DNA of 64,000 nucleotides from an uncultured Acidobacteriota bacterium (GCA_963708395.1 CAVPSG010000002.1:901100-965099), one strand, 5' to 3'. Positions 1 through 64,000 are shown, counted from the first letter of the stretch. The notes: generated by a model not told the origin, from the letters alone. Made by a program: numbers and translations.

Positions 1-1807
1 CGTCCAGCCAGCCGAGCTCGATCTGCCGGGTCCCGCCCGGCGGCATCCAGATGACGCTCGCGCCTCGACGTTGTAGCGCTCGAGGAGAAGGCGTCCGTCG
101 GACGCGACATCGTGCAGATTGAAGCCCGGCGGCGCTTGCCAGAGGACGCGCTCGTGACCCGAAGGGGAGACGGCTGCGGAGCCCGAGGTCGCCGTTTCCG
201 CGGCCGCCGAGGAAGAGAAGATTCCCGGTGCGCTTCGACCAGGCGAGATGGCCGAACGACGTCAGGCCGGCCGCCGCCGTCGTCTTCTTTCCCTGCCGGT
301 CCATCGTCCAGATTGTCAGCCCGGGCCCGGAGCTGAACTCGGCGAACGCGAGGCGAGCGCCGTCCGGAGAGATCGCGAGATCCCAGGAGAGAAGGAACGA
401 CTCGAAGACGACGTGCCCGATCGGCCATTCGATCCGGCCGTCTCCGTCCGGGGTCAGCCGAATGACGGCGAGATCGCCTCCGTCGGGCGTCCAGGAGGCG
501 GAGAGGACGTTTTCGGCGATATCGCGGGGGGCGCCGCCACCGAGCGGCACGCGCGCGAGTGTCGCGACGGTCTCCGGTGCCTGGTAGCTTCCAATGCTCG
601 CGCTTGACGGCCAGCTCTCCTTGCGAGGAAACAGAAACCACGTCCGCGTGCTCGATCCCGAGCGGCCGCGATTCGACCGAGTCCGTGCGGACCGAGAAGA
701 GCTCGGCGGGCTTCCCCTCCCAGGCCGCGCCGTAGACGACCGTCTTTCCGTCGGGGGCGAACCGGGCCGAGAGAAGGTTGCCCCGTCGGAACGTGAGTCG
801 CCGGAACGTGACCGCCGGCGTGGCGTGCCCGCGACACGATGCGCTCGCCCGAGAGAAACGCGAGCGCCAGCGCGGCGGCCGCCGCGGCCGCGATGGCCAG
901 GCGTCGAGCGCCACATCGACGCCTTCGGGAGCGCCCGCACGGCGCCGCTCTCTGGCGCCGCGCTCGAGAGCGACGAGAGGCCGAACGCGAGGTCCCGGGC
1001 CGACTGGAACCTCTCCTCGGGTTTTTTCTCGAGACAGTGCGAGACGGTCCGCTCGAGCCCCGCCGGAATCGGCCGGTCCGGCCGCGAAAGCTCCGGCGGG
1101 TCGTCCTTCAGGATCGCGTTCATCGTCTCGATCGCCGTGTCGCCCGTGAACGCGCGTCGGCCGGAGAGCACCTCGTAGAGCACGGCGCCGAGAGAGAAAA
1201 TATCCGAGCGTTGATCGGCCGGATGGCCGCGAAGCTGCTCGGGCGCCATGTAGCCGACGGTGCCGAGCACGGCGCCCGGCTGCGAGATCTGCGCGGCCGT
1301 CGGCGAATGCGTGTCGCCCGCGGCGGGCAACGCGATCTGCCGCGCGAGCCCGAAGTCCAGGATCTTGACGCGGCCGTCCTTCGTCAGGAAAAGGTTCTCG
1401 GGCTTCAGGTCGCGATGGACGATTCCCTTCTCGTGCGCCGCCGCGAGACCCAGGGCGACCTCCCGCGCGATCTCGACCGCCTTGCGCGGCGGCAGCGGGC
1501 CGTCCGCCAGGCGCTCGCGAAGCGACTCGCCTTCGAGCAGCTCCATGACGGCGTAGGTCGTCTCCCCGAGCGGCCGAAGTCGTGGACCGCGAGGATGTTC
1601 GGGTGCGAGAGCGCCGCGACGGCTTTCGCCTCGCGCTCGAAGCGCGCGAGCGCGGCCGCGTCGTTGGCGAACGCGGTCGGAAGCACCTTGATCGCGACGT
1701 CCCGATCGAGCCTCGTGTCGCGCGCCCGGTAGACCTCGCCCATCCGCCGGCTCCGAGGGAGACAGGATCTCGTAGGGGCCGAGCCGGGTTCCCGCCGAGA
1801 GTGGCAT
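1..1807 (-). CDS. Ser/Thr protein kinase fused to TolB/PD40-like beta-propeller repeats. The 3' end runs off the window and the frame is broken several times.
   Basis: Minus-strand translation gives [22 protein letters not shown] and [21 protein letters not shown] in three different frames within 1740-1807. Further down it gives [33 protein letters not shown] (about 1340-1440). Below about 830 there are repeated SPDG/TPDG propeller-like segments. Confidence 0.8.
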
Positions 1808-1847
1808 CGAGGGAGACTCTATCCGGCGGCGCGGTCCCCGGGATCGG

Positions 1848-2861
1848 CTAGATCAGGAACTTGCCCGCCGCCATCACCTGGTCGTCGTCGAACCAGATGT
1901 CGAAGCGCCGGCCGACGACGTCGATGTGCGTCGTGCTGCGCCATTTCGCGCCGGTGTGCTCGGTGTACGGGTGGCCGAATGCGATGTGCAGCGTCGGCAG
2001 CTTCTCGTCCTGGAGGATGTTGCCGATGACCTGCTCGACGGCGATGTTGGTGCCGATCGCGAACTCGCCGATGCGGTCCGAGTTCTCGTCCGTCCGAGTG
2101 TAGGCGCGGAAATCGTCCACGAGATCCTGCCGCTTGCAGGACAGGCCGGCGATCCGGCTGTCCTCGATCGTGATCGTGAGCGGATTCGCCTGCAGGTCGC
2201 CGTAGCGCGCGCAGAGGTACTCACCCACGACGCCGTCGGCGACGTACACGCCGTCCACGCGCGCGGGGCAGGTGAACACCTCGCCGCCCGGAAGATTTCC
2301 CCATTTCTGGGTCGAGATGATGCCGGAGGTCTTGAGCCACTTGATCTCGGGGTCGAACGTCGCGACGAGATCCGAGCCTCCCGGAGACTTCGCCACGATG
2401 CGGCGCGCGGCGGCCGCGCGGTCCCGCACGCGCTGCGATATTGCGTCCACCTCGTTGAAATCGGCGCGCATCGCCTCGCACATGATCTGCCGCGAGATCG
2501 AGACCATGTGCGCGTGGCGGATTTTCCGCCGGTCCACGACCTCGGTCAGCGCGCGCCGGAAGGCGAGCTCGCCCGTCTTGGGCTGTCCGGCGTAGATCGA
2601 GACGTCCGCCTGCTCGAGCGCCTGGCGGATCTCGGCCGGCAGGTCGAGCATCGGACGCACCCCGTAGTCCTCCATGACGCAGACCCGGGAGCCCGCGCCA
2701 GCCTCCCGGATCTCGCCGGCCAGGCTCGCGGCGATTTCGACGGTCTCGCGGTCGGTGATGAGGGCGACTTGCTCGCCCGGCTGGATTCGCAGGCAGGTAC
2801 GAACGGCGTTTCGGGCTCCGGGAATCAGTTCTTCAGCGTAGGTTTCCGGCAAGGTCGTCAT
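1848..2861 (-). CDS. M29-family aminopeptidase (AmpS/PepS/aminopeptidase T-like)
   Basis: Intact 337-aa ORF. The C-terminal pattern NLPGGEVFTCP...RIGEFAIGTN...LHIAFGHP...THIDVV resembles M29 metallopeptidases as I recall them. It lies 25 nt downstream of the GCS2 gene. Confidence 0.7.
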   Translation of the reverse strand: MTTLPETYAEELIPGARNAVRTCLRIQPGEQVALITDRETVEIAASLAGEIREAGAGSRVCVMEDYGVRPMLDLPAEIRQALEQADVSIYAGQPKTGELAFRRALTEVVDRRKIRHAHMVSISRQIMCEAMRADFNEVDAISQRVRDRAAAARRIVAKSPGGSDLVATFDPEIKWLKTSGIISTQKWGNLPGGEVFTCPARVDGVYVADGVVGEYLCARYGDLQANPLTITIEDSRIAGLSCKRQDLVDDFRAYTRTDENSDRIGEFAIGTNIAVEQVIGNILQDEKLPTLHIAFGHPYTEHTGAKWRSTTHIDVVGRRFDIWFDDDQVMAAGKFLI

Positions 2862-2886
2862 CTCTCCTTCGGGCCCGGCCGTTCGG

Positions 2887-4041
2887 CTAGGCGGGATTCG
2901 AATCGGCGGCGCGAAGCGTGGACTCGGCGGGGAGCCCCTGTGAGGTCTCTGCGCAGATGAAGTCCACGACTTTTTTCAGATCGCCGCCCGTCGCATTGTA
3001 AACGGCGAGCTGCCGATCCGCACCCGTTCCGTTGGCGAGAATCCACCCGATCCCCCCGAAAACTTCCCGTCGGGAGCCGAGCTCGTCCACCACGTCGTCC
3101 ACGAAATCGAGCATTTCAAGGGCCAGCTCGCGGAAGGGGACCTCGATCTCCTTGCCGAAGTCGATCATCTTTCCGTCGATCCCGTAGCGCGAGGCGCGCC
3201 ACTTGTTCTCGAGGATGTACGCCCGACGATAGCGCCTCCAGCCCAGGTTCTGCGTCCGGAGCTTGTAGAGCTTCACGCAGATCGCCTGGATGAGGGCGGC
3301 GATCGCGACCGTCTCGTCCACGCGCATCGGGATGTCGCAGACCCGGAACTCGATCGTCTCGAAGAACGGGTGCGGCCGCACGTCCCACCAGATTTTCTTG
3401 CCGTTGTCGATGCTCCTGGTCTTGACGAGGATGCGGACGAACTCGTCGAACTCGGCGGGCGAGTCGAAGTACTCGGGAATCGACGTCCGCGGGAACCGGT
3501 CGAAGACCTTCGTCCGGAAGCTCTTCAGGCCGCTGTCGCGTCCCAGCCAGAAGGGCGAGTTCGTCGAGAGCGCGAGGACGTGCGGCAGGAAGTAGAGCGC
3601 CTCGTTCATGATCTGGAGCGCGAGGGCGCGGTCTTTGATGCCGACGTGGACGTGCAGGCCGAAGATGAGGTTCGCCCGCGCGAGCATCTGCATCTCTTCG
3701 ACGACCTGGTCGTAGCGCGCGTCCGGGAAAATCTTCTGGTCCGCCCAGTTGGAGAAGGGGTGCGTGCCGGCCGCCGCGACGCGCGTGCCGCTCCTCTCGG
3801 CGAGGCGGACGATCTCCGCGCGCATCTCGGAAACGTCCCGCCGCACCTCGGAGACGTCCTTGCAGATGCCCGTGCCGAGCTCGATGACCGACTGGTGCAT
3901 CTCGGGCTTGACGCGCTCCTTGAGGACGCGTTTGCCCTCTTCGAGAATCTCCTGGACGTGCGAGCGCAGCTCCCGGGTCTCCGGGTCGATGATCTGGAAT
4001 TCCTCCTCCACGCCGAGCGTGAAGGCGGGCCGCTCGCTCAT
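2887..4041 (-). CDS. Carboxylate-amine ligase, glutamate-cysteine ligase family 2 (YbdK-like)
   Basis: Intact 384-aa ORF starting MSERPAFTLGVEEEFQIIDPETRELR. The N-terminus and length are typical of YbdK/GCS2 enzymes. Confidence 0.85.
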   Translation of the reverse strand: MSERPAFTLGVEEEFQIIDPETRELRSHVQEILEEGKRVLKERVKPEMHQSVIELGTGICKDVSEVRRDVSEMRAEIVRLAERSGTRVAAAGTHPFSNWADQKIFPDARYDQVVEEMQMLARANLIFGLHVHVGIKDRALALQIMNEALYFLPHVLALSTNSPFWLGRDSGLKSFRTKVFDRFPRTSIPEYFDSPAEFDEFVRILVKTRSIDNGKKIWWDVRPHPFFETIEFRVCDIPMRVDETVAIAALIQAICVKLYKLRTQNLGWRRYRRAYILENKWRASRYGIDGKMIDFGKEIEVPFRELALEMLDFVDDVVDELGSRREVFGGIGWILANGTGADRQLAVYNATGGDLKKVVDFICAETSQGLPAESTLRAADSNPA

Positions 4042-4048
4042 CGCGGTG

Positions 4049-5068
4049 TCAGTTCCCGAAGCGCGGGCGCGGCCGGCGGGTCGTGGCGCCGGTTCCGGGC
4101 GGCCGCGGGGACGGCGACCTGGCTTTCTTCGCGCCGCCGCCCGACAGGAACTCCTGCCAGTGATAGCGGGCGACGGGCTCGGCGCTGTCGTGCACCCGCT
4201 CCACCAGCCACTTCGCGGCGTGCTCGAGCACCCACTCGAAGTTCTGCTGCCCGACGGAGGCCGGATCGGCGTCCGGCGCCGGGTTCAGGAAGTCGATCGC
4301 GTAGGGCACGCCGTCGCGGACCGCGAACTCGAGCGTGTCGAAGTCGTATCCGAGCGCGCCCGTCAGCTTCAGGCAGTCCGAGTGCACGCGGTCGTACATC
4401 GCCGGGTCGATCGGCGTCCCGTCGTTGACGTAGCGCGCGTGGTGCGGCTGGCGCGGGTCGTACCGCATGATGTGAACGTCCTTGCGCCCGATGACGTAGC
4501 AGCGGAAGTACTCCTGGAAGTCGATCTCTTCCTGCAGCGTCATGACGTGCTGGCCCGAGTCGCGGTAGGCCGTGAAGAACTCGTCCGGGTTCGTGACGCG
4601 ATAGACGCTCTTCCAGCCGCCGCCGGAATATGGCTTGAAGAAGGCCGGGAAGCCGATGTGGCTGAAGATCTCGTCCCACTCGAGCGGGAACACGAGGTTC
4701 GACATGGATTCGGAGGTCGTGTCTGGCGGATGCTGGTTCGACGGCAGAAGCACCGTCTTCGGCACCGCGACACCCAGGCCGCGCGCGATGACGTTGTTGA
4801 AGAACTTGTCGTCGGCCGACCACCAGAAAGGATTGTTCACGACGATCGTGCCATCGGACACGAGCTTCTTCAGGACCGCCCGGTAGAAGGGAATGTCCTG
4901 ACTGATCCGGTCGAGGACGAGGTCGTATTTCTTCGGCGTTTCGAGGGAGAGGCCGCCGACCTTGACGGGCTCGGCCGCGACGTCCTCGGCGCCGGAACGG
5001 TTGATGCGGTCGACGAGGGCCAGCGGGAACGTCCGTTCCTGGCCGAAAAGGACTCCGATGCGTTTCAT
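4049..5068 (-). CDS. ATP-grasp domain protein (RimK/glutathione-synthetase-like amidoligase)
   Basis: Intact 339-aa ORF. Central FPAFFKPYSGGGWKSVYRV and C-terminal EFAVRDGVPYAIDFLNPAPD resemble ATP-grasp nucleotide-binding elements. Its stop is 7 nt before the GCS2 start. Confidence 0.7.
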   Translation of the reverse strand: MKRIGVLFGQERTFPLALVDRINRSGAEDVAAEPVKVGGLSLETPKKYDLVLDRISQDIPFYRAVLKKLVSDGTIVVNNPFWWSADDKFFNNVIARGLGVAVPKTVLLPSNQHPPDTTSESMSNLVFPLEWDEIFSHIGFPAFFKPYSGGGWKSVYRVTNPDEFFTAYRDSGQHVMTLQEEIDFQEYFRCYVIGRKDVHIMRYDPRQPHHARYVNDGTPIDPAMYDRVHSDCLKLTGALGYDFDTLEFAVRDGVPYAIDFLNPAPDADPASVGQQNFEWVLEHAAKWLVERVHDSAEPVARYHWQEFLSGGGAKKARSPSPRPPGTGATTRRPRPRFGN

Positions 5069-5133
5069 GGGAACACCCGCCAGCCTTTCTCGCGGCGGGG
5101 GGACCGCCGGACCGGCGATTATATCGAGCGGCT

Positions 5134-5175
5134 GAAGACCAAGGACCAGGGACTAAGGACCAGGGACTAGGTCCC
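5134..5175. repeat. One-armed array of GGAC-type heptamers, ending in the palindrome GGGAC-TAG-GTCCC that contains the rph stop codon
   Basis: Read directly: GAAGACC AAGGACC AGGGACT AAGGACC AGGGACT AGGTCCC. It uses the same heptamer family as the elements at 30657, 48034 and 55360. Confidence 0.8.
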
Positions 5176-5931
5176 GATGTCGATCCCCTGAAGGTGCGGC
5201 GCGAGCGCCTCTTTCTGGGCCTGCGCCAGCCGTTTCAGGCCCTTGCGCGCCAGGGCGAGCAGCTCCTGCAGCTGCTCCTCGGAGAAGGGGCGCCGCTCGG
5301 CCGTGCCCTGGATCTCGACGAATTTTCCGGATGCCGTGCCGACGACGTTCGCGTCCACGTCGGCCTCGGAGTCCTCCGCGTAGGCGAGATCGAGCACCGC
5401 CTGTCCCGCGCAGACGCCGACGGAGATCGCGGCCACCGTCTCGCGCAGCGGCCAGCGGGGGATCGTTCCCTCGCGCAGGAGTTTCCCGAGCGCGACCGAC
5501 AGCGCCACACAGGCGCCCGTGATCGCCGCGCAACGCGTTCCGCCATCCGCCTGCAGGACATCGCAGTCGAGCGTGATCGTGCGGTCCGGGATCCCGCGCA
5601 GCTCGATGACGCTGCGCAACGACCGTCCGATGAGCCGCTGGATCTCGTGCGTTCGCCCGCCCTGTCGGCCGGACGCGGCCTCGCGCGACGAACGCGTGTG
5701 TGTCGAGCGCGGGAGCATCCCGTACTCCGCGGTGACCCACCCGCTGCCGGTGCCTTTGAGGAACGGCGGCACGCGGTCCTCGACCGACGCCGCGCAGAGG
5801 ACGCGGGTGTGCCCGAGCGACACGAGCGCCGAGCCCTCGGCCCAGCGGGCCGCGCCGATCTCGATCGCGATCTCGCGCATCTCGGACGGCTTGCGGCCGT
5901 CCGGCCGCGCCGTGCCGGACGAGTCTTTCAT
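5167..5931 (-). CDS. rph: Ribonuclease PH
   Basis: [24 protein letters not shown]...[16 protein letters not shown]...[17 protein letters not shown]...[16 protein letters not shown]...[19 protein letters not shown] is a full-length RNase PH pattern. ATG 5931 was preferred over GTG 5949. Confidence 0.92.
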
Positions 5932-6015
5932 GACGCGCCTTCGCCGCACGACTTCATGACGCGCCTTCGCCGCTCGACTTCATGACGCTCGCTGACCGCT
6001 CGACGTCACGACGCG
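5927..6015. repeat. 26-bp direct repeat, 3 full copies plus 1 partial, spanning the GerMN stop and the rph start
   Basis: TTCATGACGCGCCTTCGCCGCACGAC (5927-5952), TTCATGACGCGCCTTCGCCGCTCGAC (5953-5978), TTCATGACGCTCGCTGACCGCTCGAC (5979-6004), then GTCACGACGCG. Each copy carries a minus-strand TCATGA. Confidence 0.85.
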
Positions 6016-6614
6016 AGCTCCCCGCGCAGGTAGAGGAGCGGGCGCGTCAGGTCCACGTGGCCGCTGAGGCTCTCCGCCGGCTCGCCGTTGACGAGCAGGC
6101 GCACGCTCTTCGTCTCCGCGACGTTCTGGAGAACCGTGTCGACGAGCGACGCAACGATCGTCAGCTCCTCGTCGGAGCCGAACGACAGGCTCGCGTCCAC
6201 CGCGAGGTCGAGAACCACCTCGCCGCCCGGAAGCAGGAACGCGTTGCGGAGCTGGATCTTGTCCGGAAGCGGCGACACGAGATCGAGGTGCGTCGGCCCT
6301 CGATGCAGCTCGTCGAAGATGGCCCGGAGCGCGGCGCCGGGTCCGGCGGGTTTCGGAATGTCTCTCTCCTCCGGGCGTAGCTTCGCATCGTCGCGTCCCG
6401 GAAAGAAGAGGGTCAGGCGCACGGTCTCGCCCGGTGTCGGGGTCGGCGCGCCCGGCGTGGTCGCGGCGGGCGGCGCCGCCGCCGGCGAGACGCGCAGGAA
6501 GAGCGGGCCCCGGCGGCGGCCGGGAAGCTCCGAGCCGGCGCGCGTCCAGAGGATCAGGACGCCGACCGCCACGGCCAGAAAGGCGAGCAGGAGCGCCGCG
6601 GCCCGGCGCGTCAT
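6006..6614 (-). CDS. GerMN-domain secreted or membrane-anchored protein
   Basis: 202-aa ORF with an N-terminal hydrophobic anchor (AALLLAFLAVAVGVLILW). The C-terminal part (VRLTLFFP...LRAIFDEL...VVLDL...TIVASLVDTVLQNV...VRLLVNGEP) looks like a GerMN domain. Its position after an amidase gene is common. Confidence 0.6.
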   Translation of the reverse strand: MTRRAAALLLAFLAVAVGVLILWTRAGSELPGRRRGPLFLRVSPAAAPPAATTPGAPTPTPGETVRLTLFFPGRDDAKLRPEERDIPKPAGPGAALRAIFDELHRGPTHLDLVSPLPDKIQLRNAFLLPGGEVVLDLAVDASLSFGSDEELTIVASLVDTVLQNVAETKSVRLLVNGEPAESLSGHVDLTRPLLYLRGELAS

Positions 6615-8119
6615 CGGGGGGCGGCCGTGGGGGTGGGGCTCGGCGCGGGCGATGGCAAGGCGACGGCCGCGGGACGCCGCTTCGCGAAGAAGCGCACGAC
6701 CGCGCGAGAGATCGCGTCGGCGACGTTCTGCTGGAACTCCGGCGAGGCGAGCTTCTTCTCCTCGTCGGCGTTCGAGATGAAGGCCGTCTCGATCAGGACC
6801 GCCGGCATCGACGCGCCGACGAGGACCCGGAACGGCGCCTGCTTGATGCCGCGGCTCTCCGTACCGGAGACGCCGTTCAGCTCTTCCTGGATCGCCTCGG
6901 CGAGCTCGCTCGATTCCTTGAGGTGCGCGCTCTGGGCGAGATCCCAGAGCACGAAATCGAGGGCGTGGTCGGTCGAAGAGGCGGCGTCGGGCGACGGCGT
7001 CGCGGCGGGGCCGGGCGTCTCGTTCTCGCGGCTCGCCACTTCCTGCGCGAGCTTGTCGGAGGCTTCGAGCGACAGATAGTACGTCTCGGAGCCGCGCGCG
7101 TTCGCGATCCGCGAGGAGTTCGCGTGGATCGAGAGAAAGAGGTCGGCACGCTCGTGGTTGGCCGCGGACGTCCGGTCATCGAGCGAGACGAGCCCGTCGA
7201 CGTCGCGGGTGAGCACGACGCGGCCGGCGACGTAGCGGGGCAGCGTCGCGGCGAGCCTCCTGGCGATCTCGAGAGTGGCCTGCTTCTCCTGGAGCCCTCC
7301 CGGCCCGATCGCGCCGGTTTCGGTCCCGCCGTGCCCGGGATCGATGACGATGACGGGCGGGGGCTCCGCAGCGGACGGCGGCGGGGGCGCCGGACCGCCC
7401 GGTGTGGCGGCTCGCGTGACCTCGACGACGACGCGGTCGGGAGCCGTCAGCGCGTAGGCGCGCGCCGAGAGACTCGGGTCGCGGAGCGCGATCGCGACGC
7501 CGTCCTCGGAGAAGCGGACGGCGGAGACGAAGGGGTCCTCGAATTTCTTCTCGGCGAAGGGCGCCGCGACGGTTCGGTCGGGCCAGCGGACCTGGATCGC
7601 CGCCGCGCCGGGAGTCGAGACGAACTTCGCGGGCCCGGACTGGCGCAGCACGACCTGTGTCGCCGCTTCGACGTGCACGACGGCGACGTCGACCGCCAGC
7701 GCCTTGGCCTCTGCGAGCGTCCAGACGCGCTTGACGGCGTCGTAGGAGCCTGCGGCCCCCACGAGAGGGAACAGCACCTTTTCGAAGAAATCGGTCGGCG
7801 CATAGAGGGCGCCGGAGATCGTCTGCGCCGGCCGCGAGATCGAGACGAGGCGCTGATCCACGGGAACCTGCGCGGTGCCGGCGCCGACGAGCACCTTGTG
7901 CCCGTGGCCCGTGAGCGTCAGGACGCCGGTCGCCGGATCCGCCGCGACGGCGAACCCGAGGGCCTTCGCGGCGTCGGCGATGCGGAAGTCGGCGCCGCTT
8001 GCGGCGATCTTGTAGGTCTGGCCCTGCCAGGCGAGCGTCGCTTCCTGCGCCGCGGCGGACGCCGCCAGAAGGAGGAGTCCCAGGACGGCCGCCGGCAAGC
8101 GCCGGGCGCGCGCCGTCAA
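6611..8119 (-). CDS. N-acetylmuramoyl-L-alanine amidase (Amidase_3, AmiC-like) with N-terminal AMIN-like region
   Basis: Signal peptide, then VIVIDPGHGGTETGAIGPGG...ADLFLSIHANS...GSETYYLS...PAVLIETAFISNADEEKKL, which are classic Amidase_3 motifs. Confidence 0.9.
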   Translation of the reverse strand: MTARARRLPAAVLGLLLLAASAAAQEATLAWQGQTYKIAASGADFRIADAAKALGFAVAADPATGVLTLTGHGHKVLVGAGTAQVPVDQRLVSISRPAQTISGALYAPTDFFEKVLFPLVGAAGSYDAVKRVWTLAEAKALAVDVAVVHVEAATQVVLRQSGPAKFVSTPGAAAIQVRWPDRTVAAPFAEKKFEDPFVSAVRFSEDGVAIALRDPSLSARAYALTAPDRVVVEVTRAATPGGPAPPPPSAAEPPPVIVIDPGHGGTETGAIGPGGLQEKQATLEIARRLAATLPRYVAGRVVLTRDVDGLVSLDDRTSAANHERADLFLSIHANSSRIANARGSETYYLSLEASDKLAQEVASRENETPGPAATPSPDAASSTDHALDFVLWDLAQSAHLKESSELAEAIQEELNGVSGTESRGIKQAPFRVLVGASMPAVLIETAFISNADEEKKLASPEFQQNVADAISRAVVRFFAKRRPAAVALPSPAPSPTPTAAPR

Positions 8120-9621
8120 GAGGAGCCTGCCGTGGCGGTGCCGCTCACGTCATAAAGGTACACGGCGGCGCCCGTCGCGCGAAACGCGTCGAGTCGTCGG
8201 CCCGCGGCGTCCATGAGTCCCAGGAAACGCGCCTCGTCGTCCGAGCCGTCGGGGCGGATCGAATGCGTGAAGAGGATCCAGACGCGCCCATGGCCATCGC
8301 GGAGTCTCTCGACGTCCCGACTCGCACCCGCGTTTTCGCCGACCCATCCCCCGCGAAGCGCCGTGTCGGGCGGCAGCCCGGTCCGCGGCCCGTAGTAGTC
8401 GAACGCCGGGAGCGAGGCCGAGTAGACGTAGAGGCGATCGCCGGGCGAGAGGTGGCCGCGGACGTAAGCGAGCGCCGGCTTCATCTCCTCCTTCTCGCGC
8501 GGGTGGAAGAGCGCGCGGACGGACCAGAGCACGGGATGGAACAGGAGCAGCGCGAGGAGGATCGCCCAGACGGCCGGCGCGCGCGGCGACGTCTCTTCCC
8601 GGATCTCCTCGATGCCCAGAGCCATGAGGAGGTAGAGCCCCGGCGCGAGGAAGAGGAGCGTCCGGCCCGAGAACGGATACCAGCGCAGCGTCGAGGCGGC
8701 GAGGGCGAAGAGCATCGGCGCGACGAGCAGCGCGAGATGCGCGCGGCCGGTGCGGAAGAGGGCCCAGGCGCCGACGAGGAAGGCGAGGATGCCGAGCCCG
8801 CGGAAGACGAATCCGGCCGGATCGCCGAAGAGCGCGCCGAGGGTCCTCGGCAGCCAGTAGAGATCGGCGAAGGAGCGCGGGGGAAACGGCAGGAACGCAT
8901 CCGCCCAGAACGCGAGCACGTCCGGCGCGCGCCCGATGTGCCGGAGAAACGCGAGCCAGAACGCGGTGAAGCTGCCGATCCAGAGAAGCCCGGCCGCGGC
9001 GACCGCCCGCAGGAGCGGCCGCTCCCCGGTTCGAGCGGCTGCCACGGCGAGGGTCGCGCCGACGCCCGCGAGGACGAAGACGGCGGGCAGCGAGAACCAG
9101 ACGAGGACGGCCCCCGAGATCGCCAGAGTAACGAGCGCACCGCGGCTCTGCGGTCGTTCCGGCCGCTCCAACGCGTCGATCCCCCGGTCGAGCAGAAAGA
9201 GCGCGGCGAGAACGTCGAACGAGTACTGCTTGAGCTCGGACGAGAAGCCGATCAGGGGTCCGGAAAAGGAAAAGAGCGCGGCGGCGATCGGAACCGCGGG
9301 CGCCGGCAGCAGGCGCGCCGCTACGCGGCGGAAGATCAGGAGCGCCGCGAGCCCGCAGAGAAGCGGCACGAGGCGCAGCGCGTACTCGCTCGAGCCGAAG
9401 AGGGCGACGGCTCCGCGCACGAGCGCGAGAAATCCGACGGGGACGATCTGCCCGTAGTCCGGAGGGGCAAAGAGGCCGGCGAACGAGCGCCGCAGGATCG
9501 TCGGCGCGATGTACGCCTCGTCGAGCCAGAGTGATCGGTTCGACAGGTACTGCGCGACGCGCAGCACCGCCCCGGCCGCGAGGAGCCACCGGGTCAGGCG
9601 CTCGGCGCGTGTCACCGGCAT
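8116..9621 (-). CDS. Polytopic membrane protein, GT-C fold (GT39/ArnT-like) glycosyltransferase candidate
   Basis: Intact 501-aa ORF with about 11 hydrophobic segments and an N-terminal SLWLDEAY motif. It is paralogous to 26053..27579, including the soluble C-terminal domain (DRLYVYSASLPAFDYYG vs DRVYVYARSVPAFRYYD). Confidence 0.6.
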   Translation of the reverse strand: MPVTRAERLTRWLLAAGAVLRVAQYLSNRSLWLDEAYIAPTILRRSFAGLFAPPDYGQIVPVGFLALVRGAVALFGSSEYALRLVPLLCGLAALLIFRRVAARLLPAPAVPIAAALFSFSGPLIGFSSELKQYSFDVLAALFLLDRGIDALERPERPQSRGALVTLAISGAVLVWFSLPAVFVLAGVGATLAVAAARTGERPLLRAVAAAGLLWIGSFTAFWLAFLRHIGRAPDVLAFWADAFLPFPPRSFADLYWLPRTLGALFGDPAGFVFRGLGILAFLVGAWALFRTGRAHLALLVAPMLFALAASTLRWYPFSGRTLLFLAPGLYLLMALGIEEIREETSPRAPAVWAILLALLLFHPVLWSVRALFHPREKEEMKPALAYVRGHLSPGDRLYVYSASLPAFDYYGPRTGLPPDTALRGGWVGENAGASRDVERLRDGHGRVWILFTHSIRPDGSDDEARFLGLMDAAGRRLDAFRATGAAVYLYDVSGTATAGSS

Positions 9622-9643
9622 CGAGGGTGGTCGGTCCGCGGTC

Positions 9644-10093
9644 TCAGGCGCCGAACTGCCTCAGGTGGTGGTCGAGGTGCTTGTACATGACGACGCCCCA
9701 GTCGTCGCCGGAGATCTTTCCGAGGAAGGAGTGGGGGTGTTTCCCGGCCTCGGCCGGCCCACTCTGGCAAAAGCGTCCGATGAGCGCCGTCAGGTGCGCC
9801 TTCTCCTTCGTGAAGTCCTTCTCGTCGCGGACGACGAAGTGCGGATCGGTCGGGGAGTTCTTGCCGAAGGGTTTCTCGGAAAGAAACGTGGACCGGGCAA
9901 ACGGCGCGAAGATCTTTCCGATGAGCGCCTGCTTGAGCGGCAAGTCTCCCGTGCCGACCTCCATCGCGCGGGAGCAGTGCGCGAGCATCTGCGACGCGGT
10001 CATTTTTCCCCAGCCGCGCTTCGATTCCGGCGAGAGATTCCCGAGGCGGTCCAGGATCGTCTGGCGCACGGCGGGATCGAAGAGGCTCGTCAT
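9644..10093 (-). CDS. DUF1569/DinB-like four-helix-bundle protein
   Basis: 149-aa ORF ending HPHSFLGKISGDDWGVVMYKHLDHHLRQFGA, the DinB/DUF1569-type histidine pattern. Its ATG overlaps the upstream stop (ATGA). Confidence 0.6.
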   Translation of the reverse strand: MTSLFDPAVRQTILDRLGNLSPESKRGWGKMTASQMLAHCSRAMEVGTGDLPLKQALIGKIFAPFARSTFLSEKPFGKNSPTDPHFVVRDEKDFTKEKAHLTALIGRFCQSGPAEAGKHPHSFLGKISGDDWGVVMYKHLDHHLRQFGA

Positions 10094-10707
10094 GCCGGCC
10101 TCCGATCGAGCGGCGCGGCCGCTTTTCTTTTCGCGAGCAGGTCCTTCGAGCCGACACCGAGGCGCATGATGACTTTGGTCGCATCGGCCACCGGCACGTC
10201 GAGGCGCGTGATCCGATCCTCCGGCAGGTAGAACACGGTTCCGACGGCCGGGGTCGGCGCGCTCGGGACGAAGACCGTGAGCGTGCCGTCCGCATTCTTT
10301 TCCATGACGTAGCCGAGCACGGTGTTGTCGTCGAACCGGGCAAGGGCGACCTCGACTTCGTCGGCGCCCTCGGCGGTGCCTTCGCCCGTCGCGCCCTTGA
10401 GGAGCGTGTAGCCCGGCATCTTCCGGAGGACGAGCTGCTCGAGCATGCTCTGAAGCCGCCGTCCGGGCCGCGTGCTCGCCACGAGCCCCGCGAAGAAGCC
10501 GACCAGAATCAGGAGAATGATGGCGATGAGGCTCGCGACCCTCATGCCGCCGACCGCTTCCACCGGAACCTGGGCCGCGATGGGACGCACGATCTTCGAG
10601 ACGAGCGCAACCGCTTGGCGCAGGAGCACGATCGTGAGGACGACCGGCAGAAGGAAGATCACGCCGCCGACGAGCGTCGTCTTGATGAATCGAACGATCC
10701 GCTTCAT
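10090..10707 (-). CDS. DUF502-like membrane protein
   Basis: MKRIVRFIKTTLVGGVIFLLPVVLTIVLL...MRVASLIAIILLILVGFFAGL. It has two TM segments and DUF502-like organisation. Its ATG (10707) overlaps the TGA of the upstream Fe-S subunit gene. Confidence 0.6.
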   Translation of the reverse strand: MKRIVRFIKTTLVGGVIFLLPVVLTIVLLRQAVALVSKIVRPIAAQVPVEAVGGMRVASLIAIILLILVGFFAGLVASTRPGRRLQSMLEQLVLRKMPGYTLLKGATGEGTAEGADEVEVALARFDDNTVLGYVMEKNADGTLTVFVPSAPTPAVGTVFYLPEDRITRLDVPVADATKVIMRLGVGSKDLLAKRKAAAPLDRRPA

Positions 10708-11654
10708 GGCTCCTCCTCCCGCTGCTGAACGAACTGCCATCCGAACCGGCCTTTGATGCAGAGATGTCCGCTCGCGACCTCGTTGTCGAGCGGCGAGGTC
10801 ACGCGCACGATCTCGTTGTCCTGGACGCGGAGAGCGAGGGTGCAGCCGACGCCGCAATATGGGCAGATCGTCTCCGTGACGGTCTGGCGGGACTCGTCCC
10901 AGCGGCCCGCCTGCCGCAGGTCGTGCTCGGTCTTGAACATCAGGGCGCCGGTCGGGCACACGCCGATGCAGTTGCCGCAATAGACGCAGGCCGATTCCGG
11001 CAGCGGGGTCGCGAGCTCCGTCGAGATCCGCGCATCGAAGCCGCGTCCGGCGACCGCGATCGCGAACGTGTTCTGGGCCTCGACGCCGCAGGCCTGGACG
11101 CACTTGTAGCAGAGGATGCAGCGCGCGTAGTCGCGCACGTAGAGATCGTTGTCCACCTTGACGGGCTGGGCGACGGTGGCCGTCGCGCCGGACGGCGGGC
11201 CGTGGTGGCCCGGGGTGGGTGCGGTCCCGCGCGTGGCCGTCCTCGCCGGCCAGCGGCGACGCCGGCGGCCCGTACCGCTCGGGCCGTGCGCCGTAGCGCT
11301 CCATCCAGCGGCGCACCTCGGGCGCCGCGCAGGAAAGATCGACGGAAGACGCCAGGAACTCCAGAACCATCTTGCGCGACAGGCGCACGCGCTCGCTGTC
11401 GGTGGAGACCTTCATCTTGGGCTCGACCGGGCGCGAGCAGGCGGGCACGAGGACCCGCGAGCCCTCGACCTCGACGACGCAGACGCGGCAGACGTTGACC
11501 GGCGTCAAATTCTCCAGGAAGCAGAGCGTCGGCGTGTCGAGGCCTTCCTGGCGGCACGCCTCGAGGATCGTCGAGCCCTCCGGCACCGTCACGGCGCGGC
11601 CGTCGATCGTCAGCTCGACCGGGCGCTCGGGATGGAGCCGGCGGTCGGCGGGGA

Positions 11655-11658
<4 letters not shown>
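10704..11658 (-). CDS. NuoG/FdsA-N-terminal-like iron-sulfur subunit of formate dehydrogenase. It ends right after the molybdopterin-type 4Fe-4S (FS0) motif and has one frameshift near 11212.
   Basis: MIPADRRLHPERPVELTIDGRAVTVPEGSTILEAC...CRVCVVEVEG (2Fe-2S type), then after a frame switch DNDLYVRDYARCILCYKCVQACG and CVYCGNCIGVCPTGAL (4Fe-4S), then ICPYCGVGCTLALRV...GHLCIKGRFGWQFVQQREEEP and stop. ATG 11658 overlaps the stop of the flavoprotein gene. Confidence 0.8.
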
Positions 11659-13502
<1,844 letters not shown>

Positions 13503-13536
13503 GACGCGCTAACTGTAGCCGAAGGCGCGGCAGAGG

Positions 13537-15436
13537 TTAGGCGCTCTCTCCCAGCTTTTCGACCCGGATCGCCGCGGCCTTGAACTCCGCGGTTCCGGTC
13601 TTCGGGTCCGTGGCGTCGATCGTCAGGATGTTCGTCGGTGACGTCGTCCTGGAAGTGGAGCGTCAGAAACGCGAGCCCGGGCCGCAGCGTCTCGTCGTAT
13701 CGCGCCGGCACCGAGATCGCGCCGCGCCGCGAAACGGCGCGTACGACCTCGCCGTCGGCGACGGACCACCGCGCGCCGTCTTCCGGCGAGATGTCCAGAG
13801 TCTCCGGCCGGCGCAGCGGCGAGGTGTAGCCCGCGGTCTGGACGCCGGTGTTGAAAGAGTCCAGGCGCCGGCCCGTCGTGAGTCGCACGGGGAACTCGTC
13901 GGTCAGCCGGTCCACCGGCGGGTCGTGCTCGACGGCCACGAAAAGGGCGAGCGGCGGATCCGGCGGATCCTTCCAGAGGCGGCCGTGCAGGAACGGGCTC
14001 CCGGGATGCGACTCGTCCGGGCAGGGCCACTGGAGCCCGTGGAGCTCTTCGAGACGGCGATAGCTCATTCCGCTGTGCCAGGAAGAGAGTGACCGGAGCT
14101 CGTTCCAGACCCTCTCGGCCACGGGGGAGCCGAGCTCGACGTCGAGCCGCTTTCCGAGCTCATGCAGGATCTCCAGGTCCGGACGCGCCTGCCCCGGCGG
14201 CTCGAGCGCCTTGCGCACGCGCTGGACGCGACGCTCGCTCGAGGTGACGGTCCCCTCGTCCTCGCACCAGGACGCGGCGGCCGGCAGGACGACGTGCGCC
14301 ATCTCGCCGGTGCGCGTCAGGAAGATGTCCTGGACGACGAGATGGTCGAGGCCTTCGAGAAGATGCATGGCCCGCTTCTGGTCCGCCTCCGACTGCGCGG
14401 GGTTCTCCCCGATGACGTAGAGCGCGCGGAGCTTTCCGTGCTCCATCTCCTCGAACATCCGCGAGAGATGCCAGCCGCGACGATGCGGGATCGGCGACTT
14501 CCAGGCGCGCTCGAACTTCACGCGGGATTTCGGGTTCTCGACGTCCTGGCCGCCGGGGAGCTTGTTCGGCAGCGCGCCCATGTCGCCGCCGCCCTGCACG
14601 TTGTTCTGGCCGCGCAGAGGGCAGACGCCCGAGCCCCAGCGGCCGACGTGCCCCGTGAGCAGCGCGAGGTCGATCAGCGCGAAGACGTTGTCGAGTGCGT
14701 TGTGGTGCTCGGTGATGCCGAGCGTCCAGCAGAGCTGCGCCTTGCCGGCCTTCGCGTAGGCGTGCGCCGCGTCGCGGATCGCCGCCGCGGGGACTCCGGT
14801 CTCGCGCTCGGCGTACTCGAGCGTGTACTTCTCGACGCTCTCGCGGTAGTTCGGAAAGCTCGCCGTCGCCCGCGCGATGAACTCGCGATTCTCGAGCCCC
14901 GCGTGGAGGATCTCCCGCCCCATCGCGTTGGCGAGCGCGATGTCCGAGCCGACGTCGAGGCCGAGCCAGATGTCCGCCCATTGCGCCGACGCCGTGCGCC
15001 GCGGGTCCACGACGATGAGGCGCGCGCCGTTGCGGACGCCCTTCAGAACATGATGGAAGTAGATCGGGTGCGCTTCGCGCGCGTTGGAGCCCCAGAGGAG
15101 GATGACGTCCGCCTCCTCCGTCTCCCGATAAGAGCTCGTCCCGCCTCCCGCCCCGAACACCGTCGTCAGACCGACGACGCTGGGGGCGTGTCAGGTGCGG
15201 TTACAGCTGTCGATGTTGTTGCTGCCGACGGCGACGCGGGCGAACTTCTGCGCGTAGTAGTTCACCTCGTTGGTCGCCTTCGAGCAGGAGAAGAGGCCGA
15301 AGGCCTCTCCGCCCCGCTCGTCGCGGATGCGCCGAAACCCGTCGGCTGCCCGATCGAGCGCCTCTTCCCAGGACGCCTTTCGGAGCCTTCCGTTCTCGCG
15401 CACCAGCGGTTCGGTCAGCCGCATGTACGGCTTCAT
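13537..15436 (-). CDS. Formate dehydrogenase catalytic Mo/W-bis-PGD subunit, selenocysteine-containing (UGA at 15191-15193). It lacks its own FS0 cluster domain and has one frameshift near 13637.
   Basis: MKPYMRLTEPLVRENGRLRKASWEEALD...SNNIDSCNRT-[TGA]-HAPSVVGLTTVFGAGGGTSSY. The ORFs 15191..15436 and 13487..15160 are in the same frame. The natural C-terminus TNILTIDATDPKTGTAEFKAAAIRVEKLGESA-TAA (13537) is read in a shifted frame. SD AGGAGA lies 6 nt before the ATG, with an in-frame TAG 8 codons upstream. Confidence 0.85.
15161..15179 (-). promoter_or_regulatory. Bacterial SECIS-like hairpin directly downstream of the in-frame UGA
   Basis: The mRNA reads UGA CAC GCC CCC AG-CGUCGUC-GGUCU-GACGACG. 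This is a perfect 7-bp stem with a GGUCU loop starting 11 nt after the UGA. Confidence 0.75.
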
Positions 15437-15441
15437 CGAAT

Positions 15442-15536
15442 GTCTCCTGTGGCGAGACTAGCGCCCGGGGCCGGGGGGAGTCCAGCGTCGGCGGACGTGC
15501 TCCGGCAGACCGCGAAGCCGCCGGGCCACAGGAGAC
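15442..15536 (-). promoter_or_regulatory. Long-range 12-nt perfect pairing that can sequester the FDH Shine-Dalgarno sequence
   Basis: On the mRNA, GUCUCCUGUGGC (15536-15525) is the exact complement of GCCACAGGAGAC (15453-15442). The latter contains the AGGAGA SD 6 nt before the ATG. The two are separated by 71 nt of GC-rich, hairpin-prone leader. Confidence 0.45.
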
Positions 15537-15629
15537 TGCAGGTCGAGAGGGGATGCGCAATCCTAGTCGCGACGTCCGGGTCGCCCTGCCTGCGCAAGGC
15601 GCCCGGATGCCACCGTCCCGATGGCGGAG

Positions 15630-16025
15630 CTACTCGGTCGTCTTTCCGGCGAAGTGCTCTTCCAACGCCATGGCATCGGCCTTGGTGGCGCGCACCGTCG
15701 CGTCCGCGTGCTCCGGCGGCCCGTACAGCGTGTACAGCTTCAGCGGCTCCTCGCCGGTGTTCTTGACATTGTGCCGCGCGCCGGCGGGTACGAGAATCGC
15801 CGAGTCGCTCTCGATCTTCGTCTTCCGGCCGTCGATCCAAACCTCCCCTTTGCCCTTCTCAATCCGGAAGAACTGGTCACGATCCGGATGGACCTCTTCG
15901 CCGATGTCCTCGCCCGGGGCAAGCGCCATCAGCACGAGCTGCAGGTTCTTGCCCGTGTAGAGGACGCGGCGGAAATCCGAGTTGTGCTCGGTCATGTCTT
16001 CGATGTCGTCGACGAAACCTCTCAT
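15630..16025 (-). CDS. Cupin-domain protein
   Basis: 131-aa ORF with GEDIGEEVHPDRDQFFRIEKGKGEV...VPAGARHNVKNTGEEPLKLYTLY, the two-motif cupin signature. SD AAAGGAGA lies upstream. Confidence 0.8.
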   Translation of the reverse strand: MRGFVDDIEDMTEHNSDFRRVLYTGKNLQLVLMALAPGEDIGEEVHPDRDQFFRIEKGKGEVWIDGRKTKIESDSAILVPAGARHNVKNTGEEPLKLYTLYGPPEHADATVRATKADAMALEEHFAGKTTE

Positions 16026-16231
16026 GGCAGTCTCCTTTCGGGTTTGACGGACAACCCGACGATATGGGTTGTCCCCCGCGAGGGACTTGATGCGATCGGA
16101 TCAGTTGGGAGGGCGACGGACCGGGTGGAGAGAGACGCTCGCTTGGCGCGTCGCGACCGAGAAACGCCGGCGCGGCTCGGGATGACTCCGATCCCGGGCG
16201 TTCCGGAATCGGGTGCGAGCTTCGGAGGAAA

Positions 16232-16589
16232 TGGTGGAGGCGGCGGGAGTCGAACCCGCGTCCGGAGGCGTCACGTGAAAGGCCACTCCATGCTCAGCCT
16301 CTTCTTGGTTCTCGTCCGGCCGCCTCGAGAAGAGGCAAAACAGCGGTCAGACAACCCCGAATGGTTTTCGCCTCGGCGTCCGGGGATCCGCCTCGGCTAC
16401 ACCCGCATTTGGCGACGTTCGTCCAGGCGCGGCGGGTGCGCTCCCGGACGGACGAGGCTACTTAATTAAGCAGCCAGAGCGAGATTGCTGTTGTTCGCAG
16501 CTATCATTTTTCACCGGTTTTACGAGGTGGGTGAGACCTCGGCATGCAACCTGACTCGTGCGCGTCCCCGTCGAAACCGTTTCGCCCCC
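16232..16589 (-). ncRNA. ssrA: tmRNA (SsrA), 358 nt
   Basis: The 5' end is GGGGGCGAAACGGUUUCGACGGGG. The 3' end is CGCGGGUUCGACUCCCGCCGCCUCCACCA (tRNA-Ala-like acceptor/T-arm with CCA). The internal tag frame GCU GCG AAC AAC AGC AAU CUC GCU CUG GCU GCU UAA encodes (A)ANNSNLALAA. Confidence 0.95.
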
Positions 16590-16663
16590 AGGGACGGCTC
16601 GCTCGTCTCAAAGATCGGAGGAAATGCTAACACGCAGGCCCGCGGCGCATTCCCCGCCGGCGA

Positions 16664-17830
16664 TCAGGGAAGACGATATTGACGCCGCGCCCGCACGACG
16701 GCGCCCGGATGATTCACCTTGACCTCGACCGTGTGCCAGGAGCGCGGCCGCCGGTCGGTAGGCGTGTACGTCAGGAAGTACTGGCTGCTCAGCTCGCGCA
16801 CGATCGATGCGAATGTGGCCGACAGCCTGGCGATGGATCCGATGGCATAGAAGCGTCCGCCCGTCTCGTCGGCCAGGCGCTCGAGAAAGTCGCGAAGGTT
16901 CGGCGGCTGCTCGGCGCCTTCGGCGATCGCATAGATGGAGACCTCCGAGGAGCGCGCCATGTCGATGACCTGGCCGAGCGAGAGCCGGCTCCGGTTGTCG
17001 TCGCCGTCGGTGAAGACGACGACGGCCTTGCGCTGCTTGAAGGGACGGAGGCGCTTGATCGCGGCCGCGGTCGCGTCGTAGAGCGCGGTGTCCCCCTCGG
17101 GCCGCGCGGCGTCGATCCCGTCGAGCACTTTGCGGCGATCGAGTGCGACGTCCACCGATCCGACGATCCCGGTGTTGAACGTCAGGAGGCCGATGCGGTC
17201 TTCCTTCTTGAGCGCGCCCACGAACGCGCGCGCGGAGCGGATCGCGCCGTCGATCTTCGGCTGCATCGAGGCGGAGACGTCGAGCACGAGGACGGCCGCG
17301 AGTGGCGAGTCGACCGTGTCGAACGTTTCGATGCGCTGCGTCTTCTGATTGTCCAAGACGGTGAAGTGCGACTGCGTCAGCCCGAGGATGTAGTGCCCCG
17401 AGCGGTCCGTCACGATCGGCGCGAGCGCGACGGCCTGGGCGTCGGCGCGGGCGGTGAATCCGGGCTCGCGGGTGTCCACGCGGGCCGTCGCCACCTCGCG
17501 CCCGCCGCGGAGCAGCGCGACTGTCACCACGTGGCGCCGGAGCGTCTCGCCCGCGGGCCAGTCGACCTCCCAGGGCGGCGCGGACACGGCGCCTACCTTG
17601 CGTCCGTCGACGAAGAAGTCGAGCACGTCGCCGTGCTGGATGCCCTTCGCGAAAACGCGGATCGAGGTGCTGCCGACCGGAGTGTCGGCCGAGGTCGGCG
17701 ACAGAATCTCGAGAGCCGGCCGCTCCGCTCCGGAGGACTCGTCCGGCTGCGCGGCCGCGGGAGTTGCGATCGCCGCGGCGAGCAGCGCGAGCGCCGCCGC
17801 ACACGCCGCGAGGCGCAATACGGGGATCAC
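16664..17830 (-). CDS. Secreted von Willebrand factor A (VWA) domain protein with N-terminal Ig-like VWFA-related domain
   Basis: GTG 17830 is preceded by GGAGGAG and overlaps the upstream stop (GTGA). There is a signal peptide (IPVLRLAACAAALALLAAAIATPAAAQP) and a MIDAS-type region (VLVLDVSASM...GDTALYDA...VVFTDGDDNRS). Confidence 0.85.
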   Translation of the reverse strand: MIPVLRLAACAAALALLAAAIATPAAAQPDESSGAERPALEILSPTSADTPVGSTSIRVFAKGIQHGDVLDFFVDGRKVGAVSAPPWEVDWPAGETLRRHVVTVALLRGGREVATARVDTREPGFTARADAQAVALAPIVTDRSGHYILGLTQSHFTVLDNQKTQRIETFDTVDSPLAAVLVLDVSASMQPKIDGAIRSARAFVGALKKEDRIGLLTFNTGIVGSVDVALDRRKVLDGIDAARPEGDTALYDATAAAIKRLRPFKQRKAVVVFTDGDDNRSRLSLGQVIDMARSSEVSIYAIAEGAEQPPNLRDFLERLADETGGRFYAIGSIARLSATFASIVRELSSQYFLTYTPTDRRPRSWHTVEVKVNHPGAVVRARRQYRLP

Positions 17831-20800
17831 GCTCCTCCTCCCGCCCGTTGGGAGGGCGTCTCGAGGTCGCGCACGAGGCGTCCGCTCTCCACGGCGTCGT
17901 CGAGGATACGCTCGAGATCCGCGGCCGAAAAGGCCGCCGCGGCCCGCGTCGCGGCCCTCCAGTCGTAGGCATAGGCCATTCGCAGGCCGGAAAGCATTCG
18001 ATCGAGGGCCGCCGGCAGCACGAGCGGCAGGACGGCGGCCGGCAGTTTCGCCTCGGCGACCCGAACGGCGACGGCGATCTTGAGGTCGTAGAGCCGCTCC
18101 GCGAGGAGCTCCGGGCGGCGATAGGCGGCCAGGCGCTCGTACGGGGGCAGATCGCGGTCGGAGAGGGCCGGCTCGCCGGCGAAGACCGCAGCGCCCGGAC
18201 CGAACTGCTCCAGGCATCGCGCCGCTCCCGCCTCTCCCCGCCTCGCGGTCAGGCGAGCCAGGTCCTCCCGGGCCCGCAATACCGCGGGGAGCGGCGGGAT
18301 CGAAGCCGGCGACTCCCGCGCGAGGCGTCGCCCCACTCGGTAGAGATCGGACGGCGAAAGCTCGTCGGAGAGGGGCTCGTTCGTCCCGTCCTCCCGCGCC
18401 ACGATCCGCGCGATCCGCGCCCGGGGAAGGATGTCGCGGGCGAGGCCGTCCCAGGCGTCGAGGCGCTGCCGCGGACTCGACGCATCGAGCGCCCGCACGA
18501 GCTCCCGCGTCGCCTCCGAACAGTCGGCGACGAGCTCGAGCGCGTCGTCGTCGAGCCGCGACGAGCTCATCTGCCAGACCGGCGCGACGAAAGCGGCCCG
18601 AAACTCCTCCATCGGAGTGGACGTGCCGGAGGCGTACGAGAGCTGGTCCGCGTGCAAGAGGCCCAGGATCTCCGGCAGGCCGAAGAGCGACCCCGAGATC
18701 TGGTAGCCGCCTCCCCGCACGGGTTTCGTGAGGACCGTCCGCGTGGACGCCGTGGCGAGGGGACCTCCGGGGCGCTCGACGGTGCGAAAGGAGTGCCGCG
18801 CGACGAACAGCGGGTCCTGGAAGTAGAGGTCGTTCGGATCCCGCGCGCTCGCCGCGTAGACGTGCCCGAGCACGGCCTCGAGGTGGCGTTCCGCGATGAG
18901 GCCGTCGAAGTCCGCGGCGCGCGCGGGAATCTCGGCGCGGCGGCTCGACGGCGATGCGATCTCCTCGGCCGCCGCCCGGGCGCGTTCCTCCGTCTTCCGG
19001 AGGCGATCGTCGGGGCGCGAGGCCTCGCGAGCGTCGACGCGCAACGCCAGGGCGAGGTCCGCCGACGCGCTCCGGGCGGCGTCGAGGCTGCCGTTGGACG
19101 CCGCGGAAAGCAGAGCGCGGCGATGCCGATGCAGCATCTCGAGATCCGAGAAGCCGGCGAGGCTCTGCGTCTGGCGAAACGCGTGGCGCCGGGCCGTCTC
19201 GTCCGCCGCGACGTCGAAGAGAAACCGTCCCCCTCGCCACGGCACCGGGGCGGGCGCGGACCGCGCGCTCATCGCGGCGTCCAGAAGCTCGTCGGGATCG
19301 GCGTCGTCTCCGGCGTTCAGGCCTTGTCTCAGAGCGGGCAGCAACTTCTTCGACGTCCACTCGAAGAGGTCCGCTTCGCCGTGCGCCGGCGAAACGTCGG
19401 AACCGGCGAAGAGGGGAACGCCGAGCAGCGACGAAAGGAGATCGGCCGCGACGGGCGGCCCGAGCGTCCCCGCGTCCGCGAATCCGTCGAGCAGGATGAC
19501 GTAGCCGTGAAAGAGGCCCGCGGCGACCTCGGCGTCCCGGCCGCCGTCCGGCCGGTCGAGGCGATCGAGCGCGAAGACGTAGCGGCGCGCGAGCTCGGGT
19601 CCGGGAAAGGGGAAACCGTGAAGAACGCCGAGGGCCGGCGAGAAGCGCGGGAACCCGAGGGCGATCAGCAGCGCGAGACCGGGGTCGGCGAGATCGGGCC
19701 TCCGGGCGAGCAGGCTCGAAAAGAAAAGAAAGCGCCGCGCGACGGACGTGTCGCCGGGGCCCGCCGGCGCGCGCTGCAGCAGCCGCCGCAACGCGGCGTC
19801 GTCGGGCACGGGCGTCGCGGGTCGTCCGGAAAGCCGGGCCGCGAGCTCCGTTTCGTCGCGCGGGAACGTCGGGTCCGCGACGCCGGGAGGCCCGATCGCG
19901 CCGGCGGGGCGGCCGGCGAGAAACGGCGCCAGATGCGCGAAGTCGTAAGGGTCGCGCGGAATCCAGCCGCGGTCGCCGACCGCCTGGTAGAGGCCGCGGA
20001 ACTGCTCGACCGCGTCGGGTCCCGGGCGAGGGCCGAAGAGGAGAGGTCGGACTTCCTCGTCGCGCAGGTGCCACAGGGAATCGGCGACGTAGGCGGCCTT
20101 CCCCTGGTTCTGCGTGTAGAAGCTTCTCCAGAACGAGGCGCCGGCCGCGGGCGACCCGACCGTCGCCTTCCACTGCGGTTCCGCCTCCGCTCCGCCGGGC
20201 AATTCGAGCCGGCCGTCGCGCACCCGCAGCGCCTCCGGGAAGCGCGAGACTCCCTCGAGCGCCTCGACGTAGAGAGTTCGCCAGCCGCGAGGCGGATCGC
20301 CGGCATCGCGCAGGCCGTCGCGCGTCTCGGGATCGAGGCCGTCGAGCGCCACGAGCATTCGGGACGCGCGCACGTCGCGCAGAAACGCGACGAAGGCGGT
20401 GTCCTTCGAGAGGCCGGGCGAGGCGAGCGTCCGGCGCCAGGCGTCCAGGCCGTAGGGCAGCGGGACCGTCGCGTCGGGAGCGGAGACCGTTACGGTCTCT
20501 CCGTCCCGAAGCCGACCGAGAAAGCTGGCCGTGGGCGTCCCGAGCGCGTCGAGAAACCGCTGGCGGCGCATCGACGCCGCGTCGGCGCGCCGCTCCGTCT
20601 CGATCGCGCCGCCGTTTCGCGCGACCGAGAAGCCGAGGAAGTCGATCGCGCGGCGGCAGCGCTCGGCTTCGCCGCCGGGGGCCGCCGAGAAGCGCGCCGG
20701 TTCTCCGAAGAGCCGCCGCCACTCGGCGAGATCTTCTGCGAACGCCACCGCCATGCTGCGGGCCTCGATCTGCGACCAGGACACGTCGTCGGGAGCGTTG

Positions 20801-21072
20801 AAGAGGAGCCGCTCGTGCAGATCGAGGAGAAATCTCGAATCGTCGCGCGCCGAATCGAGCCCGAAGAGCCGGCGGTAGGATGCCGGGCCGCCCGGCACGA
20901 CCACGGCGTCCGGCGCTTCACCCCGGGCCGCGGCGCGGGAAAAGGCGGCGGCGAGAAGCGAAGCGAGGATCAGGATGCGGCGCCGGGCGCCGGCGACCGT
21001 TGGTCCTCCGTCGCGATGCGAAGACGCTCGCGTCATGGAATCGGGCATCCCTCCAGGAATGTGCCCGTTCAT
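17827..21072 (-). CDS. Large (about 1081 aa) secreted protein of unknown function, translationally coupled to the VWA gene
   Basis: The long open frame continues from ATG 21072 (SD GGGAGAAA). The N-terminal region ARRRILILASLLAAAFSRAAARGEA looks like a signal peptide. I recognised no domain. The ORF-track extension upstream of 21072 is antisense to cutA and was discarded. Confidence 0.7.
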   Translation of the reverse strand: MNGHIPGGMPDSMTRASSHRDGGPTVAGARRRILILASLLAAAFSRAAARGEAPDAVVVPGGPASYRRLFGLDSARDDSRFLLDLHERLLFNAPDDVSWSQIEARSMAVAFAEDLAEWRRLFGEPARFSAAPGGEAERCRRAIDFLGFSVARNGGAIETERRADAASMRRQRFLDALGTPTASFLGRLRDGETVTVSAPDATVPLPYGLDAWRRTLASPGLSKDTAFVAFLRDVRASRMLVALDGLDPETRDGLRDAGDPPRGWRTLYVEALEGVSRFPEALRVRDGRLELPGGAEAEPQWKATVGSPAAGASFWRSFYTQNQGKAAYVADSLWHLRDEEVRPLLFGPRPGPDAVEQFRGLYQAVGDRGWIPRDPYDFAHLAPFLAGRPAGAIGPPGVADPTFPRDETELAARLSGRPATPVPDDAALRRLLQRAPAGPGDTSVARRFLFFSSLLARRPDLADPGLALLIALGFPRFSPALGVLHGFPFPGPELARRYVFALDRLDRPDGGRDAEVAAGLFHGYVILLDGFADAGTLGPPVAADLLSSLLGVPLFAGSDVSPAHGEADLFEWTSKKLLPALRQGLNAGDDADPDELLDAAMSARSAPAPVPWRGGRFLFDVAADETARRHAFRQTQSLAGFSDLEMLHRHRRALLSAASNGSLDAARSASADLALALRVDAREASRPDDRLRKTEERARAAAEEIASPSSRRAEIPARAADFDGLIAERHLEAVLGHVYAASARDPNDLYFQDPLFVARHSFRTVERPGGPLATASTRTVLTKPVRGGGYQISGSLFGLPEILGLLHADQLSYASGTSTPMEEFRAAFVAPVWQMSSSRLDDDALELVADCSEATRELVRALDASSPRQRLDAWDGLARDILPRARIARIVAREDGTNEPLSDELSPSDLYRVGRRLARESPASIPPLPAVLRAREDLARLTARRGEAGAARCLEQFGPGAAVFAGEPALSDRDLPPYERLAAYRRPELLAERLYDLKIAVAVRVAEAKLPAAVLPLVLPAALDRMLSGLRMAYAYDWRAATRAAAAFSAADLERILDDAVESGRLVRDLETPSQRAGGGA

Positions 21073-21330
21073 TTTCTCCCTCTTCGGCCCGGAGCGCGGC
21101 AACTTCCCCGAGCGCCCGCGCCGCTTGGCCACCTTCGCCCCTTTTCGCCAGCTCGGATCTCGATCCACGGGTTCCTCGCATCTCCGAGTCTGTGGTCTCG
21201 CAGGAACCCGAGTCCTCACCTTTGCCTTCGCTTTTTCTGTTTTTTTGACCAGCCTGCGATTTCGGGTGACGCCCGATCGCCGTTCCGGCCCCGGAGCCGC
21301 CTCCACCCTTGACTTCCCGTCCCGCGAGGA

Positions 21331-21729
21331 ATGGAATCCCCCTCCGTGCGCGCACAGGATCTGATCGTCGTCGTGACCTCGGTCGGCACCGAGGATCAGG
21401 CGCTTGACATCGCCCACGCCCTCGTGCGCAACCGGCAGGCGGCGTGCGTGAACCTGATTCCCAACGTGCACTCGATCTACCGGTGGAAGGGCCGCGTCTG
21501 TGATGACAGCGAGTTCCTTCTGCTCGTCAAGACGACGGGCAAGGAGTTCGCCGGCGTGAAGCAGACGATCCAGCAGATCAACACCTACGAGCTGCCAGAG
21601 ATCCTGGCGTACCGCGTGGACGAAGCCTCGGATGGCTTCGCGTCCTGGATCGCGAAGACCACGATGCATTCGAAGACGAAGGTCCCCGTCCGAAAGAAGG
21701 CGTCCCCCCGCCGCGTCGCCGCGAGCTGA
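21331..21729 (+). CDS. cutA: Divalent-cation tolerance protein CutA
   Basis: LIVVVTSVGTEDQALDIAHALVRNRQAACVNLIPNVHSIYRWKGRVCDDSEFLLLVKTT...YELPEILAY is the canonical CutA1 pattern. Confidence 0.9.
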   Translation: MESPSVRAQDLIVVVTSVGTEDQALDIAHALVRNRQAACVNLIPNVHSIYRWKGRVCDDSEFLLLVKTTGKEFAGVKQTIQQINTYELPEILAYRVDEASDGFASWIAKTTMHSKTKVPVRKKASPRRVAAS

Positions 21730-21760
21730 CCGCGCCCGCGGGGGGCGCTCGGACACCCTC

Positions 21761-23137
21761 ATGATCGCCTTCGCCTCCCTCTTTCTCGGCCTCATCGTCG
21801 GCACCCGGCCGGTCACGGTTGTCGTGGGCGCGCCCGTGGCTTCCGTCGTCTTCCAGCTCGACGGGCAGGAGGTCGGCAAGCTCTCGAAGGCGCCCTGGAC
21901 GCTCGGCGTCGACTTCGGATCGGAGTTCTCTCCGCACGAGCTCGTGGCCCGGGCGTTCGACGATCAGGGCGGCGAGATCGGCATGACGCGCCAGTGGGTG
22001 AACCTCCCGCGGCCGCCGGCCGAAGTGGAGGTGGTGCTCGAGCGCGACGCGCAGGGCCGAGCCGTCGCCGCCCACCTGACGTGGCAGAGCGTGCTCGGCG
22101 CGAAGCCGACGAAAGTCGCGGTCACCTTCGACGGCAAGCCCCTCGCTCTCGACGCGTCCCAGCGCGTGGCGCTCCCGGCCTACGACCCCGCGTCGCTCCA
22201 CGTGCTCACCGCCTCGCTGGAGTATCCCAACGACGTGCGGACCCGCAGCGACCGCGTGATCGGCGGCGGCTCGGCGAGCGAGGCAAAAACCGAGCTGACC
22301 GCCGTGCCCGTCGTGACGAAGAAGACCCGGGCGCCGAAGGTCGAGACCCTGCGCGGGCGATTCCGAAAGAAGGATGGCGAGACGCTCGAAGTCGCCGCGG
22401 TCGAGCATGGCCCGGCCGAGGTCCTCGTCGTTCGCGACCTCGACTCGAAAGAGGCGCAGCGCGCTCTGCGGCGCATCACGGGCAATCGGCCCTCCGCGGC
22501 GGGGTTCACGGGAACGACCCGCGATCCCGGTTACGGAGCGGAACGGATGACCCTCGATCCGGACGACCGCCTCCGCATTCTCTGGCCGGTGGCGAGCCAG
22601 GTCGTCGATTCGGGGATTTCCAACGAGCTCTTCGAAAGCTCGCATGCTTTCGCGGGGTGGATGAGCGATTTCCGGTTCCTGTTGACGCGCGTGGACTATC
22701 CCGGAAACGCGGAGCGTCCGCGCCGCTTCGCCGACGCCGTCGCCCTGGCGGGTTTGCGCGCTTTCGGCGGCTACTCGCGGCGCGCGGTAGTTCTGGTGCT
22801 CGCCAGCGATCCGGCCGACGAGAGCCTGTACAAGCCGGCGGCCGTGCGGCGGTATCTCGAGCTCCTGCGGGTGCCGCTCTTCGTCTGGAGCTTCTCGCCG
22901 ATGGAAAAGCGGCCCCGCGCGTTCGCCGACTGGGGGGAGATCGCGGACATCTCGACGGTGACCGGCCTCGAGCACGCCGTCGAGAAGGTGCACGACGAGC
23001 TCGAGCACCAGTCGATCGTGTGGCTCGAGGGGCGGCACCTTCCGCAGGACATCGAGCTCACGGCAGGCGGAGATGGCATGACACTGGTCGCTGTTCTGCA
23101 ACATTCGGTCGCGGCGCGAGGAGTCTCCGCGAAGTAG
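21761..23137 (+). CDS. Hypothetical protein related to VWFA-type proteins (shared N-terminal domain, degenerate VWA-like C-terminus)
   Basis: ATG 21761. The N-terminal FQLDGQEVGKLSKAPWTLGVDFG parallels FFVDGRKVGAVSAPPWEVDWPAG of 16664..17830. The C-terminal part (AVVLVLASDPADESLY...) lacks a clear MIDAS motif. Confidence 0.6.
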   Translation: MIAFASLFLGLIVGTRPVTVVVGAPVASVVFQLDGQEVGKLSKAPWTLGVDFGSEFSPHELVARAFDDQGGEIGMTRQWVNLPRPPAEVEVVLERDAQGRAVAAHLTWQSVLGAKPTKVAVTFDGKPLALDASQRVALPAYDPASLHVLTASLEYPNDVRTRSDRVIGGGSASEAKTELTAVPVVTKKTRAPKVETLRGRFRKKDGETLEVAAVEHGPAEVLVVRDLDSKEAQRALRRITGNRPSAAGFTGTTRDPGYGAERMTLDPDDRLRILWPVASQVVDSGISNELFESSHAFAGWMSDFRFLLTRVDYPGNAERPRRFADAVALAGLRAFGGYSRRAVVLVLASDPADESLYKPAAVRRYLELLRVPLFVWSFSPMEKRPRAFADWGEIADISTVTGLEHAVEKVHDELEHQSIVWLEGRHLPQDIELTAGGDGMTLVAVLQHSVAARGVSAK

Positions 23138-23606
23138 GGGCGGCCCTCGCGGCCGCCCGTCAGGCCGGGCGGGGACAAGCCCCGCCCCTACGGGCGGATG
23201 GATTGTTGGGGGCGGCCCTCGCGGCCGCCCGTCAGGCCGGGCGGGGACAAGCCCCGCCCCTACGGGCGGATGGATTGTTGGGGGCGGCCCTCGCGGCCGC
23301 CCGTCAGGCCGGGCGGGGACAAGCCCCGCCCCTACGGGCGGATGGATTGTTGGGGGCGGCCCTCGCGGCCGCCCGTCAGGCCGGGCGGGGACAAGCCCCG
23401 CCCCTACGGGCGGATGGATTGTTGGGGGCGGCCCTCGCGGCCGCCCGTCGACGCTTGGCGGGGACAAGCCCCGCCGCTACGGGATGGATGGATTGTTGGG
23501 GCCGGCCCTGGCGGCCGCCCGTTGACGCCGGGCGGGGACAAGCCCCGCCGCTACGGGATGGATGGATCGTAGGGGCGGCCCTCGCGGCCGCCCGTCAGGC
23601 CGTCAT
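23135..23606. repeat. Tandem array of a 72-74 bp GC-rich double-hairpin unit, 6 full copies plus 1 truncated (REP/BIME-like)
   Basis: Units start at 23137, 23209, 23281, 23353 (these four identical), 23425, 23499 and 23572 (truncated). Each unit has GGGCGGCC-ctcgc-GGCCGCCC and GGCGGGG-acaag-CCCCGCC stems. The outer GTAGGGGCGG / CCGCCCCTAC are also complementary. Confidence 0.9.
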
Positions 23607-23629
23607 CCAAGCGACGTCGCGAGCGACGG

Positions 23630-23926
23630 TCATCCGCCCGCCATCGCGCCGACGATCAGGAACGGTTCGGCTCCGATCACGACGGCCTCGGGCAGCGCCG
23701 CGTCCGGCGGATCGAGGGAGAGATCCTCCTGGCAGGCGAAAAAACGGATGAACGGCCGGCGCTCGCGCGTCGCGTGGTCGCGGATCGTGCCGCGGAGCAT
23801 CGGATAGCGCACCTCGAGCGCGTCGAGGATCGTCTGGCGGGTGACCGGGTCGGCGACCTCCAGGCTCACCTCGCCCGGGACGCGCGCGAGCGTGCGCAGG
23901 TGCGTCGGCAGGACGACGCGGATCAC
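23630..23926 (-). CDS. MoaD/ThiS-like beta-grasp (ubiquitin-like) protein ending in Gly-Gly
   Basis: 98 aa: (V)[23 protein letters not shown]...[14 protein letters not shown]...[13 protein letters not shown]-stop. The start GTG 23926 overlaps the TGA of the upstream propeller gene (GTGA). Confidence 0.7.
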
Positions 23927-25039
23927 GGCAGCGTCTGGACCTCGACGGACAGGACCGCGGGCAGGTCGCGCACGATCGGCGCCCAGTTGTCGCCGGCGTC
24001 GGCGGACGCGTACACCTGGCCGCCCGTCGTTCCGAAGTACACGCCGCAGTCGTCGAGCGCGTCCACGGCCATCGCGTCGCGGAGCACGTTGACGTAGCAG
24101 TCCTTCTGCGGCAGGCCTTTCGTCAGAGCCTCCCACTCGTTGCCGCCCGAGCGGCTGCGGTACACACGGAGCTTGCCGTCCGGCGGGTAGTGCTCCGAGT
24201 CGCTCTTGATGGGGACGACGTAGACCGTCTCCGGTTCGTGCGCGTGGACGTCGATGACGAACCCGAAGTCGGTCGGCAGGTTGCCGCTCACCTCGCGCCA
24301 GGAGTCTCCGCCGTCGTCGCTTCGCAGCACGTCCCAGTGCTTCTGCATGAAGAGGACGTCCGGCCGCGACGGGTGCATCGCGACGTGGTGGACGCAGTGG
24401 CCGACCTCGGCCTTGGGGTCGGGCAGCTCGTAGCGCGACTCGAGCCCCTTCGTCGCGACGCGCCAGGACTTCCCGCCGTCCTCGCTGCGAAACGCGCCGC
24501 CGGCCGAGATCGCGACGAAGATGCGCTTCGGGTCCTTCGGGTCGAGGAGAATCGTGTGGAGGCACATTCCGCCGGCGCCGGGCTGCCAGAGGTCGCCTTT
24601 GACGCTCCTCAGGGCCGGCGAGCTCCTGCCACGTCTGCGCGCCGTCCGTCGTTTTGAAGAGCGCCGCATCCTCGATGCCCGCAAAGACGGTGTCCGGATC
24701 CTCGTGCGACGGCTCCAGGTGCCAGACGCGCGTGAACTTCCACGGCTTCTGGCTGCCGTCGTAGTGCTTGTGCGTCCCCGGGTCGCCGACGTATTCGAAC
24801 TTGTTGCCGACGGTCTCCCACGTCTTCCCGGCGTCCTTCGACCGCTGGATCACCTGGCCGAACCAGCCGCTCGTCTGCGAGGCGTAGAGGCGGTTCGGAT
24901 CGGCGGGCGATCCCTTGAGGTGGTAGATCTCCCAGCCCGCGAAGTGCGGGCCCGAAACGTCCCATTTCTGGCGCTTGCCGTCGGACTCGAGAACGAACGC
25001 GCCCTTCTTCGTGCCGACGAGAACCCGTACTCCGCTCAT
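23923..25039 (-). CDS. BNR/Asp-box repeat beta-propeller protein (sialidase-/Ycf48-like fold). One frameshift near 24612.
   Basis: Six Asp-boxes are read: [57 protein letters not shown] 25039 is preceded by GAGGAGGAG. The frame switches at a GCCGGCCCTGAGG stretch. Confidence 0.8.
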
Positions 25040-25076
25040 CGCTCCTCCTCGGGCCCGCCAGAATATCAATGCAGAG

Positions 25077-25976
25077 TCAACGGGGCGTGGCGAAATCCTG
25101 CACCCAGACGATCTCGTAGCCGCGATCGTTCTTGCCGAAGGCGACGCCCATGCCGATCTCGCGCAGGGTCAGCGACAGGATGTGATCGCGGTGCTTCGGG
25201 CTCTTCATCCAGCCGTCGAAGACCTCGGCCACGGTGGCCTGCCCCTCGCCGATGTTCTCGCCGACGGCCGCGGCGGGGTAGCCGACGCTCCGGACGCGCT
25301 CCATGACGGTCGCGCCGTCCGGGCTGTCGTGCGCGTAGTAGGAGCGGCGGATCATGTCCTCGGCGTGGTTCTGCGCCGCTGCGTCGAGGGAGGGATTCTC
25401 GAGGAGCGGCGGCAGCCTCTTCGCGGCGCGCGCCCCGTTGACGCGCGAGAGCATTTCGGCGCGGACGGCGCGCAGATCGCCGAGCGCGGCCGCGCGCCCC
25501 GTGAACTCTCCGGAGAGCGACAGGCCGAAGACGAGCGTGCGGACGGTTCCGGAGTTCCCCTCCGCCCGCCCGAAGCCGAGATCCTGATATTCCGGCGCGA
25601 CGACGTCGGCGAACGTCTCGGGATCCGAATCCTGTAGCCGCGCGAGGCGCGCCGAGAGATCGCCGTCGCCGATCAGGACGATCTCGGCGACGCGGCGATG
25701 TCCGTAGCCCGCGGCCGTGACGCGCTTGCCGATGTCCTTGCCGGCGGCGTCGGCGTCGTCCACCGTCCGGGCGCTGGCGACGCGCTCCGCGGAGGCCTGC
25801 GCCACGCGATCGAGGGTGGCGTTCCCGGACAGCGGCGCGGCGCCCGCCTTCGCGCGCGCGGCGTTGACGGCGCGGAGAGCCAGAGAGCCCGAATCCGGAG
25901 TCGGCGCCGGGACCGGCGAAGCAGTCGGAAGCGCCGAGAGCGCGGCGAAAGCGAGTGCGGAAGCTGCGGGGATCAC
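25077..25976 (-). CDS. Secreted protein with two CAP/SCP (YkwD-like) domains. The start is uncertain.
   Basis: The C-terminal half ([23 protein letters not shown]...GENIGEG...[12 protein letters not shown]...GMGVAF) is a typical CAP domain, and a weaker copy lies upstream. GTG 25976 was chosen because ATG 26168 would overlap the divergent gene and its SD. Confidence 0.7.
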
Positions 25977-26052
25977 GGCGGCGAATCTATCGCGGGCCGA
26001 AGCGCTGGCCCCGACGGTTCGGCGGTGGTATGAGTGCTCGAGGAGGAATTTC

Positions 26053-27579
26053 GTGTCGATCGCTGGAAACGAGGATCTCTCCGTGACCGATCGCGCGACG
26101 GAGGCGTCCGCCGCGCGGCCGTGGAGGCAGGCGGGATGGAGCGCTTGGCCAATCGTCGGCGGGCTCACGACGCTCGGCGCCGTCCTTCGCGGATATCACC
26201 TCGGGAGCAAATCGCTCTGGTACGACGAGGCCGTGCAGTACTGGATCTCCTCGGAGCCCTTTCAGGATCTCGTGGCGAGCAACGAGGCCCGCAACAGCGC
26301 GCCGCCGCTCTTCTCGATGCTCCTGCGGCTCGTCATCCTCGGGTTCGGAGATTCCGAGGCGGTTCTGCGTTCGCTTTCGTGGCTCGGCGGAACGGCCGCC
26401 ATTCCTGCCATCTACCTCCTGGCCCGAAGGTTTCTCGATCGCGTTCCGGCGTACTTCGTCGCAATGATGGTGGCGGTTTCGCCGATGCAAGTCCGCTACT
26501 CGCAGCAGGTGCGGGAGTACTCCCTGACGTTTCTTCTGGCCGCCGTGATCCTGATCTGTTGCCATTCGTTCTGGAGGAAGCCGGACATCCGGCGGTCGGC
26601 CGCGGTGGCAGCGGCCTTCATTGCCGGCGCCTTTCTCCAGTACGGACTGAGCGTCCTGGCGGGCGGCCTCTTCCTCGTTCTCGGCGCGACGGCGTTGCGC
26701 CGGACGCCCGACCGCGGAAGGCGCGTCACCCAGTTGACGGGAATTCTCCTCGTGTGGGCGGCGGCGCTGATCGCCGTCTACTTCCTCTCCGCGCGCGAGC
26801 AATCGCGCGCTGTCGGGTCGGTTTCCGACGCCCTGACCGGCTACCTGCGCGCAGGCTTCTGGTCGGGCTCGCTCCCGTCGCTGCCGGGCTTCGTGGTCCG
26901 GAACACGTTCTCTCTGATCGAGGCGACCTTTCCCGCCGACCTGTTTCTCCTGCTTTTCGTCGTGGGCTTCCTCGTCGTCCTTCGATCTCGAAACGATCGC
27001 TTCCCATTGCTCGGTCTGCTCGTCCCGACGGCGGTGGTCTTCCTGCTCGGATGCACGGTGCTGTACCCGTACGGCGGCGGCCGCCAGGACATCTTTCTGA
27101 TGCCGATGATCTTCGTCACGGCAGGGTTCGGCGTCTGGTTTCTCTTCGACGCGCCCGGGCGCCGAGGGATCGCGGCGTTCGTCGCGGCGGTCCTGCTGCT
27201 CGGCGGCTTGCGCGAGACGCGCCGTTACCTGATCGAGTCGGGAACGGAGGAGCTGCGGCCGCTCGTCCGGAAGATGAAGGCCGCCTGGCAGGCCGGCGAT
27301 CGCGTCTATGTCTACGCCCGCTCCGTGCCCGCATTTCGATATTACGACCGGGGCGGCGGTTCGGGGCCGGTCATTCTCGGCCGGAAGCTCGACGACCGCG
27401 AAGCCCTCGGCCGCGAGATTCACGCGGCCGCCGCGGAGCCGGGCCGGCTCTGGGTCGTGTTCTCTCATTGCGGCTCCGGCGGATGCGACCTCGTGCACGA
27501 GCTCCTCGCGCGGGAACGCCCGATCGAGAAGGTGTCGGGCGACGACACCGCGTGGCTCGGCCTCGCGGCGGCCCTCTAG
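26053..27579 (+). CDS. Polytopic membrane protein, GT-C fold (GT39/ArnT-like) glycosyltransferase candidate; paralogue of 8116..9621
   Basis: GTG 26053 lies 6 nt after AGGAGG. It has SLWYDEAVQYW, many TM segments, and the shared C-terminal soluble domain. Confidence 0.6.
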   Translation: MSIAGNEDLSVTDRATEASAARPWRQAGWSAWPIVGGLTTLGAVLRGYHLGSKSLWYDEAVQYWISSEPFQDLVASNEARNSAPPLFSMLLRLVILGFGDSEAVLRSLSWLGGTAAIPAIYLLARRFLDRVPAYFVAMMVAVSPMQVRYSQQVREYSLTFLLAAVILICCHSFWRKPDIRRSAAVAAAFIAGAFLQYGLSVLAGGLFLVLGATALRRTPDRGRRVTQLTGILLVWAAALIAVYFLSAREQSRAVGSVSDALTGYLRAGFWSGSLPSLPGFVVRNTFSLIEATFPADLFLLLFVVGFLVVLRSRNDRFPLLGLLVPTAVVFLLGCTVLYPYGGGRQDIFLMPMIFVTAGFGVWFLFDAPGRRGIAAFVAAVLLLGGLRETRRYLIESGTEELRPLVRKMKAAWQAGDRVYVYARSVPAFRYYDRGGGSGPVILGRKLDDREALGREIHAAAAEPGRLWVVFSHCGSGGCDLVHELLARERPIEKVSGDDTAWLGLAAAL

Positions 27580-27594
27580 AGCCGGCTCGCCCTA

Positions 27595-27714
27595 CGCCGG
27601 GGGCGGGGTCAGGCCTGAGTTGTTGACTTGTTGGTGTCCGCCGGGGGCGGGGTCAGTCCTGTATCGAATCGGGGTCAGGCGTGAACTCTTGAACTTTTGC
27701 GCATGCAGTTCAAG
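27595..27714. repeat. Short direct repeats and hairpins in a convergent intergenic region
   Basis: CGCCGGGGGCGGGGTCAGGCCTG (27595-27617) and CGCCGGGGGCGGGGTCAGTCCTG (27639-27661) match at 22 of 23 positions. There is a partial third copy at 27670-27684. The inverted repeat CTTGAACT/AGTTCAAG lies at 27688-27695 and 27707-27714. Confidence 0.7.
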
Positions 27715-27866
27715 AAATCTCGACTGCCGGGATTCGGGTCGCCGGCGGGGCAGAGGTACCTGCCCCCGCTCACTGGTCCAGTCAATATGACACTTTCGCG
27801 GCATTTGGGAGCGTCGCCTGAATTTCCGCGCCGTGGCAGCCGGCCGAGCGAGCGCCGATCTCTCAC

Positions 27867-29007
27867 CTACGCCGCGGCGAGCGCCTGCTCGAGATCGGCG
27901 ATCAAGTCCTCGACGTCCTCGATGCCGACCGAGATGCGCACGAGCCCCGGCGTGACGCCCAGGCGATTGCGCTCGGCCTCGGGAATCGACCCGTGGGTCA
28001 TCGTCGCCGGATGCGAGATCAGGGTCTCGACGCCGCCGAGGCTCTCGCCGAGCGAGCAGAGCTTCAACTTCGCGAGGAACGCGCCGGCCTTCTCGAACGA
28101 TCCGAGGTCGAAGGAGATCATCGCCCCGAATCCCTTCATCTGCTTCTGCGCGAGGGCGTACTGCGGGTGATCGGGCAGGCCCGGGTAGTTGACCTTGCAG
28201 ATCTTCTTCTGCTTCGCGAGCCAGGCGGCGACCGCGCGGCCGTTCGACTCGTGCCGCTCCATCCGCACGACGAGCGTCTTGATTCCGCGCAGGACGAGCC
28301 AGGAATCGAAGGGCGAGAGGATCCCGCCCGAGCTGTTCTGCACGAACGAGAGCCACTCCACGTGGTCCGGCTTCTTCGCGACCGCGATGCCGCCGATCGA
28401 GTCGGAGTGGCCGTTCAGGAACTTGGTCGTCGAGTGCATGACGATGTCGGCGCCGAGGTCGAGCGGCCGCTGCAGGTACGGCGAGCAGAAGGTGTTGTCC
28501 ACGACGACGATCGCGCCGCTTCTCGTGCGCGAACTCCGACAGCTTCGCGATGTCGCAGAGCCGCAGCGTCGGGTTGGTCGGCGACTCGAGGTGCAGCATC
28601 TTCGTGTTCGGGCGGAAGGCGCGGCGGACCTCCTCGCCGTTCGCCGTGTCCACGAAGGTGAACTCGACGCCGTATCGCGCCAGGATCTTCGTGTAGTAGC
28701 GGTACGTGCCGCCGTAGGTCATGTTGGAGCAGACGACGTGGTCGCCGGCCTTGACGAAGGTCGAGATCGCCGTGATCGCCGCCATGCCGGACGCGAAGGC
28801 GCGCGCGCCCGCGCCGCCTTCGAGCACCGCCATGTTCTCCTCGAGCGCGTGGCGGGTCGGGTTCTGCGTCCGTGCGTACTCGTAGCCCTTGTGCTTGCCG
28901 AGCGCTTCCTGGACGTAGGTCGAGGTCTGGTAGATCGGTACCGAGACAGCGCCCGTCGACGGGTCCGGCTCGTTGCCCGCGTGAATGCAATCGGTCGAGA
29001 AGCCCAT
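27867..29007 (-). CDS. PLP-dependent cystathionine gamma-synthase/gamma-lyase family enzyme (Cys/Met metabolism). One frameshift near 28505.
   Basis: MGFSTDCIHAGNEPDPSTGAVSVPIYQTSTYV...ESPTNPTLRLCDIAKLSEFAHEK, then in another frame VVDNTFCSPYLQRPLDLGADIVMHSTTKFLNGHSD...ETLISHPATMTH. Confidence 0.88.
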
Positions 29008-29021
29008 GGCTCGGTTCACTC

Positions 29022-29963
29022 CTATTCCAGAATTCCCTGTCCCGGATAGCGCTCCGCCCCGTCGGGAAAGAGCGTCACGACGGTCTTGCCGGGGCCGAGT
29101 CGCTTCGCCACCCGGAGCGCGGCCGCTGCGGCGAGGCCCGACGAGCCGCCGGCGAGAAGACCCTCCTCGCGCGCGAGCCGGCGGCAGACGGCGAAGGCCT
29201 CGGCGTCCGGGATCGTGGCGACCTCGTCGATGACGGCGCGGTCCAGGACCTCGGGCAGGAAGGAGAGCCCGACGCCCTCGACCTTGTGATCGCCGAGAGC
29301 GCCTCCGCCGAGGATCGAGCCCTGCGGCTCGACGGCCACGCGAAGAAGTCCGGGGACTCGGTCCGAGAGATAGCGCGCGACGCCGACGAAGGTCCCCGTC
29401 GTCCCGACGCCCGCGACCCAGGCGTCGATCGCATCGCCCAGCGCGCGGGCGATCTCGGGCCCGGTCGTCTCGAAGTGGGCCCTGGGATTGAGGGGGTTGG
29501 CGAACTGGTTGGGGAGGAAGGCTCCGGAGGTCTCGGCGGCGATCGCGCGTGCTCGCTCGATCGCGCCGCTCATTCGGGCGGCGGCGGGCGTGCGCACGAC
29601 CTCGGCGCCGAATCCCGCCATGAGCCTGGCCTTGACCTGGCCGTAGCCCTCCGGCATGACGACGACGCACCGATAACCGCGCGACGCGGCGATCATCGCG
29701 AGCGCGACGCCCGTGTTGCCGGAAGTGGGCTCGACGATCGTGCCGCCCGGCCGGAGCAGCCCGCGGCGCTCGGCGTCGTCGATCATCGCGCGCGCGATCC
29801 GGTCCTTGACGCTGCCGCCGGGGTTGAACCACTCGAGCTTGGCCACGATTCGCGCGGCGCCCCGGGAGAAGCGGGGCAGCTCGACGAGAGGTGTGTTGCC
29901 GATCGCGTCGGAGAGGGACGCCGCCGGTCGGACGGGAGCTGCAGTTTGGGGCGAGGCTCTCAC
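29022..29963 (-). CDS. Cysteine synthase / cystathionine beta-synthase family (PLP, CysK/CysM-like). The start is uncertain.
   Basis: IGNTPLVELP...KLEWFNPGGSVKDRIA...EPTSGNTGVALA...GVGTTGTF...GGSSG are hallmark motifs. GTG 29963 was chosen because ATG 30011 abuts a terminator hairpin. Confidence 0.88.
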   Translation of the reverse strand: MRASPQTAAPVRPAASLSDAIGNTPLVELPRFSRGAARIVAKLEWFNPGGSVKDRIARAMIDDAERRGLLRPGGTIVEPTSGNTGVALAMIAASRGYRCVVVMPEGYGQVKARLMAGFGAEVVRTPAAARMSGAIERARAIAAETSGAFLPNQFANPLNPRAHFETTGPEIARALGDAIDAWVAGVGTTGTFVGVARYLSDRVPGLLRVAVEPQGSILGGGALGDHKVEGVGLSFLPEVLDRAVIDEVATIPDAEAFAVCRRLAREEGLLAGGSSGLAAAAALRVAKRLGPGKTVVTLFPDGAERYPGQGILE

Positions 29964-30017
29964 AGCCGGTTCAAGCTCACGGCGACGCCGTCGCGGCGGC
30001 CGCGCTCGCAAGATAGC

Positions 30018-30045
30018 AAAAAAAAGCCCCGGCGGCGCCGGGGCT
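30018..30045 (-). terminator. Intrinsic terminator after the zinc-ribbon gene
   Basis: The minus strand reads GCCCCGGCGCCGCCGGGGC followed by UUUUUUUU. Confidence 0.8.
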
Positions 30046-30069
30046 TTCCCGAAATCGAAGGAATGGGAA

Positions 30070-30369
30070 TCAGTAGGCCTGCTGTGCGCGGCGTGCCGAG
30101 TAGCACTCGCGGCAATAGACCGGCTTGCCGTTGGTGGGGTTGAACGGGACCTGCGTCTGCTTGCCGCAGCCGTCGCAGGTCACGTCGTAGAAAGTGCGCT
30201 CGCGTCCTTCACCCGAGGCCGCCTTGCGCTTGTCGCGGCACAACTTGCAGCGCTTGGGCTCGTTTGTGAAGCCCTTGCGCGCGTAGAACTCCTGGTCGTC
30301 CGCCGAAAAGAGGAAGGTCGCCCCGCAGTCCACGCAGGTCAGGTTCTTGTCCGTGTATTGCTGCATCAT
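30070..30369 (-). CDS. Small zinc-ribbon protein with two CxxC pairs per half
   Basis: 99 aa: LTCVDCGATFLFSADDQEFYARKGFTNEPKRCKLCR and VTCDGCGKQTQVPFNPTNGKPVYCRECY, an internally duplicated CxxC...CxxC pattern. Confidence 0.8.
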   Translation of the reverse strand: MMQQYTDKNLTCVDCGATFLFSADDQEFYARKGFTNEPKRCKLCRDKRKAASGEGRERTFYDVTCDGCGKQTQVPFNPTNGKPVYCRECYSARRAQQAY

Positions 30370-30656
30370 GAAACTTGCCGATCTCCTGGGTTTTTACCCG
30401 TCCGGGACGCCGGCATGGCGTCCCTTGAAAAAATTGAACAACGATTCGTTTCCACGCGATTACCCGAGCGGTTGCGACGCCTCGCGAAGCCGCTCGAAAA
30501 GATTTCTCTAGGACCGACCCCCTTTCGGAAGCGCGCACGTCTCCCCGCAAGGGCGTACGGAAAGGGGAAGGACAAACATAAGTGTGACGGCTGACTTGTG
30601 CGGGGCTCTCGTAAAGCTGGCGGACGGTAGCATGCACCCTGACGGGGTGCAAGTGG

Positions 30657-30759
30657 CTACTCCCTAGTCCTTAGTCCCTAGTCCAAACCTCCGAGATCCA
30701 CCGTGGTCGCTCAAGGCGCCGCGACTAAGGACAAGTGACTAAGGACGAAGGACTTATCC
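30657..30759. repeat. Inverted arrays of GGAC-type heptamers (hairpin element) directly after the thiG stop
   Basis: Left arm TCCCTAG TCCTTAG TCCCTAG TCCAAAC (30661-30688). Right arm GACTAAG GACAAGT GACTAAG GACGAAG GACTTAT (30723-30757). About 16 of 19 positions pair in the best register. Confidence 0.75.
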
Positions 30760-30760
30760 G

Positions 30761-31591
30761 TTATCTCCCAATGACGCCTTCCAGGGGAGACGAGGCTGTC
30801 GCGTACCTCTTTCGGGCGATGCGCCCGGCCATGTAGGCGTCTCTTCCCGCCCTGACGGCGTCCCGCATCGCGCGCGCCATCTTCACCGGGTCCTTCGCGC
30901 CGGCGATGCCCGTGTTCATCAGCACGCCCGCCGCGCCGAGCTCCATCGCAACGCACGCGTCCGACGCGGTGCCCACACCGGCGTCCACGATGACCGGCAC
31001 CTTCGCGCGCTCGAGGATGATCGAGATGTTGTTCGGGTTCTGGATGCCGAGGCCCGAGCCGATCGGCGCGCCGAGCGGCATCACCGCGGCGGCGCCCGCA
31101 TCCTCGAGGCGGCGCGCCACGATCGGATCGTCGGAGGTGTAGGGGAAGACGACGAACCCTTCCGCGACGAGCGTCTTCGTCGCCGCGAGGAGCGCCTCGT
31201 TGTCCGGCCACAGCGTCTGCTCGTCTCCGAGGACCTCGAGCTTCACCCAGTTCGACAGGCCGACCTCGCGCCCGAGCCGCGCGGCGCGCACGGCGTCTTC
31301 CGCCGTGTAGCAGCCGGCCGTGTTGGGGAGCAGCGTCATGCCCTTCGGGACCCAGTCGAGGAGCGATTCCTTCGACCGGTCCGTCAGGTTCACGCGCCGC
31401 ACCGCGACCGTCACGATCTCGGCGGCGGAGGTCTCGAGGGCTTCCTTCATCAGCGGGAAGGTCGCGTACTTTCCGGTCCCGACGATGAGGCGCGAGGCGA
31501 ACGGCCGCCCACCGAAGACGAAGGGGTCGGAAAGGGGATCCGCGGAAGTCGCAGCCGGCGAGGCCGCCGGCGTCTCGAGGGTCGTGGTCAC
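30761..31591 (-). CDS. thiG: Thiazole synthase
   Basis: [12 protein letters not shown]...VTVAVRR...[20 protein letters not shown]...KLEVLGD...[14 protein letters not shown]...[15 protein letters not shown]. Confidence 0.95.
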
Positions 31592-31600
31592 GAGAGAACT

Positions 31601-32449
31601 CTATCGCTCTTCGAGAAGCGAAACGTTGTCGATGAGCCGGGTCTTCCCGACGCGCACCGCGGCCGCGAGGGCCGCCCCGGGCGTCACGCGGTCGAGCGGG
31701 CGCATGGATTCGGGATCGACGACCTCGGCGTAGTCCACGGCGAACCCGGCGCGCTCGAGCTCGGCACGCGTCGCGTTCCCGAGGCGCCGCGCGTCGGTCT
31801 CTCCGGCGCCGGCCCGATCCCGCGCGGCGAAGAGAGCCTTCGGGAAGAGCGCGGCGAGCCTTCGTTCCTCGGGCGAAAGGTAGGCGTTGCGGGAGGAGAG
31901 CGCGAGGCCATCCGGCTCGCGGACGGTCTCGCCGACGACGAGGCGCAACGGGAAGTCCAGGTCCCGCGTCATCCGGCGGATCACGGCGAACTGCTGCAGA
32001 TCCTTGCGGCCGAAATAGGCAACGTCGGGCGCGACCTGGAGGAAGAGCTTCGCGACGACCGTCGCTACGCCGCGGAAGTGCCCGGGACGGACCGCGCCCT
32101 CGCCGCCGTCCGAGACGCCGCGCACGTCGACCTCCGTCGAGAAGTCGGGCGGGTACATGGCCGCCGCGTCGGGCCGAAAGAGGAGATCGACGCCTTCGTC
32201 TGCCAACATCGCCGCGTCTTCCTCGGGGCGCCGCGGATAGCGTGCGAGGTCCTCGCTCGCTCCGAACTGGAGCGGGTTCACGAAGATCGAAACGACCGTG
32301 AAGCCGCACTCCCGCCGCGCGCGGCGCGCGAGCGAGAGATGCCCCTCGTGCAGCGCTCCCATCGTGGGGACGAGGCCGATGGATTTCCGGGCCGCGCGTG
32401 CGCGGCCGACGACCTCGCGCAACGGGCCGAGCCCGGTCGCGGTGATCAA
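31601..32449 (-). CDS. panC: Pantoate--beta-alanine ligase
   Basis: IGLVPTMGALHEGHLSLARRA...VVSIFVNPLQFG...DLARYPR...RPGHFRGVATVVAKLF...AYFGRKDLQQ...SSRN. The TTG start 32449 overlaps the panB stop. Confidence 0.93.
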   Translation of the reverse strand: MITATGLGPLREVVGRARAARKSIGLVPTMGALHEGHLSLARRARRECGFTVVSIFVNPLQFGASEDLARYPRRPEEDAAMLADEGVDLLFRPDAAAMYPPDFSTEVDVRGVSDGGEGAVRPGHFRGVATVVAKLFLQVAPDVAYFGRKDLQQFAVIRRMTRDLDFPLRLVVGETVREPDGLALSSRNAYLSPEERRLAALFPKALFAARDRAGAGETDARRLGNATRAELERAGFAVDYAEVVDPESMRPLDRVTPGAALAAAVRVGKTRLIDNVSLLEER

Positions 32450-33294
32450 TACACGCGCCGGAGGGCCGGGGGCTTCTCGCCGGAGAACGACTCGTCGGCG
32501 CTCGGGAACCCGCCGTCCTTCACGTCGCGCGTGAAATCGCGCGCGGCCTGACCGATGACGGAAGCAATGTCGGCGTACCGCCGCGCGAACTTCGGCTTGA
32601 AGTCCGGGTTCCAGCCCATCACGTCGTGGAACACCAGCACCTGCCCGTCGCAGGCGGCGCCCGCGCCGATGCCGAGCGTGGGGATGCGGATCGCGCGCGT
32701 GATCTCGGCCGCGAGCGTTTCCGGCACGCACTCGAGGACCAGCGCGAAGCAGCCCGCTTCGGCGAGCGCCGTCGCGTCCTCCAGGATCTCGTGCGCCGCG
32801 CCCGCGTCGCGCCCCTGGACCTTGTATCCGCCGAGCTTGCGGAAGGACTGCGGCGTCAGGCCGATGTGCCCCATGACGGGGATGTCCGCGGCGAGGATCG
32901 CCGAGACGGCCGGCAGGATGCGGCGGCCTCCTTCGACCTTCACGGCGCCGCAGCCGCCCTCCGAGAGAAACCGCCCGGCGTTGCGCACGGCCTCCGCCGT
33001 GTCCGCCTGATACGAAAGAAACGGCATGTCGCCCACGACGAGCGCGCGTCTGGCGGCGCGCGAGACGGCGCGCGAATGGCGGATCATCGAATCCATGGTC
33101 GCCGAGAGCGTCGAGGACTCGCCGTACACCGTCATCTCGACCGAGTCGCCGACGAGCAGCACGTCGACGCCGGCCTCGTCCAGCAGCCGCGCGGAGGGCG
33201 CGTCGTAGGCGGTCAACATGGCGATCTTTTCCCGCCCCTTGGCGGCGGCGAGCGCGGGAACGCTGACGGGAGAGGTCTCCGAGAGGGTGGCCAT
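32446..33294 (-). CDS. panB: 3-methyl-2-oxobutanoate hydroxymethyltransferase
   Basis: KIAMLTAYDAPSARLLDEAGVDVLLVGDS...VVGDMPFLSYQ...GAVKVEGG...IPVMGHIGLTPQS...GYKVQGR. Confidence 0.95.
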   Translation of the reverse strand: MATLSETSPVSVPALAAAKGREKIAMLTAYDAPSARLLDEAGVDVLLVGDSVEMTVYGESSTLSATMDSMIRHSRAVSRAARRALVVGDMPFLSYQADTAEAVRNAGRFLSEGGCGAVKVEGGRRILPAVSAILAADIPVMGHIGLTPQSFRKLGGYKVQGRDAGAAHEILEDATALAEAGCFALVLECVPETLAAEITRAIRIPTLGIGAGAACDGQVLVFHDVMGWNPDFKPKFARRYADIASVIGQAARDFTRDVKDGGFPSADESFSGEKPPALRRVY

Positions 33295-33481
33295 CGTTCG
33301 CTCCTTTCCCTCCGGTCGACGTCCCGAACTCCGGGATCGCCGCCGAAAAGGGCGAGGCGGAAATTATATGCCGGCCGGGACGGGCCGCGGTCTCGCGCCA
33401 AGGAGAAAACCAACTTCTTGCAAGGGTTTTCGCGAGGACTTCCCTCGTTGGCCCGCCGTAGCGTGAGCCGAGGAGATTCCA

Positions 33482-34516
33482 ATGGTTTTCGCAGCCATCC
33501 GCAAAGTCCTCAAGCCGGTCGCGGCGGTTTTCGTTCTCGCCCTGCCGGCCGCTCTCGGTCTCCCTTCCACTCGCGCGTCCGCCAACGTTGACGAGATCGG
33601 GAGCTGCTCCGGTCAGAATCTCATCCTTCCCTTCGCGGACGTGCCGGGCGGGAGCCTCTTCTTTTGCGCGATCGCGGGTGCCTACTTCTCCGGCCTGATC
33701 AACGGGAGTTCCGCGGCGTACAACCCGTCGGGCACGGTCATGCGCGACCAGATGGCGGCGTTCGTCCTGAGGACTCAGGATTCCGCTGTGCGTCGCGCGA
33801 GCCGGCGGGCGGCGGCGAATCTCTGGGCGGTGCCGAAGAACCTCGCCGCGGTCCGATTCGTGCCCCTCCTCTCGGGCGCCGGCGCTCCCAACTTCGACGG
33901 CGAGGACATCTGGGTGACCGGCACGGATGGAGCGGCGATCGTCCGCATCCACGCCTCGGACGGTCGCTTCATCGACGCCAAGATCGGGACCGTAAAAGCC
34001 GTGAGCACGATCGCGGCGGCCGGATACGTCTACGCGGTCGGCCGGTCGGTCCCCGGGCACCTCTACCGGCTCGACCCCTCCATTCCCGACGCGGCGGTGG
34101 AGAACGTTGCCTCGAACCTCGGAGGCAATCCGTCGAGCATCACGTTCGACGGCGCAAATCTCTGGACGGCCGACCAGGGTACGGGCCCGGGCTTCTCTCT
34201 CGAACGTGTGGGTCCCGCTGAGCAACGCCTTGAAAGTCGTGCGCACGTCGACGCCAGCGGTTCTTCTTGCGACGCTGACGGGAAACGGCCTCTTAGAAGG
34301 GGGTTCCGCGGCGTTCGACGGCGAGCGCATTCTGGTCGCAGGTACGAGCAAGAACCTGGACGGAAGTTCGGTCTCGCTCTGGAAAGCGAGTACGCTCGCT
34401 CCTGTCGGGTCGGTTTCGCTTGGCGCGATTTCACCGCCCCCGGTGTCGCGGGCGACGGCCTCCACTTCTGGATTTCACTCAATTCCGGGGGAGGCGGCTA
34501 CCTCGCCAGATTCTGA
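33482..34516 (+). CDS. Secreted protein with an SLH-like N-terminal module and a beta-propeller-like body. Two frameshifts, near 34195 and 34440.
   Basis: Signal peptide, then FADVPGGSLFFCAIAGAYFSGLINGSSAAYNPSGTVMRDQMAAFVLR (SLH-like). Repeated ...FDGxxIWV/LWTAD... segments are read across three frames. Confidence 0.55.
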   Translation: MVFAAIRKVLKPVAAVFVLALPAALGLPSTRASANVDEIGSCSGQNLILPFADVPGGSLFFCAIAGAYFSGLINGSSAAYNPSGTVMRDQMAAFVLRTQDSAVRRASRRAAANLWAVPKNLAAVRFVPLLSGAGAPNFDGEDIWVTGTDGAAIVRIHASDGRFIDAKIGTVKAVSTIAAAGYVYAVGRSVPGHLYRLDPSIPDAAVENVASNLGGNPSSITFDGANLWTADQGTGPGFSLERVGPAEQRLESRAHVDASGSSCDADGKRPLRRGFRGVRRRAHSGRRYEQEPGRKFGLALESEYARSCRVGFAWRDFTAPGVAGDGLHFWISLNSGGGGYLARF

Positions 34517-34572
34517 AAAGAAGATTGCTTCGAGGCCGAGGTCGGGCGAGGCGGTCCCCCGGGGGGGGAGGG

Positions 34573-35237
34573 CTAGACTCGGCTCCCCGTCGGCACGTAG
34601 TACTGGACGCCCTTCTTCGCCTTCTGGATCTGCGTCGACCAGATCGTCGAAATCCGCCGGCCGGTTCACGAAGTCGATCTCGTTGGTGTCCACGACGAGG
34701 AGCGGCGTCTCCTCGTAGTGGTAGAAGTAGTAGTTGTAGGCCTCGATCAGCTGCGCGACGTACTCGGGCGTGATCCCCTTCTCGAACGCGCGGCTCGCCT
34801 TCTTCATCCGCTTCATGCAGGTCTCGAGCGACCCCTGCAGGTAGATGACGAGGTCGGGCTTCGGGACCGATTCGGAGAGCAGCGTGTAGAGCCTGTCGTA
34901 GATCAGCAGCTCCGAGTCGTCGAGATTCAGGCAGGCGAAGATCTTGTCCTTCGGGAAGTGGTAGTCGGCGACGACGAGGTTCGAGAAGAGGTCGATCTGC
35001 GCGATCTCGCGCTGCTGCTGGTAGCGCGAGAGGAGGAAGAAGAGCTGCGTCTGGAAGGCCGCGCCCTTCTTCTTCTTGTAGAAGTCGGGCAGGAACGGGT
35101 TGTCCACGTCCTCGAGGATCTGCGTGCCGTGGAACTTCCGGGCAAGCAGCTCGACGAGCGACGTCTTGCCGACGCCGATCGGTCCGTCGATCGCGACGTG
35201 GCGCAGCTTGGACGTCGCCTTCGGAGGGGATCGCCAT
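34573..35237 (-). CDS. Deoxynucleoside kinase family protein. Two frameshifts, near 35208 and 34633.
   Basis: MAIPSEGDV (frame 1), then KLRHVAIDGPIGVGKTSLVELLARKF...FLLSRYQQ...DLVIYLQ (P-loop and dNK motifs). The natural tail QIQKAKKGVQYYVPTGSRV-TAG is in a third frame. Confidence 0.8.
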
Positions 35238-35255
35238 GGCGAATAAGTTATCGAG

Positions 35256-36087
35256 TTATCTCCAGAGCACATCCGCGATGCCGCACGCGGCGAGCGCAAC
35301 GGACACGAACCCGTTGGCGGTGAAGAACGCCGCGTTGACGCGCGAGAGGTCGCCCGGGCGGACGATCGCGTGCTGGTAGACGAGCGCCGCCGCCGTCAGG
35401 GCGATGCCGGCCGCGAAGAGCGCGCCGCCGCCCGGCCGCGCGCCAGGCGAGCGACGAGGAAGACCGACCATCGCCACGTGAAGCGCGGCCGAGATCGCGA
35501 GCGCCCGCCGGGCGCCGAAGCGCGCGGGAATCGATTGGAGGCCGGCGCCGGCGGTCGTGCTCCTCGTCCTGGAGCGCGTAGATCACGTCGAAGCCCGCCG
35601 TCCAGAAGAGGACCGCGAGCGCCGAGGAGCACCGGGAGCGCCGCGAACGAGCCGCGCACGGCGATCCAGGCGCCGACCGGCGCGATCGCGAGGCAGAGCC
35701 CGAGCACGAGGTGCGAAGCCCACGTGAATCGCTTCGTGTACGAGTAGAGGAGCACGAGCGCGAGCGCCACCGGCGAGAGGAGCAGCGTCAGGCGGTTCAG
35801 GCTCGCCGCCGCGGCGAGGAAGAGGACGACCGATGCCGCGAGGAAGACCCGGACGAAGCGCACCGACAGCGTGCCGGCGGGGAGCGCCCGCGACGGCCGT
35901 CCGCGGGTTGGCGGCGTCGAGCTCGCGGTCGGCGAGCCGGTTGTGCGCCATCGCGGCGCTGCGCGCGCCGACCATCGCGAGCAGGATCTTCACGAGCGTC
36001 GCGAGGTCGCGGCAGTCCGCCGGCCGCGAGCACCGCCGAGAGCAGCGCGAAGGGCAGCGCGAAGAGCGTGTGCGAGAACTTGATCAT
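35256..36087 (-). CDS. UbiA-family aromatic prenyltransferase (4-hydroxybenzoate polyprenyltransferase-like), with at least 4 frameshifts
   Basis: Fragments in different frames: [24 protein letters not shown]; [32 protein letters not shown]; [15 protein letters not shown]...[32 protein letters not shown]; [12 protein letters not shown]; [18 protein letters not shown]...[10 protein letters not shown]. Confidence 0.75.
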
Positions 36088-36141
36088 CTCGAGCGTCGTG
36101 CGGAGCGACCGGAAGGCGCCCTCGGCGCGCTCCGGCGCTCA

Positions 36142-36775
36142 CGGGCGCTTGCGCCGCGGCGTGTTCGCCTTCCACCGGAAATCTCCGCCCGGAATCTCGA
36201 GCCCCAGCAGGCGCGCCGCCCGGACGCAGTAGGCGTCGAGCAACCGCGTCGATGTCGGGCGTGTCCACGTAGAAGGCCGGCGACGGCGGCGCCACGATCG
36301 CGCCGGCCAGCGTCGCGCGGCGCATGTTCTCGATGTGGACGAGGGAGTACGGCGATCTCGCGGAACGCGAGGACGAGCGGCCGCCGCTCCTTGAGCTGGA
36401 CGTCGGCGGCGCGCTGCAGCAGGTCGCGGGAGATCCCGTTTGCGATCGCGCCGAGCGTCCCGGCGCTGCAGGGGATGACGATCATGCCGCGCACCGGATA
36501 GGAGCCGGAGGCGATCGGCGCCGCCGACGTCGCCGTTGGCGTGGAGCGTCGAGGCGGCGCGACGGCGGCTCCGGGGGATCGCCAGGCGTCGCGATCCAGT
36601 CCGCGGGCGAGGCGATTCCGGGATCGATCTCGTTGCGCGCGACCTCGAGCGCCGCGTCGGAGAAGACGAGGTGGAGCCTCGAGAGGCCGCGGGCTCCCGC
36701 GATGCGCTCGACGAACCGTCTGGCGAGATGCGCGCCCGAGCCTCCCGAGACGCCGACGACGAGCTCTCCGGCCAC
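36142..36775 (-). CDS. ubiX: Flavin prenyltransferase UbiX-like, with at least 3 frameshifts
   Basis: [25 protein letters not shown]...; [40 protein letters not shown]; [19 protein letters not shown]. The tail ...[26 protein letters not shown] was read in shifted frames. Confidence 0.8.
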
Positions 36776-37161
36776 GGCCCGGCAGTCTAACGTCTACGGC
36801 GCGAGCCCGAGGGCGCCCGACGGCGGCTGGAGCCCGGGTGACAAGGTTTTCTCCCTCCGACAAGAGAGCTTTCCGCCGGCGAAGTCGTTGACGCGCAACG
36901 GAGCGCGCGCGCATCGCCGATCGCGTGTCAGAAATCGTTGCCACTTTTTCGGCGCCGCCTCGAGGGCTTTCGGGGCCTAACCGGTTTTCGCTCCGAAGTT
37001 TGCGCGCCATCGCCCGATCCGGCACGCGCTTCGCCTTACCGACCCGCACGAACAACTTCGAGGAGGTGCCGATGGAGAACGCCTGATCGCGGGACCCGAT
37101 GAGGACACAACGATCGATTCACGCAGAACCAAACGTCGAATCACCTGGAAAGGAGAATCGC

Positions 37162-37590
37162 ATGCACCGAAAGATCATTCTCGCGGGCGCCGCGAGCCTT
37201 CTGCTCGGAGTCGCGGCGGCGCTCGCCGGCGACGGGGACGCGCCGGCTTCTCCGGCCGCCTCCGCGCCGGCCGCCGCGTCGGCCGGCAAGATCAACATCA
37301 ACCAGGCGACGGCCGCGCAGCTCGCGCTGCTCCCGCGCATCGGCGAGAAGGTCGCCGAGCGCATCGTCGACTACCGCAAGGAGCACGGCAACTTCGCCCG
37401 TCCCGACGACCTCATGGAGGTCAAGGGGATCGGCGAGAAGCTGTTCCTCACCCTCAAGCCCTACGTCACGGTCTCCGGCCCGACGACGGTGACCGAAAAA
37501 ATTCGCTCCGGCTCTTCCCGCGGCCGCTCGCGCGGCGCGTCGGCGAAGAAAGCCCCCGCCTCCACCGCCCCGGTGGGCAAGGGACGGTGA
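37162..37590 (+). CDS. comEA: ComEA-like helix-hairpin-helix DNA-binding protein
   Basis: Signal or anchor segment, then KININQATAAQLALLPRIGEKVAERIVDYRKEHGNFARPDDLMEVKGIGEKLF. SD AAGGAGAA. Confidence 0.85.
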   Translation: MHRKIILAGAASLLLGVAAALAGDGDAPASPAASAPAAASAGKININQATAAQLALLPRIGEKVAERIVDYRKEHGNFARPDDLMEVKGIGEKLFLTLKPYVTVSGPTTVTEKIRSGSSRGRSRGASAKKAPASTAPVGKGR

Positions 37591-38219
37591 CCACCCCGCC
37601 CGCCCGGGGCCGCTTCGGCGGCCCCGGGTCTTCTTCGCCCGCGGCCGGACTGTCGTCGGTCGAGCTCGTCGCGGTGCTCGCGATTCTCGTCGCGGTCGCC
37701 GCCGCGGCCGGCGCGGGGGTCGGCCATCTGCGCGCGGTCGTGTCGATTCGATCGGCGGCTGCCGAGGTCGGCGCGGCGCTTTACCGGGCGCGGATGTATG
37801 CGATCACGCAGGGAGTCAACGTCGGGTTGAAGTACCGCATCCGGGACGGGCGCGCCGAGTGGGCGATCTACGGCGACGGGAATGGAAACGGCGTGCGCAG
37901 CGCCGAGATCGCGAGTGGCGTCGACCGGTCGATCGGGGCCCTCGTGATCTGGTCGCGCGACGATGTGCGCCCGGGCATCATGAGGGACGCCTCGATACCG
38001 GACCCGGACGGCTCGGGGAGGCTTTCGGGAAGCCTCGACGATCCGATCCGTTTCAACCGTTCGGACATCTGCGCGTTCTCTCCCGTCGGAGAGTCCACGC
38101 CAGGATCGATCTATCTCTGGGACGGGCACGATCGGATGGCCGTCGTGCGTGTCTACGGGCGAACGGGAAAGATCCGGACGCTCTACTACCGGCGCGGGGA
38201 CCGGCGATGGACGGAGTGA
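37587..38219 (+). CDS. GspH/FimT-like pseudopilin (degenerate prepilin N-terminus)
   Basis: GLSSVELVAVLAILVAVAAAAG hydrophobic helix followed by a GspH-like beta domain. The GTG start overlaps the comEA TGA. Confidence 0.55.
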   Translation: MTTPPARGRFGGPGSSSPAAGLSSVELVAVLAILVAVAAAAGAGVGHLRAVVSIRSAAAEVGAALYRARMYAITQGVNVGLKYRIRDGRAEWAIYGDGNGNGVRSAEIASGVDRSIGALVIWSRDDVRPGIMRDASIPDPDGSGRLSGSLDDPIRFNRSDICAFSPVGESTPGSIYLWDGHDRMAVVRVYGRTGKIRTLYYRRGDRRWTE

Positions 38220-38263
38220 AGTTCGTTCTCGGCCGCGATCGGATCCGGCGCGGGCGCCGTCCG

Positions 38264-39238
38264 TCAGCCGAGGGGAATCGCCGAGGCGTCCTCTCCGGGC
38301 CGGCCCCAGAGAAGGACCTCCTCATGCGACGCACCGGCCGGGACGACGCCGCCCGCGGCGAGACATCGCGAGAGGCGGGCGCCCGGCCCGATCTCCACGC
38401 CGCTCCAGACCGCGCTCTGCGCGATCCGCGCGCCGGCGCCGATCCGCACCTTGCCGAGCACGCTCTGCGAGATCTCGAAGCCGTCGCGGGGCGTGAGCGT
38501 CAGGACCCGCGCCGCGGCGTCGAAGTCGCCGGCGCCCGGGGGCATGGGGAAAGCGCCCGCGAGCGCTTCGAGCGTCGCGCGGAGAAAATCGCTCGGTCGG
38601 CCGAGATCCCCGAAGGCCCCGTCGTGGCGCATCCAGGCGATCCATCGGCCGTCGGCGATGAGCGGCTCCCACAGATCCTTCACGAGCGAGGCCTCGCCGG
38701 GCGGGATCCGGCCGAGGACGCCTGGCGAGAGAACGCACACGCCGGTGTAGAGGAGCGGGGTTGGGCCTATGCCGCCGAAGCGCGCGATCGCATCCCCTTC
38801 GGGCTGCAGCGGCGTGTACCGGCGCGGCTCGCGATTGTCGACGACGAGGAGCGTCGCCGCGGCGCGCGACCGACGGTGCCGCTCGAAGAGCGCGGCCGGA
38901 TCGAAGGCGATCGCCGCGTCGGCATTCACGACGAGGAAAGGGTCGCCGTCGAGAAAGGTCCGCGCGTTGCGCAGGGCGCCGGCGGTCCCCAGGATCCGCG
39001 GCTCCCAGAAGAACTGGAGCTTCGGAAGCTCGCCCGGATGCTCGCGGAGGCGGCTCTCGATCTGGTCGCCCAGGTGATGGAGATTGACGCCCGCCTCGCG
39101 CACGCCGGCGCGGCGGAGCCGCTCGAGGTGGGCGGCGACGAGCGGCACGTTGAGGAAGGGGAGTAGGGGTTTCGGAAGGGTTCGGGTGACGGGCTGAAAC
39201 CTCTCGCCGCGTCCGGCCGCGAGGAGAAAAGCCTTCAT
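38264..39238 (-). CDS. Sugar-phosphate nucleotidyltransferase with C-terminal left-handed beta-helix-like region
   Basis: MKAFLLAAGRGERFQPVTRTLPKPLLPF...LGTAGAL...VVNADA. Its ATG overlaps the stop of the CYTH gene (ATGA). Confidence 0.8.
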   Translation of the reverse strand: MKAFLLAAGRGERFQPVTRTLPKPLLPFLNVPLVAAHLERLRRAGVREAGVNLHHLGDQIESRLREHPGELPKLQFFWEPRILGTAGALRNARTFLDGDPFLVVNADAAIAFDPAALFERHRRSRAAATLLVVDNREPRRYTPLQPEGDAIARFGGIGPTPLLYTGVCVLSPGVLGRIPPGEASLVKDLWEPLIADGRWIAWMRHDGAFGDLGRPSDFLRATLEALAGAFPMPPGAGDFDAAARVLTLTPRDGFEISQSVLGKVRIGAGARIAQSAVWSGVEIGPGARLSRCLAAGGVVPAGASHEEVLLWGRPGEDASAIPLG

Positions 39239-39810
39239 CGCGGCGGAGCGGTGAAGACCATGTCTTCGGGAAGCGCGGGATCTTCCTTGCGCTTGCGCGC
39301 ATACAGCCCGGCGTAGGAGTACGGGATCGCCGAGGCGAAATCGAGCGCGAGCGCGGCGACGGCCTTGCGGATCGCCGCGGGATCGCCCTCGATCTCGACG
39401 AAGTTTCCGATCGGCGTCTCGTCGAGCGCCACGTCGCAGTCGGAGAAACGCCACTCCTCGCGGCGCTTCTCGTACCGGAACTTCCGCCGAAACCCGAGGC
39501 GCTCGAGGATCGCCTCCATCTCGCCGGGCTCGCCGACGGCCGTCTCGCGTTCCTCGCGGGACTTCACGCCCTGGGTGAACTTCGCGGCGCCCTTGAACGT
39601 CAGGATGCCGCGCCCCTGCGCGCGCCGGAGTCTCAAAGCGCGGCCCGCGCCGGCCAAGGATCCCGCGGCGTCGTCGAACAGGTCGTTCGACTCGTCGTGC
39701 CGTTCCTTCTCGAGGGTGGCGCCGAGCTCCTCGAGCCGCCGGCGCACCTCCGCGAGATCCGCCGCCGGGAGCTTGACCTCGATCTCCTGCGGTCCCGCTC
39801 CGGAGGTCAC
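39235..39810 (-). CDS. CYTH-domain protein (class IV adenylyl cyclase / triphosphate tunnel metalloenzyme family)
   Basis: EIEVKLP...ERHDESNDLFD...LRLRR...ILTFKG...REERE...YEKRREEW...VALDETPIGNFVEIEG. The GTG start overlaps the yqeY-like stop. Confidence 0.8.
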   Translation of the reverse strand: MTSGAGPQEIEVKLPAADLAEVRRRLEELGATLEKERHDESNDLFDDAAGSLAGAGRALRLRRAQGRGILTFKGAAKFTQGVKSREERETAVGEPGEMEAILERLGFRRKFRYEKRREEWRFSDCDVALDETPIGNFVEIEGDPAAIRKAVAALALDFASAIPYSYAGLYARKRKEDPALPEDMVFTAPPR

Positions 39811-40244
39811 GACAGCAGGCGGCGGGCGATCTCCTGGGCCAGTTTTCCGTCGAGCCGGCCGCGGTGGCGCGCCATCAGTTCCTTCATCAGGAGGCCGACG
39901 TCCTTGACCGAAGTGAAGCCCTTCTCCGCCATCACGTCGCGGACGGCCTGTTCGACCTCCGCCTCCGTCAGGCCCTGGGGCAGATAGCCCTGGAGGATCG
40001 CCAGCTCCTCGCTCTCCGAGTCGACGAGGTCTTTCCGGCCGCCGCGCTCGTATTGCTCGATCGCCTCGCGCCGCTGCTTGATGGCCCGGCGGATGGCCGC
40101 CTCGACTTCCTCGCCGGTCAGCGCGCGCTGGGCCTGGATGCGCTCGTTCTTCAGCGCGGCGAGGAGCAGACGCAGCGTCGAGACGCGGCGCTTGTCGCCG
40201 CTCTTGAGCGCCGTCTTGAGATCGGCTTCGAGGCGATCCTGCAT
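39807..40244 (-). CDS. yqeY: GatB/YqeY-domain protein
   Basis: MQDRLEADLKTALKSGDKRRVSTLRLLLAALKNE...AILQGYLPQGLTEAEV...G.LMKELMARHRGRLDGKLAQEIARRLL. Confidence 0.9.
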   Translation of the reverse strand: MQDRLEADLKTALKSGDKRRVSTLRLLLAALKNERIQAQRALTGEEVEAAIRRAIKQRREAIEQYERGGRKDLVDSESEELAILQGYLPQGLTEAEVEQAVRDVMAEKGFTSVKDVGLLMKELMARHRGRLDGKLAQEIARRLLS

Positions 40245-40285
40245 GGCGGGAGGCTATCACCGCGGTCTGCGTTAGCCTGTCCCGC

Positions 40286-42184
40286 GTGAGGCGATTCGTC
40301 GTCGGGACGGCCGGTCACATCGATCACGGAAAGACCGCGCTCGTGAAAGCGCTGACCGGCATCGACGCCGACCGCCTGCCCGAAGAGAAGCGGCGCGGCA
40401 TCACGATCGACCTCGGCTTCGCGCACGCCGAGTGGGAGGGCGTCCGCGTCTCGTTCGTCGACGTTCCGGGGCACGAGCGGTTCGTGCGGAACATGCTGGC
40501 GGGCGCGGGCGGCATCGACGCCGTGCTGCTCGTCGTCGCCGCCGACGAATCGGTGATGCCGCAGACGCGCGAGCACTTCGAAATCGTGCGCCTGCTCGGG
40601 ATCGCGCGCGGCGTCGTGGCGGTGACGAAGATCGACCGTGTCGCGCCGGAGCTCGCCGCCGTGACGACGGACGACGTGCGCGAGCTCCTCGCCGGCTCGC
40701 CTCTCGAGGCGGCGCCCGTGGTGCCCGTCTCGTCGAAGAGCGGCGAGGGTCTCGAGGCGCTCCGCGCGGCGCTCCTGGCCCTCGCGCGTCCGGAGTCCGA
40801 GGCGGCGCGGGAGCAACGCGCCGTCCGCCTCCCGATCGACCGCGCGTTTCACGTGGCCGGGTTCGGGCCGGTCGTGACCGGGAGCCTCGTCTCGGGAACG
40901 ATCTCGCGCGAGCAGAAGCTGGCGCTCGAACCGGGCGGCCGTGCGGTCCGCGTGCGGCGGCTCGAGGTGCACGGGCGAGAGACGCCGGAGGCGCGCGCCG
41001 GCGAGCGCGTCAGCGCGAATCTCGCGGGCGTCGATCTTTCGGATCTGCGGCGCGGTCTGACACTCACCGGACCGGCGGCGTTTCCCGTGTCGCCGCTGTG
41101 GACCGCGCGCGTGACGCTCCTCGCGTCGGCGCCGGCGGTGAAGTCGGGAGACCGGCTCTCGCTCCACCACTACTCCGCGGAAGTCCGGGCGCGCGCGCGG
41201 GTCCTCGACGGGCCGGTGATACCGCCCGGCGGATCGGCGCGCGTCCAGCTCCGGCTCTCCGAGCCGCTTCCCGTTTCGCCGGGGGACCGCTTCGTCCTGC
41301 GACGCCTCTCTCCGGTCGAGACGATCGGCGGAGGCGTCGTGCTCGACCCTTTGTGGCCTCCGGTCGGACGGCGGCGCGCCGAGGAGCTGCCGCGGCTCGA
41401 TCGCCTCGAACGCGGCGATCTCGCCGAGCGCGCCGTCCTTTGGGTCGAGCAGGGGCGGGAACGCGGCGCCGGCGAGGAGGATCTCGCGGCCCGGGCCGGC
41501 GTCCCGTCGGCGGAGATCCGTGCGGCGATGGCGTCGGCGATCGCCGCCGGCCGTGTCCATCGGCTGCGCCGGTCGCCGGAGCGCTACATCTCCGAAGCGG
41601 CGTTCGGACTTCTCGCCGAACGGGCGTCCGCGGAGATCGCGGCGTATCTCGCTCGAGGCGGCGCGTCCGTCGGAATGCCGCGCGGGACGTTGCTCGGGAA
41701 GCTCCTGCCTGGCGCCGAACCGGGCTGGGCGGAGGCCGTCGAGTCGGGGCTCGCCGCCCGCGGGGTCTTTCAGCTCGCCGGCGACGAAGCGCGCCCTCCC
41801 GGCCGCGAGGATCTCGACCCGAAGGAGCGGGACGTCTCCGCGCGCATCGTGAAATTCTTCCGCGAGCGCGGGCTCGATCCGCCGTCTCCGGCGGAGGTCG
41901 TCTCGCAGGTCCAGCACCACCCGAAGGTGGTCGAGGGCCTGCTCGGTTACCTCGCCAAGAGGGGCGATCTCGCGCGGCTGCCAGGCGGCTGGCTCGTGTC
42001 CCGCGAGGCGGTGGACGGCGTCGTCGGCAAGCTCCGCGCGAGCGGGCGGAAGTCGTTCGACGTTGCGGAGTTCAAGGAGATGTTCGGTCTGACGCGGCGG
42101 CTCGCGATCCCGCTCCTCGAGCACCTCGATGCATCGAAGGTCACGCGCCGCGTGGGGGATCGCCGGGAGATCCTTCCGGGTTGA
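40286..42184 (+). CDS. selB: Selenocysteine-specific translation elongation factor SelB
   Basis: Intact 632-aa ORF: [42 protein letters not shown]...DVPGHERF...TKID, followed by long winged-helix C-terminal domains ending ...[24 protein letters not shown]. Confidence 0.92.
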
Positions 42185-42229
42185 GTCAGAGATTTCCGAA
42201 GGCTCCCGAATGGAGCCGCGCCGGAGACG

Positions 42230-43174
42230 TCAGAGCGACTGCCGCAGCGTCGCCGAGGACTTCAGGTCTGCCGAGTAGGAGATCTGACCGCCCAGCGTCA
42301 GCTCATTCCAGGTGGCCGCCGGGGCGGTGCCGCTCCGCGCCGGGCGGAAGAGCCAGCCGTCCATCTGTTTGCGGAAGTACGCGATGAGGAGCGGATCATT
42401 TGCAGCGATGGGGATCGCCTTCTCGACTTTTCCCGAGGGATTGATGCGCACCCAGAACCGAACCGAAAAGGGCCCCTTGTAGGAGCTCGAAGACCATGGC
42501 TGCTTCTTGGGAACGGGCGGCGTGTCCATCTGCTCGACCGGCAGCATCCCGTCCGCGGGCGCGCCGGGCTTTAGGCTCTCCAGCCACGACGCGTCGGTGC
42601 CCCACGCAATCGGCTGCGGGATCGGCGTCGCCGCGGTGATCGGCGTCAGGAGAAACTGCTCGATCTTCGGCGAGTCCACTTCGGCCGAGAGGTCGAGTCG
42701 AACCGACGCCCACGTCTGGACCGGCTGCCCCGCCTTGCGCGCCGGATCGAAGACCCATCGGATGAGAGAGCCCTGCGTCTGGGCGCCGAGCGACGGGATC
42801 GGGTCCCGGGCACGGCGGACGTTCAGGGCCTTCCCCTTCGGATCGACGAGGACGGCGGCGTAGAGGGTCGTCGGAATGACGGCGTCGGCAGTCGCCGGTT
42901 TGACCGGTGCCAGCGCCGGCGAATCGGCCGTCGAGGCGAAGGGGTTGTCGGTCGGCAGCGACTCGACCGCGACCACCGGAGGGTCGGAGAGGCGAAGGAT
43001 CGGCGCCGGCGCCGGGATCACGACCGCGGGGGCCGCCGGGGCGGACGACACGGGAACTGGCACGGGCGTCTCGACCGGCGCGGGTGGCGTCGCCGAAGGC
43101 GGCGCCGCGTCCTGCGCCGCCGCGAGGGCGGACGTCAGCGCGGCCAACGCCGCGGCGGCGATTCTCTGTCTCAT
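42230..43174 (-). CDS. Secreted Pro/Ala-rich protein with two TonB-C-terminal-like modules
   Basis: Signal peptide MRQRIAAAALAALTSALAAAQD. Two segments carry W(V/L)F(D/R)PAR..G.P motifs (IRWVFDPARKAGQPV; GWLFRPARSGTAPA). Confidence 0.5.
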   Translation of the reverse strand: MRQRIAAAALAALTSALAAAQDAAPPSATPPAPVETPVPVPVSSAPAAPAVVIPAPAPILRLSDPPVVAVESLPTDNPFASTADSPALAPVKPATADAVIPTTLYAAVLVDPKGKALNVRRARDPIPSLGAQTQGSLIRWVFDPARKAGQPVQTWASVRLDLSAEVDSPKIEQFLLTPITAATPIPQPIAWGTDASWLESLKPGAPADGMLPVEQMDTPPVPKKQPWSSSSYKGPFSVRFWVRINPSGKVEKAIPIAANDPLLIAYFRKQMDGWLFRPARSGTAPAATWNELTLGGQISYSADLKSSATLRQSL

Positions 43175-43209
43175 GACTTTCGCAGAAGTATAGCGAAGCG
43201 ATTCGAGGG

Positions 43210-45816
43210 TCACTTCGCCGAGAGCCAGTCCCGCCCGAAACCGACCTCGACCGCCAGTCGGACCTTGAGGTCCGCCGCCCCTTCCATCACTTCGCGAACC
43301 AGCTCGGAGACCGCGCCGACCTCCGCGTCCGGCGACTCGAGGACGAGCTCGTCGTGCACCTGAAGAATCAGGCGCGAGGCGAGGCGGCGCTCGGCGAGGG
43401 CCTTGTCCAGCCGGATCATGGCGATCTTGATGACGTCGGCGGCGGAGCCCTGGAACGGAGCGTTCAGGGCCATGCGCTCGGCGTTCGAGCGGACGGCGCC
43501 GTTGGACGCCGCGATGTCGGGGATCGGGCGGACCCGACCGAAGATCGTCCGGACCTCTTTCGTCCGCCGCGCCTCGTCGAGCACGCCGTCGAGGCACGCC
43601 CGCACGCTCGGGAACTGCGCGAAGTAGGAGTCCACGTAGGCCTTGGCCTCCCCGGTCGGCACGCCGAGCTCCTTGCCGAGCGTGAACGCCGCCATGCCGT
43701 AGAGGAGCGCGAAGTTGATGCGCTTCGAGGCGAACCGCATCTCGGAGCTGACGAGATCCGGCACGACGTTGAAGATCTTCGCCGCCGTCGCCCGGTGGAT
43801 GTCATCGCCGCGCTCGAAGGCCTCGATGAGATTCCGGTCGGCCGACAGGTGCGCGAGGATGCGCAGCTCGATCTGCGAGTAGTCGGCGACGACGAGCTGA
43901 TGGCCCGGCGGCGCGACGAACGCGCGGCGGATCTCGCGTCCGGCCGCCGTCCGGATCGGGATGTTCTGGAGGTTCGGGTCGGACGAGGACAGCCGGCCGG
44001 TCGCGGCGACGGTCTGTCGGTAGGACGTGTGGACTCGGCCGTGCGCGTCGGCGAGCGCCGGCAGCGCGTCCACGTAGGTTCCTTTCAGCTTCGAGATCTC
44101 GCGGTACTCGAGCACGAGCTTCGGGAGCGGGAAGCCGCGCTCGGCGAGGTCGGAAAGGACCTCGACGCCGGTCGAAGAGGATTTTGTCTTCGCGGTCTTC
44201 TTCAGGACCGGGTAGCCGAGCTTCTCGAAGAGGATCTGCCCGAGCTTGACCGGGGAGTTGACGTTGAACTCCTCACCGGCTTCCACCCAGATGCGGCGCT
44301 CGAGGTCGCGCAGATCGCGGTCCATCCGTTGAGACATCTCGTTGAGGAACGCGACGTCCACGGCGACACCCGCGAGCTCCATCCGCGCGAGGACCGGCGT
44401 CAGGGGCCGCTCGACCTCGCGGTAGATCCTTTCGAGCTCCGGCCGGCGCGCGAGCTCGGCCGCGAGGACGGGAGCGAGGGCGCGCACGACGACCGCGCGC
44501 TCCGACAGCCACCGGTCCGCGGCGCCGATCTCGTAACCCGGCGCGAGCGCGCCGCCGGCGACCCCGGCCTCCTTGTCGGAGATGAGCCGCGCCTGCATCC
44601 GCGCGAAGGCGATCGCGTCGATTTCCGCGCTCGCGACGCCGCAGGCGAGGACGTACTGGGCGAGGCCGATGTCGAAGACGTCCGCGGCGACCGCCGCGCC
44701 CTGCCGCGCGAGGAGCGTATCGAGCGGCTTGGCGTCCGCCGCCGCGACCGAGAGACTCGGGCCCGTCGAGCGCCCGCCATCGGGCGGCGACGCGATCGGC
44801 GGACTCCTCCGCGATCTGCGTCTCGCCGCCGTCGGAGGCTGCGAGGAGAACGTCAGCGCCGCTGCGCAGAAGCGAGATTCCCAGAGCCGCGCCAGCCTTC
44901 ATCTGAACGCCTCGCCGGCCGCGAGTCTCCGCGAGGGCGCGGCCGGCGGCGCGGCGGCCTCGCCCTGGATCTCGGCGGCGAGCGAGGAGAATTCGAGCTC
45001 CGAGAAGATCGCTTTCAGCTTCTCGAGGTCCGGCTCCGACCGCTTGAGCGTTTCGGGCTCGAACGGGACGGGAAGGTCGGTCGGGATGCCGGCGAGCCGG
45101 CGCGACAGGAGCGCGTCCTCGCGGTGCTGCCGCAGGCTTTCTCCCATCTTGCCCGGGATCTCGTCCGTCTTCTGGAGCAACTTTTCGAGGCTGCCGTAGG
45201 TCGAGATCCACTTCTTGGCCGTGACCTGCCCGACCCCCGGCACGCCGGGGATGTTGTCGACGCTGTCTCCCATGAGCGCCAGGACGTCGGCGACCTGGCC
45301 GGGCGCGACGCCGAAAAACTCCTTCACGCCGGCCTCGTCGAGGAAGATCTCGCGGCCCGTGTGGAAGATCCGGATTCCCGGCGCGACGAGCTGCATCATG
45401 TCCTTGTCGGCCGTGACGATGACGACGTCGAAGCCATTCGCCGCCGCCTTCGTCGCGAGCGTGCCGATGACGTCGTCGGCCTCGTAGCCTGGAATCTCGA
45501 CGATGGGGATCCGGTAGGCCGCGAGCACGCGGCGGATCTCCGGCAGCTGGCCCTTGAGGTCGTCCGCCATCGTGGGGCGGTTCGCCTTGTAGTCGGCGTA
45601 GGCCTCGTGCCGGGCCGTGCGCTCGGGGCCGTCCCAAGCGGCAGCGAGGTAGTCGGGCGCCCGCTCGCGCACCATCTTTCGCAGCATGTTCACGAACCCG
45701 TAGATTGCGTTGGTGGGCCGGCCGGACGAGGTCGAAAGCCGCTGGATGGCGTGATAGGCCCGATGGATGTTGGAGAGAGAGTCGATCAGGTAGAGGGTGG
45801 GGCGGGCTTGGGCCAT
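43210..45816 (-). CDS. polA: DNA polymerase I, with at least 2 frameshifts in the central region (about 44600-44900)
   Basis: The N-terminal 5'-nuclease part is MAQARPTLYLIDSLSNIHRAYHA...GYEADDVIGTLA...GVPGVGQVTAKKW. The C-terminal polymerase part is ...RVHTSYRQTVAATGRLSSSDPNLQNIPIR...LVVADYSQIELRILAH...QVHDELVLE. Confidence 0.93.
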
Positions 45817-45982
45817 CGGCGGCGATTCTATGGCGCGGGTTTCGAGAGGCCGGCGAGGCGCGAAAGCAGCCATCGGCGCGTCTTTTTCATCGGCGAGAGT
45901 GCCGGCGCCGGGCATGTTTCGCGCGGCGCTCGGGCGACTCAACCTTCGGGACCGAAAAGAGTTTTTCGGGGGGAAGACAGGG

Positions 45983-46021
45983 CCCAAAAACAAAACGCGC
46001 GACCCGCTTTCGGAGTCGCGC
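45983..46021 (-). terminator. Intrinsic terminator-like hairpin plus U-tract between the cyclodeaminase gene and polA
   Basis: The minus strand reads GCGCGACUCCGAAAGCGGGUCGCGC followed by GUUUUGUUUUUGG. Confidence 0.6.
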
Positions 46022-46134
46022 GATTCAATAAAGACAGAGTAACAAACGGGCACGCCGGCGTCAAGAGAAAAATGCCGGCGAGGGCATCGCCTGCTAAGTC
46101 GCTTGGAACGAATCGGTTGCGCTGTCGCGCCGCG

Positions 46135-46766
46135 TCAGAAACGGCGGCGCACTTCGGCGAGAACCTGGTCCCGCAGACGCCGGGTCTCTTCCTGCAGGTC
46201 CGCCGTCTCGCGCTGCATCCTTCCGACGAGCTCGGCGTCCGACACGCCGGAGAGGTTGATGCCGACGTTCAGGAGCGCCGCCTCGGCCGCCGCTTCGAGG
46301 AGGAGGGCCGCCGAGCCCGCGTCCGAGGCCGCGTTCGGGTTTCCTTTTTCGACGAGCTCGGGCAGCGAGGCGAGGAGCCTCGCGGCCGCACGGGCGGTCC
46401 GCATCGGGACCTCGGTGGCTTCCCCGGTTGGCCTCCTCGATCCGCTTTGCGCGCGCGGCCTTTTCCTCTTCGGTGCCCTTTGGCAGACGCCGCGCGGCGA
46501 CGACGAGGTCGTAGGCCTCCGAGTCTTCCCGCGCGAGGGTGAGGAATTCCCGGCGCGCCTCGCGGGCCGCCTCGGCGATCGGCCGGACGGCGTCGTGGGT
46601 CGCGGCATACTTCTCTTTCGAGAGCGTGACTCCGGCGACCATCTCGGCGAGCGCGGCGCCCATGGCCGCGGCGGCCGCGGCCGGCCGTCCCGCCTCCGGG
46701 CGTCGGCGCCTCGGAGGCGAGCGCCTCGAGGAGTTCGGCGAGCGAGAGCTTCGAAAAGTCGGTCAT
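46135..46766 (-). CDS. Formimidoyltetrahydrofolate cyclodeaminase domain protein (FTCD C-terminal type), with 2 frameshifts
   Basis: MTDFSKLSLAELLEALASEAPTPGGGTAG / MGAALAEMVAGVTLSKEKYA...EDSEAYDLVVAARRLPKGTEEEKAARAKRIEEA / ATEVPMRTARAAARLLASLPELVEKGNPNAASDAGSAALLLEAA..., read in three frames. Confidence 0.8.
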
Positions 46767-48030
46767 GACGTGCTGCCTCGGCCGCGGGGATGAGCCGGCC
46801 GCGCTGCACGACGCCCGCGACCAGGTTCACTCCCCAATGATAGATGAGGTGGCGATCGTCGGGCGCGTCGATCCAGATGACGTCGGCGGCCTTCCCCGGC
46901 TCGAGCGAGCCCGTCTCGCCGGCGAGACCCAACGATGCCGCGGCGTTCAGGGTGATCGCGGTCAGGGTCTCTTCGACGGAGAGACCCGAGTCGAGGCAGG
47001 CGTGCGCGGCGGCGGCCGGGAGGGATTCCGTCAGGCAGGTGCCGGGATTGGAGTCCGACGCCACGGCGACCGGAACGCCGGCGGCGATGAGGGCGCGGGC
47101 CGGCGCGGCCTTCGAGCGCATCCACCAGGCGGTGCCCGGAAGGATCGTCGCGATCGTTCCGGAGCGCGCGAGCGCCGCGACTTCCTCGTCGCCGATGCGC
47201 AGCAGGTGGTCGGCCGATGCCGCGCGCATTTCGCACGCCAGGAACGAGCCGCCCGACCGCGCGAGCTCGTCGGCGTGGATGCGCAGGCCGAGTCCCGCGC
47301 GCCGCCCGGCCTCGAGGATCGCCCGCGACTCGTCCACGGTGAAGACGCCTTCGTCGCAGAAGACATCGCAGAACCGCGCGAGCCTGCGCCGCGCGACCTC
47401 CGGGACGATCTCGTCCGTGATGGCGCGGACCCATTCGGCGCGGTTGGCGCGGAACTCCGGCGGGATCTCGTGCGCCGCGAGCAGCGTCGGCACGAGACGC
47501 GGCAGCTCCGGATCCCGCGCCGCCTCGGCCAGGATCTCGAGGGACCGGATCTCGTCCGCCACGGTCAGGCCGTATCCGGATTTCGCCTCGACGGTCGTCG
47601 CGCCGTGCGCGGACATGCGCGCGAGGCGCTCGCGCAGGAGGCGCGCGAGCTCTTCCGTCGAAGCCGCGCGCGTCGCACGCACCGTGGCGTTGATGCCTCC
47701 GCCGTCGGCGGCGATCGCCGCGTAGCTCTCGCCCGCGAGCCGCCGGCCGATCTCCGGGCCGCGGTCTCCGGCCCAGACGGGGTGCGTGTGGGAGTCCACG
47801 AGGCCCGGCAGGACCGTGCAGCCCGCGGCGTCGATCGAGATCTCGGCCGGATGCCCGGCGTAGCGGTTGCGGTAGTCCGCCTCGGAGCCGGCGAAGACGA
47901 TGAGGCCGTTCTCCGCACGCAGCGCCGCCCCATGGATGCGAAGGATCTCGCCCTGTTCGCGGCCCCGACGCGCAGCGCGGCCGAGGGGTGTCGCGAGAGT
48001 TGAGGCGTTGCGGATTTCGAGGGAAGACAT
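46763..48030 (-). CDS. hutI: Imidazolonepropionase. A frameshift is likely near the 3' end.
   Basis: LPGLVDSHTHPVWAG...YGLT...AHEIPPEF...IHADEL...SADHL...VASDSNPG. In the raw frame it reads through into the next gene. The alternative frame ends in ATGA at 46763-46766. Confidence 0.88.
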
Positions 48031-48033
48031 CGA

Positions 48034-48114
48034 CGACTGGGGACTAAGGACTAGGGACTAATTCGTGCTGGCGCTAAGGAACGAAATCAGTCCCTAGGCC
48101 TTAGTCCTTAGTCG
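48034..48114. repeat. Heptamer-periodic long hairpin (GGAC family) filling the divIVA-stop to hutI-start gap
   Basis: Arm 1 is CGACTGGGGACTAAGGACTAGGGACTAAT (48034-48062). Arm 2 is ATCAGTCCCTAGGCCTTAGTCCTTAGTCG (48086-48114). 25 of 29 positions are complementary, with a 23-nt loop. Confidence 0.85.
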
Positions 48115-48119
48115 GACCA

Positions 48120-48635
48120 TCAGATCGCCCCTTCCTCTTTCTCCTGCTTGCGTGTCATGTAGGAGACCGGCCGGTCCCGATCGCCTTCCTCGCGGTCGAA
48201 GTCGAGCACCTGGTGGAAGAGCTCGATCATCTTCTGGAGCTGCAGGCGGAAGTTGACGCGCTGGATCTTGAGCTCCTGAATCGCCTTCTCGATCTCCGCG
48301 GAGCGCTGCAGCGCGCTGTGCGTCAGCCGCTCGCCGGCCTCCTGCGCCTCCAGCACGATCCGCTCGGCGTCCTTCTGCGCCGCTGTCCGGATGTCCTCGG
48401 AGGCGCGCTGGGCCGTGAGCAGCGTGGCCTTCAGGATCCGCTCGCGCTCGCGATGTTCCTCGTTTTCCTCGTGGAGCTGCCGGACGCGCCCCTCGAGCTC
48501 GGAATTCGTTCGCGCGAGCTCCTCCATCTCCTCGGCGACCATGCTGAGGAAGGACTCGACCTCGACGGAATCGAGGCCTCTCCACTTGGTCGTGAATTCG
48601 TGCTTCTGGATTTCGAGGGGCGTCAGGCGAGGCAT
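48120..48635 (-). CDS. divIVA: DivIVA-domain protein
   Basis: MPRLTPLEIQKHEFTTKWRGLDSVEVESFLSMVAEEMEEL followed by a coiled coil. Confidence 0.9.
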   Translation of the reverse strand: MPRLTPLEIQKHEFTTKWRGLDSVEVESFLSMVAEEMEELARTNSELEGRVRQLHEENEEHRERERILKATLLTAQRASEDIRTAAQKDAERIVLEAQEAGERLTHSALQRSAEIEKAIQELKIQRVNFRLQLQKMIELFHQVLDFDREEGDRDRPVSYMTRKQEKEEGAI

Positions 48636-48647
48636 GCGATCTCCTTC

Positions 48648-48947
48648 TCAGGGTCCGCCGAGCTTCGGCGCGAGCCAGTTCATCAGGAGCGAGCGGATCA
48701 GAATGATGACGAGAAGCACCAGAATGGGCGAAAAGTCGATGCCGCCCGTGCGGCCGGGAGGCAGGATGCGCCGGAAGGGGCGGAAGATCGGCTCCGTCAT
48801 CCGGTAGAGCAGCTGAACGATCGGGTTGCGCGGGTCGGGACTGACCCACGAGATCAGCGCGGCGATGATCACGGTCCACTGGATGATCGAGAGGATCGCG
48901 AAGATCACCTCGATCACTCCCGACGTGAACGCCCCGCGGAAGCTCAC
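48648..48947 (-). CDS. yggT: YggT-family membrane protein
   Basis: 99-aa ORF in the conserved position between the yggS-like and divIVA-like genes. Segments WTVIIAALISWVSPDP.NPIVQLLYRMTEPIFRPFRRILP and GGIDFSPILVLLVIILI fit YggT. Confidence 0.85.
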   Translation of the reverse strand: MSFRGAFTSGVIEVIFAILSIIQWTVIIAALISWVSPDPRNPIVQLLYRMTEPIFRPFRRILPPGRTGGIDFSPILVLLVIILIRSLLMNWLAPKLGGP

Positions 48948-49651
48948 GCGGTCTCCCGCGGCCCGAAGAGGAACGTGCCGAGACGGACCTCGGTCGACCC
49001 CTCTTCGACGGCGACGGCGAAGTCGTGGCTCATTCCCATCGAGAGCTCGGGAAAGGCGCGGCCGAACTGGTCCGAGAGGCGCGCCGCGAGGGCGGCCAGC
49101 CGGCGAAAGTGCGGACGCGACTGCTCCGGGTCGTCGGCGAACGGCGGGACGGCCATGAAGCCCCGGACGTCGAGGTGCGGCGCGGCGAGCGCCGCCGCGA
49201 CCAGATCGTCCAGATCCCGCTCGAGGACGCCGGATTTGCTCGATTCTTCACCGAGATTGACTTCGACGAGGACAGGCAGCCGCCGCTCCCCGCCGGCAAG
49301 AAGCCGCTCGAGGCGCTCCACAAGTCGTTGCCGATCTAGGCTTTCCAAAGCTGCGAAGTATTGTAGCGCCGCTGCCGCCTTGTTCGACTGAAGAGTTCCG
49401 ATCAGTTTCCAGACGAGGTCGGGTCGCTCGGCGCGTGTCGCGTCGATCTTCGCGGCACCTTCGGCGACGCGGTTTTCGCCGAAGAGCGTGAGGCCCGCCC
49501 GCACCGCCGCGCGCACGGTCTCGGGGCCATGTCCCTTCGTCACGGCGAGGAGCGCGACCGTTCGCGGGTCGCGGCGCGCGCGCGCACACGCGCCGGAGAT
49601 CGCAGCGAGCGCCTCGTCGCGGCGGCCGGCGATCTCGTCGGCGGAGAGCAT
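48944..49651 (-). CDS. yggS: YggS-family pyridoxal-phosphate homeostasis protein
   Basis: ALLAVTKGHGPETVRAAVRAGLTLFGENRVAEG...WKLIGTLQSNK...LSMGMSHDF..AVEEGSTEVRLGTFLFG. Confidence 0.9.
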   Translation of the reverse strand: MLSADEIAGRRDEALAAISGACARARRDPRTVALLAVTKGHGPETVRAAVRAGLTLFGENRVAEGAAKIDATRAERPDLVWKLIGTLQSNKAAAALQYFAALESLDRQRLVERLERLLAGGERRLPVLVEVNLGEESSKSGVLERDLDDLVAAALAAPHLDVRGFMAVPPFADDPEQSRPHFRRLAALAARLSDQFGRAFPELSMGMSHDFAVAVEEGSTEVRLGTFLFGPRETA

Positions 49652-49664
49652 CCGCGCGCTCAGG

Positions 49665-50075
49665 CTACCGGCGCTCGCTCGCGTCGGCGCCGAGGTTGGC
49701 CAGGCGGTCGGCGTCGCGATTCTTCTCGCGCCGCACGTGCGCGATCGAGAATCTCCGGAACCCCTTGGCGCGCCGCACGGCCTCGGAGACGAGCGGCTTC
49801 AGATGCTCCGCCTTGACGCGGTACGCGCCGTTGACCTGCTGCACGAGGAGGAGGCTGTCCGAGTAGAGCTCGACGTCCTGCACGCCGAGCTCCTCGGCGC
49901 GCGCGAGCGCGAGGAGCAGCGCCCGGTACTCGGCGACGTTGTTCGTGGCGCGCCCGAGGGCTTCGAAGTGCTCCTCGGCGGCGCCGTCGCCGCGCGGCGC
50001 GACCCACACGCCGGCGCCCGCCGGACCGGGATTGCCGCGGGCCGCGCCGTCGATGAAAGCGGTGAATTTCGCCAA
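49665..50075 (-). CDS. rnhA: Ribonuclease H (type 1)
   Basis: FIDGAARGNPGPAGAG...ATNNVAEYRALLLALARA...LYSDSLLLVQQVNG...REKNRDADRLAN. TTG start at 50075. Confidence 0.82.
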   Translation of the reverse strand: MAKFTAFIDGAARGNPGPAGAGVWVAPRGDGAAEEHFEALGRATNNVAEYRALLLALARAEELGVQDVELYSDSLLLVQQVNGAYRVKAEHLKPLVSEAVRRAKGFRRFSIAHVRREKNRDADRLANLGADASERR

Positions 50076-50160
50076 GCTGTCGGCTCTCAGCTGTCAGCTC
50101 TCAGCCGGAGCTCGAGCCGGGCGGTTCTGGCTGACAGCTGACGGCTGATGGCTGAAAGCT
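50075..50160. repeat. Heptamer-periodic long hairpin (GCTGA family) filling the gap between the zinc-ribbon gene stop and the rnhA start
   Basis: Arm 1 is AGCTGTCGGCTCTCAGCTGTCAGCTCTCAGCC (50075-50106). Arm 2 is GGCTGACAGCTGACGGCTGATGGCTGAAAGCT (50129-50160). 26 of 32 positions are complementary. The arms are built of GCTGACA/GCTGAGA-like 7-mers. Confidence 0.85.
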
Positions 50161-50881
50161 ACACGTGCACGTCGTAATAGAGGATCCGCTTGCAGCTGTC
50201 GCAGTAGACCATCTCCCGGCCGGCCTTGAGCAGCTGCAGCGCCGCCGGGCGGATCTTCACGTGGCACGCGGAGCAGGAGTAGGAGCTCGCGATCTGGATG
50301 ACGCGCGAGACCGCGATCCCGCGCTTCTTGTCGAGCAGGCGATGGAACTCCGCACGGTCCCGGGGCGGGATCGAGGCTTCGAGCCCCTCGATTTCCTTCT
50401 GAGCCTGGGTCAGCTCGTCGTTGATCGCCCGCTGCGCGACCCGCCAGTCCTTGAGCTTCTCCTCGTGCTCCGCGGTCTCGGCGGGAAGGCTCTTCTCGCG
50501 CGTCTCGAGCTCTCCGCGCGCGGACTCGATCTCCTCCTCGAGGCCGAGGAATTTTTCCTCCGTCGTGCGGATCAGACGTTCGACGCCGTCGATCTCGTTC
50601 AGGACCGCCGAGTATTCGCGACTCGACTGCACGCTCCGCAGCTGCGTCTGGTACTTCTTATGCTTTTCCTTGAGATCGGTGAGCTCCGCTTCGGCACGGC
50701 GCGCTTCCTTGTCGGCCTCCGCCAGACGGGTCTTCAGCCGATCGACCGCATCCACCTTTTCGCGGTACTCCCGATCCACTTCGACGAGGTCGGCCGGCAC
50801 GGTGTCGCGCTCGCGCATGCGCTCGCGCACGAACTGGATGCGGTCCTGGAGCCGGTGGAGCTGCTCGAGCAGGGCGCTCAT
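50159..50881 (-). CDS. Coiled-coil protein with C-terminal C4 zinc ribbon (COG1579/DUF164-like)
   Basis: MSALLEQLHRLQDRIQFVRE..., a long coiled coil, then SCSACHVKIRPAALQLL...VYCDSCKRILYYD. Confidence 0.8.
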   Translation of the reverse strand: MSALLEQLHRLQDRIQFVRERMRERDTVPADLVEVDREYREKVDAVDRLKTRLAEADKEARRAEAELTDLKEKHKKYQTQLRSVQSSREYSAVLNEIDGVERLIRTTEEKFLGLEEEIESARGELETREKSLPAETAEHEEKLKDWRVAQRAINDELTQAQKEIEGLEASIPPRDRAEFHRLLDKKRGIAVSRVIQIASSYSCSACHVKIRPAALQLLKAGREMVYCDSCKRILYYDVHV

Positions 50882-50900
50882 CGCGCGCCCGCCGGGGCAA

Positions 50901-50934
50901 CAAAAAGGGGTGTCCCTCTCGCAGGGCACCCCTG
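50901..50934 (-). terminator. Intrinsic terminator downstream of tRNA-Met
   Basis: The minus strand reads GGGGUGCCCU-GCGAG-AGGGACACCCC (10 bp, one bulge) followed by UUUUUGUUG. Confidence 0.7.
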
Positions 50935-51018
50935 GTGGTTTGCTTCCGTCGTCTGGTCTCGGTCTTCTGTCAGCGTTCCCCTCAAAGCTCCCCGCATTCC
51001 CTTCGTGACCACCCGGTC

Positions 51019-51095
51019 TGGTGGGTCCACTCGGATTCGAACCGAGGTCTGACCGGTTATGAGCCGGTGGCTCTAGACCGCTGAGCTATGGACCC
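51019..51095 (-). tRNA. tRNA-Met (anticodon CAU), elongator-like. A lysidine-modified Ile2 identity is not excluded.
   Basis: Manual cloverleaf: GGGTCCA/TGGACCC acceptor, GCTC/GAGC D stem, ACCGG-CTCATAA-CCGGT anticodon arm, CTCGG-TTCGAAT-CCGAG T arm, encoded ACCA. G1-C72 is paired and there is no GGG/CCC anticodon stem, so it is not an initiator. Confidence 0.9.
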
Positions 51096-51171
51096 CGGCG
51101 CTCGGCTTCGTATCCGGCGGGAATATATCAGACCCTCCCAGAGCAGGTTTCGCGACTCACGTCCACGACGT

Positions 51172-51864
51172 CTACGGAAATTCGCACTCCTCCGGCGGGC
51201 AATACAGTGCGCAAAAGCTCCCATCTTGGTTGACACAGCAGTTATAGAGCCGCTGAGAGCAATAGAAGCAAATCATGTCGGAGGCGGGTGCGCAGGAGCA
51301 GCAGTGGTAGTAGTTGCCATCGGGCATGAGCGTATTGCTCTCCGAGTAGATCGACGTCGAGAAGTCGCCGCCGCCGATGCCGGCATCCGCCACGAAGTCC
51401 TCACCCTGCGAACCGTCGGGAAGGGGACCGTAAACCCAGATGGAAATTCGGTCGTCCGTGGCTGGCCTCATGCTCATCTGCGCCGACGGGTGCCCGTCGG
51501 GAAGGTCCGTCGTCGTCGAGATGATCTCCAGGGTCGTCTCGTGCTCGTGCTGCGCCCACCAGGCTTGCCCCTCGGCCGTCCTCAGGAACGCATTGTCCCC
51601 GACGAGGAGAAGACGAACGTGGCTCGGCTCCGAGTAGACGCGGATCCCTTTCGTCGCGATCGGCCCGGGCTCGACGTCCAGGAGGAGCGGATTCTTCCTG
51701 TTCACCTGGGGAATCAATCGCCCGCTAACCTTTACCACGAGAGTCGTTCCTCGGGGTGGTTCTTTCATTCTCGTTCCGCCATTCTTCGGACTCGGCAAGT
51801 CCTGTCCGAAAGCGGAAACGGCGGCCATTATGCAACCAAGCCAGAGCGCGCCGTGAACTCTCAT
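51172..51864 (-). CDS. Secreted hypothetical protein with an extremely Cys-rich C-terminal tail
   Basis: 230-aa ORF with a signal peptide (ALWLGCIMAAVSAFGQD). The last 46 aa are YYHCCSCAPASDMICFYCSQRLYNCCVNQDGSFCALYCPPEECEFP, with 12 Cys. GC content is visibly lower than in the flanks. SD GGGGGTGA. Confidence 0.65.
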   Translation of the reverse strand: MRVHGALWLGCIMAAVSAFGQDLPSPKNGGTRMKEPPRGTTLVVKVSGRLIPQVNRKNPLLLDVEPGPIATKGIRVYSEPSHVRLLLVGDNAFLRTAEGQAWWAQHEHETTLEIISTTTDLPDGHPSAQMSMRPATDDRISIWVYGPLPDGSQGEDFVADAGIGGGDFSTSIYSESNTLMPDGNYYHCCSCAPASDMICFYCSQRLYNCCVNQDGSFCALYCPPEECEFP

Positions 51865-51898
51865 TCGTCACCCCCCGGTGAGAATTTTAGCGCCTGCC

Positions 51899-53572
51899 TC
51901 AGCGGATCGTTTCGAGGAATGGGCGCAGCTTCTTGGCCCGCGAGGGGTGCCGCAGCTTCCGGAGCGCCTTCGACTCGATCTGCCGGATGCGCTCGCGCGT
52001 GACGTTGAAGGAGCGGCCGACTTCCTCGAGCGTGTGCTCGGACCCGTCGCCGACGCCGAAGCGCATCTTGAGCACCTGCTCCTCGCGCGGCGTCAAGGAC
52101 TTCAGCACGCGGCGCGTCTGGTCCTGCAGGTTCGACACGAGGACGGCGTCGATCGGCGAGAGGACCTGGCGGTCCTCGATGAAATCGCCCAGATGCGAAT
52201 CTTCTTCCTCGCCGATCGGGGTCTCGAGCGAGATCGGCTCCTGCGCGATCTTCATGATCTTGCGGACCTTGGAGACCGGCATGTCCATGCGCTTGGCGAT
52301 CTCCTCGGCGTTGGGCTCGCGGCCGAGCTCCTGCACGAGGGACCGCGACGTGCGCGTGAGCTTGTTGATCGTCTCGATCATGTGCACGGGGATGCGGATC
52401 GTGCGCGCCTGGTCGGCGATGGCGCGCGTGATCGCCTGGCGGATCCACCACGTGGCGTACGTCGAGAACTTGTATCCGCGCCGATGCTCGAACTTCTCGA
52501 CCGCCTTCATCAGGCCGATGTTGCCTTCCTGGATCAAATCGAGGAACTGGAGCCCGCGGTTCGTGTACTTCTTCGCGATCGAGACGACGAGGCGCAGGTT
52601 CGCCACGATGAGCTCGTGCTTCGCCTGGTCGGCCTCCTCCTCGCCCTCGCGCACCATGCGCTGGGTCTTCTTGACGTCTTCGTGCGTGACGCCGAACTTC
52701 ACCTCGAGCTCGCGGAGCGCCTTGCGGTACTTCGCGATGCGGCGGCGGTAGAAGTCGAGGCGCGCCGGGTTCTTTTCGCGCTTGAGCGTCAGCGTGTCCT
52801 GGCGCATCGTGGACTCGGGCACCGACATCTGGCGGTCGATGTCCCTGAGGATCCCGATCGCGCGGTTGAGGACGGCCGGTGTGAAGTCCGCCTTCCGGAT
52901 CAGGTTCGCCATCTCGGCGATGCGGCGGTCGATCGAGCTCTCGATGCGCGCCAGGGACTTGGAGCCCCGCTTGATCGTGCGCGCCTTGAACTTCATCCGC
53001 TTGATGTCTTTGTCGAGCCCGCCGATCTTCTTGAAGCTCGCGAGCACGCCCTCGATCCGGCGCGTCGCGCGGTCGTCCATCTCCTCCTCTTCCGCTTCGT
53101 CGGAGGGATTGATGAGCTCCTTGACCATGCGGGCGTCGCGGCCGGCGCTCTCGAGGAGTTTCAGGATCTCTTCGAGGACGACCGGGTTGTTGGCGAGCGC
53201 CTGGTAAATCTTGGCCTCACCCTGTTCGATGCGCTTGGCGATGCGGACCTCGCCCTCGCGGTCGAGCAGCTTGACCGTACCCATCTCGCGCAGATACATG
53301 CGCACGGGGTCGTTGGTCTTCTCGACGGCCTCGCGGGCTTCCTCGGCCGACTCGGCCTCGAGCGCCGCCCGGCGGCGCGCCGCGCGGTCCGGATCGGTGA
53401 CGATCTCGACGCCGAGGTCGAAGAGGCGCACGTACACTTCCTCGAGGTCCATCGGAGTTCCCGTGACCTCGTCGGACAGGACGGTCTGCATCTCTTCGTA
53501 GAGCAGGTAGCCCTTCTCCTTGCCCACGCGCAGGAGAGCCGCAACCTCGGGGTACCGTTCCTCAATCACCAA
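51899..53572 (-). CDS. rpoD: Primary RNA polymerase sigma factor (sigma-70)
   Basis: ...[74 protein letters not shown]...[30 protein letters not shown]. Confidence 0.97.
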
Positions 53573-55355
53573 GCTCGTTTCCTTTCCGGGAGGACTTCAG
53601 CTCCGCGATCCTCCGGTCGGTGGCCATCTTCTTCCGCAGCAACTCGTTGTCTTCCGGCGAGCGTCCGATCGCCGCGAGCAATGCGGCGCTCTCCCGCCGG
53701 AGGTAGTCCTGTTCCAATTTGTCGAGCACCTGAGTCACCCGCTGGGTGGTCGGCTCGAGCCCTTCCTCGGTAACCGCCTGAGCCAGGAGATTCTTCTGAT
53801 CGTCGTTAAGGTGGGCGATTATCCTCTGAAAATCAACAGGTTCCGACGCCCTCTCGGCCCGAAAGGCGGCCGCGATGGCGCGGACACCGTCCCGGGAGAG
53901 CCAATCGTCATTCAAGCGCCCTAGAATCAGAGAGATATGCTCGCCCCCCCGCACCAGGATCGGTAGCAACGCACTCTCGGCATCCGGAATTCCCCCGTCG
54001 GGTAACACAGCTTTCGACGGCGCCGTTCCCGCCGAGGCCCGTGGAGGCGCCCCCGCCGTGCGCGGCTTGATCCGGTCCCAGAGAACCTCGAGCGGAACCG
54101 CGACGGACTCCGCCACCCTCCGGCATTCCTCGTGCCGGAGGATCGAGTCCGGTATCTCCTTTACGCTGTCGAGGAGGCCGGCGATTCGCGCGCTCCGCTC
54201 GGCCGCGGAGATGCCGTGCTCGGCGGGGTGCACCTCCTCGAGGAGCCAGGCCAGGAAGTCGGGCGCCCCGGCGATCCGGGCGGCGAGATCGGCTGGGCCG
54301 GCGCGCTGGAGGACGTCGTCCGGGTCCTCGCCCGGCGGCATTCGCGCGACCGCGACGGACAGGCCCTGCGCCAGGCACAGCCCGATCGCCGCGCGGGTCG
54401 CCGACCGGCCGGCCGGGTCGCCGTCGTAGCAGAGGATGACGCGCTCGCAGAGCCGCCGCAGTTTCTCCGCCTGTTCGGGAGTCAGCGCCGTGCCCATCGT
54501 CGCGACGGTCTCCTCGACGCCGGCGCGCACGAGCGCCAGGTGGTCGAAGTAGCCCTCGACCAGGACCGTCCGCTCCTGCCGGCGGATGGCGTCGCGCGCC
54601 TGCGAGAGCCCGTAGAGCGTCCGCTTCTTGTGGAAGAGCGGCGTCTCGGGCGAGTTCAGGTATTTCGGCTCCTGCCCGTCGGCGAGCGCGCGGCCGCCGA
54701 AACCGACGGCCCGGCCGCGGTCGTCGCGGAGCACGAAGAGGAGACGATTGCGGAAGCGGTCGTACGCACCCTTGGTGTCGGCCCGGGGCTGCAGCAACCC
54801 CGCCTCGACGAGGAGCGCCTCGGGGAAGTCGCCCGAGAGGCGCCGCGCGAGCGCGTCCCACGAGTCGGGCGCGTATCCGAGCCCGAGGTGCCGGCGCATC
54901 TCCTCCGGCACGCCGCGCCCCTCGAGATACGCGGCCGCGGGATTCTTCGGTTTGTCGAGCTCTCCCGCGTAGAAGCCCTGTGCGCGCGCGACGGCCTCGA
55001 GCAGCTGCTCGCGCCGGTCGTCGCGCGGGCCGCGGGCGCGCTTCGGGATCGCGACGCCGAATCGGCCGGCGAGCGCCTCGACGGCCTCCGGGAAATCCAG
55101 GCGGTCGATCTGGCGCACGAAGTGGATGACGTCGCCGCCCGCGCCGCAGCCGAAGCAGTGGTACAGGCCCTTCTCGCGGTCCACGGTGAACGACGGCGTC
55201 CGCTCGTTGTGGAAGGGGCAGAGACCCTTCCAGGAGCGCCCGGCCTTTTTCAGCCGCGTGTGCTCGCCGATCACCTCGATGATGTCGGCGGCGCTGCGCA
55301 GCTCGGCCAGCACGCGGTCGTTGATGTCGAGATCGCTCATGCAGTCTGTTGCCAT
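53562..55355 (-). CDS. dnaG: DNA primase
   Basis: [34 protein letters not shown] (zinc finger), then the Toprim region [12 protein letters not shown]...ATMGTALT...YDGDPAG. Confidence 0.95.
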
Positions 55356-55359
55356 TCTA

Positions 55360-55431
55360 GACTAAGGACTAAGGACTAGGGACTCCTTCTTCTTGATCCA
55401 ATCATTTGTCCGTAGTCCTTGGTCCCTAGTC
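55360..55431. repeat. Heptamer-periodic long hairpin (GGAC family) filling the mutS2-stop to dnaG-start gap
   Basis: Arm 1 is GACTAAGGACTAAGGACTAGGGAC (55360-55383). Arm 2 is GTCCGTAGTCCTTGGTCCCTAGTC (55408-55431). 21 of 24 positions are complementary, with a 24-nt loop. Confidence 0.85.
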
Positions 55432-55433
55432 GA

Positions 55434-57840
55434 TCACTTGAGTTCCACAATGGTCGCTCCATTCCCGCCTTCGCGCGCGTCCGCGGCGCGGATCGAGGAC
55501 ACGGCGCGATGGCCGCGCAGGTGCTCGCGGAGCCCGTCGCGCAGCCGTCCCGTGCCGTGCCCGTGCACGATGCGCAGACGCGCGTCGCCGGCCACGATGG
55601 TTGCGTCGATCGCGCGCTCGACCTCCTCGATCGCGTCGTCGAGATGCTTTCCGATGACGTGGACTTCGAGCGTCCTCGCCGCGAGGCCCGGCCCGGCGAC
55701 CGGTTGTTTCTGCGAGCGCGGCGGAGCCGGCGGCGCCGGGCGCCCTCCACCGGCCGACTCGACGTCCGAACGTTTCCAGCGCATGCGCTTGCCGGCGACT
55801 TCGAGCCACACGGTGTCGCCCTCGATCGCGCGCACGATGCCCTCCGTCTTCGAGCCGGAGAGCCGCGCGCGTGCGCCGACAAGGAGCTCGCGCGAGCGCT
55901 CTTCCGAAAACGCCTCGGCCTCGGCGAGCACGGTCTCCTCGGCCGCGGTCTCCCGCTCGGCCGTGTCGAGGACGCGGGACGCCGACGCCTGCGCCAGGCG
56001 CGCGGTGTCCTGCCGGATGCGCGAGAGCTCGTCGGCCACCTCGCGCGCGAGCTTGGCGCGGGCGCGCTCGAATCCGGACTTGCCTTCCTCGAGGAGCTTC
56101 GCGCGCTCTCGCGCGAGCGCTTCGCGCTCGTTCGCCAGGTGCGCCGCCTCCGCCGCGGCCCGGCCGCGTTCCTCCGCCGCCGCCTGCTCGAGCCGGCGCA
56201 GCCGCTCCAGCGCCGCCTCCGCCTCCGACTCGGTCTTCTCGCGCCGCCGCCAGGCCTCGCCCAGGATCTCGCGTGCCCGCGCGAGGACCGGCTCCGGAAT
56301 CCCGCGCTCCTCCGCCACGGCCAGCGCGTGGCTCCTCCCCGAGAGGCCCGGATGGAGGCGATAGTTCGGGGCGCCGGTCTCCTCATCGAACTCCATCGCC
56401 GCGCAGACGGCGTCGTCGCGCCCGGCGGCGAGGTTCTTGACTGCCGAGAGATGCGTCGTGACGATCGCGCGTCCGCCGCGTGCGAGCAGCGCTTCGAGCC
56501 ATGCGACCGCGAGGGCGCTCCCTTCCTCGGGATCCGTCGCGCCGCCAATCTCGTCCACGAGCGCCAGGGCGCCCGGTCCGGCGCCGGCCAGGATCTCCGC
56601 GAGGATCTCCATCGAGGAGGAGAAGGTCGAGCGGTCGGAGAGGATCGCCTGGGCGTCGCCGATCTCGGCCGCCGCGGAGGTGAAGACCGGCAGGCGCGTG
56701 CCGGGCCCGGCGGGAACCGGGAATCCGGACTGTGCCAGCAGCGTGAAGAGCCCGGCGGTCTTCAGGACCACGGTCTTGCCGCCGGCGTTCGGGCCGGAAA
56801 CGACGAGGAGGCGCTGATTCGGCGCGAGCTCGAGATCGAGCGGCACGGCGTCGCGGGCGGGGCGCGACTCTTCGAGCACGCGGCGCCGCAGGGGCGCGAG
56901 CCGGCCGTCGAGGAGCGGATGCCGCGCGGCGCGCAGGACCCAGGAGCCGTCCTCCGAGATCTCCGGCAGGCGGCCTTCCGACAGTTCCCCGAACTCGACG
57001 CGCGCCTCGAGCGCGTCGAGCGCGGCGAGGCGGCCGACGGCGCGCAGGAGGTCGGGGGACGCATCGAGCACGAGCCCACCGAACTCGGCGAGCAGCCGCT
57101 CGACCTCGCGCCGCTCTTCGGCCGCCGCGAGCGCGAGGTCGTTGTTGGCCTCGACGACCTCGAGGGGCTCGACGAAGACGGTCTGGCCCGATCCCGAGCG
57201 ATCGTGCACGATCCCGGGCACGCGCCCGCGGGCCGAGGCGAGGACGGGCAGGCAATAGCGGTCGTTGCGCTGAACGAGGAGCGCCTCGCCGAGCGCGTCG
57301 CGGCGATCCTCGAGGAGCTTCGACATCCGGCGCGTCACCTCGCCGCGCCGGCGGCGCAGGCGCGCGCGCAGTTCCTTCAGGCGCGGCGACGCGTCGTCGG
57401 AGACCGCGCCGTCGGCCGTGAAGAGGCGACGCGCCCTGTCGAGGAGGGCTTCGAATCGCGGCAGCGCGTCGCGGTGCGCGGAGAGCGCCGGCGTGTCCGC
57501 GCGCTCGAGAAACCGCCGCACGGCTTCCGACGCGCGCGCCGTCGCGAGGATCGGCCGGAAGTCCTCGGGCGCCCCGTAGCCGGCGGCCCCCTCGAGCATC
57601 GCGAGCGCCGGCGCGAGATCGGTCACGCCGGCGAGCGGCAGGCGGCCGTGCGCCGCGCGGAAGGTCCAGACTTCCGAAGTCTCGGCCAGACGCCCGCGCA
57701 CCTCGGCGTCGTCGAACGACGGGTGCGTGCGTCGGATCGCCTCCTGGCCGGGGATCGAGCGGGCGAGGGAGGAAACGAGGCGGAGGACGACGTCGAGCTC
57801 GAGGACCGAGGCGACGTCGCCCGCCGCGAAGGGGGAGTCG
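55434..57840 (-). CDS. mutS2: Endonuclease MutS2 (MutS domain V ATPase plus C-terminal Smr domain). The start codon is unresolved.
   Basis: VVSGPNAGGKTVVLKT...STFSSSMEIL...LVDEIGGATDPEEG...TTHL, and the Smr tail LEVHVIGKHLDDAIEEVERAID...LRIVHGHGTGRLR. There is no ATG, GTG or TTG between the rpsU stop and the conserved N-terminus, so the 5' coordinate is approximate. Confidence 0.88.
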
Positions 57841-57847
57841 GACTCGG

Positions 57848-58054
57848 CTAGATGTTGGCCCGCCGCTCTTCGGCGAGCTTGCGAAGCATCTTCTTGCGCG
57901 CCTGGATCATCTTGCGCTTGCGCTTCGCGCTCGGTTTCTCGTAGTGCTGCCGTTTCTTCAGCTCCGACAGGATGCCGGACTTTTCGCACTTGCGCTTGAA
58001 GCGGCGCATCGCGTTTTCGAAGGATTCGTCTTCCTTGACGTGGACGAGAGGCAC
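57848..58054 (-). CDS. rpsU: 30S ribosomal protein S21
   Basis: (M)[50 protein letters not shown] start, SD AAGGGGGTGA. Confidence 0.95.
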
Positions 58055-58094
58055 GAACAGTCACCCCCTTCACCGTGGCTTTCGAGAGCTCGAC

Positions 58095-58124
58095 ATCATA
58101 TTTTCGCCCCGCAGGGACTGTCAA
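58095..58124 (-). promoter_or_regulatory. Sigma-70-type promoter upstream of rpsU
   Basis: The minus strand reads TTGACA (58124-58119), an 18-nt spacer, then TATGAT (58100-58095), about 40 nt upstream of the rpsU start. Confidence 0.6.
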
Positions 58125-58285
58125 TGATCTCTTTTCTTTTGAGTCGCTTAAGGAGGACAGTGGCTCGTCATTCGTCCCGGGCCGGGGCGCGGCCGGAGCC
58201 TCCCCGGTCGGTCCACCCGAGGGTCGGATCTCTCAGAGTCGCTTGAGGTTGACTCGGTCGGCGCAGGCCGGATAATGGCTCGAGA

Positions 58286-59650
58286 ATGCAAAACACAGAG
58301 CTTCTCCGTCGGCTGGAAGCCGAGATCGAGCGGCGTCTGCTCGAGCGGTTCGCCGCCCTGCGCGACGAGTTCGACCGGCTTCGTCTCGAAGCCGACCGGC
58401 GCTGGGCGGGATTCCTGGAGCGCTTCGAGCAGGACTTCGCCGGCATCGTGCCGGCCGAGATGCTCGAGCAGAAGCCCGAGGGCGGCGGCTCGCGGGCCGG
58501 AACGGTCTCGATCGAGGACGCCCGGACGCTCGACGCGGGAGCGAACCAGGTCGAGACGCTGCATCGGTTCCTCGAGCTCGCGCGGCGCCGCGCATCGCGC
58601 GTGGCCCTGCTGGTCGCGAAAGGCGGGACGCTCGGCGTCTGGAAGGCGGTCGGCTTCTCGGAGCATGGCCTCGACGATGAAGCGGTTCGCAAAATCACGA
58701 TCTCGCTGTCCGAGTCGAATCCCTTCGCGCGTGTGCTGGACGGATCGCCCGAGCGGCTGCCGCGCGGCAACGAGATCTCGAGCCGCCTCTCGGCGACCGA
58801 CGCGGTGGACGCGATCGTGCTTCCGATGGTCGTGAAGGAAAAGATCTCCGGCGCGGTCTATGCGGACACGGTGCCGGGCGAGGAGAGCCGCTTCGATCCC
58901 GAAGGGCTCGGCGTTCTGACGTTCCTCGCCGGTCTCGTGGTCGACCGCCTCGCATCGCGCAAGCTTCGCCCCGCGCCGCCGCTGCGGCCGCTGCCATCGC
59001 GCCGCGAAGCGCCCGGCGAGGAGGACATCTCGGACCTCGGCATTCCGCGGCCGCGGGAAGTTCCGCTGACGCCCGCCGCGCCGCCGGAGCCGTCGCCAGA
59101 GCTCGCGGCCTTCGAGCCGTCGGCTCCCCCCGCGCCGCCGCCGCCCATCGAGCCCATGCGCGCTGTGGCCGAAGGTCCGGCACCCGAGCCGCCAATTTCG
59201 GCGGGGTGGGAGGCACTGCCGCCGCCCGCGGCCGCCGCCTGGTCGTCACCCGCGGCGACCATGCGGATGCCCGAGGTCGCACCGTCGCCGCCGGTTCCGG
59301 CTCCGGCCCCGGCCTGGAAGCCCGATGCGCCCGCCGCCGCTCCGGCCCCCGCCGCGGCGCCGCGCCGTCTGGCCGGACCGCTCGCGCGCGCGGAGGGCGA
59401 CGAGCGCCGCGAGGAAGCGCGGCGGTTCGCGAAGCTTCTCGTCTCGGAGATCAAGCTCTACAACGAACGCGCGGTCCAGGAGGGGCGGGAGAAGGGCAAC
59501 CTGTACGAGCGCCTGAAGGAAGATATCGACCGCAGCCGGCAGATGTACGACGAACGGATCCCCGAGGACGTGCGCTCGTCGTCCAACTTCTTCTACGAGG
59601 AGCTCGTGCGCACGCTCGCCGACGGCCGCGCGGAGGCGCTCGGGCTTTAG
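58286..59650 (+). CDS. Hypothetical protein: N-terminal coiled coil, GAF-like middle, Pro-rich linker, conserved basic C-terminal module
   Basis: Intact 454-aa ORF. The C-terminal part is EEARRFAKLLVSEIKLYNERAVQEGREKGNLYERLKEDIDRSRQMYDERIP. The domain calls are impressions only. Confidence 0.6.
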   Translation: MQNTELLRRLEAEIERRLLERFAALRDEFDRLRLEADRRWAGFLERFEQDFAGIVPAEMLEQKPEGGGSRAGTVSIEDARTLDAGANQVETLHRFLELARRRASRVALLVAKGGTLGVWKAVGFSEHGLDDEAVRKITISLSESNPFARVLDGSPERLPRGNEISSRLSATDAVDAIVLPMVVKEKISGAVYADTVPGEESRFDPEGLGVLTFLAGLVVDRLASRKLRPAPPLRPLPSRREAPGEEDISDLGIPRPREVPLTPAAPPEPSPELAAFEPSAPPAPPPPIEPMRAVAEGPAPEPPISAGWEALPPPAAAAWSSPAATMRMPEVAPSPPVPAPAPAWKPDAPAAAPAPAAAPRRLAGPLARAEGDERREEARRFAKLLVSEIKLYNERAVQEGREKGNLYERLKEDIDRSRQMYDERIPEDVRSSSNFFYEELVRTLADGRAEALGL

Positions 59651-59670
59651 GCGCTGTAGAACTCGCCCGG

Positions 59671-61929
59671 TTGCACCCGCGCTCTCGCCCACGCCTTCTC
59701 GATCGCCCGATCGCACGGCGTTTCCTCGCCGCCGCGCTGGTTCTTCTGTCGGCCGCTTCGTCGCGCGCGGACGTCGGCGCGCTCTATGTCTCGACGGATT
59801 TCGACGCCGAGCTCGCGCGCGCCGCGGACCTGCTCGAGGAGGGGCAGCGCGCGGAGGCCGAGCGCGTACTCTCCGAGATCCGGCGCCAGGCCGGCCAGCG
59901 CGCGTGGGACGCGCGGGTCGCAATGCTGCTCGCCATCGATGACGAGCGCCGCGGCGATTTTGCGGCGGCGGCGCGGGTCCTCGCGGAGACGTCGGCGGCG
60001 CCGATCGGCCTCGAGAGCTACCGGCGCGACCGTCTGGCGCGCGATCTCGCGGCGTCGGGACAGGTCGCGGCGGCGCTCGCCGAGTACGCGGCGCTCGAGG
60101 AAGGCGACGACGCCTATGCCGGCGCCGCGCGGACCGCGCTCGATCATGCGGCGCTGCTCGAACGGGCCGGCGCCCCCGGGAAGGCCGCGGCCGTGCTCGC
60201 GCGCGCGGCGTCCGCGAGCCCTTCGTCGAGTCTCGATCTCGCGCCGCAGCGCCTGCGTCTGGCGCTCCGGACGGGCGACACCGCGGGCGTGAGGGCGGCC
60301 TCGCGGCAGCTGCTGCTCGAGGCGCCGTTCGCGGACGTCGCGGCGGAAAACTCCGCCGAAGTCCGTCAGGCCCTGCGCGCGGAGGAGACGCGGCTATCGC
60401 CTGAGGATCGGGCGCGGCGTGGGAGGGCGCTCGTCTCCGCCGGAGATTTTCGGCGCGGTGCCGTGGTGCTCGAGGGCGCCGGGGTTGCCGGCACGGCCCT
60501 CACGGTCGACGAGCGCGATGCGACGCTGGTGGCTCTGGCTCGGGCCGAGGCGCGTCTCGGGAGGACGGCGAAGGCGCTTGCGGCGGTCGCGCGCGTGCCC
60601 GCGAGCGGGAGCCCGGCCTCCTTCGAGGCGAGGCTCCTGCGGGTGGAGATCGAGAGCGGCCGCGGGGCAGCCCGGTCGGCGCGCGAGCGCCCAGAGGATC
60701 GCGAGGCCCGTCTTGCCGACACCCTGCTCGGCCTGACGTCGCCCGAGGCGCCGCCCGGCGTGCGCTCCGCCGCGCGCGAGCGCCTCGTCCGTCTCGCCTA
60801 CGAAGCGGGCGATTTCGACGCCGGTCTCGCGCAGGCGCGCGCGCTCGTTGCGGAGTCGCCGGGCACGCGCACCGGCTTCGAGCCGCTCTGGAAGCTCGCG
60901 TGGGACGTCTATCGGTCGGGGCAGTGGGCGCTCGCCCGTTCGCGCTTCGAGACGCTCGGCTCGCTCTATGCGGCGCTCGACCTGCGGCGGCGGCTGACCT
61001 ACTGGCGCGCACGCTGCCTCGAGCATGAGGGTTCCGAAGGACGCGCGGGACTCCTGTTCCAGTCCCTGGCGCGGGCCGACCCGCCGGACCTGTATGCGCT
61101 CTTCGCGCGCAAGCGCGTCTCGACGCGGATCCCGCGCCGTCCGCCGCTCCCCGATCCGTCGCAGGCGACAGCCACGTTTCGCCGCGTGGACGAGCTCCTG
61201 CGGCTGCGGCTCTTCGAGGAGGCCTCGGCCGAGGCGCGCCGGCTGCCCGCGAGCCGGGGCCGGGATCTGCGGCTGGCGGGATCGGAGTTTGCGCTGGGCC
61301 GCTTCGCCGCGGCGGCGCTGTCGGCCAAGCGCGCGTTTCCCGAGATGGGAACGGCCGAGGAGGGGCGCGTGCCCGACGCGTGGCGGCGCCTCTACTATCC
61401 GATCGAGGAGGGCGGCTTCCTCGCGGAGCGCGCGCGCGAGTTCTCGCTCGACCCGGCGATCCTGCGGGCGCTCGTGCGGCAGGAAAGCCTCTTCGAGGCG
61501 CGGGCGAAATCGCGCGCCGGCGCCCTCGGCCTGACGCAGCTCCTGCCTTCGACGGCGCGGAGCCTCGCGAAATCGGTCCTGCGCGTGCGATACCGCCGCG
61601 CCTTCCTCTACGACCCGGGCTTCAACGCGCAGCTCGGCGCGGCATACCTGAAACGCCTCTACGATCAGTTCGACGGAAACGCGATTTACGCGCTCGCCGC
61701 CTACAACGGCGGCCCGGGCCGCATGGCGAACGTTCTCGGCCAGAATCGCGGCCTCGCGGAGGACGAGGTCTTCGAGTCCCACCCGGCCTGGGAGAGCCGC
61801 GACTACGTGCGGCGCGTGATGCTCTACTCCGAGTCCTACCGCGAGCTGTATCCGCAGGCGCCGATCACCACGAGCCCTCCGGCACCACCAGAACCGAGCA
61901 AGGGCACCGCCGCAGCACCTGGCGCGTGA
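59671..61929 (+). CDS. slt: Soluble lytic murein transglycosylase (Slt70-like: superhelical N-domain plus SLT catalytic domain)
   Basis: TTG 59671, signal peptide FLAAALVLLSAASSRA, and the catalytic region LVRQESLFEARAKSRAGALGLTQLLPSTA...AAYNGGPGR. Confidence 0.85.
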   Translation: MHPRSRPRLLDRPIARRFLAAALVLLSAASSRADVGALYVSTDFDAELARAADLLEEGQRAEAERVLSEIRRQAGQRAWDARVAMLLAIDDERRGDFAAAARVLAETSAAPIGLESYRRDRLARDLAASGQVAAALAEYAALEEGDDAYAGAARTALDHAALLERAGAPGKAAAVLARAASASPSSSLDLAPQRLRLALRTGDTAGVRAASRQLLLEAPFADVAAENSAEVRQALRAEETRLSPEDRARRGRALVSAGDFRRGAVVLEGAGVAGTALTVDERDATLVALARAEARLGRTAKALAAVARVPASGSPASFEARLLRVEIESGRGAARSARERPEDREARLADTLLGLTSPEAPPGVRSAARERLVRLAYEAGDFDAGLAQARALVAESPGTRTGFEPLWKLAWDVYRSGQWALARSRFETLGSLYAALDLRRRLTYWRARCLEHEGSEGRAGLLFQSLARADPPDLYALFARKRVSTRIPRRPPLPDPSQATATFRRVDELLRLRLFEEASAEARRLPASRGRDLRLAGSEFALGRFAAAALSAKRAFPEMGTAEEGRVPDAWRRLYYPIEEGGFLAERAREFSLDPAILRALVRQESLFEARAKSRAGALGLTQLLPSTARSLAKSVLRVRYRRAFLYDPGFNAQLGAAYLKRLYDQFDGNAIYALAAYNGGPGRMANVLGQNRGLAEDEVFESHPAWESRDYVRRVMLYSESYRELYPQAPITTSPPAPPEPSKGTAAAPGA

Positions 61930-63737
61930 CCGAGTCGCCGCCGCCGCGGAGAAACGGCGCGCGCGATCCCCGCACCGGTCCGCCGACGACGACGAGGTCG
62001 TGCGGGTCCGCCTCGAGCTCGGCGAGGATTCCCTCGATCGCATCCTCCGCCTGACGCACCGTCGCGCGGCCCTTCACCTCGAGCTCCCGCAGGGTCTCGA
62101 TGCCGCGGTCGAGGTGCGCGCGCACGAGCGGCGTCAGCGTGCGTCCCTCGAGCGAGACGTGCAGCAGCGTGACGCTCGCAGAGAGGCGCCGCGCGAGCCA
62201 GCCGCCGGCGCGGACGTCCGCCTTTCCCGGCTCGCCGACGGCGGTGCAGATCAGGATCTTCTTCGGCAGCTGGGCCGCTCTGCGGGCGAGGAGGATCGGC
62301 GTCGTGACGCCCTCGGCGAGCTCCTCGGCGAGGCCGGCCGCGCGGCGCTTTCCGGACCGCAGCCGCCGGCTCGGTGTCCCCCAGCAGGAGGAAGTCGTAA
62401 GGCGCTTCCGATTGCTCGAGAGCGAGCTGCTCGGCGGGGTCGCCGGCGCGCGCGCGGACCGCCGCCGTGTCGAGGCCGGCCTCCCGCGCCCGGCGGCCGA
62501 GCGTCTCGCGGAGCTCGTCCTGTCCGCTCGACCCCGACGCGATCCCGACGACGGTCGCGACCCCGTCGAGCGCCTCGACGAGGGGCCCCGCGATCGCGAG
62601 TGCCGGGTCCGAGGCCTCGCCCGAGTCGACGACGAGGAGCCGCGGCGTTGGCTGCCGCAGGATGTGCCAGTGCTCCAGCGCGACCCAGACCTGCGCCGGA
62701 ATCGGCCGTCCATCGGCCGGCACGGAGGCCTCGATCAGGAGCGCGTTCTCGCCGTAGGGGAGCGCGGGAGAGAGCTGGCGCGTTCCCGGAAGCGCCGGCA
62801 GGCGAAGGCGCGCTCGCCGGAACGAGCCCGAGAAGCTCTCCTCGAGCAGCTCGCCGCGCCCGAGGACGGCGGCCGAAGGAGGCGGCGGATCGGCGGACAA
62901 GCGCACCTGCTCGGGCCGAAAGAGGACGCGGACGCGGTCGCCCTCGTCGTGCGGAACGTCGGGCGGGATCGGCAGGGTCAGCGGACCGAGCTCGACGCGC
63001 TCGCCGCGGCACCGGCCGACGAGGATCGTCCCCGCGCCCAGGAACGTGGCGGCGAAGAGCGAGCGCGGGTGCGCGTAGAGATCCTCGGGCTCGCCGACCT
63101 CGAGAAGCCGTCCACGCTCGATGACGCCGATGCGCTGCCCGAGCTCGAAGCCTTCCTCCTGGTCGTGCGTGACGAGGATCGTCGTGACGCCGAGCGTCTT
63201 CTGGATCTGCTTCAGGTTCTGCCGCAGCTGCGCGCGGATCTTGACGTCGAGCGCGCCGAACGGCTCGTCGAGGAGCAGCACCGCGGGCCGGTACGCGAGC
63301 GCGCGCGCGAGCGCGACGCGCTGGAGCTGGCCGCCCGAGAGCTGGCTCCAGTAGCGCGAGCCGAGGCCGCCGAGCCCTACGAGGTCGAGGAGCTCTTCGC
63401 GCCGGATCGCACGCTCGGATGCCGGCACGCTCCGAATGCGCAGGCCGAACTCGATGTTCTGGGCCACGGTCATGTGCCGGAAGATCGAGTAGTTCTGGAA
63501 GACGAAGCCGACGTCGCGCTTCTGCGGCGGCAGCATCGTCACGTCGCGGCCCCCGAGCCGGATCGCGCCCTCATCGGGCGCGAGGAGCCCGGAGATCAGG
63601 CGCAGGATCGAGCTCTTGCCCGATCCGCTCGCGCCGAGGAGGACGAAGAGCTCGCCCGTCTGCACCTCGAGCGAGACGCTTTCCACGATCGTCGTTCCCT
63701 CATAGCGCTTGGTCACCTTCTCGAGCGTGATGGCCAT
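61865..63737 (-). CDS. ABC transporter ATP-binding protein (CysA/ModC-like, TOBE-like region) fused to tandem universal stress protein domains. One frameshift near 62374.
   Basis: N-terminus: GASGSGKSSILRLISGL...LSGGQLQRVALARAL...LLLDEPFGALD...THDQEE. Then PRLLVVDSGEASDPAL...YDFLLLGDTEP, and after a frame switch KKILICTAVGEPGKADV...HDLVVVGG...VLRRCPCSVLVVPE. Confidence 0.8.
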
Positions 63738-63740
63738 GCG

Positions 63741-64000
63741 TCAGGCGTCCTTGCGGCTCGTCGTGTAGCGAAGCAGGAAGAAGAAGATGACGAACGAGAG
63801 CGCCGCGAGGACCGCGGCCACGGCGTTCGCTCCCGCCACGTTGCCCGCCTCGAACTGCGCGAAGATGTAGAGGGGCGCCGTCTGCGTGCGCAGGCGCAGG
63901 TTGCCGGAGACGAGCACCGTCGCGCCGAACTCGCCGAGCGAGTGGGCGAACGTCAGCAGCGCGCCCGTGAAGAGGCCGCCGCGCAGCGTCGGCAGGATGA
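63741..64000 (-). CDS. ABC transporter permease (CysT/CysW/ModB-like), C-terminal part only
   Basis: The minus-strand translation ends ...ILPTLRGGLFTGALLTFAHSLGEFGATVLVSGNLRLRTQTAPLYIF...AAVLAALSFVIFFFLLRY..-TGA. The 5' part lies beyond the window. Confidence 0.8.
   Translation of the reverse strand, partial: ILPTLRGGLFTGALLTFAHSLGEFGATVLVSGNLRLRTQTAPLYIFAQFEAGNVAGANAVAAVLAALSFVIFFFLLRYTTSRKDA

Follow-up and report, generated by a model that had tools for sequence, protein, structure and literature searches.

The window analysed here, a 64-kb stretch taken as a whole, belongs to a genome (W below) of the lineage Thermoanaerobaculia (Acidobacteriota), as indicated by the source labels of close DivIVA homologues. 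Nearly all of its genes were on the minus strand, and those flanking the elements described below were housekeeping genes wherever this was checked. The gap between a DivIVA-domain gene and a hutI-like gene was occupied by a hairpin which constituted the longest close inverted repeat of the entire window. Its parts and borders are listed below.

48120-48122, minus strand: stop codon TGA of the DivIVA-domain gene (ORF 48120-48635; Pfam).
48085-48114, minus strand: 5' mRNA arm, sense CGACTAAGGACTAAGGCCTAGGGACTGATT, about four GGACTAR-type heptamers, beginning 5 nt past the DivIVA stop.
48064-48084, minus strand: loop of 21 nt, sharing no similarity with that of any other copy.
48034-48063, minus strand: 3' mRNA arm, sense AATTAGTCCCTAGTCCTTAGTCCCCAGTCG, TAGTCCY units, ending 3 nt ahead of the hutI ATG.
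48028-48030, minus strand: ATG of the hutI-like gene, encoding an imidazolonepropionase-like amidohydrolase (Pfam) with an N-terminus, MSSLEIRN, conserved in relatives.

On the mRNA, the DivIVA TGA (48122-48120) is followed by 5 nt, the arm CGACTAAGGACTAAGGCCTAGGGACTG, the loop, the arm TAGTCCCTAGTCCTTAGTCCCCAGTCG, 3 nt and the hutI ATG. The repeat search returned inverted arms of 30 nt each (48034-48063 and 48085-48114), 87% complementary and 21 nt apart, which is essentially the 29-bp hairpin with 25 of 29 paired positions proposed in a first-pass annotation. The 89-nt stop-to-start gap reported there was also recovered (48031-48119) and is indeed filled by the hairpin. The sense RNA folded at -47.5 kcal/mol (z = -8.2), a value attained by none of 200 shuffles. 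A periodicity of 7 nt in the arms, equally announced by that annotation, was evident from TRF, which returned period-7 arrays at 48041-48061, 48089-48113, 55360-55384, 30657-30684, 30723-30754 and 5137-5171, and from the 23 matches of GGACTARGGACTA (at most two mismatches) found in the window against 0.48 expected and a shuffle maximum of three. The arms are low-complexity arrays of ambiguous register. Variable positions of the units were mostly mismatched in the arms of W, which generated regular internal loops of 1-2 nt.

The 3 nt that separate the stem from the hutI ATG contained no free Shine-Dalgarno (SD) sequence, as the first-pass annotation had rightly stated. The further proposal that the arms resemble SD and anti-SD sequences stood only in part. 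The resemblance was present in the GGACTAR arms, where it is a mere consequence of the GGA core, and was missing from AGCTGAR and other units; as an explanation it was rejected, for heptamers such as AGCTGAR, AATTGAG and GATTTGT, encountered at orthologous junctions, do not share it.

Four other sites were identified in the window.

55359-55432, minus strand: second GGACTAR hairpin, arms 55359-55385 and 55406-55432, MutS2/Smr to DnaG; -34.5 kcal/mol, z -5.2.
30657-30755, minus strand: third GGACTAR hairpin, arms 30657-30684 and 30722-30755, downstream of thiG; -45.2 kcal/mol, z -2.7.
5137-5171, minus strand: single direct array of GGACYAR units, no inverted partner, z -0.1; the RNase PH stop TAG lies inside the first unit.
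50075-50160, minus strand: AGCTGAR hairpin, TCAGCYN and AGCTGAR units, Zn-ribbon/CT398-like gene to RNase HI; -48.7 kcal/mol, z -4.8.

The 64 kb thus harbored four GGACTAR sites, three of them inverted pairs, and one AGCTGAR site, and the genome of W contains at least two heptamer families. The dispersed, multi-copy character assigned to the element was established by the hairpins at 55359-55432 and 30657-30755, and the second family with the same architecture, previously noted at 50075-50160, corresponds to the AGCTGAR hairpin. The supposed relative at 5134-5175, on the other hand, proved to be a single array (5137-5171) which has no partner and does not fold. Each of the five sites had minus-strand ORFs on either side and a stop codon 0-6 nt away, and three of the five were also 0-3 nt from a start codon. 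The stop-hairpin-start layout proposed as recurrent therefore applies to these three, but neither to 30657-30755 nor to 5137-5171, where there is no hairpin. Their position between co-directional genes was correctly noted but says little, because nearly every gene of the window is on the minus strand.

The stem at 55359-55432 started 1 nt after the MutS2/Smr TGA and the first DnaG ATG was found 1 nt beyond it, although another ATG, 15 nt downstream, may be the DnaG start instead. The AGCTGAR hairpin spanned the gap from the base after the Zn-ribbon/CT398-like stop up to the TTG start of RNase HI. The hairpin at 30657-30755 was outside any stop-to-start gap, the next gene being about 290 nt off, and had no adjoining start codon. 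Folding outliers among the short intergenic gaps of the window were three heptamer-hairpin gaps (z -9.2, -7.6 and -4.0) and one canonical terminator (z -5.0). The G+C content of hairpin-filled gaps was 0.46-0.65, against roughly 70% for the genome, and all four W hairpins displayed stop codons in all three frames of both strands.

When the three GGACTAR hairpins of W were aligned, only their heptamer arrays matched, loops and flanks being unrelated. All three G-rich arrays in W opened with CGACTAR, and AGCTGAR elements shared the ends GAGCTTTCAGC...GCTGAMAGCTC, including a copy situated at another junction in the related locus L143. Common ends of this kind are a hint of copying, as opposed to independent local origin. 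The order of the arms was reversed at 30657-30755, where either strand, read 5' to 3', has the TAGTCC arm ahead of its partner, whereas the GGACTA arm leads in the other two GGACTAR hairpins; opposite orders of this kind cannot result from the flipping of a single element. An origin in situ from the ancestral spacer GTCCCGGGGC was examined by eye and rejected, as the arm order did not fit.

None of the hairpins reached the gathering score or the E-value threshold of an Rfam 15 model, only tmRNA and one tRNA passing in the window. Sub-threshold Rfam matches at the hairpins were miRNA-precursor models with 16.7-30 bits, against gathering scores of 49-91, and were considered noise. A scan for promoter and terminator consensus sequences detected none at the hairpins, and no T-run followed them.

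Related loci (L-numbers; n=57) were collected for comparison. Gene order in relatives was conserved: S21, MutS2, DnaG, RpoD, tRNA, Zn-ribbon, RNase H, YggS, YggT, DivIVA, hutI, FTCD_C and PolA. A tree derived from the RNaseH-DivIVA DNA grouped ((W, L125), L178) and (L174, L121); L125, the sister of W, displayed 93% nucleotide identity to it, L121 was the sister of L174, and L165 was about 70% identical to W. Orthologous hairpins were found in the independent assemblies L125, L174, L178 and L165, and are thus not an assembly artefact.

Junctions bearing hairpins were usually 0-25 nt long or overlapping in syntenic relatives. The DivIVA to hutI gap was a repeat-free tract of 15-17 nt in L121-123, L126, L174 and L176, while in L125, L135, L151 and L152 the sole plausible start was a CTG overlapping the TGA stop. 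With stop and start 0-17 nt apart or overlapping as CTGA in relatives, the position initially described as intra-operon appears well founded; these short or overlapping junctions indicate that both genes form one translationally coupled unit to which the W hairpin is an addition. The GGACTAR repeat at this junction was intact in W, reduced to a degenerate, non-folding remnant in L178, and absent from L125, L174 and L121. The hairpin between MutS2 and DnaG occurred only in W among the relatives seen, the corresponding gap of L174 measuring 15 nt. The AGCTGAR hairpin between the Zn-ribbon gene and RNaseH was present at orthologous positions in W, L125, L178 and L174 and was cleanly gone in L121; it therefore persists over a divergence of ~13-18% of nucleotides, yet can be lost whole. 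L165 and L147 also carried AGCTGAR at this junction. Among W, L125, L174, L178, L165 and L147, the AGCTGAR loops were unrelated to one another.

The same junctions accommodated a diverse repertoire of units in other lineages. Arrays between DivIVA and hutI, inverted or direct, were composed of AATTGAG/AGTTGAG (L165), GATTTGT (L148 and L139), AGCTGAR (L143), TTCTTAG together with CTATCAG (L132), GAAATTC (L134) or an 8-mer (L133). Non-periodic inverted repeats were encountered there as well, for instance the perfect 25-nt stem of L161, which extends from TAG to ATG. The Zn-ribbon to RNaseH gap, only 3-25 nt long in most lineages, otherwise contained a GGGAATC inverted pair (L132), CGGAAAA (L141) or GAGCCGC-like units (L156), and GTCTCAA was another heptamer found in other lineages at junctions shared with W. 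L165 displayed heptamer hairpins at the three junctions filled in W; these belonged to three families and differed in their units from W at two junctions. Expansion was never seen among relatives at the overlapping stop/start junctions dnaG>rpoD and yggS>yggT. The last unit supplied or abutted the downstream start in some loci, as in GCTGATG (L125 and L165) and AGCTTG (W and L147).

L174 was informative as to how arms evolve. All four units of its 5' arm had exchanged TCAGC for TCCGC, as against only two in its 3' arm; a change thus propagates through one arm more quickly than it is compensated on the opposite side of the stem. This is concerted evolution of heptamer units within an arm. Globally, the comparison showed lineage-specific gain, loss of entire hairpins, turnover of units within arms, and survival at particular non-overlapping stop/start junctions.

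A period of seven was clearly preferred beyond this locus. Short tandem arrays of period 7 numbered 15 in 383 kb of the clade, where each of the remaining periods between 4 and 15 had zero to six; 886 kb of cross-phylum loci yielded 281, and none of the remaining periods between 5 and 12 exceeded 21 there. This dominance agrees with Mrazek 2007, in so far as that work is summarised in PMC4679880, according to which, in many bacteria, no class of longer simple repeat is commoner than the tandem heptamers. Triple GGACTAR arrays were found at no fewer than 120 loci, i.e. at least 120, from many phyla, and GGACTAR arrays occurred in genomes of Nostocales and Oscillatoriales; 22 of the 120 cross-phylum arrays had an inverted partner among the matches listed. 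In viral contigs GGACTAR was detected at 12 loci, and two permuted control heptamers at 3 and 20. Since these controls were about as frequent, the idea that GGACTAR is specially enriched or horizontally spread was discarded.

Stop triplets on both strands were carried by 34% of heptamer units, against 15% in shuffles, and none of 500 shuffles reached as high. TAR was not preferentially conserved in degenerate flanking units. A stop triplet as the conserved core is accordingly a weak lead, and the enrichment may only reflect exclusion of these units from coding DNA. Folding of 18 hairpins displayed no asymmetry between strands, sense being better in ten and antisense in eight, and no G-U signature was apparent on the transcribed strand. 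The symmetry therefore lies in the DNA and, as the variable positions in W were moreover mostly uncompensated, selection on RNA structure was not demonstrated.

Taken as a whole, these observations are probably best explained by a DNA repeat prone to gain and loss that sits at an ancestrally coupled junction, where it may lower or decouple translation of hutI. The ancestral DivIVA to hutI junction would have been a translationally coupled stop and start separated by 0-17 nt, to which the repeat was added. The arms evolve unit by unit, changes spreading along one arm as expected of replication slippage, and whole hairpins are occasionally deleted. Slippage alone explains neither why a single unit recurs at four sites within 64 kb nor why the arrangement is inverted.

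What the hairpin does to hutI is an inferred and more tentative part of this explanation, a serious possibility somewhat short of likely. It may comprise masking of the start, provision of stops, a barrier or RNase site, and uncoupled or lowered downstream translation. The polycistronic mRNA would contain, right after the divIVA stop, an imperfect stem of ~30 bp ending at the hutI ATG. Such a stem would bury the hutI initiation region, would supply stop codons in all three frames, and could represent a 3' barrier or a site for a double-strand RNase with respect to the upstream cistron. Transcription would not be terminated by the hairpin. The net result would be that translation of hutI is decoupled from, or lowered relative to, that of divIVA, as REP elements do within operons. 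A hairpin spanning the gap may also simply be the type of insert that such junctions tolerate: the ends of a stem being adjacent, an insert reaching from stop to start disturbs a coupled junction least, which is a possible reason for the exact fit. Most relatives being devoid of hairpin, any role must be dispensable.

Possible, if unlikely, is that the hairpins are functionless passengers which arise by slippage and template switching at small palindromes and survive where they are harmless. Presence or absence between close relatives, with clean losses, would be expected of passengers, as would the occurrence of many unrelated units at permissive junctions, folding devoid of strand bias, homogenisation within arms, and the similar frequencies of permuted control heptamers in the viral collection (3 and 20, against 12 loci). 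A stem of -47 kcal/mol abutting a start codon would, however, be very unlikely to leave translation unaffected. The AGCTGAR hairpin was moreover kept across the divergence mentioned above, W and the distant L165 had hairpins at three identical junctions, GGACTAR recurred at four sites in 64 kb, and the filled gaps were richer in A+T than the surrounding genome of ~70% G+C.

A mobile hairpin of MITE or REPIN type, mobilised by a transposase acting in trans and having the heptamer arrays as terminal inverted repeats, appears rather improbable. This reading, one of those put forward by the first-pass annotation, draws on a multi-copy, dispersed and polymorphic distribution and on family-shared ends, i.e. 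the CGACTAR starts and the GAGCTTTCAGC...AGCTC ends that include the L143 copy at a different junction. It is contradicted by the three W copies, whose loops and flanks are unrelated, in contrast to the common imperfect palindrome of 20-40 nt and the similar spacers of REPs and REPINs; conserved internal sequence, as in MITEs, was likewise lacking in the GGACTAR copies of W and in the AGCTGAR copies. Both arm orders coexisted in one genome, which flipping cannot produce, the copy at 5137-5171 had a single arm, unit numbers varied, and a partner accompanied but a minority of the listed cross-phylum GGACTAR arrays (22/120). No target-site duplication was evident in the flanks TGGTC|...|TCGATG, TGAT|...|AATG and GTGTAG|...|TTGGCG, and filled and empty sites (W/L126, W/L174 and L174/L121) revealed no flanking direct duplication.

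Improbable, too, is that the hairpins are actively installed or maintained by a mechanism limited to some lineages and act as translational 'bridges and insulators'. The stem would then keep stop and start codons side by side, enabling terminating ribosomes to re-initiate across ~80 nt; a period of seven, being coprime with three, would provide stops in all frames, and the paired initiation region would block independent initiation. This proposal is based on the hairpins which W and the distant L165 possess at three shared junctions while most relatives have none.

That the repeats are a binding array for a trans-acting protein (cold-shock, S1 or CsrA-type), recognising in DNA or single-stranded RNA a core of 5-6 nt every 7 nt, is very improbable. 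Units did combine a conserved core with one or two variable positions, GGA was present in every unit of the GGACTAR family, a trans factor could underlie the difference between hairpin-rich and hairpin-poor genomes, and a similar proposal was made in PMC4679880 and in bioRxiv 10.1101/2022.06.06.494920. Yet at least two to three unrelated units coexisted per genome, with three families at three junctions in L165, no candidate protein was identified, and the cores are base-paired in the hairpin form and therefore unavailable as single strands.

Primase levels are low in the E. coli rpsU-dnaG-rpoD operon, and a terminator before dnaG would fit this. A transcription terminator, an attenuator or a G-quadruplex element is nevertheless exceedingly improbable, despite a very stable stem and the G4 formed in vitro by GGGNATC-type repeats (PMC4692102): the G+C-rich stem with U-tract of intrinsic terminators was not recognised in the heptamer hairpins, none having a T-run, whereas W does use canonical U-tailed terminators (30012-30069); the overlapping or 15-nt junctions of relatives imply that the downstream gene depends on read-through; and the four or more consecutive tracts of at least three G required for G4 were never attained, the G-rich arm CGACTGGGGACTAAGGACTAGGGACTAATT having three G-runs of two or more (4, 2 and 3) and AGCTGAR none.

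The probable reading thus remains that of a repeat gained and lost at coupled junctions, and it concerns a class of sequences for which, to our knowledge, no origin or function has been accepted after 35 years. A new phylum is added to this class. The junctions moreover constitute a natural series in which the same sites, over dozens of lineages, are empty, filled, or filled with a different heptamer hairpin; gains, losses and unit turnover can be dated from it, and it offers pairs with and without hairpin for the effect on downstream expression. Annotation is also concerned, as hairpins shift or mask start codons, starts derive from the last repeat unit in some loci, and CTG may be the start where it overlaps TGA; gene callers will misplace such starts. 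The bridge and insulator proposal, if true, would amount to a novel means by which translational coupling is enforced or tuned and would also explain the excess of 7-nt repeats in bacteria.

With high confidence, the element can be assigned to the STRR-like heptanucleotide arrays, here with the unit GGACTAR (= RRGGACT) and arranged as an inverted pair. It belongs to a described class (intergenic heptanucleotide repeats, or 'long simple sequence repeats') and represents a new unit and a new host rather than a new kind of element. Gain and loss at tightly packed acidobacterial junctions make it a new example of this known class. As in that class, 7-nt units were arranged head to tail with at least three per array, were non-coding and near ORF ends, and varied in presence and length between constant flanking genes. 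The first-pass view that no described repeat family is involved is therefore overturned, convergent heptamer pairs of Xanthomonas and Nostoc (PMC4692102) and TAACTGA of Beggiatoaceae (PMC4679880) having been described already.

Xanthomonas genomes contain ~185 GGGAATC arrays each, of which 70-75 convergent pairs are able to form stem-loops (Rehm et al. 2015, PMC4692102). These arrays typically have ~4 units and favour non-coding DNA, aligned ORFs and positions less than 50 bp from ORF ends; their context is kept between species while length and sequence vary, and the majority are transcribed, although no function is known for them (PMC4692102). The present elements likewise displayed tandem 7-nt units in close, stem-loop-capable pairs on opposite strands, both arm orders occurring, near ORF ends and with a context conserved while the repeat varies. 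The Xanthomonas unit itself was encountered as an inverted pair in the relative L132, between the Zn-ribbon gene and RNaseH. In contrast to GGGAATC, the units GGACTAR and AGCTGAR cannot form G4, and their host is an acidobacterium. Here, unlike in Xanthomonas, hairpins bridged exactly those stop-to-start junctions at which relatives have an overlap or no insert, and several unrelated units recurred at one junction across acidobacterial lineages.

STRR heptamers, of which each genome has many copies, are classic in heterocystous cyanobacteria, and the STRR1 unit reported by Mazel et al. in 1990 is said to be CCCCAGT (= GGGGACT). Similarity with these intergenic tandem heptamers extends to the unit, RRGGACT differing from the STRR1 GGGGACT by 1-2 bases. 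Tandem heptamers near ORF ends are described for Nostoc also, where paired inverted arrays are few (PMC4692102), in contrast to the three of four GGACTAR sites found inverted here.

TAACTGA of marine Beggiatoaceae is present in two to six copies within a few nt of start codons, in gaps where a canonical RBS is rare; the unit gives stop codons, its phylogenetic distribution is scattered, and a translational role was proposed (MacGregor 2015, PMC4679880). Arrays abutting start codons are also found in bioRxiv 10.1101/2022.06.06.494920, and in a Nostoc preprint start codons were overlapped by heptamer arrays, with modest reporter effects. The sets of TAACTGA were direct in 169 cases and indirect in one, with no predicted structure (PMC4679880). 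The present arrays resembled TAACTGA as heptamers which carry a stop triplet and abut start codons, but were mostly inverted pairs with very stable stems.

Correia elements of Neisseria are small intra-operon MITEs, the long mRNA hairpins of which are processed by RNase III; their internal sequence is conserved, their TIRs are well delimited and the TA target is duplicated. The heptamer hairpins are similarly small, dispersed inverted-repeat elements between co-transcribed genes, but none of these three features was found in them.

REPs are conserved imperfect palindromes of 20-40 nt, identical family-wide and associated with a RAYT transposase, and where the distance to a stop codon is below 15 nt they reportedly disturb termination. 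Heptamer hairpins differ from them by their periodic arrays, turnover at the level of units and unrelated loops. REP and BIME sequences nonetheless provide the best functional analogy, as extragenic palindromes between co-transcribed genes which are reported to be 3' barriers to exonucleases and to set differing expression within operons (Newbury 1987; Liang, Rudd and Deutscher 2015; Bertels and Rainey 2011).

Small structured inserts have a general hotspot in the stop-to-start gap between the DivIVA gene and hutI, which encodes an imidazolonepropionase-like amidohydrolase. Besides the GGACTAR heptamer hairpin of the window, non-heptamer inserts occupied this gap in the related loci L161 (10514-10640); L140, L142, L147, L158 and L160; and L136, L153 and L159. 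That of L161 displayed a perfect 25-nt inverted repeat spanning exactly from TAG to ATG. Members of one insert family of ~200 nt had CAGCCCGCGAGTCCCGCGGC...GGGGTCAGGTCTTCGGTTTTCGGAGCTC in common, and a further family was based on CCCGAGG/GGGATCCC. The 7-nt rule is broken by the DivIVA-hutI hairpin of L133 (1405-1495), whose arms are composed of ATCGGGYG units with an 8-nt period. The gap of L150 (3380-3445) was filled by a single related copy of a 72-nt unit present at two places in the window:

23137-23602: 72-nt tandem repeat, 6.4 copies, 94% matches
12954-12977, minus strand: partial copy of the 72-nt unit

G+C-rich inverted repeats (GGGGCGGCC...GGCCGCCC and GGGCGGGGACAAGCCCCGCCC) were present inside every tandem unit. 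Together, these copies look like a second dispersed family in the clade, REP-like in nature.

In the relatives L125 (6355-6400), L135, L151 and L152, the stretch from the in-frame stop to the conserved hutI N-terminus SLEIRN contained no ATG, GTG or TTG. Their sole start candidate was a CTG overlapping the DivIVA TGA (CTGA), and this arrangement suggests either CTG initiation or termination-reinitiation at the junction.

The hutI reading frame of the window was itself disturbed:

46135-48030, minus strand: 'hutI' ORF, 631 aa, frame disturbance around 46750

This ORF is not a true fusion with FTCD_C, the next gene in the conserved order. Compared with L121, the window had a 1-nt indel immediately ahead of the hutI stop, so that the ORF continued out of frame through an Arg-rich stretch. 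At about residue 534 it rejoined the frame of FTCD_C, whereas the start conserved for that gene (ATGACCGAC...) was preserved in a different frame. The two breaks are either assembly indel errors, possibly of a long-read MAG, or signs of decaying genes.

Heptamer units also met other features. At 5167-5171, the RNase PH stop codon TAG lay inside the first GGACYAR array unit, so that repeat and coding sequence overlap at the end of the gene. The motifs GATTCCC/ATTCCTT/CGATTTC, which resemble a degenerated array of Xanthomonas-type GGGAATC units, were located ahead of a terminator:

30012-30069, minus strand: canonical intrinsic terminator (AAAGCCCCGGCGCCGCCGGGGCUUUUUUUU)

Two RNA genes and a promoter-like site were also recorded:

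16232-16589, minus strand: tmRNA gene, 177.8 bits
51022-51095, minus strand: tRNA gene
58124-58095, minus strand: strong sigma-70-like site

The tRNA gene was flanked by rpoD and a Zn-ribbon gene in the window and its relatives alike. The MutS2 ORF of the window, with 896 aa, exceeded those of relatives (722-803 aa) and is therefore probably over-extended at its 5' end. The order rpsU (S21)-MutS2/Smr-dnaG was found at 53562-58124 and in L121, L124 and L174; these regions differ from the classic rpsU-dnaG-rpoD arrangement by the interposed MutS2/Smr gene, the remainder being classic.
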